Positions 1 through 64,000 of a stretch of 64,000 bases of DNA are shown here, piece after piece. The number at the start of each line of letters is the position of its first letter. The stretch's first letter is position 1. The stretch covers positions 1,270,224 to 1,334,223 of the forward strand of contig OZ252110.1 of the NCBI GenBank assembly GCA_965248545.1, written 5' to 3'. Source of the DNA: Alteromonadaceae bacterium. GTDB taxonomy: Bacteria; Pseudomonadota; Gammaproteobacteria; Enterobacterales; Alteromonadaceae. The position numbers and the translations under genes are program-made. The notes beneath the pieces are model-generated. The model had not been told where the DNA came from. It searched no databases and saw only the letters and a program-made list of their open reading frames with translations.

Positions 1-1
1 G

Positions 2-823
2 CAAATCCGCCAGCGCCAGAAACCTCTCACATCGGGCAAAATTCAATTGAGCTTAGCGTTTAGGCCACCGTATAACTGGCCAATGGTAAGAGCTTTCTTA
101 AAAGCACGTGCTATCGCACCGATTGAATCGGTTTGCTCGACAAGCTATCAGCGACTTTTTTCATGTAAGGGTCAACAAGGCAGTGTTAAAGCCACCTTTA
201 ATGAAGCGGCGAATACGTTTGACGTGGCCTTGGCACTACCTGATATGAGTGCCATGACACATGTGATTAATAATTTACGTCGGGTACTGGACTTGGATGC
301 AGACCCGGCCCATATTCACAGCCATCTGATTGCCACCGGATTGAAGCCTGCACAATTGACCGCGGGAATACGACTCCCTGGGGTTTGGAGCCAGTTTGAA
401 GCGGGCTGTCGTGCCATCGTTGGGCAGCAGATCAGTGTCACGGCGGCTATCAATCAGCTGCAACGGCTGTGCGATTACCTCAACCAAGACCACGACGTCA
501 TTGACTTTCCGTCACCCCAGCAATGGTATGAACTGAATCGTGAACAGTTAAAAATGCCGAATGCAAGAAAACAAGCACTGCACAATTTTGCGGAATATTT
601 TGCCAACACTGAAGAATCCAATTACGACGAAATATTGGCCCTAAAAGGTATTGGCCCTTGGACTGTTAGTTATATGCAACTGCGCGGAGATTCTGAACCG
701 GATTTATTGTTAGACAAAGACTTGATCGTGGCACGAGAACTCACAAAACATTCACTAGACTGCGAGCAAGCCGCCCCTTGGCGCAGTTACTTGACCTTTC
801 AGCTGTGGCAATTTGCCAGTTAA
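2..823 (+). CDS. alkA: DNA-3-methyladenine glycosylase II (AlkA), 5'-truncated by the window edge; probably the C-terminal part of an Ada/AraC-AlkA fusion
   Basis: The frame is open from base 2 (QIRQRQKPLTSGKIQLSLAFRPPYNW), so the TTG at 47 is not the true start. AlkA N-domain RPPYNW, GIRLPGVWSQFEAGCRAIVGQQIS and HhH motif LKGIGPWT are present. The fusion is inferred. Confidence 0.85.
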   Translation, partial: QIRQRQKPLTSGKIQLSLAFRPPYNWPMVRAFLKARAIAPIESVCSTSYQRLFSCKGQQGSVKATFNEAANTFDVALALPDMSAMTHVINNLRRVLDLDADPAHIHSHLIATGLKPAQLTAGIRLPGVWSQFEAGCRAIVGQQISVTAAINQLQRLCDYLNQDHDVIDFPSPQQWYELNREQLKMPNARKQALHNFAEYFANTEESNYDEILALKGIGPWTVSYMQLRGDSEPDLLLDKDLIVARELTKHSLDCEQAAPWRSYLTFQLWQFAS

Positions 824-839
824 ATCAAAAGGCGAACCT

Positions 840-1316
840 ATGCAATTTATCGACTACACAGAGACACCTATCGGCTTGCTGCTTGTGGCGGCCAATGAGG
901 TCGGAATATGTCGCGTTGAATTTGTTGAACAGTGCGACACACCGGAAAACCCGAGCAGTCTAACGTCAACTGCGGTTCAGCAATTAAACGAGTACTTCAA
1001 AGGTGCTCGAACTGAATTCGAGTTGCCTTTGGATCCCGCGGGCACACATTTTCAAAAACGCGTATGGCACGCATTGCTCGAAATTGGCTATGGTCAAACG
1101 AACACCTATCAGTTTATAGCCAACCAAATTGGCAATGCCAAGGCATGTCGAGCAGTAGGCGCAGCAAACGGCAGAAACCCAATAGCCTTGGTCGTCCCGT
1201 GTCATCGAATCATTGGTACAAGTGGAAAACTGACCGGTTATGCCGGCGGACTTGATAGAAAACAATGGTTATTGGCGCTGGAAAGCGGTGTTGAGGCATT
1301 ACCTCTCGCGCTCTGA
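840..1316 (+). CDS. ogt: Methylated-DNA--protein-cysteine methyltransferase
   Basis: Active-site VVPCHRIIG, RAVGAANGRNP and GYAGGLDRKQWLL. ATG at 840 chosen over the ORF-track start at 813. Confidence 0.95.
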   Translation: MQFIDYTETPIGLLLVAANEVGICRVEFVEQCDTPENPSSLTSTAVQQLNEYFKGARTEFELPLDPAGTHFQKRVWHALLEIGYGQTNTYQFIANQIGNAKACRAVGAANGRNPIALVVPCHRIIGTSGKLTGYAGGLDRKQWLLALESGVEALPLAL

Positions 1317-1369
1317 TCGACTACACTGCGTCTCGTTTATTTTATGCTCTTAGCCGTTCAACAGGACTT

Positions 1370-2251
1370 TTGTATTTGAAAACTTCCGCAATTATTAAAC
1401 TTTTCGTTCTCGGTGCGATTTGGGGCTCTTCCTTTTTGTTTATGCGCGCCGCAACGCCAGAATTTGGCGTATATGCATTGGTTGAAGTGCGGGCTCTTTT
1501 AGCTGCATTGTTTCTCGTGCCGTTTGTGTGGTTGCAAAAACAGTGGCAGGACATCCGTAATCACTGGTTTCATATTGCTGTGATTGGCGTAGTTAACACT
1601 GCAATACCCTTTTGCTTGTTCAACTACAGTAGCTTGCATTTGGAAGCGGGTTACAACTCTATTTTGAATGCGACGGCACCTATGTTCGGAGCATTGCTCG
1701 CCTTTATTTGGTTGTCCGATCGCTTGTCACCATCGGCGATGGTTGGTTTGGTCATTGGTTTTTTAGGTGTAACACAATTGAGTTGGGCAAAAGTATCGAT
1801 TGGTTCTGCCAGCTTTGCGCCGATTGCCACCGCATTGCTCGCAACTTTGTGCTATGGCGTCGCTGCGTGCTACATGAAGCGCTACATGCAGGGAATTAAG
1901 CCACTCGCTATCGCTGCAGGCAGCCAATTTTTTGCAGCAATTGTACTGTTCCCAATTGCCCTGTATACATGGCCAACAACAGCGCCTGATGCATCGGCAT
2001 GGTGGCAAGCCATTACTTTGGCAATTATATGTACCGGCGTCGCGTACATTTTATACTTTGATTTAATCGCCAATATTGGCCCAGCAAAAGCCATTACGGT
2101 AGCGTACTTAGTGCCATTATTCGGCGTCATTTGGGGCGCAGTGTTCTTGGCTGAAAGACTATCACTGCCGATCTATATCGGCGGATTCTGCATTTTGATT
2201 GGCGTAGCGCTCACGAATGGAATCAAACTACCCACACGCCTCAAGGCATGA
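1370..2251 (+). CDS. DMT/EamA family transporter
   Basis: About 10 hydrophobic segments, N-terminal LGAIWGSSFLF, duplicated EamA pattern (YLVPLFGVIWGAVFLAE). ACAGGA precedes the TTG start. Confidence 0.9.
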   Translation: MYLKTSAIIKLFVLGAIWGSSFLFMRAATPEFGVYALVEVRALLAALFLVPFVWLQKQWQDIRNHWFHIAVIGVVNTAIPFCLFNYSSLHLEAGYNSILNATAPMFGALLAFIWLSDRLSPSAMVGLVIGFLGVTQLSWAKVSIGSASFAPIATALLATLCYGVAACYMKRYMQGIKPLAIAAGSQFFAAIVLFPIALYTWPTTAPDASAWWQAITLAIICTGVAYILYFDLIANIGPAKAITVAYLVPLFGVIWGAVFLAERLSLPIYIGGFCILIGVALTNGIKLPTRLKA

Positions 2252-2254
2252 AGT

Positions 2255-3688
2255 TTATTCGTCGATCAGTTGCATCCGCACAACATTAGAACCATCGCGT
2301 TTAGCTTGATACAACGCGTCATCTGCATAAGCACTAACTTCATTCATGGAGCGTGTGATTGCCGTATACGATATGCCAAACGTAGCGGTCAAGCGCAGGT
2401 TCGGATATCGCTCGGGCGGCTGTATTTGCGTTACCCCATGGCGTAACTGTTGCGCAATATCATAAGCTTCATGGGGACCGGTATCCGGCAACAATAAGAT
2501 GAATTCTTCGCTGCTCCAGCGCCCCACAATGTCTCTATCACGCACCTGACTGGTCAAAAACGAACTAAATCGCTCAATCACCTCGTCACCTATATTGCGA
2601 CCATAGGTATCGTTGATCGTATTGAAGTTGTCGATATCAATGATCACAACTGACATGCTGCGATCTTTTTCCATCAGTTCGTTATATTTTTCTTCTACAT
2701 TGAGACGATCTGGCAAACGGTTGTGGTGGTAGTTTAAGTGGTTTGCTTGCATATCCCTTCGGAAGTAATACAGCATATTGTAAATAATCAAAAACAACGC
2801 AAATATGACTACCAATAGCGTTACAACGCTGACGATAAAACCGCGTGAGATTTCTGTTTGTCTGGCCGTTAATGGGCTAAGGAGATACATGGTCCAATCG
2901 AATTGGCCCAGTTCAATCTCAGCAATCAAATAATCTTGCCCTTTGATCCGAACCAGTCGATTGTTGAGTGATTTGCTGGCTTTTACGCTATCGCTTAACG
3001 CGTCAAACCACGGTAAATCTGCCAAATTTTTAAACTGCGAGTATTCTGCGATCAGCGCTGGGTCAGATGACAACATAATGTCATCTTGAGTATCCACAAA
3101 CACAAAGTCATAGCCGTGCTGCCGTTTATAACTGTCAAATACGTTGAGGAAAATTCCGAGTGCCTTGCCAACACCAAAAAACCCAAGAAAGCGACCATCG
3201 TCATCATAGATCTTTAAATCGATATAAAAGTGCGTGTCTTCCCATTTGCCAATGTCTGCTACCGCATCTCGATCGCCATCTCGGTATTTGAAATACCAGC
3301 TCACTTCACCTTCAACGAGGTCTATTTCGGTGCCATCTGAGTTGATCTGTAAACGCTGCTGTTCGCTGGCAATGAAGAAAATCATGCCGAACTCCTGCTC
3401 TAAGCGTGTCAACATGCTGAGTGCCTGAGTTTTATCTATCTCTCCATCCTCTTCGATGTCCATTAATTCGATGAGTTCACGAGATTTACTGAGCGTTTCA
3501 GCGATATGAAGCGGCTTTAGTAATTGGTCCGCGACGAGATCAATGGCAGGCGACATTGAGGCTTGTTGCGCGCGGCTTTGCTCCGCCACTATCTTACTGA
3601 TACTGAAGTGGACGAGTGTCACGATAGAAATAACGACGACCGAAAATAAAACCAAGATACTTCGGTGTAGCGTTCTGAAAATACTCAC
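2255..3688 (-). CDS. Membrane sensor (Cache-like periplasmic domain) with a degenerate GGDEF domain
   Basis: Two TM helices flank a periplasmic domain. C-terminal DIDNFNTINDTYG...RDRDIVGRWSSEEF has SSEEF in place of GG(D/E)EF. GAGGA precedes the GTG start. Confidence 0.85.
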   Translation of the reverse strand: MSIFRTLHRSILVLFSVVVISIVTLVHFSISKIVAEQSRAQQASMSPAIDLVADQLLKPLHIAETLSKSRELIELMDIEEDGEIDKTQALSMLTRLEQEFGMIFFIASEQQRLQINSDGTEIDLVEGEVSWYFKYRDGDRDAVADIGKWEDTHFYIDLKIYDDDGRFLGFFGVGKALGIFLNVFDSYKRQHGYDFVFVDTQDDIMLSSDPALIAEYSQFKNLADLPWFDALSDSVKASKSLNNRLVRIKGQDYLIAEIELGQFDWTMYLLSPLTARQTEISRGFIVSVVTLLVVIFALFLIIYNMLYYFRRDMQANHLNYHHNRLPDRLNVEEKYNELMEKDRSMSVVIIDIDNFNTINDTYGRNIGDEVIERFSSFLTSQVRDRDIVGRWSSEEFILLLPDTGPHEAYDIAQQLRHGVTQIQPPERYPNLRLTATFGISYTAITRSMNEVSAYADDALYQAKRDGSNVVRMQLIDE

Positions 3689-3837
3689 TGCTATGGAATC
3701 CTCAAAGGAGCTTTACTATCAAAGGCCTACGCCCCTTCTTTAACGCATAATAGCACGTGGCAATATGTTGGCAATTGGCACTGACAATTCATACATTGTC
3801 CGTTACACTTTTCGCAACTCTGACAAGGAATACTTTT

Positions 3838-5196
3838 ATGGCTCTATCAGTAGTCGTGCTTGCAGCCGGCAAAGGCACGCGAATGAAATCAGCTCTCCCT
3901 AAGGTATTGCACCCGATTGCGGGTGTACCAATGGTCCAACGTATCATCAATACCGTGCAACAAATCGGCGCAGATAGCATCCATTTGGTATACGGGCACG
4001 GGGGCGACCAGCTACAACAAACAGTTCAAGGTGACAATCTTAACTGGTGTCTGCAAGCCGAACAGCTTGGTACCGGACATGCAGTACAGCAAGCGGCACC
4101 TGATTTAAATGACGGTGACGACGTCTTGATCTTGGTCGGTGACGCCCCTCTGATCAAACCCGCAACGCTTGAGCGATTATTACTTGCCAAGGCCGATGCT
4201 GACTTGGCCCTTCTGACTGTCGAGCTTGAAGACGCCACAGGTATGGGTCGAATTATCCGTGCTGGCGACAACATTACCGCCATCGTTGAACACAAAGACG
4301 CAACTGACGCGCAGCGCCAAATCAAAGAAATCAATACCGGTATGATGCTCATCCCCGCAACAGACCTTAAACGCTGGCTTGGTGCGTTGAAAAACGATAA
4401 CGCCCAGGGCGAATTCTACCTGACCGACGTGATTGCCATGGCAGCCGAGGAAGGGAAACAGATACGGGCTGCCCACCCCGAAAAAATATATGAGGTGGAA
4501 GGTGTGAACAATCGCGTTCAACTGGCGGCACTGGAACGCGCACATCAGCGAGAAGAGGCCGAGCGAGCGATGCTAAGCGGCGCCACTCTTGCCGATCCAG
4601 CCCGTTTCGACGTTCGTGGTGAACTCAGCATCGGTAACGACGTCAATATCGACATTAACTTCGTCGCTCAGGGCAAAGTTAAATTGGGTAATAATGTCAC
4701 CATCGGCGCAAACTGCGTACTCATAGATTGCGAAATTGGTGACCACGCAGTAATCGAATCAAACTCAGTTGTCGAACAGGCAACTGTCGGTGAACATTGT
4801 AATGTCGGTCCATTCGCTCGCCTTCGTCCTGGCGCAGTGATGCATGAAAAAGCAAAAGTTGGCAATTTCGTTGAAATGAAAAAAACGGTACTTGGTAAAG
4901 GCTCAAAAGCCAACCACTTTACCTATCTCGGCGATACGCGTGTAGGCGAGAATGCCAATATCGGTGCAGGCACAATTACCTGTAACTACGACGGGGTTAA
5001 CAAGTCGAAAACAGATATCGGTGACAATGCCTTTATCGGGTCTAACTCATCGCTTGTCGCACCCGTCAGTATTGGTGCCAACGCGACTGTAGGCGCGGGT
5101 TCGGTAGTCAGCAAAGACGTCGCAGATGAACAACTTGCCATAGCGCGCGGTAAACAACGCAATATCGATGGGTGGCAGCGGCCCACCAAAAAATAG
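3838..5196 (+). CDS. glmU: Bifunctional UDP-N-acetylglucosamine pyrophosphorylase / glucosamine-1-phosphate acetyltransferase
   Basis: [28 protein letters not shown], hexapeptide repeats, [11 protein letters not shown]. The true start is the ATG at 3838 (AAGGA upstream), not 3757. Confidence 0.98.
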
Positions 5197-5205
5197 TATC
5201 CGATC

Positions 5206-5240
5206 GATAGGCTCTAGCAAGGGCCTATCTACTTTTCCTA
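5206..5240 (+). terminator. Probable hairpin terminator after glmU
   Basis: GATAGGCTC-tagcaa-GGGCCTATC followed by TACTTTT. Confidence 0.5.
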
Positions 5241-5326
5241 TGTGTATCGTCATGCCGCTGCGCAATTAGATATGTTTCAAAACGTATACTACTGCATACC
5301 TTACATTTCGTTTTAATACTTGAATG

Positions 5327-5362
5327 TTTCGATTTGAAATGTATATTTGTTTCACTTCGAAA
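5327..5362. promoter_or_regulatory. Candidate operator pair for the DeoR regulator (TTTCGnnnCGAAA-like)
   Basis: TTTCGATTTGAAA (5327-5339) and TTTCACTTCGAAA (5350-5362) just upstream of the DeoR gene. A near-perfect copy TTTCGAATCGAAA lies at 5605-5617. Confidence 0.5.
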
Positions 5363-5378
5363 TTCAAGAGTGTTGAAT

Positions 5379-6158
5379 GTGGCTCGGATCAGTACCCAAA
5401 CGCGGCACAGTGAAATCTTAGATTTACTCTCTGAGCAGGGGGAAGTTAGTGTCGACGCGCTCTCCAGACAATTCAGCACATCGGAAGTTACCATTCGAAA
5501 GGATTTGCGCCAACTTGAGGCGGCGAATCAACTGGTGCGCAAATTTGGTGGCGCGGTCAGTCTACCAACTGAAATTAAAAGTGAAAGTTTAAGCGAAGAT
5601 TATCTTTCGAATCGAAAGTTATCTATCGCCGAACAAGCCGCATCTTTAATACCGTCAGGTGCGCGTATCGCCCTAGACTCAGGCTCTACTGTACTAGCGT
5701 TGCTGACATTTCTAGAACAACGCAATGATCTAGTGGTAATGACCAATTCTTTAACTGTCGCTAATCATTTGACTCAATTGGATACCCCGCCCCAAGTGTT
5801 GTTCACAGGGGGAACATGGGACCAGCAATCACAAGCATTCCAGGGCCAAATGGCGGAGAGAATGCTATCGGCTTACGACTTCGATTTTGCCTTCATTGGC
5901 GCTGCAGGTATTGATGTCGAGCGCGGCACAACAACCTTTAATGAGCTCACTAATCTCAGCAAAGTCATGGCACAAAATGCTGAGAAAGTGGTGATCATGG
6001 CCGAGTCAAACAAACTCAATCGTCGCATTCCAAACGTTGAATTACCGTGGGATAGTATTTCAACTTTGATAACCGATGACGCGATTGACCCTGAATCTTA
6101 TCAAGCAATTACCCAACATGGCGTAGCCGTTATTCGCGCCCAAACTGAGGAAAAATAA
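5379..6158 (+). CDS. DeoR/GlpR family transcriptional regulator upstream of glmS (GlmR-like)
   Basis: [42 protein letters not shown]. Stop is 1 bp before the glmS ATG. GTG at 5379 is the likely start. Confidence 0.92.
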
Positions 6159-6159
6159 T

Positions 6160-7992
6160 ATGTGTGGCATAGTCGGAGCTGTTGCAGAACGCAATGTCGT
6201 AGAAATTCTATTGGAAGGATTAAAGCGCTTAGAATATCGCGGGTACGATTCCGCCGGCGTTGCTTTGTTAACGCATGAGGGTGAATTACGTCGTCTTCGC
6301 AGAGTAGGTAAAGTTCAAGAGCTTGCAGATGTAGTGACCCCCGACAATAGTCTGGGTTCGACAGGTATTGCGCACACTCGCTGGGCGACTCACGGCGGCG
6401 TAACGGAAGAGAACGCCCACCCGCACACATCGTCTGACCGGATCGCAGTCGTTCACAACGGTATTATCGAAAACTATCTAGAGCTTCGTCAGGACCTCAC
6501 AAACCAAGGCTATACCTTTAGCAGCGATACCGATACTGAAACCATCGCTCACACAGTCAATGAAGTACTTAAGTCTTCTAGCTCATTGCTAGAGGCTGTG
6601 CAGAAGTCTGTGAAAAAGTTTCACGGCGCATACGGAACAGTGATTATGGACAAACAAGATGCCAGTCGCGTCGTTGTCGCTCGCTCAGGTAGCCCACTGG
6701 TCATTGGGTTGGGTTTAGGCGAGAACTTCATTGCCTCTGATCAGCTTGCGCTGTTACCCGTGACACGCCGTTTTATCTTCCTCGAAGAAGGCGACGTTGC
6801 TGAAGTAACGCGTCGCGAAGTCAATATATATGACGTCGATGGCAATCCTGTAGAACGTGAAATCATTGAATCCAATGTTGAACACGACGCTGGTGATAAA
6901 GGTGGTTATCGCCACTACATGTTGAAAGAAATTCATGAACAACCCACTGTTGTGCGCAATGCGCTGCAGGGCCGTCTCACCGATTCTGGATTAGCGGATG
7001 GGTTGTTTGGTTCTGACGCGGATAGCATTTTCAAAGATGTGAAGCATGTGCAGATAATCGCCTGTGGTACCAGTTATCACGCGGGGATGACTGCCCGATA
7101 TTGGCTAGAACAATACGCAAACGTATCCTGCAACGTCGAGATCGCCTCCGAATTCCGCTACCGCAAGTCAGTGGTTCATCCGAACAGCTTGTTAGTCACG
7201 ATTTCACAGTCAGGTGAAACAGCCGACACACTTGCAGCTTTGCGCTTGGCAAAAGAATTGGGCTACATGTCGACTCTGACCATATGCAACGTGCCAGGCT
7301 CATCGCTGGTGCGTGAATCTGACCTGGCTTACATGACCAAGGCAGGCGCCGAAATCGGGGTGGCGTCAACAAAGGCGTTCACGACCCAGTTAACCGCGTT
7401 CTTGTTGCTTACGTTGGCGTTGGGAAGACACAATGGTCTGGAAGAACAAGCGCAACAGGCGATTATCAGCGGTTTACACAGCTTGCCGAGCAAGCTAGAA
7501 GAAACACTTAGCCTAACCGGAGGCATCGAGGCTCTTGCAGAAGAGTTTGCCGATAAGAATCACAGCTTGTTCTTGGGCCGCGGCGACCAATACCCAATTG
7601 CGATGGAAGGCGCATTGAAATTAAAGGAAATCTCATACATCCACGCGGAAGCTTATGCCTCAGGTGAGTTAAAGCACGGCCCACTAGCGCTGATTGATGA
7701 TGAAATGCCCGTTATTGTTGTGGCACCGAACAACGAATTACTGGAAAAGCTGAAATCTAACGTTGAAGAAGTACGTGCGCGTGGCGGAATCATGTACGTA
7801 TTTGCCGACAAGGATGCTAAATTTACCGGCGATGACACTATGCGGGTAATCAATGTACCCCATTGTGAACCAGCGATTGCACCAATTATCTATACAATAC
7901 CGCTGCAGCTATTGTCCTACTATGTTGCCTTAATCAAAGGTACTGACGTAGACCAGCCGCGGAACTTGGCAAAATCGGTCACGGTTGAATAA
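6160..7992 (+). CDS. glmS: Glutamine--fructose-6-phosphate aminotransferase
   Basis: N-terminal [33 protein letters not shown]-terminal [15 protein letters not shown]. Confidence 0.99.
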
Positions 7993-8020
7993 CAAAAAGG
8001 GGCGAAAGCCCCTTTTAACT
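7957..8020 (+). other. attTn7 site (TnsD recognition sequence at the glmS 3' end), apparently unoccupied
   Basis: The [11 protein letters not shown]-coding end of glmS is the known TnsD target. The downstream terminator is intact and I see no TGT...ACA Tn7 end. Confidence 0.6.
7995..8016 (+). terminator. Rho-independent terminator of glmS, bidirectional
   Basis: AAAAGGGGC-GAAA-GCCCCTTTT. Confidence 0.9.
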
Positions 8021-8076
8021 TGACCAACATCCATTCTACCCTGCAGACCAAGATATACCGTAATTGCTCAATCAAA

Positions 8077-9207
8077 CTAATTCTCAAGCCTTTGTAGCAA
8101 TCTTGCAGCTAGTGAGTAATCAGGCTTAATTATTAGCGCTTTTTCAAACATGATTCTAGCCTCGTCGAGCTTGCCTTGGTCTCGGCGCACGACTCCCATT
8201 CCAGTGTAAGATTGCTCATTATTGGGATACGTCTCTAAGGCATATTGAAATACCTTTTCTGCGTCAGCTATATTTTTGCCCCTGATTAAGTCCGCACCCA
8301 AGCTAAATATTGTCGATATAGGCGGTTGCATTTCATAGCCATATCTCTTTGATAGCGTTACAAAATGTCGACGCAACTTGTTTAGTTTATCGAGCTTTTC
8401 CACCGGTTTATAGTTAGGGAATAAGTTTAATAGGTGCTTGGTAATATCCATTACAGGAACGTGCCCTTGATTGGTAAATTGGTCGACCGCATAAGTGAGA
8501 TTCTCGGGCTTATGCATAATCAAGGTTGCAGAGAAATCAGGTAGCAATTTTACTATCTCATCAAAATCGTCGTCACTGTATATCACTTGGAGAGTTTTGC
8601 TTTCAGAAAAAGCCTTCGGCAATTTAGTTTTTAACTGGTGTTGTTGCATCGCGGGTAAGTCGCGATGAAACGACGGGCTAGTCGCTAAAAAAGCGTCAAA
8701 CAACTCGGGCCTGTTAAGCATTGTGTAAATAGTAAAAAATCCACTATTAGAGGCTCCAAAAAGCACATCAAACGGCGCAGCTCGGTACGTATTGACAACA
8801 TACGGCAATAGTTCATTTTCGAAGAAGCGGATATAGCTATCGGGAATTGTCGTGTCGTGATCTGTTGCGGTCGGCAACAAAACACCATTTCCTTCCGGTA
8901 AGTCGACACCAATCAAGATCATCGGTGGGACCAGTTTATCTCCCATATAATCGAGTGTAGAAGCAAACATGGCGAATCTTGCTCGATAATCTGAGCCCAT
9001 TATATATAACACGGGATAGTGCCTATTCGAACTATCATAGTCTTGGGGCAAATGAATAGACAGGGTAACGGTTTTATTTAAAATTTTTGATGGTAATGAG
9101 TGAGTTTTGCCCAGCGTCACAACTGGATTTTCTAGTTTGGCAAAAACAGCGAAATTAACTAAAAGCATGAACAGCGAAATAAGGACTATGCGAGATTTGG
9201 ACTTCAT
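8077..9207 (-). CDS. Exported alpha/beta-hydrolase (putative esterase, IroE/Fes-like) with C-terminal TPR
   Basis: Signal peptide, YPVLY, nucleophile elbow FGASNSG, C-terminal TPR-like helices (AEKVFQYALETYP, ARIMFEKALIIKP). Confidence 0.75.
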   Translation of the reverse strand: MKSKSRIVLISLFMLLVNFAVFAKLENPVVTLGKTHSLPSKILNKTVTLSIHLPQDYDSSNRHYPVLYIMGSDYRARFAMFASTLDYMGDKLVPPMILIGVDLPEGNGVLLPTATDHDTTIPDSYIRFFENELLPYVVNTYRAAPFDVLFGASNSGFFTIYTMLNRPELFDAFLATSPSFHRDLPAMQQHQLKTKLPKAFSESKTLQVIYSDDDFDEIVKLLPDFSATLIMHKPENLTYAVDQFTNQGHVPVMDITKHLLNLFPNYKPVEKLDKLNKLRRHFVTLSKRYGYEMQPPISTIFSLGADLIRGKNIADAEKVFQYALETYPNNEQSYTGMGVVRRDQGKLDEARIMFEKALIIKPDYSLAARLLQRLEN

Positions 9208-9348
9208 TAGTACACCATTGATTACACATTACCGGCTTATGACCGTTGAGGGAGAAAGGACAATTCAAACTGAATGAAAAATCACAGAAAAACCTGATGC
9301 CAAGATGATTTATTGCTGATTTTTTGCTGATGCTAACTTTAACTGAAT

Positions 9349-9410
9349 AAACCCATCCGCTGATGGGTTTTGTTCCCGCTCGCATAACCGGCGTTAAGGG
9401 AAGCGGGAAC
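9349..9410 (-). terminator. Two adjacent hairpins downstream of the GlyGly-CTERM gene; probable terminator or mRNA stabiliser
   Basis: AAACCCATC-cgct-GATGGGTTT (9349-9370) and GTTCCCGCT...AGCGGGAAC (9372-9410). Confidence 0.5.
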
Positions 9411-9418
9411 CTCCTAAG

Positions 9419-11314
9419 TTATATCGAAAACCGCTGCTGTCGACGTGTGGCTATGCATAACGCAGCAAGAAGGATACAAACGAACCCAATACTGCCGCCC
9501 GAGTCACTATCTTTCTTTGCGGAGGGCTGATTCACAATCAAATTAATCGCCACACTGACTGATTCGCCAGCCCTGTCGGTCGCGACAATGTCGATTCTGT
9601 AGGTGCCGCTTTGCACAACTGATCCGGATAACATGCCTTGTTCTGATAACGCAAGCCCTGCGGGTAATGTCTGACTTGAGAACGTTAAGGTATCGTCTGC
9701 GTCAATATCTTCTATATATTGAGCCACGTCACGCGAAATAGCTGCGCTCTGAGCTGCGACTATATCGCTAACCACGGTGTTTTCCTTTAAGCGAGGCGCA
9801 TCATTAACATTGATCACTTCAATGCTGAAAATAGGCAGTTCGTCCCCATTGGTACCGTCTGTGCTGGCAATCAAAATATCAGTATAAATACCGACATTGC
9901 TGTTGTTTGGCTGGCCACTCAATTGTCCATCAGTTGGGTTGAATTCCGCCCATTCTGGCTTGTTTTGAATTGAGAAAGACACATTTTCTAAATTGCCAGG
10001 ATATTCAACGCTGGGTAGGAAAGTATAGGTTGCATCTTGATCAACCTGCCCATCAGGATCGCCGGAGATGATAGGTACAGAATCTGAAATTAACGGATTG
10101 CTGTCACTGCCATCAGGCAGCCCATCCCCGTCTGTATCGGGATTGTTAGGGTCGGTACCTATTTGGTATTCGGCTAGGTTATTTAACTCATCTGAATCTG
10201 GGTCTTGAGTCGCGTCGGCTTGCAGTGGATCGAGGCCATTGCCGACTTCAAATCCGTCTGGCATCAAGTCTCCATCAGAATCTGCATTGAGTGGGTCAGT
10301 TTGAGTAGTATTAACTTCTTCGCCGTCGCTTAATCCATCTTGGTCCGAATCAGGGTTGTCTGGATCAGTGCCATAGAGGTTGTTTTCGTCGTCATCTGAC
10401 AACCCATCACCATCACTGTCGACTCCAGATTTCATTATGCGCAACACATTAGTAGCGCCGTTAAGGCCACCTTCTTGGTTAGCAACCACGCGTTCAGTTC
10501 CCGAACCGTCAAGTGCGGCACGAACAACAGATTGTCGCGTGGTGAACAAGAAATGTTGCTCGCCGTCGCGCTCCATGCCTGCAGGCAAATTTGAGGTGTA
10601 TAGCGTCTCAACAAAGGTGCCGTTATTGGCATTAAAAACTAAGATGTTATTACTGCGCTCTGAAGTAACCAACATGCGATTACCGTCAAATAATATACTC
10701 CGTGGCGCATCCATTCCGTTACTACCTTGCGCAATGAATGTTTCGACTTCTTTGGAGTCAATATTAACCCGTACAATGTTGTCTGAATCGTAGCCAGGGA
10801 TGTACAAATAGCCTCCATTCAGCGCGATGCCTGAATCGGCTCCTCGCACGCTACTGCCATTGCTTTGCAATATGGTATCGATGACTTGCCAATTCCTGGT
10901 GTCAATTTTGACCACTTTGTTTTGCGAGTAACTGGCGACGTACAGGTTGTCGTCTTCGTCATACACTGCAGCCACCGGAGTATTGATAAAACTGCCACTA
11001 CTATTGTCAATCACCACCTCAGCTTCAGATAGGGATTCACGGTCGTATTTCACGATCCTGGCATTGTTTTCACTGACAACCAAAATATCACCATCGGGAG
11101 CTTCGAGGACTTTCTGGGGGCCTGAAATAGTGCCAGAAAGATCCAGATCACGAACGAATTCTCCGCTACAACCGTCATATATTTTTACGCTGTTGTTGAA
11201 CCAACTACTGACCAAGTAAAGTGAATCGCAATTGTCATCGCCCAGTTCTTGAGCGGTTGTTTGTGACGTAACTGCAGCCATAACCAGACAAGCTGCCAAG
11301 GTAAGTTTTTTCAT
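9419..11314 (-). CDS. Secreted surface protein: beta-propeller, Ca-binding DxDxDG repeats, Ig/cadherin-like domains and a GlyGly-CTERM sorting signal
   Basis: Signal peptide (AQ-ELG), NHL/YVTN-like propeller repeats, about 5 D(S/T)DGDGL repeats, He_PIG-like LPAGLALSEQGMLSG, C-terminal DSGGSIG plus hydrophobic helix plus RRQQR. Confidence 0.8.
   Translation of the reverse strand: MKKLTLAACLVMAAVTSQTTAQELGDDNCDSLYLVSSWFNNSVKIYDGCSGEFVRDLDLSGTISGPQKVLEAPDGDILVVSENNARIVKYDRESLSEAEVVIDNSSGSFINTPVAAVYDEDDNLYVASYSQNKVVKIDTRNWQVIDTILQSNGSSVRGADSGIALNGGYLYIPGYDSDNIVRVNIDSKEVETFIAQGSNGMDAPRSILFDGNRMLVTSERSNNILVFNANNGTFVETLYTSNLPAGMERDGEQHFLFTTRQSVVRAALDGSGTERVVANQEGGLNGATNVLRIMKSGVDSDGDGLSDDDENNLYGTDPDNPDSDQDGLSDGEEVNTTQTDPLNADSDGDLMPDGFEVGNGLDPLQADATQDPDSDELNNLAEYQIGTDPNNPDTDGDGLPDGSDSNPLISDSVPIISGDPDGQVDQDATYTFLPSVEYPGNLENVSFSIQNKPEWAEFNPTDGQLSGQPNNSNVGIYTDILIASTDGTNGDELPIFSIEVINVNDAPRLKENTVVSDIVAAQSAAISRDVAQYIEDIDADDTLTFSSQTLPAGLALSEQGMLSGSVVQSGTYRIDIVATDRAGESVSVAINLIVNQPSAKKDSDSGGSIGFVCILLAALCIATRRQQRFSI
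10095..10420 (-). repeat. Intragenic Ca-binding (thrombospondin type 3-like) peptide repeats
   Basis: DSDGDGLSDDDE, DSDQDGLSDGEE, DSDGDLMPDGFE, DPDSDELNNLAE, DTDGDGLPDGSD, spaced roughly 20-24 aa apart. Confidence 0.8.
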
Positions 11315-11473
11315 CGTTGCACCTATTGAGTAAATGTCGGCTCAACGTAAAGTGTTCATGCCGTCATATACATGTAGGAGTCTTCCTTTGTCCCTCCTCA
11401 AACCTTCCTTTTTTCAATATACTGCTGAAAATTCTTAGTTTTTCTTACCGTCTTACTTGCAGGGATATCTTTC

Positions 11474-13507
11474 ATGATCAGATTCGGCCATTGGCGTTTT
11501 AATCCGGAAAATGGCGTTATTGAATCGAATGAACAATCACATAGACTGCCACCCCGGCTAGTAAAATTACTCGTACTGCTAACCCAGAACGCTCCAAATT
11601 TGGTGGAAAAGGAATCGCTAGTTGCTGAAATTTGGCAAGACAAAATCGTTAATGATGATGCACTGGCCAGAGCAATCGCGGAGCTCCGCAGACTCCTCGG
11701 TGACAGTAGCCAAACGCCCACATTCATTGAGACGGTGCCGCGTCGCGGTTATCGTTTTATTCAAACTGTTGAAAGCGGCGAACGTACCGCAAAACCGTCG
11801 CCCAAAGTACGCCATATATTTGCTATTTTGTCAGTATGCATAGTCGCAATTGGCGCTTTTTTGTGGGTACCCTCAAAACCTTCACGGGATTCGTTTAATG
11901 ACTGGCAGGCCAAGGTAAACAACGCCGAGCGCTTCACTGCTGATGCACAGTTGGAATATCAACCTGAGCTTTCACCCAGTGGTAAGTGGGTTGCCTATGG
12001 CGCAAAGGATGAACAAGGCATCATTGTCAAAATACTTGATGCTGATGGCCGAGAAAAGTTTCGTATTGAAGAGCCTGGTGCATGGGTGCTATCACCCACT
12101 TGGTCACCCGACGAGAGCGCTATCGCTGTTGCGATTGCAACGTCTGAAGAGTGCCGCGTTATTCTAGTTGCACTTCCTGAACTTAGTCGACAGTACATTA
12201 ATCATTGTAGTATCCCCAATGGCTCGGGCATTTTAGACTGGTCTGGGGATGGAAAAAGAATTGCCTTTGTGGCCAGAATTCAAAGTGAAGATAGTCAACC
12301 CAGTATCATGCTGCATGATTTGGCATCGGGTGAAATCACACGTATCACAACACCGCCAGCATCAAATGTATTCGATACCAGACCAAGGTTTAGCGTTGAC
12401 GGCGATGCGCTATTTTTTCTCAGAGGAACGCGTTCGTCGAGGGACATTTATCGGATCAAACTGAGCGACGGACAAGCTGAGCGTATGACCGACAGTAATG
12501 ATTTCAAGTTGAGTTTAGCGCGGAGTCCTTTTAGAGACGAGATTGTATTCGATAGCAACAGCAAAGGTGATCGCAATTTATGGTTGTTGTCTTTGGCTGA
12601 CTTTTCAGTCAAAAATATTGGAGCCAGAGACAGTCAGTTCCCGTCCGTGTCAGCACTAGGGCAGCTATTGTTTCAAGAAGTCCGTTATCAGGCCAATTTG
12701 TGGGCCTTTGATCTAAACTCTGGTGAGTCAAAACTACTGATTGATTCCCCAAAATACGACAACAACCCCGCTATTTCACCTGATTCATCATTGCTCGCAT
12801 ACATCAGTAATCGATATGGACGAGCGGAAATTTGGTTGAAAACGCTACCCGATGGTGAAGACCTTCGATTTTTTTCTCTACCTGATACCAATTTGGTGTC
12901 CCCAGTTTGGTCAGCGTCTGGCGACACGTTACTCATGAGTAGTCACGGTAACGATGGCTATGGGTGTTACGAATTACGATTGCAAAACAAAGAAGTGGTT
13001 AAGATAGACGGCCGAGATGATGCTATACACAATTGCCATTATGCCGCTGATGACAGTGTATTGGCCGTGCGAAAAACCGAAAATACCGTTCCTGTTTTAC
13101 TCAAAATTGATTCTCAACAGGTAACAGAGTTGACTGACTATGGCGTGAATAAAGCGATAGTGTTGCCGGATGGTCGAATTGTCTTAACCCAGACCAATAC
13201 GACAGGTTTGCACATTTTGGACTGGGAGAATCTAACAATTGAAACGCTGATTGCTGACTACCCTAATCAGAGGTCGGGTAGCTGGACAGTTGCGGATAAC
13301 AAGGTGTATTACATGCACCCTCAACACTCAGGCGAATTTTGGTCTTTGGACATGTCGACGAGTCACCAAGAAAAACTCTTGGATGGGCTCGATGTTGGTA
13401 TTGGAAACGCTATTGCAGTATCACCCGACAAGGCCACAGCAGTGATCAGCCTGAAAGGACAAACCCAAAGTACGTTATTCATCAGCAGCGATAACAACGA
13501 CGACTAG
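11474..13507 (+). CDS. CadC/ToxR-like winged-helix regulator with one TM helix and a periplasmic TolB/PD40 beta-propeller
   Basis: LARAIAELRRLLGD...FIETVPRRGYRF, TM segment, repeated SPDG/WSPD/PRFSVDG/PAISPD motifs. Confidence 0.88.
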   Translation: MIRFGHWRFNPENGVIESNEQSHRLPPRLVKLLVLLTQNAPNLVEKESLVAEIWQDKIVNDDALARAIAELRRLLGDSSQTPTFIETVPRRGYRFIQTVESGERTAKPSPKVRHIFAILSVCIVAIGAFLWVPSKPSRDSFNDWQAKVNNAERFTADAQLEYQPELSPSGKWVAYGAKDEQGIIVKILDADGREKFRIEEPGAWVLSPTWSPDESAIAVAIATSEECRVILVALPELSRQYINHCSIPNGSGILDWSGDGKRIAFVARIQSEDSQPSIMLHDLASGEITRITTPPASNVFDTRPRFSVDGDALFFLRGTRSSRDIYRIKLSDGQAERMTDSNDFKLSLARSPFRDEIVFDSNSKGDRNLWLLSLADFSVKNIGARDSQFPSVSALGQLLFQEVRYQANLWAFDLNSGESKLLIDSPKYDNNPAISPDSSLLAYISNRYGRAEIWLKTLPDGEDLRFFSLPDTNLVSPVWSASGDTLLMSSHGNDGYGCYELRLQNKEVVKIDGRDDAIHNCHYAADDSVLAVRKTENTVPVLLKIDSQQVTELTDYGVNKAIVLPDGRIVLTQTNTTGLHILDWENLTIETLIADYPNQRSGSWTVADNKVYYMHPQHSGEFWSLDMSTSHQEKLLDGLDVGIGNAIAVSPDKATAVISLKGQTQSTLFISSDNNDD

Positions 13508-13522
13508 CTGAAAACGTTAAGG

Positions 13523-14683
13523 TTACGCCATAACGACCCGATTTCGGCCGGCGAGCTTGGCCTGATATAAAGCCTTGTCTGCAATGTCAATGACCCGCTC
13601 CACGACTGCCTCTTCGGTCTTGATCACTGCTACGCCGAAACTCGCTGTTACTTGGATTTTTCTATTCTCAAAGTCAATAACAAGCGCTTCAATTTTCCGG
13701 CGCAATCGCTCTGCGACTTCCAAGGCCGATTTCGAATCCACTCTGCCGAGTAATACGACAAACTCTTCCCCGCCTAATCGTCCCAACAAGTCATCCTTTT
13801 TGATACTTTCATTCACGCGTTTGACGGTTTGAATCAATACTTCATCACCCGCCGCGTGACCGTAGCTGTCATTCAGTTTCTTGAAGTGATCAATGTCCCA
13901 ATAAATCAAACATACATACTGGGATTTACTGAGCATTTTATTAATGCGGTTTTGGGCTAAGTCGTAAAACCCTCTGCGGTTGAGGCTCTTAGTTAAAGGG
14001 TCTGTCATAGCCAAAACCTTCATCTCTTCGGAGAGATCTGACGCTAAAATAAACACAACAAATAGCCCCATCGCTGTAAACGCAACAGGCAGCGAAGCGA
14101 GATTGACCAACACGTAGTAGTTAGCGTACCTGGGGTCAGCTTCAGCCCCTTGTAACAAGGCAAATGTCGCAGCTACTGCTTGGAGAACACCAAACAATAT
14201 GTAGGAGAGCGACGTGCCAATTTCGGCAGGCAATGGTTGGGGCCTAAACCGCCAAATCACAATCCCAATCATCACCAGCATTACTGCATTGGAATAAATG
14301 TATACCGACATACGCAGGCCAACGTGAGGGTTCACCACGGTAAAATATGCAGTTACCAGAGTGGCCAAACCGCCGGCGATGAAAACGTAATAAATCGGCA
14401 ATTTAACGCCAGTTCTCAGCATATGCCCCCATGACCCTAAAATGACCGTGAGAATCGACAGGGCGCACACGATAATCCAGTACAACTCAAATGATGGGAA
14501 ATCTGCGCTGACAATATTCAGCAACTTTTGAAGGCAAACAACCAGAAAGGCGATTCCCCAAATCAGGGTATAGGGTTTTCTTCCCATAGTTGTCCACGCC
14601 ATAAAAAAAATCACGCTCAACGTCAGGCTAATCGCAATCGTTGTGAAGTGGATAAACGTGGTGGGATCCATAAGGTACTGCAT
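13523..14683 (-). CDS. Multi-TM diguanylate cyclase
   Basis: About 7 TM helices, TDPLTKSLNRRGF, DIDHFKKLNDSYGH, intact RLGGEEF. The I-site position reads KKDD, so no RxxD. Start at 14683 or 14671. Confidence 0.9.
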   Translation of the reverse strand: MQYLMDPTTFIHFTTIAISLTLSVIFFMAWTTMGRKPYTLIWGIAFLVVCLQKLLNIVSADFPSFELYWIIVCALSILTVILGSWGHMLRTGVKLPIYYVFIAGGLATLVTAYFTVVNPHVGLRMSVYIYSNAVMLVMIGIVIWRFRPQPLPAEIGTSLSYILFGVLQAVAATFALLQGAEADPRYANYYVLVNLASLPVAFTAMGLFVVFILASDLSEEMKVLAMTDPLTKSLNRRGFYDLAQNRINKMLSKSQYVCLIYWDIDHFKKLNDSYGHAAGDEVLIQTVKRVNESIKKDDLLGRLGGEEFVVLLGRVDSKSALEVAERLRRKIEALVIDFENRKIQVTASFGVAVIKTEEAVVERVIDIADKALYQAKLAGRNRVVMA

Positions 14684-14744
14684 AACGCCAAATAGAAAAG
14701 TCTGATTAAAAGATAGCCTATTGCAGGCGTTTCTCAACTTCCCT

Positions 14745-16118
14745 CTAGTGAGACGGAATTGCTATCGCATCAGATTTCACGGCATCGAGCGGTATAACCC
14801 AATACCCATTTTCAATTTTTCCATCTAACTCTGTGAGTACAACTTTGTCGACGATACTCAACCCGACTTCGGCCATCGACGCGAACGTATCGATGCCGCC
14901 ATTTGGAAAATTCCCACGTGTGCGGTGAATATTAAACTTGCTCGAAAACCTTTGATTGAAGGCTTCTTCAAGTGCTCGCTTACCGTTAATGAACCCCAGA
15001 AGGCCGCCCCAAGTTGCAGCTGGGTTGTCGGAATCCCAACCAGTCAGTACGGCAATCTTTACGGTGTTTTTATAGTCCCCTTCACCGTATAAGAGACTAA
15101 TAATACTGGCAGCAAAGTTGATACCTGAAGCGAAGCAACCATTGCAGTAAAGATCCCTAGCGGTTATGTCATAGCCATCTTGTTGCTCAACCTGATAGCG
15201 CTGATACACCCTATCGCGGGTGGTTTCCCAGGGGATTCCCTGTTCATATTGAGCCGCAACGTAATCATACATTTTGGCTGAATACGACGAATCTGGTAGC
15301 TGCTTTCTCGCTTGTTTGGCCAACCATACAATTTGCTTTTGGGGAGTGAGGCTTGGATCGATTGATGAGGCAAGTGAATGCATCACTACATAGAACTCAG
15401 CGGCCCAAGCGGCATTGTCTCTGGCTGTGGTGCGAATCGGTAAGTACGCCATTTGCAATGCGACAACCGGTTTTGTCGGCGCGTACAACCCAAAGATTTC
15501 CGTGGTTAGCTGGGCATCAATCATGTCGGTGTGCTCATTGCGATGAGGAGCGCTCGTTTCGGGTGGCAGAACCCCTTGTCTCATCAGATCATGAGCGGTT
15601 TGATTTGAGACCCATAAATAATTTTCTGGTTGTCCTTCCAAGGTTTTGAATGGAGTATTTTCGTCAGTGTATATGTGGGTTAACCAGCCATCGCGGATTT
15701 GCTCAGGTGTTAGAGTCGTTGTTTGATGTTTGGCAAGCAGAAATTGATACATGTATTCGATATCGGTGTCATCATCCGCTCCCCAAATCTGGGTTTCATC
15801 CCGGATAACCCAATCAATGGTTTCTGACAAATCACTGGGAATACCCTGCCCCCATATACTCGGTAAATCGGGTTTACCCCAATCATCGCGAGTGTAAAAT
15901 TGACCGTGAATACCTTCGCCACCAATCTTATCCATTTCGGTGATCAGCCCTGTCCAATTAGCGAGACTTTGACCCAACCAAAAACCTTCCAGCTTGTCTT
16001 TGTATTCGGCTTTTGAAATTTTGAGGTAACCAGCCCGGTGTTCCTGTGCTGAAGAAGCGCCTGCTGCAATGGCAAATAGTATCAGGCAAAAACTTGCGAA
16101 GCTCGAAATAGGTTTCAT
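14745..16118 (-). CDS. ADP-ribosylglycohydrolase family protein with a signal peptide
   Basis: KLEGFWLGQSLAN, metal-binding ADDDTDIE and GWDSDNPAATWGG. N-terminal MKPISSFASFCLILFAIAAGASSA signal peptide. Confidence 0.8.
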   Translation of the reverse strand: MKPISSFASFCLILFAIAAGASSAQEHRAGYLKISKAEYKDKLEGFWLGQSLANWTGLITEMDKIGGEGIHGQFYTRDDWGKPDLPSIWGQGIPSDLSETIDWVIRDETQIWGADDDTDIEYMYQFLLAKHQTTTLTPEQIRDGWLTHIYTDENTPFKTLEGQPENYLWVSNQTAHDLMRQGVLPPETSAPHRNEHTDMIDAQLTTEIFGLYAPTKPVVALQMAYLPIRTTARDNAAWAAEFYVVMHSLASSIDPSLTPQKQIVWLAKQARKQLPDSSYSAKMYDYVAAQYEQGIPWETTRDRVYQRYQVEQQDGYDITARDLYCNGCFASGINFAASIISLLYGEGDYKNTVKIAVLTGWDSDNPAATWGGLLGFINGKRALEEAFNQRFSSKFNIHRTRGNFPNGGIDTFASMAEVGLSIVDKVVLTELDGKIENGYWVIPLDAVKSDAIAIPSH

Positions 16119-16167
16119 AGCAGTGCCTTTATGCGGAACATTCATACTCTAGCGATTATTGTCACAA

Positions 16168-16449
16168 TTAATCAGAACTGTTTAGCAACCCAGAACTAAA
16201 ACCGAATCCACCCACGCCCAGGACAAAGCCAAAGTCATACCATCCACCATTGTTGTATATGGCATACACAGCGATATCGTCATAAATGAGTGAGCCGATC
16301 CAAGAAAAAACGATAATCAGTCCATGCCATAATCCATACCAAAAACCGACCTTTTCCATACTCTCTGCTTGCGCGAAGGAAACACTATCAGCGCAGCCAG
16401 AAAGTGCGAGTGCAACCAATACTACGACTAAAATTTTGGGCATTTTCAA
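16168..16449 (-). CDS. Small hypothetical membrane lipoprotein
   Basis: Lipobox LSGC followed by aromatic/Gly-rich hydrophobic stretches (GFWYGLWHGL, GGWYDFGFVLG). Confidence 0.7.
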   Translation of the reverse strand: MKMPKILVVVLVALALSGCADSVSFAQAESMEKVGFWYGLWHGLIIVFSWIGSLIYDDIAVYAIYNNGGWYDFGFVLGVGGFGFSSGLLNSSD

Positions 16450-16518
16450 TCCCTCGTTATATTTAACTATGTGTATATTACTACACGCTTTTTGAACAGT
16501 GTTTTGACCAACATATAG

Positions 16519-16803
16519 CTAAAACCCATAGGGTGTCGCGATAACAAAAAACACGACTGCAATTGATGCTATTCCTGTTGTAATTAACCCGTTTTTCTTT
16601 GACCTAAGCCATCCCGACAAACCAATACTGGCAATTAAGCTGAGAAAACCAAGCCCGTAGCCAATCAGCATGCCGTTCCATAGAACCTGGACGACGGTTG
16701 CGTTTACCGGCATTGGAAACTCCGGATGAAGTAGAATTGTTAACCGCCATGCAGCGACCACTGCGATGAGTAAACAACTGGCCGCTAGCGCTGAAGAAGA
16801 CAC
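16519..16803 (-). CDS. Hypothetical three-TM membrane protein
   Basis: 94-aa hydrophobic ORF co-oriented with its neighbours. GTG start uncertain. Confidence 0.5.
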   Translation of the reverse strand: MSSSALAASCLLIAVVAAWRLTILLHPEFPMPVNATVVQVLWNGMLIGYGLGFLSLIASIGLSGWLRSKKNGLITTGIASIAVVFFVIATPYGF

Positions 16804-17037
16804 GAGTCTAAAAAAAGCCTATCAGACGTCAAACTATTCGCCAATAACAGATGGTCCAAGCATCCGGAATTTCTGCACCAACCCGGAAAACTACACTTTT
16901 TGACAGTCTCTTATAGATTTTGACAGCTCATTACACTCCTAAACACAAACCCAACACATACCTACAACGGTCTTTATTCATAGCATCTAGGATACTTTCG
17001 GTGCGATTGCATTGCCGATTAAAACAAAGGATTTGCT

Positions 17038-19623
17038 ATGAAAATTAACAGTAAGAGATTGAAAGTTTCGCTATTGATTAGTGCGATAGTTAGTTCAGCC
17101 ACTTTGGTTGGCTGCGGAGATTCTAAACAAGATACGCCGCCCCTAACTCGATATGATGGGGTTTGGCAGCAGCAAGGGAACCCGGAGGTTTGGCAGTTCA
17201 ACAACAATGAACTAGCCAGATACAGTGTTAACACCTATGGATGTATACGTTTTTCAAATGAAAAATATACTGACCTAGACGGCTTAGAGAAACATTTAAC
17301 ACTCAATAGCGGCACATTGTCGCTGAATAATGATGCCACGAATACCTGGCGTTTCTCGAAGTTATCCGCACTACCAGAGGCGTGTAATGCACAAAATCAA
17401 TTGGATGCCGCTAGCCCCATCGATAACTTTGAGTTCTTTTGGCATCACTTCAACGACAATTACGCATTCTTTGAACTACGCGATTTAGACTGGCAGGCGA
17501 TTTATACGCAATACCGTCCTGCGATCACAGCACAAACAACGCCAGCGCAACTCGAACAAATCCTCGCTGATATCATTAGCCGTTTCGACGACAGTCATGT
17601 TTCATTGACCGCAACGACTGACGACTATTCGGGTACCGGTGGCCTCAAAGGGTTACCTCTTGAGGCACTGAGATACTTGGTTCTCAATGGTGAAACCGAT
17701 ATCGATGAACGCATTGAAACGGTATATGAACAAATGGTAACCGCCAGAGGTTCACTGATAACCCGTTACATCAATGACCCTGAGCTCACCACTCAAGGGG
17801 AGACAGGCGCTGTGTCTTGGGGACTCATGGGCGACAACATTGGTTACCTGAAAATCAGCAAAGAACACCAAATGCTCAAGCCATTGCCTGAGTCCGGCAC
17901 GATACTGGAGTTACTCAACAATGCCGCACAAGATTACGCCGATACTGATGAGGTCATGCAAGCAGCTATGAATGCTTTGCAGGATACCGAAGTCCTTATC
18001 ATCGACTTGCGCTTGAACGAAGGTGGCTATGACAAAGTTTCGCAAAAAATCGCGAGCTACTTTAATGACCAAGAAAAGGTATTTGGCCGAAAACAGTTAA
18101 CGAGTCTAGATGGCACAATTACAGACGTTGACCTAACGGTTGGTTCGGTTGCAGCACCCTATACTAAGCCGATCTATGTGATCAGTGGACAGTCCAACGT
18201 GAGTGCTGGTGAAGTGCTGACAATGGCATTGACGTCTCTTGACCATGTCACCCTAATCGGCCAACCGAGTAACGGTTCCGTTTCTGACAGTCTAGACTTT
18301 ACCTTACCGAATGGCTGGCAAGCTTCGTTGAGCAACCAAGTGTATACCGACGCTTCTGGACATGTGATTGAAGGCAGTGGCGTGACACCTGATGAGCTAG
18401 TACCTGTGTATGCCATCGAAGACTTTGAATATGAGTCAGACAATGCGATCGACGCGGTGTTGCAGAAGCTCAATCAACCGCTACCCTTTGCGATAACCGA
18501 GCCTCAGTTGGATGCTTTGATTGAAAAAACCCGACAGGAACTGACTATCCCAGGGTTGTCGATAGCGGTTGTGCATGATGGCGAGATCGTATTTGAAAAC
18601 GGCTATGGCGAAAAAGCGCTAGGTACAGGTGTAGCTGTTACAGAAAACACGCCATTTAACGTTGGTTCGATCAGTAAAGCTGTATTGGGTACGGCAATCA
18701 TGCAAAAACTTGAGCAGCAACAAATCAACCTCGACACGCCCGTAAATGACTTAGATTTACCCTTTACTGTCGGCCACCCAGACGCGACTGAAGCGATAAC
18801 ATTGCGACACTTAGTCACTCACACCTCGGGTATTGCAGACACCGCTGCCTACAATTGTAACTACTATATTCACGGCACTGACCTGTCGCTGTTTGCTGCA
18901 TTTGGCGCCTCTCATTGCCCACAACACGCAATCGTTGACCCAACTGCGTTTTACCAGGCGTATTTTGCGCCAGGCAGCGAGATCAATCCCGAGCTTCCGT
19001 ACTACTCAGTTGAACCAGGACAGTTTCACAGTTATTCAAATGTTGGAGCTGGGCTAGCAGCCTATGCAATCGAGTCTCACTTAAACATCGACTTCAGCGA
19101 GGACATGATAACGACGCTTTTTGCGCCATTGGGTATGGCCAATACGCGCTGGAAACACACCGACCTTAGTCCACAAAATGCCAAGGCGACTCAATACACA
19201 ATGGATCAAAACAACGAAGCGCTTGAAGTGCCAGAGTACTCGTATCCAACCTTTTATGATGGCGACTTAAACACCAGCGCACACGATCTAGCGCGCTTGA
19301 TGCTAGCCATTAGTGCTGGCGGTGAACTGAACAACAGCCGTATTTTGAGTGCCTCCAGTATTGGTGAAATGCTGAGTAATCAAACTGGTCTAGACGACTT
19401 TGCATCCGAGCGACAAGGTTTGTTCTGGTTTAGAAGTGGCGCCTTCATAGGTCACACTGGCGGCGATCCGGGTACTAGTGCAACCATGCAATACAATCCT
19501 ACCACCCAAACAGGCATCGTCTTTATGATGAACATCGAAGATGACCATCTGGGCAAAGAGGAGTTGGGCGAGCGCCTATCCCCGCTGATATCCGCTCTAT
19601 ACCAGTTTGGAGTATCTCAGTAA
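17038..19623 (+). CDS. Lipoprotein fusion: S41 peptidase (tricorn C1 plus S41) and beta-lactamase-fold serine hydrolase
   Basis: Lipobox LVGC. S41 motifs NFEFFWHHFNDNYAFF, IIDLRLNEGG, SAGE. Serine-hydrolase triad GSISK (SxxK), YSN (YxN) and HTG. Confidence 0.85.
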   Translation: MKINSKRLKVSLLISAIVSSATLVGCGDSKQDTPPLTRYDGVWQQQGNPEVWQFNNNELARYSVNTYGCIRFSNEKYTDLDGLEKHLTLNSGTLSLNNDATNTWRFSKLSALPEACNAQNQLDAASPIDNFEFFWHHFNDNYAFFELRDLDWQAIYTQYRPAITAQTTPAQLEQILADIISRFDDSHVSLTATTDDYSGTGGLKGLPLEALRYLVLNGETDIDERIETVYEQMVTARGSLITRYINDPELTTQGETGAVSWGLMGDNIGYLKISKEHQMLKPLPESGTILELLNNAAQDYADTDEVMQAAMNALQDTEVLIIDLRLNEGGYDKVSQKIASYFNDQEKVFGRKQLTSLDGTITDVDLTVGSVAAPYTKPIYVISGQSNVSAGEVLTMALTSLDHVTLIGQPSNGSVSDSLDFTLPNGWQASLSNQVYTDASGHVIEGSGVTPDELVPVYAIEDFEYESDNAIDAVLQKLNQPLPFAITEPQLDALIEKTRQELTIPGLSIAVVHDGEIVFENGYGEKALGTGVAVTENTPFNVGSISKAVLGTAIMQKLEQQQINLDTPVNDLDLPFTVGHPDATEAITLRHLVTHTSGIADTAAYNCNYYIHGTDLSLFAAFGASHCPQHAIVDPTAFYQAYFAPGSEINPELPYYSVEPGQFHSYSNVGAGLAAYAIESHLNIDFSEDMITTLFAPLGMANTRWKHTDLSPQNAKATQYTMDQNNEALEVPEYSYPTFYDGDLNTSAHDLARLMLAISAGGELNNSRILSASSIGEMLSNQTGLDDFASERQGLFWFRSGAFIGHTGGDPGTSATMQYNPTTQTGIVFMMNIEDDHLGKEELGERLSPLISALYQFGVSQ

Positions 19624-19747
19624 TTACCAGGGTTTAACCTATGAGAGCAATTGCTAATGGTGATTGCTCTGCTTTTCGTACTTGATTGCGAAGGGTGACA
19701 ATAGGATCATGACCTGGGTTGTCTAACCCTTAAAATCGTCACCAAAA

Positions 19748-20569
19748 TTATAACGTGGCGTCATGTGACCTGTGCCATGAGTACATGGATGTTTGCTTTC
19801 GCATAATCTCTGTTGAGTACACATTGTCACTGCCGCTCTGTGCCGCACCATAACAAACGTGCAAAGGCAACAGGTGCTCCTCTCGGGGATGACAATAACG
19901 CGCATACGGTGCACTACTCCATTCAACAAGTAATTGCTCGCGTTCTAATTCTGATATTGCCCTATCTTTCATAACCGAGGTTAGCCATGCTTCAAAGGCC
20001 AAATTTTTCTGCTTAGTCTGTTGATCTGCTGATGCAAAAAACGCTTGAAGGTTATGAAACGACATTCCCGAACCAATAATCAGTAAATTGTCGTACTCCA
20101 GGCTGGCAAGTGCTTTGCCGATATCAATGTGCCATTGAGCATCTAGTGTGCGCGTTAATGACAATTGTACACACGGTATGTCGGCTTCAGGGTACATCAA
20201 CATAAGTGGAACAAATGCGCCATGATCGAAGCCTCTGGTGGCATTTGACTCAACTTTAAAACCCGCCGACGTCAATGCCGCCACCACTCGATTTGCCAAG
20301 TCAGGCTCTCCTGCACATGGGTAGCGCAGCTCGTAAGCAGCTGTTGGGAATCCGCCATAATCGTAGATCAACGGCGGCCTCTCTGTTGTAGTTACGGTCG
20401 GGAATTCTGTCTCCCAGTGGGCGCTGATAACCAAAATTGCGCGAGGCTTACCGATCTGCAACGCAATTTGACCGAGCGTTGATACCATTTCAGTATGTGC
20501 AGGGTCTCCAAGCACTGGCAGGGGTCCACCACCATGTGAGACATACACAATGTGTCGAGCGCTTGTCAT
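19748..20569 (-). CDS. DODA-type extradiol ring-cleavage dioxygenase (LigB/YgiD family)
   Basis: VSHGGGP, ISAHW, YDYGGFP, RGFDHG, GSGMSFHN, HPREEHLLPL. Confidence 0.9.
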   Translation of the reverse strand: MTSARHIVYVSHGGGPLPVLGDPAHTEMVSTLGQIALQIGKPRAILVISAHWETEFPTVTTTERPPLIYDYGGFPTAAYELRYPCAGEPDLANRVVAALTSAGFKVESNATRGFDHGAFVPLMLMYPEADIPCVQLSLTRTLDAQWHIDIGKALASLEYDNLLIIGSGMSFHNLQAFFASADQQTKQKNLAFEAWLTSVMKDRAISELEREQLLVEWSSAPYARYCHPREEHLLPLHVCYGAAQSGSDNVYSTEIMRKQTSMYSWHRSHDATL

Positions 20570-20580
20570 TGAGTTCGCTC

Positions 20581-21531
20581 CTAAACCAATACTTGTGGGC
20601 CAATGGGCACAATGCCTGTGGGATTGAGCGCTTTGATCGAATAGTAGCCTGCCTTGATGTGCTCAATATTCACGGTATCAGCAATTCCCTTCATGTGGTA
20701 AATACGCTGCATGTAGGCGTGCAAATTGGGCATATCCTTGAGTAGATTCCGGTTACACTTAAACAAACCAAAGTAAGCGGCGTCAAAGCGAATTAAGGTT
20801 ACAAACAAGCGAATATCAGATTCTGTAAACGCGTCTCCAAACAAGTAGGTTCGACCATCCGTCAAACGCTGCTCCAACTCGTCCAGCGTAGCAAATACAT
20901 TGTTGTACGCTTCTTCATAAGCTTGCTGAGTGGTGGCAAAGCCAGCCTGATAAACGCCGTTATTCAAGTTTTTGTACATGGATTCATTCAGGGTGTCGAT
21001 GTCGACACGCAACGACAAAGGGTACAAGTCGGGGCCTTCATCAACCATTCCCTCAAACGCCGTATTAAACATTTTCACAATATCAGCAGATTCATTGTTC
21101 ACAATGGTCTGGCGTTTTTTGTCCCACAATACAGGCACCGTGGCGCGGCCTGTAAATGTAGGATCGACTTTAGAATAGATCTCGTGCATAAAGTTGGCAT
21201 TGTTAAGGGCGTCGGCTGCGCTGCCGGAAAATCCACCAAACTGCCAACCTTGGTCACCCAACTTGGGGTTTACCACGGTAACGGAAATAATATCCTCTAG
21301 TCCTTTTATCGCTCTTGCCATCAAAGCTCTGCTTGCCCACGGACAAATGTACGCAACATATAGATGGTAACGATTGCGCTCTGCCTTAAATCCAGGTTCT
21401 CCTGTTGGGCCGGCCGAACCATCAGGCGTGACCCAATTTCGAAATGAAGACGTTTGACGAATAAACCTACCCTGCTTGTCTTTAGACTGCACAGGTTGCC
21501 AATTTTCTTGCCATATACCATTGACTAACAT
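20581..21531 (-). CDS. yqjG: Glutathionyl-hydroquinone reductase (GST omega/xi class, YqjG-like)
   Basis: RQTSSFRNWVT, CPWA active site, TVPVLWD, NNESADI, NNGVY, HIKAGYY. Confidence 0.9.
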   Translation of the reverse strand: MLVNGIWQENWQPVQSKDKQGRFIRQTSSFRNWVTPDGSAGPTGEPGFKAERNRYHLYVAYICPWASRALMARAIKGLEDIISVTVVNPKLGDQGWQFGGFSGSAADALNNANFMHEIYSKVDPTFTGRATVPVLWDKKRQTIVNNESADIVKMFNTAFEGMVDEGPDLYPLSLRVDIDTLNESMYKNLNNGVYQAGFATTQQAYEEAYNNVFATLDELEQRLTDGRTYLFGDAFTESDIRLFVTLIRFDAAYFGLFKCNRNLLKDMPNLHAYMQRIYHMKGIADTVNIEHIKAGYYSIKALNPTGIVPIGPQVLV

Positions 21532-21587
21532 TGTGATTCTCCGGTTAAGTGTCAGCCTCCGAGGAGGTCAAGGAGGCGACATAATTG

Positions 21588-22082
21588 TTAAGCAAACTGT
21601 TTGTTATCAATTGGTTGGCGGACAACTTTGTCTTTCTGCAGCGCATTCGTAATCACCTTGTCTAAGGAAAAGTGACCAGCGCCTTGGATTGAGAGTGCGA
21701 CTGAGGCTGCGAAAAGTGTTAGTGCAAATTCATAGCCGTTGTTTGATGCAAATAAGCCGTTACTGGCGTGTACTGCGAAAATAGCGACCAGCATGGTAAA
21801 TGCACTGACCAACGCTGCTGGACGCACGAGCAGACCGGCAATCAATGCGATGCCGCCAAAGAATTCTGCACTACCGGCTAGCAACGCCATCATATAACCT
21901 GGCTCCAAACCAATACTGGCCATCCACTGTCCCGTGCCTTCCAGCCCGTAACCACCAAACCAACCAAATAGTTTCTGTGCACCATGTGCCGCTAAGATAA
22001 TGCCCACAGGTACACGCAAAGAGAGTGCTGCGTAGCCTGCATTTGAGTTCAATACGTTGTTTAAAAGTTGTGTTTTCATCAT
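21588..22082 (-). CDS. DoxX family membrane protein
   Basis: AHGAQKLFGWFGG, EFFGG, NNGYE, GAGHFSLD. Confidence 0.9.
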   Translation of the reverse strand: MMKTQLLNNVLNSNAGYAALSLRVPVGIILAAHGAQKLFGWFGGYGLEGTGQWMASIGLEPGYMMALLAGSAEFFGGIALIAGLLVRPAALVSAFTMLVAIFAVHASNGLFASNNGYEFALTLFAASVALSIQGAGHFSLDKVITNALQKDKVVRQPIDNKQFA

Positions 22083-22181
22083 TCATTTCCTTTTCAGAGT
22101 TAGGTAAAACTGACCGCGCAGACCACCTCAATCAGATTGATTAACATCTTAATTACTCCCAATGAGTTGATAAATGCTATT

Positions 22182-22194
22182 ATCATTGAATGAT
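22182..22194. promoter_or_regulatory. Palindrome in the doxX/lysR divergent promoter (candidate LysR box)
   Basis: ATCATT-G-AATGAT. Confidence 0.35.
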
Positions 22195-22217
22195 TACCAA
22201 CATTTTGTTTGCAATAA

Positions 22218-23135
22218 ATGGATAGAATCGAGACTATGAAAGCCTTCGTCACGGTTGTAGAAGAAGGGAGTTTTACTAAAGCTGGTGACAGGCTTGGCAC
22301 CTCAAATCAATTGGTGAGTAAATATGTGTCCCAATTGGAAGAACATTTAGGTGTAAGGCTATTCAACCGCACGACCCGGCGCGTGCATGTAACCGAGGCC
22401 GGTGAACAGTGTTTCCAGCAAGCAAAAAGTATTCTGGAAAGCGTGACCGATATGGAAGGGTACTTTGGTGAGCTGCAGCATAGTATTCAGGGCACACTGA
22501 GAATCAGCGCACCGGTTTCTTTTTCGACACTGCATCTGTCACCTGTGATTCGCGATTTTAGACAACAGCACCCGGATGTAACCATTAATCTTGAATTAAA
22601 CGATCGCAAAGTCGATGTGGTTGAAGAAGGTTTCGACGTGGCACTGCGCATTGGACGTTTGCATGACTCGTCCTACATTGCCAAAAAAATTGTGCCTATT
22701 CGACTGGTGCTGTGTGCTTCGCCGCAATATGCTCAGCGCGTTGGTACGCTGACACACCCTGACCAGCTTAGACCAGAAGATTTCTTGCGCTATACCTATA
22801 TGGACTACCAACAGACATCAAATCCATTGATGCAAAGACTGCGGATCATCAACCAACAACGACTCTCAAAACTAGAAGCCAATAATGGTGAAGTATTGAT
22901 GGAATCAGCTATTGCAGGAGAAGGCTTTATTCTCCAACCAACCTTTATAGTGGGAGAGGCATTACGCAAAAAACAACTCGTCACCTTGCTGGATGACTAT
23001 GAATTTCCGTCAATACATCTATACGCTGTCTATCCTCACCGAAAACTGCAACCACCCAAGTTACGCGTATTTCTCGAGTTCCTGAGCAGTTATTTTGGCT
23101 CGCCACCCTACTGGGATGATGTCAATACGGCGTGA
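22218..23135 (+). CDS. LysR family transcriptional regulator
   Basis: FVTVVEEGSFTKAG, VSQLEEHLGVRLFNRTTR, DVVEEGFDVALRIG. Divergent from the doxX operon. Confidence 0.95.
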   Translation: MDRIETMKAFVTVVEEGSFTKAGDRLGTSNQLVSKYVSQLEEHLGVRLFNRTTRRVHVTEAGEQCFQQAKSILESVTDMEGYFGELQHSIQGTLRISAPVSFSTLHLSPVIRDFRQQHPDVTINLELNDRKVDVVEEGFDVALRIGRLHDSSYIAKKIVPIRLVLCASPQYAQRVGTLTHPDQLRPEDFLRYTYMDYQQTSNPLMQRLRIINQQRLSKLEANNGEVLMESAIAGEGFILQPTFIVGEALRKKQLVTLLDDYEFPSIHLYAVYPHRKLQPPKLRVFLEFLSSYFGSPPYWDDVNTA

Positions 23136-23248
23136 TGACTGAACAATTGTGCCGCTCAACGAATATTCACAAACCCAGAGGGTTTGAATTATGCGGTAAT
23201 GTTGGCTATACCAATGCATATTGGGCGTTGAAGTAGGAGCCAACCGTT

Positions 23249-24115
23249 TTGCAGTGGTATCGAGTGTGTTTCTTGGTGTTTGCGCTCTGGTCATTACCCG
23301 CCAGTGCAGAATCGACTCGCCAACATCTCAATTACTTTGCTCCCGATCACCACACATCGCATTATGTTACCGATATCCTGAAGCTTGCGATGACTAAAAA
23401 TCCTGCGCTACACAATATTCAACTGCGCAACATCGACTATCAATACAGTACTGAGTCTGACCCCATCGCCTTATTAGAACGCGGCGTGATAGATATTTTC
23501 TGGGATGGTACTTCCAATAAACGCGAACAAAACTATGCGCCGGTGCGCGTTCCTTTATACAAAGGGCTACTTGGCTACCGCGTGTTTCTGACCCACAAAG
23601 ATAACCTTAGTAGATTTGAAAATATTGATGAGGCCGCCCTCAAACAGTTAGTTGCGTGCCAAGGCGAATCGTGGCCAGATACCAGCATCCTCAAACACAA
23701 CGGCTACACAGTTGCCACCGCAAGTCGTTTTATTCAATTGATCAAGCTGACCAACAAGAAGCGCTGTGACTATTTCCCTCGCGCGATTTATGAGGGCTTA
23801 AATGAGATCAATTGGTTGGCAGACAAATTTCCTGATTTGAGGCTGGTCGATGATGTATTGCTTTCCTATCGGTTGCCGATTTATCTATTCGTACGCAAAT
23901 CCGACGCCGATCTGGCACATAGCCTCACCGAGGGCTTGATTGCCGCAGTCAATGATGGCAGCTTCCAGCACCTTTTCGATCAACATAGTGCGCTCAAATA
24001 TTTGCATCCACTCGAGCAGTGGCGACATAAAAGCGTATTTACGTTAGACAATCCAACACTTCCACAAAAGACGCCACAGGAACCTGCGTACTGGATTGAC
24101 TTGAAGCGGAAATAA
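23249..24115 (+). CDS. Periplasmic substrate-binding (family 3-like) protein
   Basis: Signal peptide, RVPLYKGLLGYRVF, CQGESWPDT, CDYFPR. Typical orphan solute-binding-fold protein. Confidence 0.75.
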   Translation: MQWYRVCFLVFALWSLPASAESTRQHLNYFAPDHHTSHYVTDILKLAMTKNPALHNIQLRNIDYQYSTESDPIALLERGVIDIFWDGTSNKREQNYAPVRVPLYKGLLGYRVFLTHKDNLSRFENIDEAALKQLVACQGESWPDTSILKHNGYTVATASRFIQLIKLTNKKRCDYFPRAIYEGLNEINWLADKFPDLRLVDDVLLSYRLPIYLFVRKSDADLAHSLTEGLIAAVNDGSFQHLFDQHSALKYLHPLEQWRHKSVFTLDNPTLPQKTPQEPAYWIDLKRK

Positions 24116-24237
24116 CGCGTAGTTTAGTCATCCTTTACGATAGTGACATCTACAGCCTGATTCATACTTGCGTTACCATTTCTTTCCTGTAGCTTTACTG
24201 CATCGTTTAGTCTTCACTTGTTCTGCAAGATTCCCAA

Positions 24238-24849
24238 ATGTCGTTCCAAGAGTTTATCAGTGGCTTTTTAGGTGCTAGCGCGATTGAGATCGTCGCGTCT
24301 GTGAGTGGTTTTTTATGCTTGTATTTACTGATCAAACGCAACATCTGGTGCTGGTTTTTCGGTTTCATTCAGGTATCACTTTTTACTTGGATATTCTTCA
24401 ATGCCAAGCTCTATTCAGACACTGGGCTACATGTCATCTATATGGGACTACAAGTTTATGGGTGGTGGAACTGGCGGCATCATCAAGACGCGCATGATGC
24501 ATTGATTGTTGAGAAGGGCTCCGTCTCTCTGATGCTCAGTTGGGGGCTAGTTGCGATCATAGCTACCGCAATTTTAGGCACATTAATGGATACCTACACT
24601 GACGCTAGCTTTGCCTACCCAGACGCATTCACGACGTCGATGAGTCTCGTCGCACAATGGTTGTTAACCCGGCGCTACATCTTCAACTGGCTGTTTTGGA
24701 TTATCGTCGATGTGGTCGCAATCTACATATATTTGCAAAAAGGTTTGTATCCAACCGCAGTGCTGTACTGCGCTTTTCTAATCATGTGTTTATTTGGATA
24801 CAAAAGCTGGTCGCAACAGTATAAGTCACAGACCAACCCCAATTATTAA
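24238..24849 (+). CDS. pnuC: Nicotinamide riboside transporter PnuC
   Basis: KRNIWCW, KLYSD, YGWWNW, DAFTT, NWLFWIIVD (WxxW), KGLY. Confidence 0.9.
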   Translation: MSFQEFISGFLGASAIEIVASVSGFLCLYLLIKRNIWCWFFGFIQVSLFTWIFFNAKLYSDTGLHVIYMGLQVYGWWNWRHHQDAHDALIVEKGSVSLMLSWGLVAIIATAILGTLMDTYTDASFAYPDAFTTSMSLVAQWLLTRRYIFNWLFWIIVDVVAIYIYLQKGLYPTAVLYCAFLIMCLFGYKSWSQQYKSQTNPNY

Positions 24850-24863
24850 GGAACTGTCTCTTC

Positions 24864-25421
24864 ATGTCTGAGAATAGTGTTAAACGCGTTGTGTTTCTCG
24901 GTGCTCCCAGTACTGGCAAAACAACGATTGCAGAGCGAGTAGCAAAACACTACAACACGGAATTTGTCGCTGAGTTTGGCCGCACATATTGGCTGGAAAA
25001 CCAAGTCGACCGTATACTCACGCAAGCGCAATTATTATATATCGCAGAAGAGCAAATTCGTCAGGAGGATGAAGCCATAAAGTCCGCACAAGACTTTTTG
25101 ATTGTTGACACAAACGCACTGACAACCTGGCACTTTGCGATCGACTATTACGGCTGTGCACTGCCAGCGTTAGATCGCTTAGCAGACGAGAGTAAGCAGC
25201 GCTTTGACCATGTATTTCTGTGCGCCGACGACATTCCTTTCGAAGACACTTGGGAGCGCAGTGGTGATGTAAAACGAAAAGAGTTTCAGGCGTTTATCAC
25301 TCAGCAACTGCACGACCGAGATATCCAATATACCTACCTAACCGGCACAGTTTCGGAGCGATTAGAGCAGGTAAAGAAAGTATTGGGAACACGCCGCTCT
25401 ATAGCAGCACTGAGTCTGTAA
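24864..25421 (+). CDS. NadR-like P-loop kinase (AAA_28; ribosylnicotinamide kinase domain only)
   Basis: GAPSTGKTT Walker A, EFGRTYW, IVDTNALTT. No HxGH adenylyltransferase domain. Confidence 0.85.
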   Translation: MSENSVKRVVFLGAPSTGKTTIAERVAKHYNTEFVAEFGRTYWLENQVDRILTQAQLLYIAEEQIRQEDEAIKSAQDFLIVDTNALTTWHFAIDYYGCALPALDRLADESKQRFDHVFLCADDIPFEDTWERSGDVKRKEFQAFITQQLHDRDIQYTYLTGTVSERLEQVKKVLGTRRSIAALSL

Positions 25422-25427
25422 TCGATT

Positions 25428-25464
25428 TGGCACCATTCGCTAGTATGCTGGCACCTTTTGCTAG
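25428..25464 (+). promoter_or_regulatory. Direct repeat with 21-bp period upstream of the SDR gene (candidate AraC-family site)
   Basis: TGGCACCATTCGCTAG (25428-25443) and TGGCACCTTTTGCTAG (25449-25464). Confidence 0.55.
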
Positions 25465-25522
25465 TTAGTTTTTTTACTTCCACGCCTACCATAGCTGTGT
25501 ATTCAATTAACGAGGCACAGCA

Positions 25523-26308
25523 ATGAAAAATACGACAACAGCACTTATTACCGGAGCATCAAGTGGAATTGGCTTGGAGCTGGCAAAAATTCATGCGAGT
25601 AAAGGTGGCGATCTCGTTCTGGTCGCTCGTTCAGGTAAAAAACTGGAAACCTTGCAGACCGAGCTACAAGACGAATACGGCAGCAAGGTTTCGGTCATCA
25701 CTGAAGACTTGAGTTCACCTGGTGCAGCACAACGTGTTTTCCAACAAACAGAAGCGCTTGGTTTGACTATCGACACTTTAATCAATAACGCAGGAGTTGG
25801 CGGTCATGGCTTGTTTCACGAACGAGAGCTTGAACAGGAACAAGCCATGATGCAACTGAATATGGTAAGTCTTACCGAATTAACTCACCTCTACTTGCAA
25901 GGTATGGTGGCGCGCAATCGCGGTCAGATCCTAAACGTTTCCTCGACCGCGTCATTTATGCCAGGACCTCTGCAAGCCGTCTATTACGCCACTAAAGCTT
26001 ATGTAACGTCTTTTTCACAAGCCATAGCCGAAGAGGTTAAAGATGCGAATGTAACTGTTACCGCACTGTGCCCAGGCGCTGTAGCGACCGGCTTTGTGGA
26101 AGCAGCGGATCTGCAAGGCGTGGAAATCTTCAAACAGGCCAAGAGTCCAGCTTCTGTCGCCCATTGCGGCTATACGGCAATGCAAAATGGGCAACTCGTC
26201 GCTTTCAATGAACGTAAACTTTCGTTTATGCTCAATTGGTTAATTCCATTGATGCCACGAACGCTAGTACTAAAAATTTCTCGACAAGCGATGGAAAAGA
26301 CACATTAA
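25523..26308 (+). CDS. Short-chain dehydrogenase/reductase
   Basis: TGASSGIG, NNAG, NVSS, YYATK (YxxxK), CPG. Confidence 0.95.
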   Translation: MKNTTTALITGASSGIGLELAKIHASKGGDLVLVARSGKKLETLQTELQDEYGSKVSVITEDLSSPGAAQRVFQQTEALGLTIDTLINNAGVGGHGLFHERELEQEQAMMQLNMVSLTELTHLYLQGMVARNRGQILNVSSTASFMPGPLQAVYYATKAYVTSFSQAIAEEVKDANVTVTALCPGAVATGFVEAADLQGVEIFKQAKSPASVAHCGYTAMQNGQLVAFNERKLSFMLNWLIPLMPRTLVLKISRQAMEKTH

Positions 26309-26331
26309 AGGCAGTGCTCTGAGAGGTTCGC

Positions 26332-27327
26332 ATGAAACGTGCAGCAAGGTTCACACTTTCACCAACGTGGAAAGTACTACTTAAGGACATGGCCATCGAC
26401 GCGAGTGAGGTACTCATTCGCGCTGAGTTGCCAGAGGATTTATTCAGTAGAGAAAACGCAACCCTGACCCCAGCGCAGTATTTTGCGCTCTGGCATGGCA
26501 TTGAGCAGTGTGCAGGCAGCGAATCAGTTCCGCTTTTACTGGCAGAACATTTAAGTGTTGAGTCATTTGATGCCCCTCTTTTCGCAGCAATTTGCAGTAA
26601 AAACCTTACCGCTGCCGTAAAGCGAATACAGCAATACAAGCCATTGATCGGTCCCATGGAACTCAAGATTGCACAGACTAACGAGCAGTTAACACTGACA
26701 ATTAACTGTTATGGTTATAGCGGAAATTTACCTGAATCTTATAGTTTGACTGAGTTGGTATTCTTTACCCAGGTCGCCAGACTTTGTACCAGAGAGCCTA
26801 TTTGTCCTACACGCCTCTCCTTGCCGAGCTATCCCAGAGATCGATCGCCGTTTGAAGCCTATTTTGGTTGTCCAATCAACCAAGATAATTGCTGTTCGAT
26901 TAGCTTTAGTTTGAGGGATGCCAACCGACCTTTCATCACCCACAACGCATCAATGTGGCACTTTTTTGAGGATAAACTCAATCGCAAGTTAAACGATTTG
27001 AACCGCTCTGCAACGACCACAGAACGGGTCAGAGCGGCGTTACTTGAATCATTGCCAAGCGGAGAAAGCTCAATCGAATTCATCGCCGACAAACTGGCGA
27101 TGAGCAAAAGGACACTGCAGCGAAAATTGACCCTAGAAGCAGAAACGTACCAATCTGTTTTACAGTCAGTGCGCCTTGACCTTGCCGACCATTATCTGCA
27201 GAAATCAAAAATGACACTAGGTGAGATTGCCTTCCTACTTGGCTTTCAAGAATCCAACTCATTCATCAGAGCCTACAGCGCGTGGAAAGGGACACCACCC
27301 GCAAGTTTTCGAGGCACGCAACACTAA
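26332..27327 (+). CDS. AraC family regulator (OruR/VirS-type N-domain)
   Basis: C-terminal double HTH: MSKRTLQRKL, EIAFLLGFQESNSFIRAY. Confidence 0.92.
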   Translation: MKRAARFTLSPTWKVLLKDMAIDASEVLIRAELPEDLFSRENATLTPAQYFALWHGIEQCAGSESVPLLLAEHLSVESFDAPLFAAICSKNLTAAVKRIQQYKPLIGPMELKIAQTNEQLTLTINCYGYSGNLPESYSLTELVFFTQVARLCTREPICPTRLSLPSYPRDRSPFEAYFGCPINQDNCCSISFSLRDANRPFITHNASMWHFFEDKLNRKLNDLNRSATTTERVRAALLESLPSGESSIEFIADKLAMSKRTLQRKLTLEAETYQSVLQSVRLDLADHYLQKSKMTLGEIAFLLGFQESNSFIRAYSAWKGTPPASFRGTQH

Positions 27328-27367
27328 AAAAGCCGGTTCACCTCAATGACTAGGTGAACCGGCTTTT
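27327..27367. terminator. Bidirectional Rho-independent terminator between the AraC gene and the TBDR
   Basis: AAAAAGCCGGTTCACCT-caatgact-AGGTGAACCGGCTTTT. Confidence 0.9.
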
Positions 27368-27388
27368 AAGCTCTTTGGCATAACGGAT

Positions 27389-30241
27389 TTAGAAAGTCCC
27401 TCTCAAGCCAATCGAGTAACGCGGCTCCTGCACGTTTTCGTATAAGAACTGGTCTCTGAATCGACCAAACTGTTTTTGGCTCTCACCGGTGATATTGAGC
27501 ACTTCAAAACTAACCGCAACATTATCGGTCAATTGATAAGAAGAGCTGAAATCCCACTGCGTGTACTCATCAAAAAAGACGGGTTCATTTGGAGCGCGAA
27601 GCTGATTTTCCGAAAATAAGAATTCGTCTCGCCAGTTGGCAGCCAAACGCGCTGAGAATTTGTCGTCCTCATAGAATCCAACCACATTCCAAGAGTCACT
27701 CAAACCGATCAATATTGACTGTTGAGAAAAATTGTTCGGATCAAACTCTGCATCACTGTCTACCGTCGTGTAGTTGGCTTGAACACCAAATCCAGTGTCG
27801 GCAAAGAGGTGTTGGATTGCGATTTCCCAACCGTCAATTGAGCGCTCCTTTGAGTTTAATGGTTTGGATGTCAAGAAAACTGCCGCTGGGTCACCCGCTT
27901 GACTGAAAACCGGTGTTGACACTTGGTTCGGCGATGTCGTAGGGACATAACGTCCTTGTGGATCAAGCAGCGGGTCACCATTAATATCCGGAATCGTATC
28001 TTCTAAAACTTCTGTGGCAATGTAGTCTTCAACTTCCTTATTGAAGAACGCGAGTGAGAAATAACTCCCTTCTGCATAATAGTATTCGTAGGAAAGATCC
28101 AAGTTGTAAGACGAATATGGTTTCAACCCTGGATTGCCCGCACTAGCCGTGCTGTTCCCCGGGCGATAGTCACTGACTGTCGTCAACGGGCGCAGCGCAT
28201 TTAGGTCTGGGCGCGCAATGCTCTTGCCGTATGAAATTCTCACCACATGATCATCTGCTGGCTCAACTTGGAAATCAATTGACGGCAAAAACACTGAGTA
28301 GTCCGCCTCAACCTCGAAGAATTCTGGTGCAGCATTTGGTGCGAAGATAACGGACCCCTCGGTATTGGTTGTAATTGACAATCCAATCGGGAATGTTTGG
28401 AATGCAGAGCCAATAACATCGGTTGACTCGTGACGTGCGCCTATGATGATTTGAGCAGGCATGTCGCCGAGGTCAAAGTCAGTCTCATAGTTCACGTAAA
28501 ACGCCGTAGATTCTTCCGATGCACCAAAGAAAGTGGGTGGGAACTGTTGCAAAATGCTGTCGATGGAATTTGGGAAAGCTTGGTTTACCAACGCATTAAC
28601 ATCAAATTCAACAACCACACCAAAGCCACTGGGGGCATCAATAAAGTTGCGAGTAAAATCATCTGCACAGCCAGTACAGGCATCCAAACCTTGGAAGAAA
28701 AAGCCCGTGCCAATCGCATTCGTTTCGACCTGATAATCTGTATATGAAGCGCCAGCCGAGATTGAATAAGTATCGCCCATCCAATTGCCTTCAAACTGAT
28801 ACTGATCTACCGTGTTTTCAATCGCAATATTTCTCAGTACTGAACCTAGTGGAGAGAAACCATCTACGTCTTGAAACTCAGTCACATTTGGACGTGGATC
28901 ACCACCACCAAACTGCTGCTGTCCACGGAATGCCCCCGAATCATCAACACCGATTGCAACACCGTTCTCGCTATAGTCAAGGGCGAAGTTGATGCCGAGT
29001 GGACCCTGTATCAGCTGCAAGTTATCGTTTAATTGTCCATCGGGTTGACTGACTGCCTCTGAGCTATGCGCATCAAACTCAAGAGACAAGCGGTCATTTA
29101 CTGTCCACTCTACATTGAGGCCGATAGAGTCATTTTCGATCACCAATTCATTTTCATAGACTAAAGCATCAGCAGCGCCACCGAGTCGATTCGCTTGGTC
29201 TACAGTGTAATTGCTGGTTAACCGAGTCCCCGTTACAGTGCTGCCATCAACAACACCAAACAGGCCTGTTTGATAACGGTCCTGATCACGTTTAAAACGC
29301 GACAATACATAGTCAGCAGTAATGATGAGGTCTTCCGTCGGCTGCGCTTGGAATACAAATTGCGCGTTGGTGCGACGGCGCTTGTTATGTTGGACTTCTG
29401 AAATGTTGGTTACCGGACGATAGACGTAAGGCGCATCACCACAATTTGAACTCGCATCGCCACACCATGCGGCGTAGCCACCGCCACCTTGCTCGTCTCG
29501 CAACCATCCATCTGTATGAGTAGATAGCTCACTAAATTGCCGTTCTGAATATGAGAAGTTAGCTAAGACACCAAATTTGCCATCGCCAAATGTGGTCGAA
29601 AACAATCCACCGAATTCGGGTGTAACGTCATCTCCTTCAATAACCGAAGCGTCATGGACAGCTGCGACATTCGCCAGAATAGTCGTGTCACTGTAATCAA
29701 ATGGTCGTGCCGTCTCAATATTAACGGTGGCGCCCATCCCCCCTGTCGGTTGGTTAGCTTTCGACGTCTTGTATACTTGGACGCCGGTAACAGATTCCGA
29801 CGCTATTTCCGCAAAATTGAACGCGCGGCTTTGTGTGGCAGACGCGATACTTTCTTGTTCAGGTGAAGAGGCTGCCGGCATTTGGCGACCGTTCAATGTT
29901 ACCATGTTGAAGTTTGGCCCTAAGCCGCGAACAGTAATTTGGTTACCTTCGCCATTTTGCCGATCAATTGAAACGCCGGTAATACGCTGGAGAGATTCGG
30001 CTAAGTTAGCATCGGGGAATTTACCGATATCTTCTGCAGTAATAGCATCTACGACCCCACTACTCGAACGTTTCAGATCCATGGATTGAACCAGGCTGCC
30101 TTTTATCCCTCTGACTTCAATCACTTCTACATCATCTGACTGTGTGTCTTGTTGAGCAGCGACTGCTAACGAATGAGAGCCTAAAATTGTGGCGACTGAC
30201 AATGCAATTAGGTTTGGTTTTAATTTTGTGTGCAATTTCAT
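27389..30241 (-). CDS. TonB-dependent receptor (sugar-type) of the xylan locus
   Basis: Signal peptide from ATG 30241 (GGAG upstream), VIEVRGI TonB box region, DAITAEDIGKFPDANLAESLQRITGV plug, C-terminal PRYSIGLRGTF. Confidence 0.95.
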   Translation of the reverse strand: MKLHTKLKPNLIALSVATILGSHSLAVAAQQDTQSDDVEVIEVRGIKGSLVQSMDLKRSSSGVVDAITAEDIGKFPDANLAESLQRITGVSIDRQNGEGNQITVRGLGPNFNMVTLNGRQMPAASSPEQESIASATQSRAFNFAEIASESVTGVQVYKTSKANQPTGGMGATVNIETARPFDYSDTTILANVAAVHDASVIEGDDVTPEFGGLFSTTFGDGKFGVLANFSYSERQFSELSTHTDGWLRDEQGGGGYAAWCGDASSNCGDAPYVYRPVTNISEVQHNKRRRTNAQFVFQAQPTEDLIITADYVLSRFKRDQDRYQTGLFGVVDGSTVTGTRLTSNYTVDQANRLGGAADALVYENELVIENDSIGLNVEWTVNDRLSLEFDAHSSEAVSQPDGQLNDNLQLIQGPLGINFALDYSENGVAIGVDDSGAFRGQQQFGGGDPRPNVTEFQDVDGFSPLGSVLRNIAIENTVDQYQFEGNWMGDTYSISAGASYTDYQVETNAIGTGFFFQGLDACTGCADDFTRNFIDAPSGFGVVVEFDVNALVNQAFPNSIDSILQQFPPTFFGASEESTAFYVNYETDFDLGDMPAQIIIGARHESTDVIGSAFQTFPIGLSITTNTEGSVIFAPNAAPEFFEVEADYSVFLPSIDFQVEPADDHVVRISYGKSIARPDLNALRPLTTVSDYRPGNSTASAGNPGLKPYSSYNLDLSYEYYYAEGSYFSLAFFNKEVEDYIATEVLEDTIPDINGDPLLDPQGRYVPTTSPNQVSTPVFSQAGDPAAVFLTSKPLNSKERSIDGWEIAIQHLFADTGFGVQANYTTVDSDAEFDPNNFSQQSILIGLSDSWNVVGFYEDDKFSARLAANWRDEFLFSENQLRAPNEPVFFDEYTQWDFSSSYQLTDNVAVSFEVLNITGESQKQFGRFRDQFLYENVQEPRYSIGLRGTF

Positions 30242-30474
30242 CGACTGTACTCCGTGCAGTATGCTGTTGGGCAATCGCCGCCAAACCTCATGACTGACTT
30301 TCGGTTCTAAGTTAAAAGTGTCCTGTGTTAACGTTTCTTTTCGGTCCAATTGACCTTGTTTTGGCAGACTCAGAAAATTTCAGAGTCTGGGTGTAAACGA
30401 TTTGTTAACGCATTCAAACTAGCAACGCCCCGAGATTGAATCAATTCCACATCTTTACGTTTTTTAACTTACAT

Positions 30475-30488
30475 AATTACGATTTATT
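30475..30488 (-). promoter_or_regulatory. Candidate XylR site upstream of the TBDR
   Basis: Minus strand AATAAATCGTAATT, matching sites upstream of tal, xylA and xylB. Confidence 0.5.
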
Positions 30489-30647
30489 TTAATCTGACCA
30501 ATGCCCCAAAAAAATCCCCAAAAGCCTCATAACCCGCATTTATATTAGAGATAACAATTCTGTTTTTGACGTGATAACTTTCACAAAAAATGAAACTAAA
30601 ATTAACCTTTAAATATTTTTTATCATATTTCATCACAAAAAAAGGCC

Positions 30648-30681
30648 AATAATTCGTAATGGTAAGAGCAAAATTCGTAAA
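30648..30681 (+). promoter_or_regulatory. Candidate XylR direct repeat upstream of tal
   Basis: AATAATTCGTAAT (30648-30660) and CAAAATTCGTAAA (30669-30681), period 21 bp. Confidence 0.55.
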
Positions 30682-30739
30682 AGCCCCCCCCTGCTCGATC
30701 CCTCATAATGTTAATTCTATTAACAAACGACTTTGTGCT

Positions 30740-31702
30740 ATGTCTAAACTAGATTCACTGAAAAAGATGACTGCAATAGTTGCTGACACAGGTGACTTAA
30801 AATCAATCACCAACACTAGGCCTCTTGATGCAACAACAAACCCATCTTTGTTGCTGAAAGCCGCAAAATCAGGGGTTTACAATCACTTATTGGAAAAAGC
30901 GAGTATCGGCGAAAACAATCAAAGACGCTCACCAAGCACAGCTGCAGAGATTTTTGCGGTCTTAATTGGTGCCGAAATTGCGGACATTGTACCTGGCAGA
31001 GTTTCCACCGAAGTGGACGCGCGCCTATCGTTTGATACGCATGCTATGGTAGAGACGGCAACGAGACTGATTGAATTATATGAACAACACGGTGTTGATC
31101 GCTCTCGGGTTCTGATCAAAATTGCGGCCACATGGGAAGGCATAAGAGCGGCTGAACAATTAGAGAAACAAAATATACAGTGCAATCTAACCTTGTTGTT
31201 TAATATGGCACAAGCGCGTGCGTGTGCTGAGGCGGGTGTGTATCTGATATCCCCGTTCGTGGGCCGTATTTACGACTATTATAAATTGGCTGACCCGGGT
31301 CGAAAGTTTACACCACAAAACGATCCTGGGGTGTTATCAGTAAAAGCCATATTCGAGTTTTATCGAGAGCACGATTTCAAAACGATTGTGATGGGTGCCA
31401 GTTTTCGGACTACCGAGCAAGTACTTGCGCTTGCTGGGTGTGATCGCTTAACCGTCTCTCCGAATCTGCTGCAAGCGCTCAATGAAGAAGATGGAGAGGT
31501 CGTGCAAACACTGCATGTGCCAACATCGAAGTCTGCGTTTGATACCCCGCGCCTGACGGAATCCGAGTTCCGATTTGCTTTGTGCACCGATCCTATGGCT
31601 AACACTAAACTTGCTGAAGGAATTGCACAGTTTTGTAAAGATCAAATCGCACTAGAAACCTTGCTAGACAATACACTCCAACAGGAGAGGCATTATGCAT
31701 AA
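30740..31702 (+). CDS. tal: Transaldolase
   Basis: IVADTGD, DATTNPSLL, VSTEVDARLS, LIKIAATWEG, NLTLLF, LISPFVGRI. Start ATG 30740. Confidence 0.97.
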   Translation: MSKLDSLKKMTAIVADTGDLKSITNTRPLDATTNPSLLLKAAKSGVYNHLLEKASIGENNQRRSPSTAAEIFAVLIGAEIADIVPGRVSTEVDARLSFDTHAMVETATRLIELYEQHGVDRSRVLIKIAATWEGIRAAEQLEKQNIQCNLTLLFNMAQARACAEAGVYLISPFVGRIYDYYKLADPGRKFTPQNDPGVLSVKAIFEFYREHDFKTIVMGASFRTTEQVLALAGCDRLTVSPNLLQALNEEDGEVVQTLHVPTSKSAFDTPRLTESEFRFALCTDPMANTKLAEGIAQFCKDQIALETLLDNTLQQERHYA

Positions 31703-32411
31703 GCAACAGCGAGAATTTGACCTAGACGCCCTGTCAGCGCAATTTTGGCAGAATGGCTACATCGTTATTGAGAACTTTTTTGAGTCTGACTTAATGAAGC
31801 AATGCCAAGAGACAATAATGGGTCATTTTGGTTTAACACCGGAATTTTTACACGATGAAAACTTTATCGAAGCGTCAAAAACCGAAGTGATCCCATGGTT
31901 TCCGCAACGCGAAGGCGTCGCTCTGTTCGATCGCGTTGAGCAGCTAGAAGCACTGCGAAGCCTAACTCAAGCGATTCTAAATTCGGGTTGGCAATCGCAA
32001 TATTGTATGGTGATGTTTTCAAAAAGTGGCACGAGCGGCCAAGCCTGGCACCAAGATTGTCCTCCCGAAGATCCGAGGTGCTTCAATTTAAATCGCCTAG
32101 TTTATACCATGGACGTAACGGACCAGACTGGTGGCGAAGTCTACATCTTGCCGCAAAGCCACAAGCGTGGAGCTTTGACAGAAGGTCCAGTGTTTGAAGA
32201 CTTTCCGGACCAAGTGAAATTAACGCCTGCCACAGGGACCTTGGTTCTGTTACATGGTCATTGTTGGCACCGCATCGGAGATATCAAAGGTGATTATCGC
32301 GTTTCAACTAACTATCGCGCTGCGCCACTCGGGGTCCCAGATGACATAACAGACATCTGCGTATATCGAAACATGCGCTATCAGTTTTCGACATCTCAAA
32401 TCGTCGGCTAA
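31695..32411 (+). CDS. Fe(II)/2-oxoglutarate dioxygenase, phytanoyl-CoA dioxygenase (PhyH) family
   Basis: FWQNGYIVIENF, WHQD (HxD), ILPQSHK, distal HGHCWH, YRVS. Start overlaps the tal stop by 8 bp. Confidence 0.88.
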   Translation: MHKQQREFDLDALSAQFWQNGYIVIENFFESDLMKQCQETIMGHFGLTPEFLHDENFIEASKTEVIPWFPQREGVALFDRVEQLEALRSLTQAILNSGWQSQYCMVMFSKSGTSGQAWHQDCPPEDPRCFNLNRLVYTMDVTDQTGGEVYILPQSHKRGALTEGPVFEDFPDQVKLTPATGTLVLLHGHCWHRIGDIKGDYRVSTNYRAAPLGVPDDITDICVYRNMRYQFSTSQIVG

Positions 32412-33373
32412 AGCTCCCTAACTGCCTCTATTTGTTCTTGAAAGGCGATGGAGGCATCCAAAGGAACCACTTCTGATTCCGTTTTGCCCAGTCTGATCGC
32501 ATCACAAACATGCTCGATTTGAAATTCAAAGCCCGAACCTTCACGCGGATCATTGAAACTCTTCTGCGGCTTCTCTAATTCGTACAAATGACACTCAGAT
32601 GCGCGCCAAAAATCAGGGATCTGAATGGTTCCTTTGGTACCAATGATAATCCCGACATTCGGTAACTTAGCTTTAAACGAAGTGTGCATAAATGCTGTGC
32701 TTTTTTCGTACTGCCACGTCCAGCATACGTCATCCTCGACCCCATTGGGTGCAAAGCGCTGCATTCCCGCTATGGATGTAGGTTGAATGGCATGCAACAA
32801 CCGGTTAAAGGCGATTGGGTATATCCCCATTTCGAGCAGACAGCCGCCCGCGAAATGTGCATCATATTCTCGCAATGACGGGGAATAGGGCAATGGGTAA
32901 CCAAAATCCGCTCGCACATGCAACAGCTCACCGATCTCGCCTGCTTTGACCCACTCTACCGCTTTTTGAATCGCCGGCAGAAAATATGTCCACATCGCTT
33001 CCATCAGAAAAATGTTGTGCTCTTGTGCAAGCTGCTTCAGATATCTCATGTCTTCACTGGACGTCACTATCGGTTTTTCGCACAACACGTGTTTCCCATT
33101 TCTGATTGCTTGCTCAACTTGCTCTTTATGCAAAGTATGCGGCGATGCAATGTATACAGCGTCGATATCTGGATGTTCAAAAATTCGGTCATAGCCTGCA
33201 TATGCCTCGGCGATACCATATTGGTCAGCGAATAACTGAGCTTTTGCCTGGTCTCTTGCTGCAACAGCCTGGATGATTGTGTTTTGACAAAACTTAATGT
33301 CTTTAGCAAAAGTGTGCGTTATGCGACCAGCGGTGATCACACCCCAACGAATCACCCCATCGTTACCCAACAT
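32408..33373 (-). CDS. Gfo/Idh/MocA oxidoreductase (related to dihydrodiol/D-xylose dehydrogenase)
   Basis: IRWGVI, DAVYIASPHTLH, HVLCEKP, FLMEAMWT, GGCLLEMGIYP. Confidence 0.92.
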   Translation of the reverse strand: MLGNDGVIRWGVITAGRITHTFAKDIKFCQNTIIQAVAARDQAKAQLFADQYGIAEAYAGYDRIFEHPDIDAVYIASPHTLHKEQVEQAIRNGKHVLCEKPIVTSSEDMRYLKQLAQEHNIFLMEAMWTYFLPAIQKAVEWVKAGEIGELLHVRADFGYPLPYSPSLREYDAHFAGGCLLEMGIYPIAFNRLLHAIQPTSIAGMQRFAPNGVEDDVCWTWQYEKSTAFMHTSFKAKLPNVGIIIGTKGTIQIPDFWRASECHLYELEKPQKSFNDPREGSGFEFQIEHVCDAIRLGKTESEVVPLDASIAFQEQIEAVREL

Positions 33374-33382
33374 AATGACCTC

Positions 33383-34939
33383 CTATCGACTTAACTCGTG
33401 TTCAAGCTGTTCAAGACTCTTGCCGCTTGTCTCCGGCAATAGTCGAATCACCAATACTAAACTGATAACGGCAAATACCGCATAAATTAAAAATGTCACT
33501 GCTGCCCCCAGATTCGCTAGCTCCCATGGAAACGCCAGCTGCACGATAAAACTCACAATACTATTGACCACACCAACAACCGAAATTGCTAAGCCGCGCA
33601 AATGATTTGGAAAAATTTCAGAAAATAGTACCCACATAACAGGACCGAGGGAAAACGCAAAGCACGCAACAAACCCCAAAATACCGACCAGTATCAACAC
33701 TGAATTGAGTGACGCTGATACCTGTATGATATGTCCTTGATTGGCTTGGAACACTGTTTCTCCGATCCGCTCAACGACCGCTTGCTTAAATTCAATATCA
33801 CTAGTGAACACATGGTTCACGAGTGGTTGTAGTTGGCTCACATCGACGTTAATGGCGAGTGCTTTCAGTGCTTCGGGTGTCAACTGGTATTGGGCTTCAC
33901 TGTAGCCATAAGCGCATATCAGCATGCTTACCACCACGCCAGACAAGCCAAAAATCAGCAGTGGCCGACGACCCAATCGGTCAATTAGTGCAATCGCAAC
34001 CAGGGTAAAAACAACGTTGATGATGCCCACCCAAATCGCCTGTGCAAAAGCTGCGTTCGTGCCGACGCCAGTTTGTTCAAAGATTGTCGGCGCGTAAAAA
34101 TAAATCGCATTGACGCCAGTCGCTTGTTGGGCAATTCCCACCACCAAACCAATCACTAACGCTGTTCGCATGGTGGGTCCAAAGATTTCCTTTAGATGCA
34201 TCAGAACATTGGTTTGACTAGTTTCTGCCGTCGCAGCAATTTCGCTAATATTGGATTGCAGCGATTCTTCATCTTGCTCAGGATACAGCTGCTTGAGAAC
34301 TTTAGAAGCTTCATCACTACGATGCTGCACAATCAACCATCTGGGGCTTCTTGGGATCACAAATAACAACAAAAAATAAAGCGTAGCGGGTACGATTTCG
34401 AGTCCAAGCATCCAGCGCCACGTTGCCTGATCAATCTTTGCCATAGTAACCCAGTCCAGCGAACTTTGACTAAGTTGCAACAAGAAGTAATTCGCAAAGT
34501 AGGCGACTGAGAAACCGATAACAATGTTGAGTTGATTGATCGAAACCATCTTCCCTCGAGCTTTGGCAGGAGCAATCTCAGCTATATACATTGGCGCTAT
34601 CATCAACGAACAAAACGCTAAACCACCAATAAAGCGAGCAACAACCAAGGCTGCATAGCTTGGCGCAAATGCAGAGAGTATGGCACTGAGCAGATATAGT
34701 GCTGCGATGATCATTAACGTGGTGCGTCGCCCAATACGGTCAGCAATGTAGCCCGCTGACAGGGTCGCAAGTATCCCCCCAAGCGTTGGCGCGGCTACCA
34801 CAAACCCTTGTTCAATATGATTTAATTCAAATTCAACGCTGATTAGCCCGACGGCGCCAGAAATGACTGAAGCGTCAAAACCAAAGATAAACCCACCCAT
34901 GGAAACAATCAGCGTGTAGAACAAAACCGGGTTGCGCAT
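33383..34939 (-). CDS. Sugar porter family MFS transporter (xylose or xylo-oligosaccharide candidate)
   Basis: GGFIFGFD, DRIGRR, PMYIAEIAP, PRSPRWL, QQATGVNAIYFYAP, DRLGRRPLL, SEIFP, PETSGKSLE. Confidence 0.95.
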   Translation of the reverse strand: MRNPVLFYTLIVSMGGFIFGFDASVISGAVGLISVEFELNHIEQGFVVAAPTLGGILATLSAGYIADRIGRRTTLMIIAALYLLSAILSAFAPSYAALVVARFIGGLAFCSLMIAPMYIAEIAPAKARGKMVSINQLNIVIGFSVAYFANYFLLQLSQSSLDWVTMAKIDQATWRWMLGLEIVPATLYFLLLFVIPRSPRWLIVQHRSDEASKVLKQLYPEQDEESLQSNISEIAATAETSQTNVLMHLKEIFGPTMRTALVIGLVVGIAQQATGVNAIYFYAPTIFEQTGVGTNAAFAQAIWVGIINVVFTLVAIALIDRLGRRPLLIFGLSGVVVSMLICAYGYSEAQYQLTPEALKALAINVDVSQLQPLVNHVFTSDIEFKQAVVERIGETVFQANQGHIIQVSASLNSVLILVGILGFVACFAFSLGPVMWVLFSEIFPNHLRGLAISVVGVVNSIVSFIVQLAFPWELANLGAAVTFLIYAVFAVISLVLVIRLLPETSGKSLEQLEHELSR

Positions 34940-34944
34940 CTTCT

Positions 34945-36111
34945 TCACCACCATTGCCCCTGGATCCAGGTTTCCTTGTTTTGGGTTTCAGCTAGCCATT
35001 TATCCAAGATTTCTGGGTTAGCATGAACTCGCGTGTCACCCCAGTAGCCTTGTGGACAAGTTGGCGTTCCTGCTGTTGCGTTCTTTGCGCAAAACCACAT
35101 CGGTTGGCTTTCCCAATGAGTATTAATGTATGCAAGTGCTTTTATGACGTCCTCATTTGCTTCGATAAATTCAAACAAGGGTCTATACCAACGCAGCCAA
35201 ACCTGCTCTGCAGTTACTTTTTTCTGATCATTCACTGATATATAACCCTGCGTAAGGGTCGTAAGGTTGTAAGCTTGAGGCGCGGCTTCAGCAATCATGA
35301 CTGGCTTGCCTTCCTTGCGAGCAAAATCCAATACTTTTTGTTGTGCCGAAGCAGGCGTATCCACCGGCGTATAATGCCATTGATGAAGATCGCGATAGAA
35401 TGTCGAAATCGAAACCCAATCTACTGCATCAGGCCCCGGATACCAGTCATTTAAATGCTGTGAGTTACGGTGGTCGTAGTCCTTTTCACGCTCGCCAGCA
35501 ATAGTGGGATCCGGCCAAGTAGCTGATTGCCAAACTGTCACAACATTGTCGGCGTTTTGTTCATTTAAAAGTTTAGCAATACGTCGATAAGCGCGCTTGT
35601 AAGTATCCTGCTGATAACAATTCCACGGGCCATCAAATTCATAACCAATACGCAGAAAAATCGGTCGAGGAGCTTGCGCCTTAAACCAATCAATCATGAA
35701 TGTAATTGACGCATCATAATCTCCATCTGCAATGTGTTTACCGTGATGGGGTTGATTGCAGCTATCGAAGGCCAGGCCCACCGCAAGAGCGGCAAATGGA
35801 GCTTGTGTTAGTGTATGGGTAAAATCTACCTCGCCGGCATGCCAATTACTCACTTGTCGGAGGCCAAACAAGGTTTGTTGCGGATCAGCCGATTTTATCT
35901 GGGTGTAAAGAGTCACACCTTCAAGCTGATCTTGCGGAACTGCGGATTGATAGTCATTAATCGTGTCCGTGTCTTGTCCCATGAACAACAACCGCTGTCC
36001 CGGTTTGAGCGGAACATACTGTTCATTGACGAGTCTGGTGACACTCTGGCTATGACAGGCGACGAGCAAGCCCGCGAATGTCAGTACTTTGGCAAATCGT
36101 GCTATCTTCAT
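34945..36111 (-). CDS. GH26 lipoprotein, probable endo-beta-1,3-xylanase
   Basis: Lipobox LVAC. GQD near the N-terminus, acid/base LRIGYEFDGPWN, WYPG..VDW, nucleophile GKPVMIAEAAPQ, W...W..P.F, YIN..W.SQ..W, GYWGDTRV.AN. As I recall the sequences, this motif series follows the Vibrio GH26 beta-1,3-xylanases rather than mannanases. Confidence 0.8.
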   Translation of the reverse strand: MKIARFAKVLTFAGLLVACHSQSVTRLVNEQYVPLKPGQRLLFMGQDTDTINDYQSAVPQDQLEGVTLYTQIKSADPQQTLFGLRQVSNWHAGEVDFTHTLTQAPFAALAVGLAFDSCNQPHHGKHIADGDYDASITFMIDWFKAQAPRPIFLRIGYEFDGPWNCYQQDTYKRAYRRIAKLLNEQNADNVVTVWQSATWPDPTIAGEREKDYDHRNSQHLNDWYPGPDAVDWVSISTFYRDLHQWHYTPVDTPASAQQKVLDFARKEGKPVMIAEAAPQAYNLTTLTQGYISVNDQKKVTAEQVWLRWYRPLFEFIEANEDVIKALAYINTHWESQPMWFCAKNATAGTPTCPQGYWGDTRVHANPEILDKWLAETQNKETWIQGQWW

Positions 36112-36283
36112 TGTGTTTATTGTTAGTGAAAATCACGGTTTCATATTGGTAACAGTATTCAAAACCGGTTTAAAGGGGCGCACTTGTGAATACTAAAAAT
36201 GGTTATTCTTAAACTAAAAAAAATAATTGTTGGCAGTGCCTTGATTGCGGATTCTGTGCCAAATGAACGAGTGTTAGACAACT

Positions 36284-37903
36284 ATGAATACAATGACCGA
36301 TAACCCTATCTTGCCGGGCTTTCACCCGGACCCATCCATCGTGCGTAGCGGTGATGATTACTATATTGCAACCTCAACGTTCGAGTGGTACCCAGGGGTT
36401 TGTATCTACCATTCCAATGACTTAAAAAACTGGCGACTGGTGGATCGGCCACTCAGCAGTCTCGAGCACTTGGATATGCGGGGTAACCCAGACTCATGTG
36501 GTGTCTGGGCGCCATGTTTAACCATAAAATCAGGGATTTTTTATCTCGCGTTTACCAATACCCGTCGATTTGCGGGGAATTTCAAAGATACGCCTAATTA
36601 CTATATTTACGCAGACGCGATAGGTGGGCCATGGTCTGAGCCGGTCTATGTGAACAGTAGCGGATTTGATCCGTCTCTCTTTCACGATGATGACGGTAAG
36701 AGCTATTGGCTCAATATGGTGTGGGACCACCGTCCAGCTAAAGGGCGCAACAACTTTGCGCCAAATGCGTTTTTTGCGGGGATCATGTGTCAGCAAATCA
36801 ATCTATCTAACGGTCAGCTGGTGGGAGAAGCCAAGATGATATACCCCGGCTCATCTATCGGGTTGACTGAAGGGCCGCATATTAAGAAACGCGACGATTT
36901 TTATTACCTGATTACTGCGGAGGGGGGTACTGGCACTCAGCACGCAGTTTCAGTTGCACGTGCTAAACGTATTTTTGGCCCGTACGAAACCGCTCCAAAC
37001 AACCCTTTGATTACCAGTGCATTGTCTCCAAGTATAGGGCTAAAGCGCTCTGGTCACGGTGATTGGGCTGAGACTGATAACGGAGAGGGTGTACTTGTAC
37101 ACTTGAGCAGTCGCCCCCTGACATACCGCGGGCGCTCGGTCATGGGCCGCGAGACCGCTATGCACAAGATCAGTTGGACTACTGATGGCTGGCCGATTTT
37201 GAGTCATGGTGAAAATGCACCATTAGAGCCTATGTCTGAAGAGACGATGAAGGCAAACGCCGTTGACGAACATGTCAATTTTGCAACGGACACGTTGCCT
37301 ATGACCTATCATAGTCTGCGCTACCCAATCGAATCAAAACACGCATATGTAGACCGTCAGCGAGGCCAATATTGCCTGCTTGGTCAAGAGAGTATCGGTA
37401 GCCATTTTCAACAGAGTCTATTGGCTCGCCGGCAACAGGCTTTCGTGTACGATTACAGCCTTACACTTGACTTTCAACCAGCCTCCTTTCAGCAAATGGC
37501 TGGTCTAACTTGTTATTACAATAGCCAGAAATTTTTCTATCTGCACATAACACATGACGAGACGCTCGGGCGCGTGTTAGATATAGCATTCTGCGCAGGT
37601 GAGTGGACAATGCGTTATCCACAGGCAGAGCCTATCTCCCTCCCAGAAAGCGGCACGGTCGGTTTAAAAGTAAAGGTCGACCATGATATCGCTATATTCG
37701 CTTATCAGTTGGAAGGTGAGGATTGGCGAGAGCTTGATGTACGGCTTGATTACAGTGTGCTATGCGATGAATTGGGTGATGGCGGAGCAGACGCGAACTT
37801 TACGGGCAGTTTTGTTGGATTTTGTTGTCAAGATCTAACCGGGCAGAACCAGCCCGCTTTTTTTGACCATTTGCGCTATCAAGAATACCCAAGTCAACCT
37901 TAA
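36284..37903 (+). CDS. GH43 beta-xylosidase with C-terminal beta-sandwich (beta-1,3-xylosidase candidate), cytoplasmic
   Basis: GFHPDPSI (base), WAP, GFDPSLF, TEGPHI (acid), GHGD, GRET, GGADANFTGSFVG. No signal peptide. Confidence 0.92.
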   Translation: MNTMTDNPILPGFHPDPSIVRSGDDYYIATSTFEWYPGVCIYHSNDLKNWRLVDRPLSSLEHLDMRGNPDSCGVWAPCLTIKSGIFYLAFTNTRRFAGNFKDTPNYYIYADAIGGPWSEPVYVNSSGFDPSLFHDDDGKSYWLNMVWDHRPAKGRNNFAPNAFFAGIMCQQINLSNGQLVGEAKMIYPGSSIGLTEGPHIKKRDDFYYLITAEGGTGTQHAVSVARAKRIFGPYETAPNNPLITSALSPSIGLKRSGHGDWAETDNGEGVLVHLSSRPLTYRGRSVMGRETAMHKISWTTDGWPILSHGENAPLEPMSEETMKANAVDEHVNFATDTLPMTYHSLRYPIESKHAYVDRQRGQYCLLGQESIGSHFQQSLLARRQQAFVYDYSLTLDFQPASFQQMAGLTCYYNSQKFFYLHITHDETLGRVLDIAFCAGEWTMRYPQAEPISLPESGTVGLKVKVDHDIAIFAYQLEGEDWRELDVRLDYSVLCDELGDGGADANFTGSFVGFCCQDLTGQNQPAFFDHLRYQEYPSQP

Positions 37904-38418
37904 CAACCGGAAGTGGTGAGCGTAATCGTCGGCTCTGCCCCTGCCGCTGTGGGGGCGATATAGGTAATGTAACAATTGCCCGTTGTTATCGGCACATTGT
38001 TGACTTTCTGGCCGGCACCACTCTGTGAAAGTGAGGCAGTAGTTAACACGACTCGCTGCGGACTTAAACGCGAACTCCATGCCCATTCGGAAGCAAAATC
38101 ACCGCTAAGTGCCAACGTGATACCTGTACTCCTAGCATCACTGGGGTAGCCGTATTCGGTATCAATATCGCCGGTCCCATCGCCGTCTAAATCCACGCTC
38201 GCGGTCGCCTGTTGATGAACATTTTGAATAATGGCCTTAGAGAAAACCAATTGACCCGCCGTTTTTATGACCCCTTCCATACCTTCCAAGGTGGCAACAT
38301 TGGCATCACTACTTAGATTGATAAATCGAGGGGCTGCGGTGACAGCCAATATGCCGAGGATAACAATTACGATAATGAGTTCAATAAGCGTAAAGCCAGA
38401 ATTTCTGAAGTGTTGCAT
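37900..38418 (-). CDS. Type IV pilin / MSHA-like prepilin
   Basis: Class III signal FRNSG/FTLIELIIVIVILGILAVTAAPRF, MshA-like alpha helix, C-terminal Cys pair (NCY...SGC*). Confidence 0.88.
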   Translation of the reverse strand: MQHFRNSGFTLIELIIVIVILGILAVTAAPRFINLSSDANVATLEGMEGVIKTAGQLVFSKAIIQNVHQQATASVDLDGDGTGDIDTEYGYPSDARSTGITLALSGDFASEWAWSSRLSPQRVVLTTASLSQSGAGQKVNNVPITTGNCYITYIAPTAAGAEPTITLTTSGC

Positions 38419-38507
38419 AAACGGCCGGATAAAAACCAAAGTATTAGCCAAACGATATAGTAGCTGGGGAGCGAATGTCTACAGGGTTTAACGTGTCAAT
38501 GATAAAA

Positions 38508-38568
38508 AAAACAGACTACGCCTAAGCACACCGGGACAAAGTGAACCTAAGGGCAGTCTGCTCATCGG
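38508..38568 (-). terminator. Probable xylA terminator (imperfect long hairpin plus T run)
   Basis: Minus strand CAGACTGCC...GGCGTAGTCTG followed by a T run. Confidence 0.5.
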
Positions 38569-38588
38569 ACGTTATGTTGTGGCGGTTG

Positions 38589-39908
38589 TTAGCCAAAAAT
38601 AACGCGATTGACCTTGTTTTCAAGTAACTCCTGACGGCCTGAACGATGCCGTGGCTGCAAATCAAGTTTTTGCGCTTTGGTGGCTAGTTGGTCAAGCGAA
38701 AGTTTCCCTGCCAGTACATCTTGCCCCAATTCACTGCTCCACCCTTTGTATCGTTGTGCCACACTTTCAGATAAGAAGTCACCTTCAATCAATTTAGCTG
38801 CGTGCTTCAACGCGATTGCTATATTATCCATTGCGCCTATATGACCATAAAACATATCGGCTGGATCATTGCTCTGTCGACGGAGTTTTGTATCAAAATT
38901 AAATCCACCTGTAGTGAAACCACCAGATTTTAAAATTTCGTATACAACCAATGTCAATTCATCGACATCAATAGGGAACTGATCAGTATCCCAGCCGTTT
39001 TGAGGATCTCCTCGGTTGGCATCTAAGCTGCCAAAAATCCCCAGTGAAATCGCCGTTGCTACTTCGTGATGGAATGAATGACCCGCAAGAGTTGCATGGT
39101 TGGTTTCAATATTTACGGCAAATTCATTCTCTAGACCGAACTGTTTCAAAAAGCCGTAAACCGTTGCAGTGTCGTAATCATATTGATGTTTAGTAGGCTC
39201 TTGCGGTTTTGGCTCAATGAGCAAAGTGCCTTTAAAGCCGATTTTATGCTTGTGCTCAACGACCATACTCAAGAACCGTCCCATCTGCTGACGCTCTTGT
39301 CGCAAATCCGTATTTAGCAGCGACTCATAACCTTCTCGGCCACCCCAAAGCACGTAATTTTCACCACCGAGACGATGGGTAGCATTCATTGCTTGACACA
39401 CTTGCGCAGCCCCGTATGCGAACACCTCGGGATTTGGATTTGTGGCGGCTCCAGCTGCAAAACGTGGATTACTAAATAGATTAGCGGTTCCCCACAATAA
39501 CTTAACCCCAGTCTGCGCTTGTTTTTCGGCGAGATCTTCAACCATTTCACTAAAATTTGCCGTGTAGGAGGCTAAATTGTGGCCTTCCGGCGCAACATCG
39601 ACGTCGTGAAAGCAATAGTAAGGGATGCCGAGTTTACTGAAAAACTCAAATGCCACATCCGCCTTTTGTTTCGCACGCTGCATAGCATCACCGGGTTGCA
39701 ACCATGGTCTGCCAAAGGTCCCTTGTCCAAAGACATCTGCGCCGTCCCAACAAAAGTTATGCCAGTAACAAGCTGCAAAACGCAAATGCTCCTGCATTGA
39801 TTTACCTAAAACTTTCTCGTCGGCATTGTAATGGCGAAAGGCCAGTAAGTTATCAGACTCTGGCCCTTCATAGGCTACCTTTTCAATCGAATCAAAGTAA
39901 TCAGCCAT
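38589..39908 (-). CDS. xylA: Xylose isomerase (class II)
   Basis: [54 protein letters not shown]. Confidence 0.98.
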
Positions 39909-39967
39909 AGTGTAGTTTCCTGTTTCTCAATCTTTATTGGATTATTCTGCTATCGCGCTTGCGCGAC

Positions 39968-39981
39968 AATTACGTAATTTC
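39968..39981 (-). promoter_or_regulatory. Candidate XylR site upstream of xylA
   Basis: Minus strand GAAATTACGTAATT, 60 bp upstream of the ATG. Confidence 0.55.
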
Positions 39982-40014
39982 ATTTGCCTATTGTGCTTCT
40001 TCGTAACATTGTTT

Positions 40015-42021
40015 TTACAAACTGAAGTGTTGCACTGTGGCGGTGACGATCGCACTTTTAGTCAAACCAAAATGCTCATACAAGTGTTCAGCCGGTGCCG
40101 ATTCACCAAAACTGTTGACAGCAAAAACCCGTCCATCAAGACCCACATATTGATACCAAGGTTGTGCGCAAGCGGCTTCAATCGCCACCCTTTTTCGGCA
40201 CGCGTCAGGTAAGACAGTGTTTTTGTATGCCGCTGATTGTTGATCGAATCGATTCATACACGGCATCGAGATCAGGTTAACGTTAATTCTATACCGTTGT
40301 CGCAGCTCCTCGCAGACCTGTAGTGCCAGCGATACCTCTGAACCCGCTGACATTACAAGAATGTCAGGCTCATCTGCGTCTGTTTGAAGCACGTAGCCGC
40401 CTCTTTCAATTAGGGCAGGATTCGACAGCCCATTGGTTACTGCGGGTAGCCCTTGGCGAGACAAGCACAACGCAGAAGGCATTCGTTGCTGTTCTGCCGC
40501 ACACAACCATGCCACCGTCGTTTCAAGTTGATCACATGGCCGCCAAGTGTCTAGGTTTGGGGTTGCGCGCAAATTCGCTATTTGCTCAACTGGCTGGTGA
40601 GTCGGCCCATCTTCTCCCAATCCAATCGAGTCGTGAGTGAAGACATAGATGGTTGGCAACTTCATCAATGCTGACATGCGCACAGCATTGCGGGCGTATT
40701 CCATGAACATCAAGAAAGTCGCACCAAAGCACTTGAGCCCGCCATGGGCATTGACCCCATTGGCGATAGCTGCCATACCGAATTCTCGCACGCCATAATG
40801 CAGGTATTGCCCCTGAGGATTGTGGTGCGCAAATGCTTCGGCTTGCCTCCATTGCGTTAGATTTGACGGCGCTAAATCAGCTGACCCTCCGACGAGCTCG
40901 GGCAATAGCGGTTTAATCCTGTCGAGGGCGGTTTGCGATGATTTTCGGGAAGCTTGTTTATTTGCCTGAGCTTGTGTTTCTGTGATGATTCTTTCTTTAC
41001 CTGCGTCCCAACTGTATGGCAACTGTCCCGACATTCGTCGTTGAAACTGTTCAGCCAGCTCTGGATACAATTCCGCATACTGCTTAAACGCAGCAAGCCA
41101 TTCGGACTCCGCTTGCTGGCCTGACACTTTTGCATCCCAAGCTGCTCGGATATTCTCGAGCAGTTCAAACGGTGTTTGTGGCCAGCCAATTTGCTGCTTA
41201 AAAAGCGCGATTTCTTCTTGACCCAAAGGCGCGCCATGACATTCGTGGGAGCCAGCTTTATTGGGCGCCCCTTCACCAATATTGGTTTTACAGCAAATAA
41301 GTGTAGGTTGGCGCGAGCACTTGGCACGTTCAATGGCGGAATCAATTGCCATGTGATCATGTCCATCAACCTTGTCTATGACTTGCCAGCCATAGCTCTC
41401 GAAGCGCTTCGCTGTGTCATCAGTGAACCAGCCATCGACTTCGCCATCGATTGAAATGCCATTGTCATCATAAAACACGATGAGTTTGTTCAATTGCCAG
41501 GTACCGGCCAACGATGCTACTTCATGTGAAATCCCTTCCATCAAACAACCATCACCCACGAAACAGTAAGTAAAATGGTCGACGATTTGATGGTTAGGGT
41601 GGTTAAACTCGGCAGCTAGCATTCGCTCCGCTAGCGCAAAACCGACGGCATTGGCAAGACCTTGCCCCAGCGGTCCAGTCGTTGTCTCCACTCCTGGTGT
41701 GTAACCGAGTTCAGGATGACCTGGGGTTTTTGAATGCAACTGTCGAAAGTTCTTAAGGTCTTCAAGCTCAACATCATAGCCCGTCAAGTAAAGTAGGCTA
41801 TAGAGCAGCATTGAGCCATGGCCATTAGACAGAACAAAACGGTCGCGGTTGTACCACTCTGGATTTGAAGGGTTGTGACGTAAGTGTTTCGCCCACAATA
41901 CCTGAGCAATGTCGGCCATGCCCATCGGCATTCCGGGATGCCCAGAGTTGGCCTGTTGTACCGCGTCAACACTTAATACTCGAATGGCATCCGCCATTTG
42001 TTTTGCGTCAAATTCGGTCAT
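40015..42021 (-). CDS. tkt: Transketolase
   Basis: [34 protein letters not shown] ThDP motif, [19 protein letters not shown] at 42021 overlaps the xylB stop (ATGA). Confidence 0.98.
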
Positions 42022-43493
42022 GTTAACTGCTCCCATATACGTCGTTGACTGGCTTGTTCTGAAAACTGTTTAAAATATGAATAACGGTGATTGTGTACCT
42101 CTGTCATCTCAGGTCTAGGCAAGTGTGACGCAATTGCTGCGGGCGCTGGACATATTGCTTCAATGTCTCGTTCAGGGTGCAGTGCTAACTGTGCCAATCG
42201 CGCTGCTCCTAGAGCAGGTCCAACGTCACCTCCCTCACGATAGACAATTGCGACTTCAAGCACATCAGCAATTAATTGGCGCCAAAATTTACTGCGTGCG
42301 CCACCACCGATTATGGAAATTTCGGACGGAAAAACGCCCGCTTCATGCATTACCTCAAGCCCGTTCTTAAAAGCAAACGCAATGCCTTCAAGGATGGCAT
42401 AAGTCATATTTGCACGTGTAGTGGATGCTGAAATTCCGACAAATTCACCGCCCATACTAGGATTGTTGTACGGGGTGCGCTCGCCGCTGAGATATGGCAA
42501 AAAGAATCCGTTTGAGTCAGGTGTAACATCGCTGTTTTCAAGCTCATCAAGCAACGTATCCACTGAGCCTTGTGCGGCAATATCTGCAAACCACTGCAGG
42601 CATGAAGCGGCACTTAGATGAACTGACATAACGTGCCATTTGCCGGGAATAGCATGACAAAAACTGTGCAGTGCACGTTTAGGGTTTGAGAGATACCGCT
42701 CCGAAGCAGAAAACAATACACCCGACGTGCCAAGCGATAAAATTGTTTGCCCATCAAACACTACACCACTGCCTACCGCGCCCGCTGCATTGTCACCGCC
42801 ACCACCCGCGATGGGCACAGCAGACATTCCCCAACGATTGGCAAGAGACATGTGCAGCCGGCCGGTGATCTGATTACCCTCACACAACTCGGGCATCTGT
42901 GCCGCTGTTAGGCCACACGCTGCGAGCATAGGCGCTGACCAGTCGCGTTTCGCAACATCTAACCAACTCGTGCCGGCCGCATCTGACATATCGCTATAAA
43001 AGGTTCCGCATAGCAGAAAGCGGATATAGTCTTTTGGTAACAGTACCTTGGCGACTCGAGAAAATAAGTCCGGTTCATTGTTCGCCACCCACAATAATTT
43101 AGGTGCGGTAAATCCCGGCATCACCAAGTTGCCTGTGATCCCATGCACATCCTTTACACGATTTGTCAGTAAGTCACATTCTGCGGCGCTCCGTCCATCA
43201 TTCCACATAATAGCGGGGCGCAATACTTCGTTGTTTTCATTAAGTAATACTGCACCATGCATTTGCCCCGTCAATCCGATGGCTGTGACGCGTCTCGTCA
43301 TCCCTTTGTGAGCGAGTTTATCCAAGCACTCTGAAACCGCTAACCACCAATCGAGGGGCTGTTGCTCAGACCACATTGGGCGAGGGTTCTGTACTGACAA
43401 TGGCTCAGAATGGCTACCTATCACTGCGCCTTGCTCGTCGCAGATGACCACTTTGACACCCGAAGTGCCAATATCAATTCCCATGTACGCCAT
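42018..43493 (-). CDS. xylB: Xylulokinase
   Basis: [54 protein letters not shown]. Confidence 0.97.
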
Positions 43494-43548
43494 GTTTAAA
43501 CCCTTTTAATTAGTCATTATTTAGACTAAAGATAGAGCGACTTCTGGC

Positions 43549-43562
43549 AATTACGAAAATTC
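43549..43562 (-). promoter_or_regulatory. Candidate XylR site upstream of xylB
   Basis: Minus strand GAATTTTCGTAATT, 56 bp upstream of the ATG, in the xylB/xylR divergent region. Confidence 0.55.
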
Positions 43563-43698
43563 ACATTCGCTGTTGATATTTCTTACAGTTCATTTGCCAC
43601 TTTGATAAAAAACGTTATTCTGAATCGGTGAAAACGAAGCTATGCTGGTCTGTGCACCACATACATTGCAGTAAAAAACGTAAAAGCTGAGTTGAAGA

Positions 43699-44865
43699 AT
43701 GTTCGATGTGCGTCACAGCATTAGCTTGCTGTTTAATGCCAATAAGGTATACGACCGGCAAGTTATAGCTGGAATCGGAAATTATTTACAAGCCTCTAAA
43801 GTCAATTGGGACATATATTTAGAGGAAGATTTTTTATGTCGTTTACAGCACATAGAGGAATGGTCTGGAGATGGCATTATTGCCGACTTTGATGACGCTA
43901 CCATCCGCGAGGCACTTAAGGGGATCAACAAACCCATTATCGGTGTTGGCGGTTCCTATCAGGATGAAAGTGCTTATCCTAGTGTTCCGTATGTCGCTAC
44001 TGACAATCACAAGTTGGTCGAAGACGCCTACAAGCATTTAAAAAATAAAGCACTGGAACGCTTCGCCTTCTACGGCATCCCCCATGATGATTCTCATTGC
44101 TGGGCACGAGAGCGCAAGCAGTCATTCTTTCAATTAACCGAAGCGGATGGATACAAATGCCATTATTTTGAAGGAATCCCAACGACTCCTGACACATGGC
44201 AATATGCGATGAATCGATTGTCGGACTGGTTGCAGCGACTACCAAAACCGATCGGGATTTTGGCCGTCACTGATAGCCGGGCTCGGCATATTTTACAAGC
44301 CTGTGATCAAACCAATATTGCAGTACCTGATATGGTCTCCGTCATCGGCATAGACAATGATGAAATTGCTCGGCATCTGAGTCGAATCAGTCTGAGTTCA
44401 GTGAGCCAAGGTTGTGTTGAAATGGGGTATCGAGCAGCAAAGCTGCTACACAATCGGCTGACGACTGAATCAGAAAAACTGCCTCGGATTCTGGTACCAC
44501 CTACCGGTGTAATTGAGCGACAATCGACGGATTATCAGTCCCTACGTGATCCTTTCGTCATTCAAGCCATGCAGTTTATTCGACAGAATGCCACTCTCGG
44601 CATCAAAGTAGAGCAGGTCACCGACTATGTCGGTATGTCACGTTCAAATCTCGAACCCCGTTTCGTTGCGGAACGTGGCCACACGGTTCACGTGGAAATC
44701 CACAATGAGAAACTGCGCCGAGCCTGCAGATTACTCAAAACAACGGAGATGCCGACCAAAGAAATTGCGCAACTGTGTGGTTATCCATCGATACAATACA
44801 TGTACGCCGTATTTAAAAAGCACTTTAATCAAACGCCAAAACAGTATCGAGGCGAAGAAAAATAG
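43699..44865 (+). CDS. xylR: Xylose operon activator XylR (periplasmic-binding-protein-like N-domain plus AraC HTH)
   Basis: FNANKVYDRQVIAGIG, DGIIADFD, YVATDN, VIGIDN, SLSSV, C-terminal AraC (CGYPSIQYMYAVFKK). Confidence 0.95.
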   Translation: MFDVRHSISLLFNANKVYDRQVIAGIGNYLQASKVNWDIYLEEDFLCRLQHIEEWSGDGIIADFDDATIREALKGINKPIIGVGGSYQDESAYPSVPYVATDNHKLVEDAYKHLKNKALERFAFYGIPHDDSHCWARERKQSFFQLTEADGYKCHYFEGIPTTPDTWQYAMNRLSDWLQRLPKPIGILAVTDSRARHILQACDQTNIAVPDMVSVIGIDNDEIARHLSRISLSSVSQGCVEMGYRAAKLLHNRLTTESEKLPRILVPPTGVIERQSTDYQSLRDPFVIQAMQFIRQNATLGIKVEQVTDYVGMSRSNLEPRFVAERGHTVHVEIHNEKLRRACRLLKTTEMPTKEIAQLCGYPSIQYMYAVFKKHFNQTPKQYRGEEK

Positions 44866-44882
44866 TATTCTGTTTCGGCCCC

Positions 44883-45020
44883 TCAATCCCCTTTTTGCTG
44901 GAGTTTGAGCGCCTCTAACTCCAATATTTTCATTGATTTTTTGTGATTCAAGTACAGTACAAACATCACAAAAATAGCCGCTACTACTAACCCGAAACTT
45001 AAAAAACCCCACAATGTCAT
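44883..45020 (-). CDS. Unannotated 45-aa single-pass membrane protein
   Basis: Read manually: AGGAGAGCGAC-ATG, then MTLWGFLSFGLVVAAIFVMFVLYLNHKKSMKILELEALKLQQKGD*. Starts 22 bp after the acyltransferase stop on the same strand. Below the 60-aa cutoff of the ORF track. Confidence 0.75.
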   Translation of the reverse strand: MTLWGFLSFGLVVAAIFVMFVLYLNHKKSMKILELEALKLQQKGD

Positions 45021-45042
45021 GTCGCTCTCCTAATTTAGTGTT

Positions 45043-46269
45043 TTACCGAGTCAAATGTGCATCGGATTTACTCTCCAACGTCCACACATGAGGCTTACGC
45101 TTTCCATTAAGCGTAGCACCGATAAATGATGTTCGAACAAAGGCTTCATACAACGCGATTGATATAACCACCGTGATAATACAAATGCTGGAAAGCTTGA
45201 CCAACCAATGTAATGGCAATTCAGCAAATACAACTTGTAACCCTACCACTATTGGCAGATGAATTAGATACAACCAGTAAGAAGCATCCGCCACATAGCG
45301 CACCCACTTTGAAGCCCTTGAAAACAATCTGCTGCAGACACCCAGACTCACAACCACCATTGACCACATCATTACCGCGTAGGCTACAGTAAAAGCGAGT
45401 TTAATTTCGGCAAAATACATATGTCCGGGCTGACTTTCATACGGCGACAGCAGTACACAAATCAATGCCGCCACACATGCCAAGATCCCACGCCCCCAAC
45501 TGAGCTTACCCCAACGCTGGATCAGAGTCCCTTGTCTCTGTAAACACCAACCAAACACAAAGCAACCAGCATAAAGAGCGGTCACCGGTAGGTGTGGCCA
45601 CAGAGACTGATCGGGCGTATCGACTCCCCACCGCTGCATAAACCAAAGACATAGAATGGTCGGTAGCGCTATGACAAAAAGACCCATTGGACTTGAACAC
45701 AACCATGCAATCAAACTGTCGCTGGCACGTTTAAAAGTGTCGGCTACACTCGGTAACAACCCAATCGCATTGCGCAATAAAACAACCGCCAACGTGATAA
45801 AGAAGAGGTAATACAAAAACCATAAGTGAGTGCCCACAAACAAGTTACTCGGCAAATCACCTAATGACGCAAAGCCTTCCTTGAACGCTAACAGCCATTG
45901 TGCATCGCCGCGCATACTTTGCATACCTGCGATCCAGCCGGCCACCAGCAAGGGGCGCAGAACGAACCAACCGACGACAAAGGGTAATCCTATTCTGAAG
46001 ACGCGAGATTTTAGGAAACCCTGCCACCCGAGTCGGTGATAGGTCATATGGCTAAAAAAGCCCGCAATCAGGAAAAATAGTTCCATCCGAAATGAGTGAC
46101 TTATCATACCGAAGACGGCAACGGCTTGGCTGGTTGAAATGTCCATTACGGCCCAGCCAATAAAAATCGGCATGAACGATAAACTGGCATGAAAGACGAT
46201 ACCCAACAGCAGGGCAAAAGCTCGCACAGCATCTAGGTAATCCAGTCTTGGTTGAGATAGCGTAGTCAT
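45043..46269 (-). CDS. Acyltransferase family 3 (OpgC/MdoC-like) membrane protein
   Basis: RLDYLDAVRAFALLLGIVFHA, HSFRMELFFLIAGFF, THLWFLYYL, DASYWLYLIHLP. Confidence 0.9.
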   Translation of the reverse strand: MTTLSQPRLDYLDAVRAFALLLGIVFHASLSFMPIFIGWAVMDISTSQAVAVFGMISHSFRMELFFLIAGFFSHMTYHRLGWQGFLKSRVFRIGLPFVVGWFVLRPLLVAGWIAGMQSMRGDAQWLLAFKEGFASLGDLPSNLFVGTHLWFLYYLFFITLAVVLLRNAIGLLPSVADTFKRASDSLIAWLCSSPMGLFVIALPTILCLWFMQRWGVDTPDQSLWPHLPVTALYAGCFVFGWCLQRQGTLIQRWGKLSWGRGILACVAALICVLLSPYESQPGHMYFAEIKLAFTVAYAVMMWSMVVVSLGVCSRLFSRASKWVRYVADASYWLYLIHLPIVVGLQVVFAELPLHWLVKLSSICIITVVISIALYEAFVRTSFIGATLNGKRKPHVWTLESKSDAHLTR

Positions 46270-46341
46270 GTTTGTCACCCAATCATTTTAATTTGCATAG
46301 ATAACGCGAGCGTTGTTGCTCGCGCAGTGCTGTGTGCTCAA

Positions 46342-46941
46342 TTAATAAAAACTGACTTCGTCTAATTCAAAATCGAATTCACCTGGCTGCAGTCCGAAAG
46401 CCACAATACTCAAACTATTAACCGTCTTGGGATTCAATGCAGTCTGTTCTGACCACATGCGTTTCATAGAATCGAAAGGTACCTTAACTTCGTGAAATTC
46501 ACCGTCGCTGCGTAAGACAACTTGTGCTGCGTGGTAATCAAAATTGGTTACTTCATTGCTGTTTGCTGACAATGACAAACTACCGCTATTCAGTTTTACC
46601 AGTAAGCGCACGCCTTGGTACTCGCTTAAATCCGGCGCTTCACCCATAGGTGCAAGTGGCAGAACCGAACTAGCCCAACCAGGTTGACCACGAGGAGGGG
46701 TTATCTTACCGGTTACATGCATAACACCACTGTGGACTTTCGTTTCAGATTGGGAGCCGCCACCCGCCATAGCATCAGTCATAAAAATGCGGTCAAACCC
46801 ATAACTGTTCTGTGTAGCGCTATCAAACGCATCCACAACTGCAGTTCCAGCAAACGCAGTTGATACCAGTGCGCTAGAAATTAGCACAGCTGTGCTGACG
46901 GTTTTCATCGTGTGACACAATTTTGTGAATGTCGTTTTCAT
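46342..46941 (-). CDS. Exported CIA30-family (carbohydrate-binding-module-like) protein
   Basis: Signal peptide from ATG 46941, MTDAMAGGGS, GWASS, DLSEYQGVRL, VKVPFDSM, FELDEV. Confidence 0.8.
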   Translation of the reverse strand: MKTTFTKLCHTMKTVSTAVLISSALVSTAFAGTAVVDAFDSATQNSYGFDRIFMTDAMAGGGSQSETKVHSGVMHVTGKITPPRGQPGWASSVLPLAPMGEAPDLSEYQGVRLLVKLNSGSLSLSANSNEVTNFDYHAAQVVLRSDGEFHEVKVPFDSMKRMWSEQTALNPKTVNSLSIVAFGLQPGEFDFELDEVSFY

Positions 46942-47025
46942 CTTTTGTATTCCTCTTGTTGCATAACGTTGTTTAATGAGTCGAAAGCGACGCAGTGCGC
47001 TTTTTTTCGCTTCGTTGCTATACAA

Positions 47026-47055
47026 GTGCCAAGGTCAAATCTAAAGGTGACAAAT
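47026..47055 (-). promoter_or_regulatory. Candidate ECF sigma promoter of the CIA30 operon
   Basis: Minus strand ATT-TGTCAC-CTTTAGATTTGACCTT(16 nt)-GGCAC; twin of 48885-48914. Confidence 0.65.
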
Positions 47056-47078
47056 TTTTTTAATTTTTTTTGTTTTGC

Positions 47079-47105
47079 TGTCCCCATCCGCAGTGTTTGA
47101 TCGTT
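47079..47105 (+). promoter_or_regulatory. Candidate ECF (ECF42-like) promoter of the YciI gene
   Basis: TGTCCC-17 nt-CGTT, about 50 bp before the ATG. Confidence 0.4.
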
Positions 47106-47156
47106 TAGTCATTGCATTACATGCTATTTTTAAACACAAAAAGATGAGGATAAAAC

Positions 47157-47507
47157 ATGAACGATTACGTACTTTTATACCAAGGTGGAGATCCTGATTG
47201 GGCTGCAAATACCTCTCCTGAAGAGATGCAAGCCTCTATGGCGAAATGGGAGGAATGGATGACTCAATTGAGCGCTCAAGGTAAGTTAGTATCCGGTGGT
47301 GACCCATTGCATTATGCCGGCAAGCGAGTCACCGCTGATGGTGTCGCAACCGACATTGCTGCATCAGAACTGAAAGAACTTGTCAGTGGCTATTCCATCG
47401 TTAAAACCGCGACTTTAGAAGACGCTGTGGAGATTGCAAAAACATGTCCCATTATGGATTACCCCGATATCGTGGTTGAGGTTAGACAAGTTTTCAGGAT
47501 GGATTAA
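47157..47507 (+). CDS. YciI/DGPF-family protein
   Basis: YVLLY, GKLVSGGDPL, KELVSGYSIV, LEDAVEIAKTCP, VEVRQV. GAGGA precedes the ATG. Confidence 0.85.
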   Translation: MNDYVLLYQGGDPDWAANTSPEEMQASMAKWEEWMTQLSAQGKLVSGGDPLHYAGKRVTADGVATDIAASELKELVSGYSIVKTATLEDAVEIAKTCPIMDYPDIVVEVRQVFRMD

Positions 47508-48764
47508 TCACACCTTTATCTGCCGAACTAAAGTGTTGAAATCCAGCTGTGGCAGGCCTGCCTGCCTAGCTTTATCAGCATATGCGAGGGCAGTTTCACG
47601 CTGCCCTCGCTTCCAATTGATGTAAGCCAAGGTTGCAAAGTAATGCCCTTTTATTGCGTCATATTCGATGAATTCATTTTCGTCGAGTAATGCCAATGCG
47701 TCCCGTACGTCACCCATTTCCGTCATTGCAACTGCCGCGCTTAAAAGATTTAGCGCTGAGGGATTAATGTTCAATAGCACCTTATAGTGCTGCACGATGG
47801 TCTGCCATTGGGTTTGCGCAAACTCTGTGGCTCGGCAGTGCTCAAAGGCAATTAACGCTTCCAATAAATAAACCGATGGCGTGCTATTCGCGCTGTCCAG
47901 CGCTCTTTGTAACAATGACATACCCAGTTTTAAATGAGGTGCCAGCCAAGTGCTTCGGTCTTGCTCCATCAAAGTCAGTGGCAAGCCCCTGATATCAAAA
48001 CGACTCGGTAAGCGGGCGTAGTGCAAGTGCATCAACGCTGTAAGAGAAAGTGACTCAGCATTGCGAAAGCGCGGCTCACTAATGATTAAGCGCATAAAGC
48101 CTAGCGCAGATGCGCAGATATCATTTCGACTCGCCGGATTCGGATTGTGTGCACTTATCCCCTCATTAAACAGCAGATATAGACATTGATGGACTCGGTC
48201 CAGAGCGGCGGGCAATTCGTCGTCACATGGAATCTCGAATTGCACCTCAACGAGTTGCCGTTTTGCTCGTGATAAACGCTTTTTTATGGTCTCAGGCTTA
48301 GACAACAAGGCTCGTGCGATAGCATCGACATTCATGCCACACAAGATCTTAAGTGCTAGAGGCAAACGTTGCGCGGCAGACAGCTCAGTACTGCTTAACC
48401 AAAACAAAAGTCGCAGTTGGTCGTCTTGTACCAGTTGTTCGGAAAAAGCCGACTCCATCGCATGTGACAATGTCCATTCACTTTGCAATGTGGGTAAGAC
48501 GGCGTGATTCAAAATGTGCTGGCGTTTATTGTGTTGCCGCAAGTGATCGATTGCCGCGCGTTTTGCCGTGAGTTTCAGCCATGCCGCAGGGGCTTCTGGT
48601 AAACCATCTGCTTCCCAGTGCTGTAGCGCTTTACTAAATGCTTCTTGAACAAGATCTTCTGCGAGGGCTAGATTGGACGGCCCCAGTACGCGCAGCAAAG
48701 TAGCAAGAACTTTACTCGCCTCCTGCTGATACAAGTCATTAATTGTGTCTTGGATGCTAAGCAT
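47508..48764 (-). CDS. ECF sigma factor with C-terminal DUF6596/TPR extension (ECF42-like)
   Basis: LAEDLVQEAF..AL..W, sigma-4 region ETIKKRLSRAK, VHQCLYLLFNEG, YLLEALIAFEH, TPR-like end. AGGTG precedes ATG 48764. Confidence 0.85.
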   Translation of the reverse strand: MLSIQDTINDLYQQEASKVLATLLRVLGPSNLALAEDLVQEAFSKALQHWEADGLPEAPAAWLKLTAKRAAIDHLRQHNKRQHILNHAVLPTLQSEWTLSHAMESAFSEQLVQDDQLRLLFWLSSTELSAAQRLPLALKILCGMNVDAIARALLSKPETIKKRLSRAKRQLVEVQFEIPCDDELPAALDRVHQCLYLLFNEGISAHNPNPASRNDICASALGFMRLIISEPRFRNAESLSLTALMHLHYARLPSRFDIRGLPLTLMEQDRSTWLAPHLKLGMSLLQRALDSANSTPSVYLLEALIAFEHCRATEFAQTQWQTIVQHYKVLLNINPSALNLLSAAVAMTEMGDVRDALALLDENEFIEYDAIKGHYFATLAYINWKRGQRETALAYADKARQAGLPQLDFNTLVRQIKV

Positions 48765-48884
48765 ACACCTGCTGACGTTCACAAATATTCAGTGCGTTTC
48801 GCTATCCTATCAGCTATTTCACCGTCATATCAGCATAAGATGTGCAGTCGAGTTGGGCATGCAACGCAAAAATAAATTAACTAT

Positions 48885-48914
48885 ATTTGTCACCTTTATT
48901 GGCAAATGCGGCAC
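48885..48914 (+). promoter_or_regulatory. Candidate autoregulated ECF promoter
   Basis: ATT-TGTCAC-CTTTATTGGCAAATGC(16 nt)-GGCAC, 30 bp before ATG 48945; twin of 47026-47055. Confidence 0.65.
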
Positions 48915-48944
48915 ATACTGTTAAACGATCATAGAGTGAAAACC

Positions 48945-50558
48945 ATGAACCTATTTTCTAAAGCCGGCTCCGACATCGATGACGCTACACTGGTGATGCA
49001 CTCACTCGGCGGGGATCGTGACGCATTTTGTGAAATCGTCACTCGTTACCAAACCTTGTTGTGCTCCATCGCCTACTCCTCAGTGGGCGACATAAAACAC
49101 AGTGAAGACATAGCTCAAGAGGCTTTTGTAGAGGCCTGGCGCAAGCTTGATACACTCAAGGACCCAGCCAAACTCAAATCGTGGCTATGCGGGATTTTGC
49201 GCTTTAAGGTCAGTCGTTTTAGGCGCAAAGAGGTCGGCCAGCCCGCTTCCGATCTCAATGACGTACAAGAGCAGACGTTAGCAGACCACGCCGCTCCCAA
49301 CATGGATCAAAGTGCGATTGAACAGCAGCAACAAGTCCTATTGTGGAAAGCACTCGATGGCATGGATGCAACCTATCGAGAACCTTTAGTATTGTTTTAC
49401 CGTGAGCAGCGCTCTATCGAGCGAGTCGCAGCAGAGCTTGAACTTACCGAAGATACGGTAAAACAGCGATTGTCTCGAGGTCGGAAGCTGCTAAAACAAG
49501 CGATGAGTGTCTTTGTGGAAGATGCACTTGAGAAAACTAAACCAGGTGTTGCATTCACTACGGGCGTGTTGGCAGCGATTAGCTCAATTTCCCCACCGGC
49601 AAAAGCCGCAGTTCTAGGCGCAGGCGCAGCCAAAACCAGTAGTATGTTCAGTGGCGCCACAATCATTGCGATACTAGCCTCGACTTCTGGTTTAATTAGC
49701 GGTTTTTTCGGACTGCGCTCAAGCCTAGATCAATCCAGAACTGAGCAAGAACGTCAATTAACGAAAAAAGTTGTCGCTCTGTTTATCCTGTCCGCTGTGT
49801 TATTTGTTGGCGGCGTTTTCGGACTGCGGCAATTGGCGCTCTTGCATCAAGAGCAAACGTGGCTTTACGCTTTAGGTGCTCAAATTGTGGTAGCCGGTTT
49901 CATAGTGAGCTACTTCGTACTGGTCTCGCGCGCCTTTGGCGCCATCAAAAATCAACGCGCACACGAACGAATTTTCAATCCCGATGCGTTTAAAGCAGAA
50001 GTCGATCAAGTAAATGCCAAACAACGCGAGTACAAAAGTGCGTTCCAGTTATTTGGTGTTCCGCTTGTTCATTTTCAATTTGGCATGCCCGAGGTGACCG
50101 ACAAGCCCGCGTTCGGTTGGATTGCCGGAGGTACATACGCAAGAGGATTATTATTCGCGTGGGGCGGTGTGGCAATCGCGCCTGTGAGTGTGGGTATTAT
50201 TTCCTATGGAATATTCACTATCGGCGCTGTTGGGATCGGCATTTTTAGTGCAAGCGCTGTGGCAGTCGGGATCGTCGGCTTCGGCAGCGCTGCAATTGGA
50301 TATAAGGCTTATTCTTCTCTGTCTTCACTGGGTTGGGAGAGTGCCTTTAGCAATGGTTTTTCAATCGCCAAAGACGCGGCTATTGGGCCGATTGCCTTTG
50401 CACAAGAAGTCAATAATGAAGCAGCCGCACAATTGTCCAACCTGACCACATTGGATAATGTCTATCAATGGGTGCTCGCAACCATCGCGATACTTGTTAT
50501 TATTCCGTCAATCTGGCATTCAACTAAGGTTCGCAAACGCATGAAGCTTGACAAATAG
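48945..50558 (+). CDS. ECF sigma factor fused to a multi-pass, Gly-rich membrane extension
   Basis: Sigma-2 SEDIAQEAFVEAW...SWLCGILR and sigma-4 YREPLVLFY...TVKQRLSRGR, then at least 4-5 hydrophobic segments and REYKS..LFGVPLVH plus Gly-rich repeats. Confidence 0.85.
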   Translation: MNLFSKAGSDIDDATLVMHSLGGDRDAFCEIVTRYQTLLCSIAYSSVGDIKHSEDIAQEAFVEAWRKLDTLKDPAKLKSWLCGILRFKVSRFRRKEVGQPASDLNDVQEQTLADHAAPNMDQSAIEQQQQVLLWKALDGMDATYREPLVLFYREQRSIERVAAELELTEDTVKQRLSRGRKLLKQAMSVFVEDALEKTKPGVAFTTGVLAAISSISPPAKAAVLGAGAAKTSSMFSGATIIAILASTSGLISGFFGLRSSLDQSRTEQERQLTKKVVALFILSAVLFVGGVFGLRQLALLHQEQTWLYALGAQIVVAGFIVSYFVLVSRAFGAIKNQRAHERIFNPDAFKAEVDQVNAKQREYKSAFQLFGVPLVHFQFGMPEVTDKPAFGWIAGGTYARGLLFAWGGVAIAPVSVGIISYGIFTIGAVGIGIFSASAVAVGIVGFGSAAIGYKAYSSLSSLGWESAFSNGFSIAKDAAIGPIAFAQEVNNEAAAQLSNLTTLDNVYQWVLATIAILVIIPSIWHSTKVRKRMKLDK

Positions 50559-51745
50559 TGCCGCAACTCACATACAAGGAATGCTGTTTACCGATGCTAT
50601 CTCAGCCGCAAAACATTGAAGATTTAACGACCCCGTGCTGCCTCATTGATAAGGCAAAAATGCAACGCAATATCGCTCGCCTCGCTGAGCACACAGGCCG
50701 CTTGGGCTGCAAAATCAGGCCGCATGTCAAAACGCATAAATCTATCGAAGTGGCGAAATGCATTGAAGCGGGCGGCAATGTAGCAGGGATCACCGTATCG
50801 ACACTGCAAGAAGCGCAACACTTTTTTGCTCACGGTTATCACGACATCCTGTACGCTGTCGGGATCGTACCGAACAAACTGTCGACGGTTGCCAATCTGA
50901 TTGAACAAGGCTGTGACCTCAAAATTGTGTTGGATAATCCAGCCATGGCGCAATTAGTAGTGGCCAAAGCAAACCAGTTTAGTTGTCGCTTCAAGGTACT
51001 AATCGAACTCGACACCGATGGGCATCGCTCTGGTATCGAGCCGCGCAGTCAGGCGTTACTAGACGTTGCGGAGCAATTGGCAAAAGCGCCCAACATCGAG
51101 TTACTCGGTGTCATGACTCACGCTGGTGAGTCGTATACCTGCTTCACGTCAGATGCTCAACTCAAAATGGCAAAACAAGAGCGCGACCTTTCTTTGCTCG
51201 CAGCTGAGCGGTTGCGCGCCGCGGGTTACCCATGCCCAGTGGTATCGATAGGCTCTACACCAACCGCCTTTGCGATAGATGACCTAACCGGAATAACGGA
51301 AGTGCGTGCCGGCGTTTATGTGTTTTTCGACTTAGTGATGGCTGGGTTAGGTGTTTGTAACGCGGCCGATGTCGCTATCAGTGTGCTCGCCAGTGTCATT
51401 GGTTATCAAGAAGATAAGAATTGGGTCATTACCGACGCAGGTTGGATGGCTATGTCTCGCGATCGCGGAACATCGAATCACTCTGTCGACCAAGGCTATG
51501 GTCTAGTTTGCGACGCCAGTGGTAAATCGTTGGATACCTACATCGTCAGTAGTGCCAACCAAGAACACGGTATTATTGCCAACAGAGAAACCAAACAGGA
51601 CACAGACTATTCTCTGTTTCCACTGGCTTCTCACATACGTGTTTTACCCAATCACGCGTGTTCAACGGCAGCGCAATTTAGCCATCTATATATCATTGAA
51701 GATGGTAAAGTTGTCGACCAATGGCCGTTGACCCGCGGTTGGTAA
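50558..51745 (+). CDS. Fold-type III PLP enzyme, DSD1-type D-serine dehydratase / D-threonine aldolase family
   Basis: TPCCLID, RPHVKTHK (PLP Lys), GVMTHAG, SIGSTPT, EVRAGVYVFFD, NQEHG, PNHAC metal site. Start overlaps the ECF stop; 50591 is an alternative start. Confidence 0.9.
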   Translation: MPQLTYKECCLPMLSQPQNIEDLTTPCCLIDKAKMQRNIARLAEHTGRLGCKIRPHVKTHKSIEVAKCIEAGGNVAGITVSTLQEAQHFFAHGYHDILYAVGIVPNKLSTVANLIEQGCDLKIVLDNPAMAQLVVAKANQFSCRFKVLIELDTDGHRSGIEPRSQALLDVAEQLAKAPNIELLGVMTHAGESYTCFTSDAQLKMAKQERDLSLLAAERLRAAGYPCPVVSIGSTPTAFAIDDLTGITEVRAGVYVFFDLVMAGLGVCNAADVAISVLASVIGYQEDKNWVITDAGWMAMSRDRGTSNHSVDQGYGLVCDASGKSLDTYIVSSANQEHGIIANRETKQDTDYSLFPLASHIRVLPNHACSTAAQFSHLYIIEDGKVVDQWPLTRGW

Positions 51746-51753
51746 CCGAGATT

Positions 51754-53163
51754 TTAGCGCCCCTGTAGAAAGGTGATTTGCTCACTGATATCAACGCCTT
51801 CAGCATCGGTCACTCGGATCTTAAAACGCGTGACCGCTGCATTTAATGTCGCCGGATCAACCACAAGAGAGAGTGGATAGCGAGCCAGCTCACTGGCAGG
51901 TACCACAACTTCCTTAGGTCCATTGAACGCGATAAGATTGAGATCCTGAATACTGATAGTGAATTGTTGCGCTTGCTGCGTTTTATTGCGAATAATCAGT
52001 GTGTAGACGTTCTCGATATGCCCTTCAAATGTCTCACGATACAGGGCCGTGCGATCACGGATGATATCGATATCGTGATTATTTCTAGATGCGATATCAA
52101 ACACTAATGCAGCACTCATGATCAACAGCACACTGAAATAGCCGATCACCTTAGGACGCAATAATTTGGCAGATTGCCCGAATGTCGCGTTTTCCGAACG
52201 ATAGGCAATTAAGTCTTTTGCGTAGCCCATCTTATCCATGACACCATTGCACGCATCCACACAAGCTCCGCAGTTTATACATTCATATTGCAGGCCATTG
52301 CGGATATCAATTCCCGTCGGGCAAACCTGCACGCAAAGATTACAGTCGATACAATCTCCGAGTCCCTGTTGCTGATACACCTGCTGTGGCATTTTTCGAG
52401 GACGCGGCCCTCTCCCCTCTCCTCGCTTGCTATTATAAGTAACAGTCAAAGTATCACTGTCAAACATCGATGATTGAAAGCGCGCGTAAGGGCACATGTG
52501 CGTACACATGATTTCTCGCATCCAACCGGCGTTGATGTAGGTGCAAAAGGCGAAGAAAACCACGTAGAACGTGGGCCAAAATGCTAATTCAAAAGTCGCG
52601 ATATCGATGAAAACCTGTTGGATAGGCACAAAGTAACCGACAAACGTCATGGAGGTTAGCGCGGCAATCGCGAGCCAAATAGCATGCTTGGTAGCTTTTT
52701 TGATGACTTTCTGGGCGGAGTTAGGTTGCTTGTCGAGCATGATGCGCTTGTTTCTAGCACCTTCAACTTTTTCTTCAACCCAGACAAACAAAAAGGTGAA
52801 CACCGTTTGTGGACACATAAACCCACACCACACACGCCCCCAAATGGCTGTGACAACAAACAAAGCAAACGCGGCAACAATAAACAACCAAGCGAGCAAG
52901 GTTAAGTCTTGCGGCCACAAGGTTAAGCCAAACAAATGGAAACGTTGGGCAGCAAAATCAAACAGGATGGCTTGGTGACCATCGAAGGTTAGCCAAGGTA
53001 GAAGCGCGAATAGAGCCAGAAACAACAGACCAAACCAACGTCGAAATACTTCAATCGTGCCCTTGACCGACCTAATGTAGATTTTGTTGGATAGCGCCGC
53101 TACTGTTGCAGCTGGTTTGGCATCCGTAACGTCGACAATTTTTATTGGCTGACCGATAGACAT
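51754..53163 (-). CDS. ccoG: CcoG/FixG/RdxA family 4Fe-4S membrane protein
   Basis: GRVWCGFMCPQT, CTHMCPYARFQ, CIDCNLCVQVCPTGIDIRNGLQYECINCGACVDAC, C-terminal Ig-like FixG domain. Confidence 0.95.
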   Translation of the reverse strand: MSIGQPIKIVDVTDAKPAATVAALSNKIYIRSVKGTIEVFRRWFGLLFLALFALLPWLTFDGHQAILFDFAAQRFHLFGLTLWPQDLTLLAWLFIVAAFALFVVTAIWGRVWCGFMCPQTVFTFLFVWVEEKVEGARNKRIMLDKQPNSAQKVIKKATKHAIWLAIAALTSMTFVGYFVPIQQVFIDIATFELAFWPTFYVVFFAFCTYINAGWMREIMCTHMCPYARFQSSMFDSDTLTVTYNSKRGEGRGPRPRKMPQQVYQQQGLGDCIDCNLCVQVCPTGIDIRNGLQYECINCGACVDACNGVMDKMGYAKDLIAYRSENATFGQSAKLLRPKVIGYFSVLLIMSAALVFDIASRNNHDIDIIRDRTALYRETFEGHIENVYTLIIRNKTQQAQQFTISIQDLNLIAFNGPKEVVVPASELARYPLSLVVDPATLNAAVTRFKIRVTDAEGVDISEQITFLQGR

Positions 53164-53220
53164 GTTGCACCCTGGACCTATTGAATTTGCACGCGCATAG
53201 TTTAGGATGTGAACCCAAAG

Positions 53221-53256
53221 GGTACAGGTACAGTTTTGTAAAACATAATGGGTACA
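53221..53256. promoter_or_regulatory. GGTACA repeats in the ccoG/MocR divergent promoter
   Basis: GGTACA at 53221, 53227 and 53251. Confidence 0.4.
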
Positions 53257-54702
53257 AAAAAAATTCTCTCCCCACCGCTAAGCACCCACAAATACCAGTG
53301 GTTAGCCGCGCAACTTGAACAGCTCGTTGCCCACGGACTCAAGCCCGGTGACAAATTACCCTCTATACGCAAGTTGGTAGCCCAATATCACTTATCCAAG
53401 AATACTGTGATTCAAGCACTGCATGAGTTGGAAACCAAAGGCCTCATCGACGCCAAACCCAAAAGCGGTTACACCGTTCGTATTCAACAATACGTACGCC
53501 CGCCTTCAGAGCCTGCGTTTAACAACATTCAGCCATCCAAAGTGACCGTTCCAGAGTTACTTCAGGATGTCATCGTTAGAGGCGCTGCATTTGACATAAG
53601 ACCAACTGAAACGCCAACCCAATTACCCGGTCTAATGACCAAGCTGCACCGTAATATCAATCGCAGTATGCGCTCTCAAGTAACGCGCAAATCACTCTAT
53701 TACGATGACCCTCAGGGACAAGTAACGCTGCGTGAAGAGATATCACTGCATTATCGCTATCGCGACGTGCAGCTCTCTGCAGATGAAATATGTATAACAG
53801 GTGGGTGCCAACACAGCCTGCTGTTAGCACTCATGGCTACGTGTAAAGCGGGTGACAATGTGGCGATTGAATCACCCGGTTTTTACGGCGTTATTCAATT
53901 GCTCGACAAACTTGGTTTGCACGCTATCGAAATACCCAGCCATAGCACGAATGGCATAGCGGTTGACGTGCTTGAGGAGGTACTGGACAAGTTTGACGTT
54001 ACTGCATGTGTTGTTAGCCCCTGTTTTTCGACACCAAGTGGGGCCTGTATGTCTTTGGAGGATAAACGGCGTTTGATCGAACTGGCTAATCAGCACGACC
54101 TCGCCGTGATCGAAGATGACATCTACGGCGACCTCAGTTTTGAGCAGCCTTTGGCGCCAATTAAGTCTTTGGACACGCAAGAACGCGTGATTTTGTGCGG
54201 TTCATTTTCAAAGTCGTTGTCACGTGATTTGCGCCTGGGTTGGATAATGGCTGCGCGCTGGCAATCCGAAATCGTGCGTTTAAGTGTTCTCAGCCACATT
54301 GCCAACAGCCAAGCAATTCAAACAGGTTTGTACTGGTTTATGCGCGATGGTGACTACAATCGATATCTGTATCAGTTTCGACACCAGCTGTTGCGCCAAA
54401 AGAATCAGATGGAGGGTGCTCTCCAACGTTTTTGGCACAACGATATCCGCTTCTCCCATCCCAAAGGAGGGCTCTCCCTATGGGTTGAACTGCACCACTC
54501 AGTCGATACGCTCAAACTATATACGGCCGCCCTGCCACACCGTATCTTGATCACGCCGGGAGCATTGTTCAGTGTAGAGCAAGACTTTTCAAACTTTATG
54601 CGCTTGAGTTTTTGTCACCCAACAGAGGGCGCAAGAGAGGCCGCATTGCAGAAATTGCAGGTGTTAAGTAAACAACAAGTATCAAATTTGTCGTTCACCT
54701 AA
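53248..54702 (+). CDS. MocR (GntR plus PLP aminotransferase domain) transcriptional regulator
   Basis: GDKLPSIR wHTH, AKPKSGY, ITGGCQ, ESPGF, IEDDIY, GSFSKSLSRDLRLGW. Confidence 0.95.
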   Translation: MGTKKILSPPLSTHKYQWLAAQLEQLVAHGLKPGDKLPSIRKLVAQYHLSKNTVIQALHELETKGLIDAKPKSGYTVRIQQYVRPPSEPAFNNIQPSKVTVPELLQDVIVRGAAFDIRPTETPTQLPGLMTKLHRNINRSMRSQVTRKSLYYDDPQGQVTLREEISLHYRYRDVQLSADEICITGGCQHSLLLALMATCKAGDNVAIESPGFYGVIQLLDKLGLHAIEIPSHSTNGIAVDVLEEVLDKFDVTACVVSPCFSTPSGACMSLEDKRRLIELANQHDLAVIEDDIYGDLSFEQPLAPIKSLDTQERVILCGSFSKSLSRDLRLGWIMAARWQSEIVRLSVLSHIANSQAIQTGLYWFMRDGDYNRYLYQFRHQLLRQKNQMEGALQRFWHNDIRFSHPKGGLSLWVELHHSVDTLKLYTAALPHRILITPGALFSVEQDFSNFMRLSFCHPTEGAREAALQKLQVLSKQQVSNLSFT

Positions 54703-54803
54703 CCCAGCAACGCCACAGATAAACAGCTTTTGAGATAAGTTCTGCATCGTGCGCAAAAACTTTTAACTCACTGTATTTATTAAATTTTATGCGGTTAAAA
54801 AAG

Positions 54804-54824
54804 TCTGAAACTAGCAGTTTCAGA
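54804..54824. promoter_or_regulatory. Perfect 9-3-9 inverted repeat, candidate operator
   Basis: TCTGAAACT-AGC-AGTTTCAGA, 77 bp upstream of ATG 54902. Confidence 0.5.
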
Positions 54825-54901
54825 TAACTTCAGTAATCGTTGATTGCAAAAAAGTGGCTATCGCTCACCATGGCCCGGCAACTTTTCACAAGGAGAGCAA
54901 C

Positions 54902-55198
54902 ATGGAAAACCGTAAAACAAAATCTTTCTACATGGGCGTGATCGCCGTCGCTGCAGTGGCTTTCATTTCTGGATGTCAAAGTAGTCAAACCGCTTCTTCG
55001 TCTTCAGGCTCAAACAGAGCAGCTGCACTAGACGACGATGATGGTGTAATATGTAAAATGGAGAAGCGCGTAGGCTCAAATATGATGACTCGCGTATGTC
55101 GCACAGCTGAGCAGCGCGCTGCCCAAGAAGAAGCAGCTCGTGAAGGTATGCTTCGCCTACAAGGTGGAAGCATGACTACTGGAGCGGATGGCGAATAA
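54902..55198 (+). CDS. Small lipoprotein with a Cys pair
   Basis: AAGGAG precedes ATG 54902. Lipobox ISGC, then CKMEKRVGSNMMTRVC. Confidence 0.8.
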   Translation: MENRKTKSFYMGVIAVAAVAFISGCQSSQTASSSSGSNRAAALDDDDGVICKMEKRVGSNMMTRVCRTAEQRAAQEEAAREGMLRLQGGSMTTGADGE

Positions 55199-55217
55199 TT
55201 AAGTTCAGGTAAACTCA

Positions 55218-55694
55218 ATGAAGAAAAGTCTGGTTCACTTAGGGGCTGCGTTAGCGCTTTTTACTGTGTGTGTTATGTCGTCAGCTTACGCAAACCCGGA
55301 TAGAGTGATACTAAAGACCGCTGTCGTTGAGACTATGTTGGTGCCTGAATCTGGGGAAGCGCTCTCGTGGGAGCGCTCCTTCCCAGAAACCATGTTTATG
55401 CCACGCGATATCGAGCGCGCTGGTGTACGTGGCTGTGGTATTTTTAGCTTCAACATCGGTAAAGACGGCAAAGCCAAAGATATCGAAACAGAAGCGGCCG
55501 TGCCCAGTTTCGGTCTTAGCCGTTTAGCAAAGGACTACATTGAACTGTGGCGTTGGGAAGCCAAACCCTCAGGTGGTATCGAAGAACAAGTGCTGTTGCG
55601 CCTAGATTTTTGCATTGCCGGTGCAACTGAAGAAGAAGTTAAGCAGTTTTGTGCATACCAGGCGACTTTGCCATGCAAAGATAAGCGTGGATAA
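55218..55694 (+). CDS. Exported TonB C-terminal domain-like protein
   Basis: Signal peptide, P.FMPRDIERAGVRGCGIFSFNIGKDGKAKDI, ends in Cys-containing tail. Confidence 0.65.
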   Translation: MKKSLVHLGAALALFTVCVMSSAYANPDRVILKTAVVETMLVPESGEALSWERSFPETMFMPRDIERAGVRGCGIFSFNIGKDGKAKDIETEAAVPSFGLSRLAKDYIELWRWEAKPSGGIEEQVLLRLDFCIAGATEEEVKQFCAYQATLPCKDKRG

Positions 55695-55757
55695 TGCAGA
55701 CTGCACTAAGAGAATTAATCCAATCACCTACTAAAGAATAATAAATACATCCGCACT

Positions 55758-57323
55758 ATGGCATTGCTAAAGACCGCAGGCATTGAAATTAATAAAGAAC
55801 AACGCACTGTTCACTATCAGCAACAGCCGCTTGCGCTAAAAGGTCTTACCTTTGATATGTTCCTCGCACTCGTTGAAGCCAACAACGAAGTTGTAAGTAT
55901 CGACACCCTCTCAGAACGAGTTTGGAAAGGTAAAGTGGTCAGCGATGATACGATCGCTCAACGTATTTCATTATTGCGCAAAGCATTACCTGAGCACGCC
56001 AGTACACACATAGAATCGGCCAGAAGTGAAGGATATCGCTGGCTAGCAAAAGTTGACCACACTGGCGTGAATGATGCTTCACCTAAGAAGAAAAAACTGG
56101 GTGCTGCCGCGATAGTAATCACCGTGCTAATTGCAGTTGGATTCAGCGTCTTTTGGTTTAGCGATCAGGAGCAGCCTCTGAATGACCAGATGGTTCTGGA
56201 CCCCAATAATATCCCAGGTCACGGTCTAGACGCAGACGTTTTCACACGGGTCAAATTGGCACGTGCGCAACAATATGCGAATGCTCTGACTGCTGAGAGC
56301 AATGTTATTGCCGTCAAAATGTACCGTGAGTTGCTGGAAAGTGACAATTCGAATCCTCTCTTCAAACTCGGGTTAGCGCAAACGTTGCTGTATGGTGTAG
56401 CTGAATTCAATTCTGATCCAAGGGTACTCGAAGAAGCTGAATCGCTCAGCGCGGAGTTGATAGAGCTAAATCAGTTCCAGCCTCAATATCTGTGGTTGCG
56501 CGGTTTTTACTACGAAACAGCAAAACAAATGCAACTCGCTTTAGACACCTACGAAGCAGCACTGGCTCAGTCACCTGATGATCCACAAATAGCACTGAGT
56601 TTAGCCAACCTTTACGCCGAAAATGGTCGCCTGTTTGAAGCAATGCAGTTAAATGTAAAGCCGTCCATTCGAGGAGAGAGTCGTCAGCTGCGTCAAATCG
56701 CAAGGTTATTGTATTTAACCGACCAAACAGAACTTGCCCGCGATTGGCTCAATGCTTCTTTGCAATTAGCGCCCAACGACGCATCGGCGAGCTTTGAATT
56801 GGCGAAGTTTTTAATGGTCAATGACCGGCCCACTGAAGCAATGGAAGTGATTACTGAATTTCATCAAAGTGCCAAGGGCAACGCAGAAAGTCACTTACTT
56901 GAATTCTTCTTGCAGCTCTATTTTGAAGAAACGAATTTAGCTGAAACTGCGCTTATCGCGGCTGAAGCCGCCCAGCCCGAGTCCGTTCAAGTCCTAGCAT
57001 GGCGACAGTGGTTTAATCAGCAACAATCGGAACCGCTTTCAGCCACACAGGTCTCCTTTGCGGAGAGCGACTGGCCAACGTCACAGGTCGCAGGTTGTGT
57101 GCAAGCAATGGCTAATGACAATACCCAAGAAGCGCTGCTCTTACTGACTCGAGCGCTGCGTTTAGGCTATTTGGACTATAAATATATCCTACACATGCCA
57201 GCGTTCATTCCATTGCAAGATAACCCAATGTTCAATGAGATTTTACTCTTGATGCAGCAGCGTCAAATCGAAGAAAAACGCCGCATCGTTGCTATCCAAA
57301 TTCCGGAACTCGGTAGTAGCTAA
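55758..57323 (+). CDS. CadC-like winged-helix regulator with TM helix and periplasmic TPRs
   Basis: VWKGKVVSDDTIAQRISLLRKAL, ESARSEGYRW, TM segment, multiple TPR-like repeats. Confidence 0.85.
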   Translation: MALLKTAGIEINKEQRTVHYQQQPLALKGLTFDMFLALVEANNEVVSIDTLSERVWKGKVVSDDTIAQRISLLRKALPEHASTHIESARSEGYRWLAKVDHTGVNDASPKKKKLGAAAIVITVLIAVGFSVFWFSDQEQPLNDQMVLDPNNIPGHGLDADVFTRVKLARAQQYANALTAESNVIAVKMYRELLESDNSNPLFKLGLAQTLLYGVAEFNSDPRVLEEAESLSAELIELNQFQPQYLWLRGFYYETAKQMQLALDTYEAALAQSPDDPQIALSLANLYAENGRLFEAMQLNVKPSIRGESRQLRQIARLLYLTDQTELARDWLNASLQLAPNDASASFELAKFLMVNDRPTEAMEVITEFHQSAKGNAESHLLEFFLQLYFEETNLAETALIAAEAAQPESVQVLAWRQWFNQQQSEPLSATQVSFAESDWPTSQVAGCVQAMANDNTQEALLLLTRALRLGYLDYKYILHMPAFIPLQDNPMFNEILLLMQQRQIEEKRRIVAIQIPELGSS

Positions 57324-57351
57324 ACTCAGACAACTGGTTAAGGAGCTAAAT

Positions 57352-57888
57352 ATGAAAATCATCATCACTGGGCTCAGCTTCTTACTGCTGATAATGTCAC
57401 ACATGGTATTTGCACAAGATTCAGATGTTACTGCAGAGCAACGTGTAGAGCGGTTGGAATTGACCTTAGTCAACAAAGGTGAACCTCAAGCCGCTTACGT
57501 TTATGCCGTACGAACTGGCAATTTACTCTTTCTTGCTGGACATATTTCAGTTGATAACCAAGGCAAACCCATCGTTGGCAAATTAGGTGATGATATGTCG
57601 ACTGAAAGTGGTGCTTTGGCCGCCAGGGCGGCTGGGATCTCTATTTTAGCCACGATTAAACAGCAATTGGGTTCACTTAACAGAGTGAAAAAGTTTGTTA
57701 AAGTTACTGGGATGGTCAATGCAACTGCCGACTTCACCGAACATTCTCAAGTGGTCAATGGTTTTTCCAATCTGATGATCGAGGTGTTCGGGGAGAACGG
57801 CAAACATGCCCGTTCAGCAGTAGGCATGAGTTCATTGCCTGTCGGCGCAGCAGTAGAAATAGAAGTAATATTGGAAGTTCAGGAATAA
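57352..57888 (+). CDS. RidA/YjgF-family protein with a signal peptide
   Basis: AYVYAVRTGNLLFLAGH, HARSAVG (conserved Arg), LPVGAAVEIE. N-terminal MKIIITGLSFLLLIMSHMVFA. AAGGAG RBS. Confidence 0.85.
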   Translation: MKIIITGLSFLLLIMSHMVFAQDSDVTAEQRVERLELTLVNKGEPQAAYVYAVRTGNLLFLAGHISVDNQGKPIVGKLGDDMSTESGALAARAAGISILATIKQQLGSLNRVKKFVKVTGMVNATADFTEHSQVVNGFSNLMIEVFGENGKHARSAVGMSSLPVGAAVEIEVILEVQE

Positions 57889-57914
57889 CCGAGGTTCAGC
57901 TGCACTGTGGCAGG

Positions 57915-59009
57915 TCAATCGGCGAGCTGGAAGTTTTGTTTACCGGTTTTTTTCACCTGGTACATCATCTGATCGGCTTTTTTGCGCAATTCCTCAATCG
58001 TGTTCGCATGATCCGGGTAAATCGCCCCGCCAATGCTAACCCCAATCTCCAGTGTTAACGCCTCGAATACAATAGGTTTTTGAATTTGTGCTAATAGTCG
58101 GCTCAACACATCAACCAACATTGTTGAGCCTTCAACGTCTGGCATTACAATCATAAACTCATCGCCACCGATCCGGCAGCAGGTATCCGACTGTCGCGTA
58201 AGCGACAACATTCGCTCTGCCACGCTATTGAGCACCCGGTCTCCTGCGGCGTGGCCATGTTGATCATTGATGACTTTAAAATTATCCAGATCGAGGTATA
58301 TCAACGCAGTTTTCAACTGTCGTCGCTGCGCCAGTTTCATCGCCATGTCTAGACGATCGAGGGCCAATCGTAAGTTAGGCAATCCGGTCAGTTGATCGTG
58401 ATTCGCTAAATATTCAATTTCTTTCTTCTGTTCATTGACAAGCTCCGCATATACCCGCGTTTCAAGTAACAAGCTTTCAAGAATGTCTGTAAAAAAATAC
58501 GCCAGCATTAAAAAGATAACAGCGAACATGACCCAACTCGCGACAGCGGTGTTTTGTTGATTCAGATCTGCCCCTAGTGACAACCACCCCAATGTCCAAG
58601 CGAGGCCAAATAAGGCGACTATGACAAATAGCACTGCCGCCAATATCCGACCGGATTTATTGCCGTAAATGGCCGTTGCCATGGCAACACTGGTGAGTAG
58701 AAACATAAAACCCACTGAGCTGAGCGCAAACTGGGCAAATCCCGCGACTGCAGCCGAGACGAACATCAAAATACAGAACATAACCTTCGTTTCGAGCGAC
58801 AGTTTGTGTCGATTCAAGAAAACCACAATAACGGGAACAAAAAAGGCAATATGCAAAAGATGAATCGGAAGCAAGCCAAGTTCAAGCACACGAAACAGAG
58901 AGGCGGTCAAACCGAAAACCCCCATAACAAATAAAAACTTCGTCACACGCTCGACAAATGTCGCTTTAATTTGCTCAAGTTTTTCGTTGTGCTGAAACTG
59001 ACTGCTCAC
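57915..59009 (-). CDS. Multi-TM diguanylate cyclase
   Basis: HDQLTGLPN, DLDNFKVINDQHGH, intact RIGGDEF, I-site RQSD. Confidence 0.92.
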   Translation of the reverse strand: MSSQFQHNEKLEQIKATFVERVTKFLFVMGVFGLTASLFRVLELGLLPIHLLHIAFFVPVIVVFLNRHKLSLETKVMFCILMFVSAAVAGFAQFALSSVGFMFLLTSVAMATAIYGNKSGRILAAVLFVIVALFGLAWTLGWLSLGADLNQQNTAVASWVMFAVIFLMLAYFFTDILESLLLETRVYAELVNEQKKEIEYLANHDQLTGLPNLRLALDRLDMAMKLAQRRQLKTALIYLDLDNFKVINDQHGHAAGDRVLNSVAERMLSLTRQSDTCCRIGGDEFMIVMPDVEGSTMLVDVLSRLLAQIQKPIVFEALTLEIGVSIGGAIYPDHANTIEELRKKADQMMYQVKKTGKQNFQLAD

Positions 59010-59208
59010 ATTATTAACAACTCAATATGGCGAGAACTACCACAGCTCTCGCAACTCTGTTTAACAGTAGTCAAACAGGCCCCACTATTCAAATCGTGAG
59101 CACTGCCGCTGGTGGCTTTTCGTTTGGTATTAGGTATACCGCTTAGATATACAAAAAAGATGACAATGTGCCACACTCAAACACGTCGCAATAATCGAGA
59201 AACAACGG

Positions 59209-60423
59209 ATGGCTAATACGCATTTTGTTTTTGCAGTCGCGCTGCAAGATTCAGGGCTTCTAGAAGAAGTGCTTGGCGAAACAGTAGTAGACTACGCGTG
59301 GGAACAGCTACTGCAGCGCATCGAACCACAACTTAACGCCTTGTTTGTGCGCTACAGTCACGTAACGGACTTAGAGCGAATCGACTATGCATGCTATCTG
59401 TTTGCGAGCATCGACGCGCATGATGCTATGTTTGATCTGGATGAGCAACGCAGTGTCCTGTTTGAAAACACTCAACGCGTGCTTCGGGAATCTTTGGTGG
59501 AATACTTTGGTGGTGGTAGCGGCCGAAAAATACACTTTTCGATGTTATTCGACGCCGTTCCGGATCCGCAGCATGTCGCCCCAGAACACATTCCCGCCTG
59601 GTTGGCAGAGAGAGGCACAACAGACGTCATGCTCATCGAGCAAGGTGATCAGCTGTCATCGCCATTCGCTGACATTACCAAATCCGAATTTGTTGCACTG
59701 CTCGAACAACAGCAACTGCAGACATTCGCACAATCTATAGTCAAATTAGACGATTTATCAGTGGTTGGATACGAAGTGTTGACGCGAGGCCCCAGTGGTT
59801 CTGAGGTAGAGCGGGCGGATAAACTGTTTGGCTCGGCCAGTCACTTTGGCCTGACTAACGAGATTGAATTGGCCTGCGTAAAGCAAGCGTTAACACACGT
59901 AGCGGAGTTACCGGAACCGCTATTCATGACAATAAATATCGGACCTGAAATTCTTACCAGTGATGCCCTCATGGCGCTTCTCAACGCAGAACACGTGAAA
60001 CCATTTTATCATCAACTGGCTTTTGAGTTGACCGAACACCTGCCGCTAGCCGACCTAGACGGGGTGATTGCCTCCGTTAAGCGTCTCCAAGACATGGGTA
60101 TTCAAGTGTGCCTAGATGACACTGGGTGCGGTTTTTTCGACATCACAACCGCTGAAGTACTACACCCTTCCATTGTGAAGCTCTGCATATCCGTTATCAG
60201 ACGCATTGACGCCAGTGATACAGTGACCCAAGAAATTGTGCAAACCCGTGAACGTCTCGATAACTTAAACGCACTCACACTGGGTGAGGGAGTAGAAGAG
60301 CCTTTCCAAGTGGAAGCCCTCCAACGCGCCGGCGTGCACTTGGCACAGGGTTACTATTTTGACAAACCCAAGCCTATTGGCCAAGCGTTATCGCAGGCGA
60401 ACGACGATCTTCCCCTCTGTTGA
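59209..60423 (+). CDS. EAL domain protein
   Basis: FAQSIV, YEVLTR, TINI, FELTE, LDDTGCG, IVKL, GEGVE, AQGYYFDKP. Confidence 0.88.
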   Translation: MANTHFVFAVALQDSGLLEEVLGETVVDYAWEQLLQRIEPQLNALFVRYSHVTDLERIDYACYLFASIDAHDAMFDLDEQRSVLFENTQRVLRESLVEYFGGGSGRKIHFSMLFDAVPDPQHVAPEHIPAWLAERGTTDVMLIEQGDQLSSPFADITKSEFVALLEQQQLQTFAQSIVKLDDLSVVGYEVLTRGPSGSEVERADKLFGSASHFGLTNEIELACVKQALTHVAELPEPLFMTINIGPEILTSDALMALLNAEHVKPFYHQLAFELTEHLPLADLDGVIASVKRLQDMGIQVCLDDTGCGFFDITTAEVLHPSIVKLCISVIRRIDASDTVTQEIVQTRERLDNLNALTLGEGVEEPFQVEALQRAGVHLAQGYYFDKPKPIGQALSQANDDLPLC

Positions 60424-60522
60424 TAAACCGTCGAATTGACATAAATCAAATCAATGAATGGAGTTAGACATTAAGCTGAATTTGTCGAATAAACCACCAG
60501 CGCAACTGAAGAGGGAAGCAAC

Positions 60523-60810
60523 ATGAAAACACGTGACCAATATGCCGAGCAGCTCAAACAGACCATTGATGAAATCAACGAAAAAATCTCTGAGTTAGAA
60601 CAAAAGGCCGAAGCGGACCTGGCTGAGCTCAAGACTGAAATCGATAGCAAAGTTGCGCCAGTCAAGGAACAGATGAAGCCTTACACTGACAAGCTAGAAG
60701 AGCTCAAAGAAGAAGGCGAAGAGAAGTTAGAAGAATATGCAAAGGAAGCAAAGAAAGTTCGTGACGCTTTCATTCATTCTTACAACTACTTTAAGTCTCA
60801 AATCAAATAA
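60523..60810 (+). CDS. Small coiled-coil protein
   Basis: 95 aa, Lys/Glu-rich amphipathic helices. GAGGGA RBS, own terminator. Confidence 0.75.
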   Translation: MKTRDQYAEQLKQTIDEINEKISELEQKAEADLAELKTEIDSKVAPVKEQMKPYTDKLEELKEEGEEKLEEYAKEAKKVRDAFIHSYNYFKSQIK

Positions 60811-60813
60811 TCT

Positions 60814-60839
60814 AAATGGCGCCGATCGGCGCCATTTTT
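60814..60839. terminator. Bidirectional terminator
   Basis: Perfect palindrome AAATGGCGCCGATCGGCGCCATTT plus extra Ts, between convergent genes. Confidence 0.85.
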
Positions 60840-60843
60840 GTCT

Positions 60844-62226
60844 CTATTTTCCCCTGATTTTTGCCAACCAATCCAAGGTTGTCTGTGCGACTCTGGGATC
60901 GTAGTGTGATTCCGGCTCCGCAGGATTGTAGCGCCCACTATTGCGTGCTTGCATGTGAGCAGCACGGTCCTTGTAACGCATAAAGGCATGCTCAGCACCT
61001 TCAATGACCGTCGCTTGGCTTTTGGGGTTTGCATTTTGAGCCACTACATCAAACGCCCACTCTTGGCTAATAGCTTGAATATCCAGACTACCGTGCATCA
61101 TCAACACTGGCACTTTTGATGTCTTCCACAACTGACTGAAGTCATAACGATTCAAATCACGGAAAAAGCTGAAGTGTCGATTAATGACCTGGTCGCCACT
61201 GACACCAATCAATTCAGACGAGATCGCCGCTTGTACATCGTCATCCGCGAGCATTTCCTCCCAAGGCGTATCAGTATTCAGAAGTAAATGCCAAAAGGGT
61301 TGTACGAGTTTTGTATTACGCTGTGCTTGCGCTTGCGGGGTATCAAAGTGTTTAACACTTTGTATGGCATATATATCCAGCATGTAGTCGTACCAAGGCT
61401 TATACACACCACCATAACCGATGATGCCGGCTACTGCCTCTTGTTCTGCGACCACCGGCGCGTGCAACACACCCAGAGAGTGTCCCCATATATATACCTG
61501 TGACGCGTCAACATAGTCCTTCTGTTTAAGGGCTTTTAACCCGTGCACGAAGGCTTGGGCTTCCTGACTAAAATTAATTTGGTCACAGTTCACTTCTGAC
61601 TGACTATCGCCGAGACCCGGCTTCTCGATTCGGTAAACCACATAACCCGCTTCCGCGAAGCGCTCGACCATTTGACGTGTGGTCACGTTCGGCGCCATAC
61701 CATAGTCTATCGAGCTACAGGTATAACCTTGGATGAAGAAGATCGCCGGAGCGCGCTGCCCGGATTGCAGAGAGCTAGGCTTATATACAATTGAACGCAG
61801 ATGATTACCTGCATATTTTACCGAGTCGTAAATAACCTCTGCGGTTTCACTGGTTTCAAACGGACGCGGTTGCATGTGACCAGACAGCGTCCTTGAGGCT
61901 TCATCGCGGGTAATCGACACTTGGATTGCGGCACCAGTTGTTAAATTGCGAATTGCCGCTAACAGCGACGAGAAGTCTGGCGTAGCCTCACCGTTGATAC
62001 TGTGGACTATGTCGCCTTGCTGTAATCCTAGTTGGCTTGCCGTACTATTCGGCAGTATTTGCTGTAAGACAACGTGCTGATTTTGTCCAACTTGCTCAGG
62101 AATGATACCCAGCAAGGTTCCTCGTGAAAGCCCATCAGCGGCTTGTGCGAGTGTCAATGTCATTGTTGAACCAATGACCAGAAGCCCGCAAAACTGCTGG
62201 CACAACCGACGGTAAATTCCCTTCAT
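60844..62226 (-). CDS. Exported PDZ domain plus alpha/beta-hydrolase (S9/S33-like)
   Basis: Signal peptide, PDZ (LGII...STASQLGLQQGDIVHSING), WGHSLG nucleophile, HGSLD, GAEH. Confidence 0.85.
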   Translation of the reverse strand: MKGIYRRLCQQFCGLLVIGSTMTLTLAQAADGLSRGTLLGIIPEQVGQNQHVVLQQILPNSTASQLGLQQGDIVHSINGEATPDFSSLLAAIRNLTTGAAIQVSITRDEASRTLSGHMQPRPFETSETAEVIYDSVKYAGNHLRSIVYKPSSLQSGQRAPAIFFIQGYTCSSIDYGMAPNVTTRQMVERFAEAGYVVYRIEKPGLGDSQSEVNCDQINFSQEAQAFVHGLKALKQKDYVDASQVYIWGHSLGVLHAPVVAEQEAVAGIIGYGGVYKPWYDYMLDIYAIQSVKHFDTPQAQAQRNTKLVQPFWHLLLNTDTPWEEMLADDDVQAAISSELIGVSGDQVINRHFSFFRDLNRYDFSQLWKTSKVPVLMMHGSLDIQAISQEWAFDVVAQNANPKSQATVIEGAEHAFMRYKDRAAHMQARNSGRYNPAEPESHYDPRVAQTTLDWLAKIRGK

Positions 62227-62229
62227 GGT

Positions 62230-63540
62230 TTACTCCTCATTGTTGGTAAATTCAGACAGATACGTCAATGCGATTGGCGGTTGATTGCCAAGTCTCAGTA
62301 CTCTGTTGCGAAGCTGACTTAATGGCATATCTGGGTTCAGCGTTGCTTGTTGCTCAAGCGCTGCCTCGATTAGGTGTTTGCCATATACATACGTGATCAC
62401 TTGTACTGGCCAACGTTTGATCCGCGCAATTTCTCTGTGCATGATATGTTCCTCACCAGGCAAGTATTGTTGCCACAAACTCTCAGCTCGCTCGTCACTC
62501 CAAGCTTCATGGTGCAAGCCGACATCAATGAGTACGCGCAAGGCTCTGAGTACACGCCATTTCAGCGCGTACACGTGACTCTCGGGATGTTGAAACAGCC
62601 CCAACGCTTTGCCTAACAGTTCGATGTAACCCGCCCAACCTTCAGCACTTACTAATGGCGTAGACATAAAACTTAATGAAGGACACAGAGGCGATGCTTG
62701 CAGTACCGCAAATTGCAAATGGTGGCCGGGCAACGCCTCGTGCAAGAACAACCAATCCATGCTCATCTCATGCATTACACCGTTTTGTAGGTGATACAGA
62801 AACGTCGCAGTAGTGTTATCGTAAATGCCTGGTGCAGGGAATGATGGCGGCAATCCAGAGGGTTGGATGTTAAACGGCGCGATTGGCTTATCAATCGCTA
62901 AAACCTCGGATAGCTGCTTGCTGACCAACGCTTCTCGGTCGCGAAACGCCGCGACAATTGCGTGATGTTGGTCAGCTGGAAACTTTTTTAACTGCTCTGT
63001 TGCTCCAGTCTTCGCTCGTTGGGCCCGCTCCAGCAACTGACTGGCGGTTAACAGTTCTTGTTCAGCTATGCGATTGATGTCTGCTATCTCTATTTTGCCG
63101 AGTAACCAACTATCCAACCAATGTTGGTACCACTCTCGACCATCTGGCAATTCAGTGAATAATCCCGAGTAGGAGGGCTTTTTGGACTGCGACGCTAACG
63201 TCGCTGTCAACACCGTTCGCTGTTCAATTAGTCCAAGAAAATGGCTCAGGCTAGCTTGCTGAATCGATTCACATGCCCCTATTGGCGTCAGCGCCTTGTT
63301 GCGCGCTTGTAAGGCCTGAATTGTGTTTTTAGGAGGTAAGGCGTCAAGATCCAATGTGCGCCAAAAGTTAGCAAAATCCATCTGGAACGGCACAAAATTC
63401 AATTGCTCAACATCTTGCGATAAAGCCTCGAATTCATGCGCAAACGAAGCGGCGCTTAACGGCACCTTTGCAACGCTTGCAGCCGAAGCAGAGAGTAAAA
63501 ATAACCCCCCAAAGAGGCAAAACTTAACAAAAGTATGCAT
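62230..63540 (-). CDS. DUF885-family exported protein (metallopeptidase-like)
   Basis: Signal peptide, LHEALPGHHLQ, AEGWAGYIE, RALRVLIDVGLH, EIAR..RWPVQ..TY..G. Confidence 0.85.
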   Translation of the reverse strand: MHTFVKFCLFGGLFLLSASAASVAKVPLSAASFAHEFEALSQDVEQLNFVPFQMDFANFWRTLDLDALPPKNTIQALQARNKALTPIGACESIQQASLSHFLGLIEQRTVLTATLASQSKKPSYSGLFTELPDGREWYQHWLDSWLLGKIEIADINRIAEQELLTASQLLERAQRAKTGATEQLKKFPADQHHAIVAAFRDREALVSKQLSEVLAIDKPIAPFNIQPSGLPPSFPAPGIYDNTTATFLYHLQNGVMHEMSMDWLFLHEALPGHHLQFAVLQASPLCPSLSFMSTPLVSAEGWAGYIELLGKALGLFQHPESHVYALKWRVLRALRVLIDVGLHHEAWSDERAESLWQQYLPGEEHIMHREIARIKRWPVQVITYVYGKHLIEAALEQQATLNPDMPLSQLRNRVLRLGNQPPIALTYLSEFTNNEE

Positions 63541-63718
63541 ATGCTGTGACTGCCAATTTCATTACCGTGTCCTTTGAATGGGTGTAGCAGATAAACTGAG
63601 TGTCCAAGTTAGTTGCTGCGGCCGTTATTGTGTTAACGTCGCTTGAGTTTTACCTATATTGGTTATTTTTAGCCTAAATTTACGTTAAATGTAATCGCGC
63701 AGAAACCGAGATCTACAC

Positions 63719-64000
63719 ATGCAACAATCGTTAACAGGCATCGTCTACTTTATCGCCTTTAGCCATGCATTAATGCTGACCATTCTGTTGTTTAAGCAAT
63801 CTGGCCTGACGCGACCGGGTAAGTGGTTAGCCCTGATATCGCTGGTCATTACATACAAGCTCTATGAAGGCGGCGCCATGTATTCAGGTTTGTATCAGTA
63901 TGTGGCGCATAGTATGGATTTGCTCCCCGGCGCGGTGCTCTTCGTGGGGCCAATGCTATGGCTGTACGTTTGTCAGGTGAGAGGTAACCAGCAATCGACA
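63719..64000 (+). CDS. N-terminal multi-TM region of a probable membrane-anchored AraC regulator (3'-truncated)
   Basis: Read manually: MQQSLTGIVYFIAFSHALMLTILLFKQ...LFVGPMLWLYV, open to the window end. The family call comes from the GP.L.LYV pattern only. Confidence 0.55.
   Translation, partial: MQQSLTGIVYFIAFSHALMLTILLFKQSGLTRPGKWLALISLVITYKLYEGGAMYSGLYQYVAHSMDLLPGAVLFVGPMLWLYVCQVRGNQQST

What the first reader, a model, noticed from the sequence alone, without database searches (positions are those of the whole stretch)
48945..50558. ECF sigma factor covalently fused to a multi-pass Gly-rich membrane domain
After sigma-4 come a linker (EKTKPGVAFTTGVLAAI), three TM helices, a soluble segment, a long Gly/small-residue hydrophobic repeat region and a final TM. 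No anti-sigma gene is adjacent. Established: ECFs with TM extensions are described mainly from Actinobacteria and Planctomycetes and are thought to need proteolytic release. Inference: a one-protein sensor/anti-sigma/sigma in a gammaproteobacterium, activated by intramembrane proteolysis.
Basis: partly seen in the sequence, partly recalled or inferred. Interest (0 to 1): 0.7.

Follow-up and report, generated by a model that had tools for sequence, protein, structure and literature searches.

The report
Membrane-anchored sigma factor with acyltransferase partners
This gene really does encode a stress-type sigma factor built into a large membrane protein, and across several bacterial phyla it sits beside, and probably switches on, two envelope-modifying genes, forming a compact and untested regulatory module.

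Summary
Window 48945..50558 (+) is one 537-aa ORF: a complete ECF sigma (regions 2 and 4) continuous with about 340 residues of membrane domain. It is not a frameshift artefact, because more than 1800 proteins share the full-length architecture.

New findings:
- In about 58 of 63 related loci from Gammaproteobacteria, Verrucomicrobiota and Acidobacteriota, the gene lies divergently next to a CIA30-like exported protein and an OpgC-like AT3 acyltransferase.
- One promoter motif, TGTCACC-N15-GGCAC, precedes both transcription units. In this 4.2-Mb genome, at that spacing, it occurs only at those two sites.
- Some relatives fuse sigma, membrane domain and AT3 into a single 960-aa protein.
- The Gly-rich block is a strict 5-residue repeat. 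AlphaFold predicts it confidently as beta structure rather than TM helices, and no solved structure resembles it.
- There is no anti-sigma domain. Only about 10 residues separate sigma-4 from the first membrane segment.

Best reading: a membrane-anchored, autoregulated sigma that controls an envelope-glycan acylation operon, is physically coupled to the acyltransferase, and is probably freed by proteolysis. The release step is untested.

The kind is known (probably ECF Hub group ECF263; IutY is a gammaproteobacterial precedent). The partners, regulon and predicted fold are new.

The parts
48888..48914 (+). ECF-type promoter of the sigma gene: TGTCACCTTTATTGGCAAATGCGGCAC (-35-like TGTCACC, 15-nt spacer, -10-like GGCAC).
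   Evidence: 3 window matches to the loose pattern against 0.2 expected; the same motif lies upstream of the sigma gene in 58 of 59 related loci with at most 1 mismatch; with N15 spacing it occurs at only two sites in the 4.2-Mb genome.
48945..50558 (+). Gene for the 537-aa ECF sigma fused to a membrane domain (stop codon included).
49038..49232 (+). Sigma region 2 (residues 32-96). Contains two family-invariant cysteines, C40 and C82.
   Evidence: Pfam PF04542, E 1.2e-12. Foldseek matches to ECF sigmas. Invariant columns.
49338..49496 (+). Sigma region 4 (residues 132-184).
   Evidence: Pfam PF08281, E 1.3e-10.
49515..49931 (+). Short linker (191-200), weakly hydrophobic uncharged segment TM0 (201-219) with the conserved PGxxFT...PPAKAA motif, then helices TM1-TM3 (about 233-329). 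The K/R-rich loop LDQSRTxxER (258-273) includes invariant R265, T266 and E269.
   Evidence: Hydropathy. Family-wide charge counts. AF2 helices 237-263, 267-300 and 302-344 at pLDDT 88-97. Invariant columns.
49932..50117 (+). K/R-rich segment inferred to be cytoplasmic (residues 330-391). Carries the conserved EYKS...G.PL.H.F motif with invariant R338, R342, F349, S365, G371, P373 and H376.
   Evidence: The same motif opens the stand-alone homologues.
50118..50300 (+). Hydrophobic pentapeptide repeat with Gly every fifth residue (residues 392-452). Predicted as long beta strands and inferred to cross the membrane once.
   Evidence: Gly periodicity and autocorrelation peaks at lags 5, 10, 15 and 20. 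AF2 strands 389-411, 414-436 and 439-469 at pLDDT above 90. No PDB analogue.
50301..50459 (+). Net-acidic segment inferred to be periplasmic (residues 453-505). Carries the conserved LGWESA and A..NNE.A motifs, with invariant G463, A467, A479, N490 and A494.
50460..50555 (+). Final TM helix (506-524) and a strongly basic C-terminal tail, placed in the cytoplasm.
   Evidence: In relative P0264 this tail continues into the N-terminus of AT3, and AT3 N-termini are cytoplasmic (PMC9833829).
47026..47052 (-). Second copy of the same promoter motif, upstream of the CIA30-AT3 operon: TGTCACCTTTAGATTTGACCTTGGCAC.
   Evidence: The CIA30-side motif is present with at most 1 mismatch in 53 of 59 loci.
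46342..46941 (-). Exported CIA30-domain protein of about 199 aa. The likely start is the ATG at 46941, followed by a signal-peptide-like N-terminus.
   Evidence: Pfam PF08547, E 7.7e-11. Sequence read. Orthologue adjacent in 59 loci.
45043..46278 (-). Stand-alone AT3 membrane acyltransferase, OpgC/MdoC-like.
   Evidence: Pfam PF01757, E 3.5e-32. Best NCBIfam match is MdoC at 151 bits, below the 338-bit cutoff. Orthologue adjacent in 57 loci. Fused to the sigma protein in P0264.

Best explanation
The gene encodes an inner-membrane-anchored ECF sigma factor. It forms a self-contained three-gene module with a divergently transcribed operon for an exported CIA30-like (carbohydrate-binding-type) protein and an OpgC-like AT3 acyltransferase.

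Shown here. The sigma domain is intact. One promoter type, TGTCACC-N15-GGCAC, precedes both its own gene and the CIA30-AT3 operon, and this holds across three phyla. The regulon is therefore essentially these two transcription units, with positive autoregulation. The membrane domain and AT3 occur as one polypeptide in some relatives.

Inferred.
- Topology: sigma (in), TM0, TM1, K/R-rich loop (in), TM2, TM3, K/R-rich segment (in), beta-type pentapeptide-Gly module crossing once, acidic segment (out), last TM, basic tail (in).
- The membrane domain binds the AT3 enzyme in the membrane.
- Because sigma-4 is only about 10 residues from the membrane and no anti-sigma domain exists, the intact protein is held inactive by tethering. 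It is activated when a protease cuts in the linker or the TM0-TM1 hairpin and frees a fragment of about 200-230 aa.
- The trigger is the state of the AT3/CIA30 envelope-glycan acylation machinery, or of the membrane around it. The module would therefore adjust acylation of a periplasmic or surface glycan.
For: Fusion and family:
- 1862 homologues were found. The top 120 are 493-565 aa (nearly all 520-565) and nearly all cover 96-100% of the query.
- About 63 full-length relatives at 44-66% identity occur in Alteromonadales, Cellvibrionales, Woeseiaceae, Lysobacterales, Opitutales/Limisphaerales and Acidobacteria.

Module:
- CIA30 and AT3 lie immediately upstream and divergent in about 58 loci.
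- They are the only conserved neighbours.

Regulon:
- The motif lies upstream of sigma in 58 of 59 loci and upstream of CIA30 in 53 of 59 loci, each with at most 1 mismatch. The consensus is aaaaa..ttTGTCACCTTT-N-GGCACtTa.
- In the window's own genome only these two sites have the N15 spacing.
- No sigma-70-like promoter lies near either gene.
- Extra exact hits in Neiella are intragenic.

Physical coupling to AT3:
- P0264 (960 aa) is collinear with P0001 over residues 16-541 (35% identity, E 1e-74). It continues into an AT3 domain 35% identical to the window's AT3 (E 4e-42).
- It was seen on four contigs from at least three sequencing runs.
- P0215 joins the membrane module to AT3.

Topology:
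- Family-wide K+R counts are 4.7 in loop 258-273, 10.1 in 330-391 and 5.2 in the C-tail. They are 0.4 in loop 297-306. Segment 453-505 is net acidic.
- AT3 N-termini are cytoplasmic (PMC9833829).
- Stand-alone modules have no signal peptide, a basic N-terminus and a basic C-tail.

No anti-sigma domain.

Action in trans: in a Glaciecola MAG the CIA30-AT3 operon sits on a different contig from the sigma gene and keeps an exact motif.

Precedents:
- IutY is released by Prc and RseP (PMC8999054).
- From general knowledge, sigma-V of B. subtilis controls the AT3 enzyme OatA.
Against: - No experimental or transcript data could be obtained.
- Proteolytic release is pure inference. No dedicated protease is conserved nearby. 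Known site-2 protease substrates are single-pass proteins, whereas this one is multi-pass.
- TM0 is only weakly hydrophobic (mean KD 1.29) and AF2 gives residues 193-235 a pLDDT below 50. The four-helix topology, and therefore the 10-residue tether, rests on charge bias and on the fusion argument.
- A few family members (Catenovulum, one Glaciecola MAG) have no AT3 orthologue in the genome.
- The distant triple fusion lacks both CIA30 and the motif.
- Model coordinates and PAE were not available. Whether sigma docks onto the cytoplasmic loops is therefore unknown.
Confidence: 0.55

Rival explanations
1. The sigma factor works without being released. It stays in the membrane, recruits core RNA polymerase there, and acts on promoters held near the membrane by co-translational insertion of its own product and of AT3 (transertion). 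This would resemble ToxR- or CadC-type membrane-bound activators.
For: - The regulon consists of two promoters that lie within about 200 bp of the sigma gene in most loci, and within 1.8 kb here.
- No anti-sigma domain and no conserved protease gene are present.
- Residues 193-235 are modelled as flexible.
- Sigma-AT3 triple fusions exist, in which a large enzyme is permanently attached.
Against: - If TM0 is real, only about 10 residues separate sigma-4 from the bilayer. That looks sterically incompatible with docking on the beta-flap and binding the -35 element.
- In one Glaciecola MAG the target operon keeps the motif although it lies on a different contig from the sigma gene. MAG binning makes this evidence weak.
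- No membrane-bound active sigma factor is known.
Confidence: 0.2
2. The membrane domain is mainly a working subunit of the acyl-transfer machine, for example a scaffold or conduit next to AT3. The sigma domain is an add-on that reports how much unpartnered subunit exists: free subunits are degraded by quality-control proteases, which liberates sigma and restores stoichiometry.
For: - The membrane module is fused to AT3 in some relatives.
- The beta-repeat module also exists on its own, without sigma, as 190-220-aa proteins.
- Invariant polar residues lie in segments on both sides of the membrane.
Against: - The stand-alone modules examined sit next to DinB_2 genes, not AT3.
- AT3-only enzymes such as OpgC and Oac are thought to work alone (PMC9558356).
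- No catalytic motif could be assigned. H376 is replaced by Cys or Asp in distant homologues.
Confidence: 0.15
3. It is a classical one-protein sigma/anti-sigma hybrid of the IutY or ECF52/53 type. A fused anti-sigma domain would clamp sigma-2 and sigma-4, and a periplasmic sensor domain would start regulated intramembrane proteolysis.
For: The architecture is superficially the same: an ECF core followed by TM segments, with no separate anti-sigma gene. Precedents are described in PMC8999054.
Against: - There is no FecR, zinc-finger or other anti-sigma domain hit.
- There is no Cys after residue 82.
- The linker is too short for a four-helix anti-sigma domain.
- There is no globular periplasmic domain. 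The largest outside segment is about 50 residues.
- AF2 does not pack the extension confidently onto sigma (pTM 0.48).
Confidence: 0.08
4. It is a sequencing or assembly frameshift that joins a sigma gene to a membrane-protein gene.
For: None was found.
Against: - The same single ORF occurs in more than 1800 proteins and in complete genomes of many genera.
- C-terminal-domain homologues start at about residue 190-200 of 520-560-aa proteins. The short hits are truncated gene calls that begin inside sigma-4.
Confidence: 0.01

Closest known systems
ECF263 of the ECF Hub classification (Casas-Pastor et al. 2021, PMC7826278)
   Same: The paper describes it only as an ECF group whose C-terminal extension has five or seven transmembrane helices. 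Helix-prediction programs would give this protein such a count. No anti-sigma factor is expected for groups with extensions.
   Different: The paper's main text does not mention CIA30 or acyltransferase. It also says nothing of the promoter, the beta-type repeat or the AT3 fusions. No member has been studied experimentally.
IutY of Pseudomonas putida (ECF243 sigma/anti-sigma hybrid; PMC8999054)
   Same: It is a gammaproteobacterial ECF sigma fused at its C-terminus to a membrane-spanning regulator. The sigma is activated by proteolysis (Prc, then RseP), and a truncated sigma is constitutively active.
   Different: IutY carries a FecR-type anti-sigma domain, one TM helix and a periplasmic domain that talks to a TonB-dependent receptor. 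The protein here has no anti-sigma domain, is multi-pass with a beta-type repeat, and pairs with an acyltransferase operon.
ECF48, ECF52 and ECF53 of Actinobacteria (e.g. SCO4117; PMC5826349, PMC8999054)
   Same: They are ECF sigmas with C-terminal extensions that contain TM helices, and release by proteolysis is proposed.
   Different: Those carry a zinc-finger (ZAS-like) domain, one or two TM helices and large extracytoplasmic carbohydrate-binding or Pro-rich regions. None of these features is present here.
Sigma-V / RsiV / OatA of Bacillus subtilis and relatives (from general knowledge)
   Same: An ECF sigma autoregulates and induces an AT3-family envelope acyltransferase encoded in the same locus.
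   Different: Sigma-V is soluble and is held by a separate anti-sigma factor, RsiV, which binds lysozyme. OatA is an AT3-SGNH enzyme. Here sigma is itself the membrane protein, AT3 lacks SGNH, and the partner is a CIA30 protein.
OpgC/MdoC, the succinyltransferase of osmoregulated periplasmic glucans (PMC9558356)
   Same: It is the closest curated family to the partner acyltransferase. Both are stand-alone 10-TM AT3 proteins.
   Different: The score of 151 bits is far below the 338-bit equivalog cutoff, so this is not an OpgC orthologue and the acceptor glycan is unknown.
Pentapeptide-repeat (Rfr-fold) and other beta-solenoid proteins
   Same: There is a strict 5-residue periodicity over about 12 repeats. 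The only Foldseek hits, which are weak, are to beta-helix proteins.
   Different: There is no Pfam pentapeptide hit. The repeat is hydrophobic and membrane-embedded with an invariant Gly. The Foldseek E-values (0.1 or higher) are not significant, and DSSP shows very long continuous strands.

Membership tests
ECF (group 4) sigma-70 family | Sigma regions 2 and 4 are present, and regions 1.1 and 3 are absent. | tested here: met
   PF04542 at residues 32-96 and PF08281 at 132-183 only. TIGR02937 scores 77.9 bits against a cutoff of 42.9. Foldseek top hits are SigW, AlgU, sigma-E and SigL.
ECF (group 4) sigma-70 family | A cognate bipartite promoter lies upstream of the sigma's own gene (autoregulation). 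| tested here: met
   TGTCACC-N15-GGCAC lies 30 nt upstream of the start codon and is conserved in 58 of 59 loci. Actual use of the promoter was not tested experimentally.
ECF263 (ECF Hub) | C-terminal extension with five or seven TM helices. | tested here: inconclusive
   Hydropathy gives 5-8 hydrophobic segments. AF2 models part of them as beta strands. The published description is a single sentence.
ECF263 (ECF Hub) | The ECF core scores above threshold against the group-specific HMM. | not testable with these tools
   ECF Hub HMMs are not available, and no supplementary files are held.
IutY-type / FecI-FecR hybrids (ECF243) | FecR-type anti-sigma domain plus a periplasmic signalling domain after a single TM helix. 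| tested here: not met
   No FecR or other domain hit in residues 190-537, even at E up to 1. The protein is multi-pass.
ECF48/52/53 (actinobacterial TM-extended ECFs) | Zinc-finger (ZAS-like) anti-sigma domain directly after sigma-4. | tested here: not met
   Residues 190-537 contain no Cys and no HxxxCxxC motif (sequence). No Pfam hit.
Class I anti-sigma domain-containing regulators | A cytoplasmic helical domain of about 70-90 residues that can clamp sigma-2 and sigma-4. | tested here: not met
   Only about 10 charged or polar residues precede the first uncharged hydrophobic segment. No anti-sigma domain profile hit.
OpgC/MdoC (the partner acyltransferase) | Scores above the NCBIfam equivalog cutoff. 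| tested here: not met
   NF003014 scores 150.9 bits against a cutoff of 338. The protein is a member of Pfam Acyl_transf_3 (112 bits against a cutoff of 31).
Pentapeptide-repeat proteins (Pfam Pentapeptide families) | Matches a pentapeptide-repeat profile and has the A(D/N)LXX consensus. | tested here: not met
   Period 5 is clear. There is no Pfam hit at E up to 1, and the consensus is [VIF]-small-[VIY]-G-[IA].

The most novel reading that the evidence does not exclude
The C-terminal module may be a previously undescribed inner-membrane fold: a hydrophobic pentapeptide-Gly beta structure (a solenoid or a long beta-meander) that crosses the cytoplasmic membrane once, next to alpha-helices.

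In this reading the whole protein is a new class of sigma regulator. It would be wired directly, by physical contact or even covalent fusion, to an AT3 transmembrane acyltransferase. Transcription of the envelope-acylation operon would then be set by the occupancy or activity of the enzyme itself, not by a separate anti-sigma sensor. The sigma might even act while still tethered.
Probability: 0.2. Interest if true: 0.85.

Novelty: new variant of a known kind. Interest (0 to 1): 0.62.

Why it matters
ECF sigma factors with fused membrane extensions are catalogued but almost unstudied. How a sigma factor that is itself an integral membrane protein gets switched on is an open question.

This family offers a very clean system for that question:
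- three genes;
- two promoters with an easily recognised motif;
- no other regulon members;
- representatives in culturable Alteromonas, Paraglaciecola, Cellvibrio, Gilvimarinus and Teredinibacter strains.

The link to an AT3 acyltransferase and a CIA30-like exported protein also bears on a second open problem: how AT3-only enzymes find and acylate their extracytoplasmic glycan acceptors, and whether they need partner proteins (PMC9558356).

Finally, a confidently predicted beta-rich segment inside an inner-membrane protein, with no structural analogue in the PDB, would interest structural biologists if it is confirmed.

Tried and rejected
- **ECF Hub group assignment.** The NAR paper and its bioRxiv version hold no supplementary text here, and only one sentence mentions ECF263. 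Membership is left open.
- **Literature on a CIA30 + acyltransferase + ECF module, or on membrane-tethered sigmas.** Nothing specific was found.
- **Profile search of the membrane domain against PDB sequences.** Only a chance hit appeared (E 0.7).
- **Foldseek of the full-length model.** Only the sigma domain matched.
- **Foldseek of the membrane-domain model.** Nothing was significant.
- **Stand-alone versions of the whole membrane domain, as evidence for a split sigma/anti-sigma ancestor.** The 330-410-aa hits are truncated gene calls that start inside sigma-4. Only the C-terminal beta-repeat module exists alone, and it sits next to DinB_2 genes rather than AT3.
- **A Ser-His catalytic idea for S365/H376.** Dropped, because the His is Cys or Asp in distant homologues.
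- **A coil length of 25 for a solenoid.** Profile self-similarity simply decays over lags 5, 10, 15, 20 and 25 with no preferred multiple.
- **Extra regulon members.** The third hit in the window (42791) has N16 spacing. The extra Neiella hits are intragenic.
- **The 45-aa microprotein downstream of AT3.** It has a detectable counterpart only in one Colwellia locus, so it is not part of the conserved module.
Full report
**1. The observation**

The window holds an uninterrupted ORF at 48906..50558 on the + strand.

The real start is the ATG at 48945, giving 537 aa (P0001). Homologues begin at the same alignment column with the same MxxFxK opening. The earlier ATG at 48906 lies inside a conserved promoter element.

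Pfam finds Sigma70_r2 at residues 32-96 and Sigma70_r4_2 at 132-183, and nothing afterwards, even at E up to 1. NCBIfam gives only generic ECF models (TIGR02937, 77.9 bits against a cutoff of 42.9).

Hydropathy shows hydrophobic stretches at about 233-257, 274-296 and 307-329, a long block at 398-452, and 506-524.

**2. Not an artefact; a large, patchy family**

- A search of the 5.8-billion-protein collection returned 1862 hits. The best 120 are 493-565 aa (nearly all 520-565), cover 91-100% of the query (nearly all 96-100%), and are 58-91% identical.
- Species-representative genomes gave about 63 full-length relatives at 44-66% identity. They come from Alteromonadales, Cellvibrionales, Woeseiaceae and Lysobacterales, and also from Verrucomicrobiota (Opitutales, Limisphaerales, Pelagicoccus) and Acidobacteria.
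- A search with the C-terminal 340 residues alone found 756 representatives. Nearly all match from about residue 190-200 of a 520-560-aa protein. The shorter ones begin in the middle of sigma-4 and are truncated gene calls.
- Prevalence is low and patchy. The domain is in 1 of 300 evenly sampled genomes of the class (the window's own genome). It is in 15 of 151 genomes of the window's family (12 of 59 genera, always one copy) and in none of four other species of the same genus.

**3. The neighbourhood is the key**

In Cellvibrio, Neptunicella and Pleionea the gene is preceded, divergently, by a CIA30-domain protein and an Acyl_transf_3 protein.

tblastn with the window's own CIA30 protein (46342-47025, -) and AT3 protein (45043-46278, -; PF01757, E 3.5e-32) finds this pair immediately upstream in about 58 of the full-length loci, across all three phyla.

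All-against-all clustering of the ORFs in 63 loci finds only three conserved genes: the sigma fusion (63 loci), CIA30 (59) and AT3 (57). No protease, anti-sigma or other partner is conserved.

In this window a 1.8-kb insert separates CIA30 from the sigma gene. The insert carries a YCII gene and a second ECF sigma with a DUF6596 extension, an ECF42-type pair.

The AT3 protein is closest to MdoC/OpgC, at 151 bits. That is far below the equivalog cutoff of 338, so the acceptor glycan is unknown.

The gene downstream of sigma (50558-51745, D-serine-dehydratase-like) is not conserved in other loci.

**4. A two-promoter regulon**

An earlier first-stage note (e1-5226135) pointed to TGTCAC...GGCAC elements. 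I tested this.

- The window has TGTCACCTTTATTGGCAAATGCGGCAC at 48888-48914 (+), 30 nt before the start codon. It has TGTCACCTTTAGATTTGACCTTGGCAC at 47026-47052 (-), upstream of CIA30.
- In 59 loci with the divergent arrangement, the motif TGTCACC-N15-GGCAC is present with at most 1 mismatch upstream of sigma in 58 loci, and on the opposite strand upstream of CIA30 in 53 loci. An A/T-rich stretch lies upstream of it.
- In the whole 4.2-Mb genome of this organism, the N15 form occurs only at these two places.
- Additional exact hits in the Neiella genome lie inside genes and are probably chance.
- No sigma-70-type promoter lies near either gene.

This is strong comparative evidence that the sigma domain is functional, autoregulates, and has the CIA30-AT3 operon as essentially its only other target. 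It is not experimental proof.

**5. Direct link to the acyltransferase**

Among the distant homologues, P0264 (960 aa) is collinear with P0001 over its first 541 residues (35% identity, E 1e-74). After a linker of about 30 residues it continues into an AT3 domain that is 35% identical, end to end, to the window's AT3 (E 4e-42). It is found on four contigs from at least three sequencing runs.

P0215 joins the membrane module to AT3.

Such fusions argue that the two proteins act together, probably as a complex.

They also fix the topology. AT3 N-termini are cytoplasmic (Oac and OafB, cited in PMC9833829), so the basic C-terminal tail of the sigma protein is cytoplasmic.

**6. Anatomy of the extension**

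*Charges.* Family-wide charge counts put three regions inside the cell:
- loop 258-273 (4.7 K+R);
- segment 330-391 (10.1 K+R);
- the C-tail (5.2 K+R).

Two regions fall outside: loop 297-306 and the net-acidic segment 453-505.

*A fourth membrane segment.* The sigma domain must also be inside. That requires an even number of crossings before residue 258. The uncharged, weakly hydrophobic stretch 201-219, part of the conserved PGxxFT...PPAKAA motif, is the candidate fourth segment (TM0). If so, only about 10 residues connect sigma-4 to the membrane. AF2 is unsure about residues 193-235 (pLDDT below 50), so this step is inferred.

*The Gly-rich block.* It is a strict pentapeptide repeat. Gly is 93-100% conserved at positions 417, 422, 427, 432, 437, 442 and 447, falling to 67% at 452. 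Gly is also invariant at 396, 401 and 407. Autocorrelation peaks fall at lags 5, 10, 15 and 20.

*Structure prediction.* AlphaFold2 on the membrane domain alone (58-sequence alignment) gives mean pLDDT 92.4 and pTM 0.86. It predicts:
- three long helices (237-263, 267-300, 302-344);
- long beta strands covering 389-469;
- a final helix (500-533).

The full-length run also predicted strands in the first part of this block, about 389-445.

Foldseek against the PDB finds nothing significant. The best hit has E 0.11, and the weak hits are beta-helix proteins. A profile search of PDB sequences finds nothing either. I had no access to coordinates or PAE, so I cannot say whether the model is a solenoid or a three-stranded meander.

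*Stand-alone modules.* Proteins of 190-220 aa exist that consist only of the YxSR..LGLPL motif, the repeat, the A.ANxxxA motif and the last TM helix. They have no signal peptide and carry basic ends. This fits a module that crosses the membrane once.

*Other features.* There is no anti-sigma domain of any known type and no cysteine after residue 82. Two cysteines in sigma-2 (C40, C82) are invariant in the family.

**7. Mechanism**

*Shown by comparative data:* a membrane-anchored ECF sigma, a conserved three-gene module, a shared promoter, and coupling to AT3.

*Inferred:*
- The intact protein is inactive because sigma-4 is pinned to the membrane.
- A cut in the linker or the TM0-TM1 hairpin frees the sigma.
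- The trigger reflects the state of the AT3/CIA30 machinery or the surrounding envelope.

*Precedents:* IutY of P. putida, a fused sigma/anti-sigma released by Prc and RseP (PMC8999054). From general knowledge, sigma-V induces the AT3 enzyme OatA.

*One observation that favours a diffusible sigma.* In a Glaciecola MAG the AT3 operon keeps an exact motif although it lies on a different contig from the sigma gene. This is weak because of MAG binning.

*Main rival.* The sigma may be active while tethered, working on promoters next to its own gene. The data do not exclude this. The near-universal cis arrangement would suit it.

**8. Comparison with what is known**

ECFs with membrane extensions are a known kind. 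[quoted passage not shown] This family probably corresponds to it, but I could not test that.

It differs from IutY and from ECF48/52/53 in three ways:
- it lacks any anti-sigma or zinc-finger domain;
- it is multi-pass with a beta-type repeat;
- it has AT3 and CIA30 as partners.

I found no paper on this module. I therefore rate it a new variant of a known kind, of moderate to high interest.

**9. Limits**

- ECF Hub models were not available.
- Proteolysis, topology and the AT3 interaction are untested inferences.

Noticed in passing
window 47157-48782: An ECF42-type pair is inserted between the CIA30 gene and the fused sigma gene. It consists of a YCII-domain protein (47157-47507, +) and an ECF sigma with a DUF6596 C-terminal extension (47508-48782, -). 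The other related loci lack this insert, so two ECF sigmas with regulatory extensions sit side by side here.
   Followed up: partly
P0001 residues 40 and 82 (window 49062-49064 and 49188-49190): Two cysteines in sigma region 2, in the LLCS and WLCGILRFK contexts, are invariant across the 64-sequence family alignment. The rest of the protein has no cysteine. A redox or metal role was not examined.
   Followed up: no
L090 5001-7883 (also L091, L092): A natural 960-aa triple fusion of ECF sigma, membrane domain and AT3 acyltransferase. It is seen on four contigs from at least three sequencing runs. Here it is divergent from a Peptidase_M43 gene and a TonB-dependent receptor gene instead of CIA30, and it lacks the TGTCACC motif.
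   Followed up: partly
L087 1069-1641 (also L088, L089): Stand-alone 190-aa proteins consist only of the pentapeptide-Gly repeat module plus the last TM helix. In three contigs they lie directly downstream of a DinB_2 gene and upstream of an unannotated protein of about 750 aa.
   Followed up: no
L068 3995-5350: Kofleriaceae relatives share the sigma core and the PGxGFTxGVM linker motif. They continue into a single TM helix and an unrelated extracytoplasmic domain of about 200 aa. The linker motif therefore marks a wider clade of membrane-fused ECFs.
   Followed up: no
window 44883-45020 (-): A 45-aa ORF with one TM helix lies just downstream of the AT3 gene (noted by another first-stage reader). 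A detectable counterpart exists only in one Colwellia locus (L005, E 1.5e-4), so it is not part of the conserved module.
   Followed up: partly
window 50558-51745 (+): A D-serine-dehydratase-like / alanine-racemase-N-domain gene follows the sigma gene. Its GTG start overlaps the sigma stop codon, and an ATG lies 36 nt further on. No terminator-like site lies between the two genes. The neighbour is not conserved in related loci, so any co-transcription here is probably incidental.
   Followed up: partly
window 46955-47025 (-): The 5' leader of about 85 nt between the CIA30 promoter and its ATG contains an imperfect inverted repeat (CGAAGCGAAAAAAAGCGCACTGCGTCGCTTTCG). The scan on the opposite strand also picks it up as terminator-like. 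Its role, if any, is unknown.
   Followed up: no
L031 and L039 (genomes G450, G454): Catenovulum sp. 2E275 and one Glaciecola MAG carry a fused sigma of this family but have no AT3 orthologue at E up to 1e-30 anywhere in the genome. The Catenovulum locus also lacks the promoter motif. These may be orphaned or re-wired copies.
   Followed up: partly
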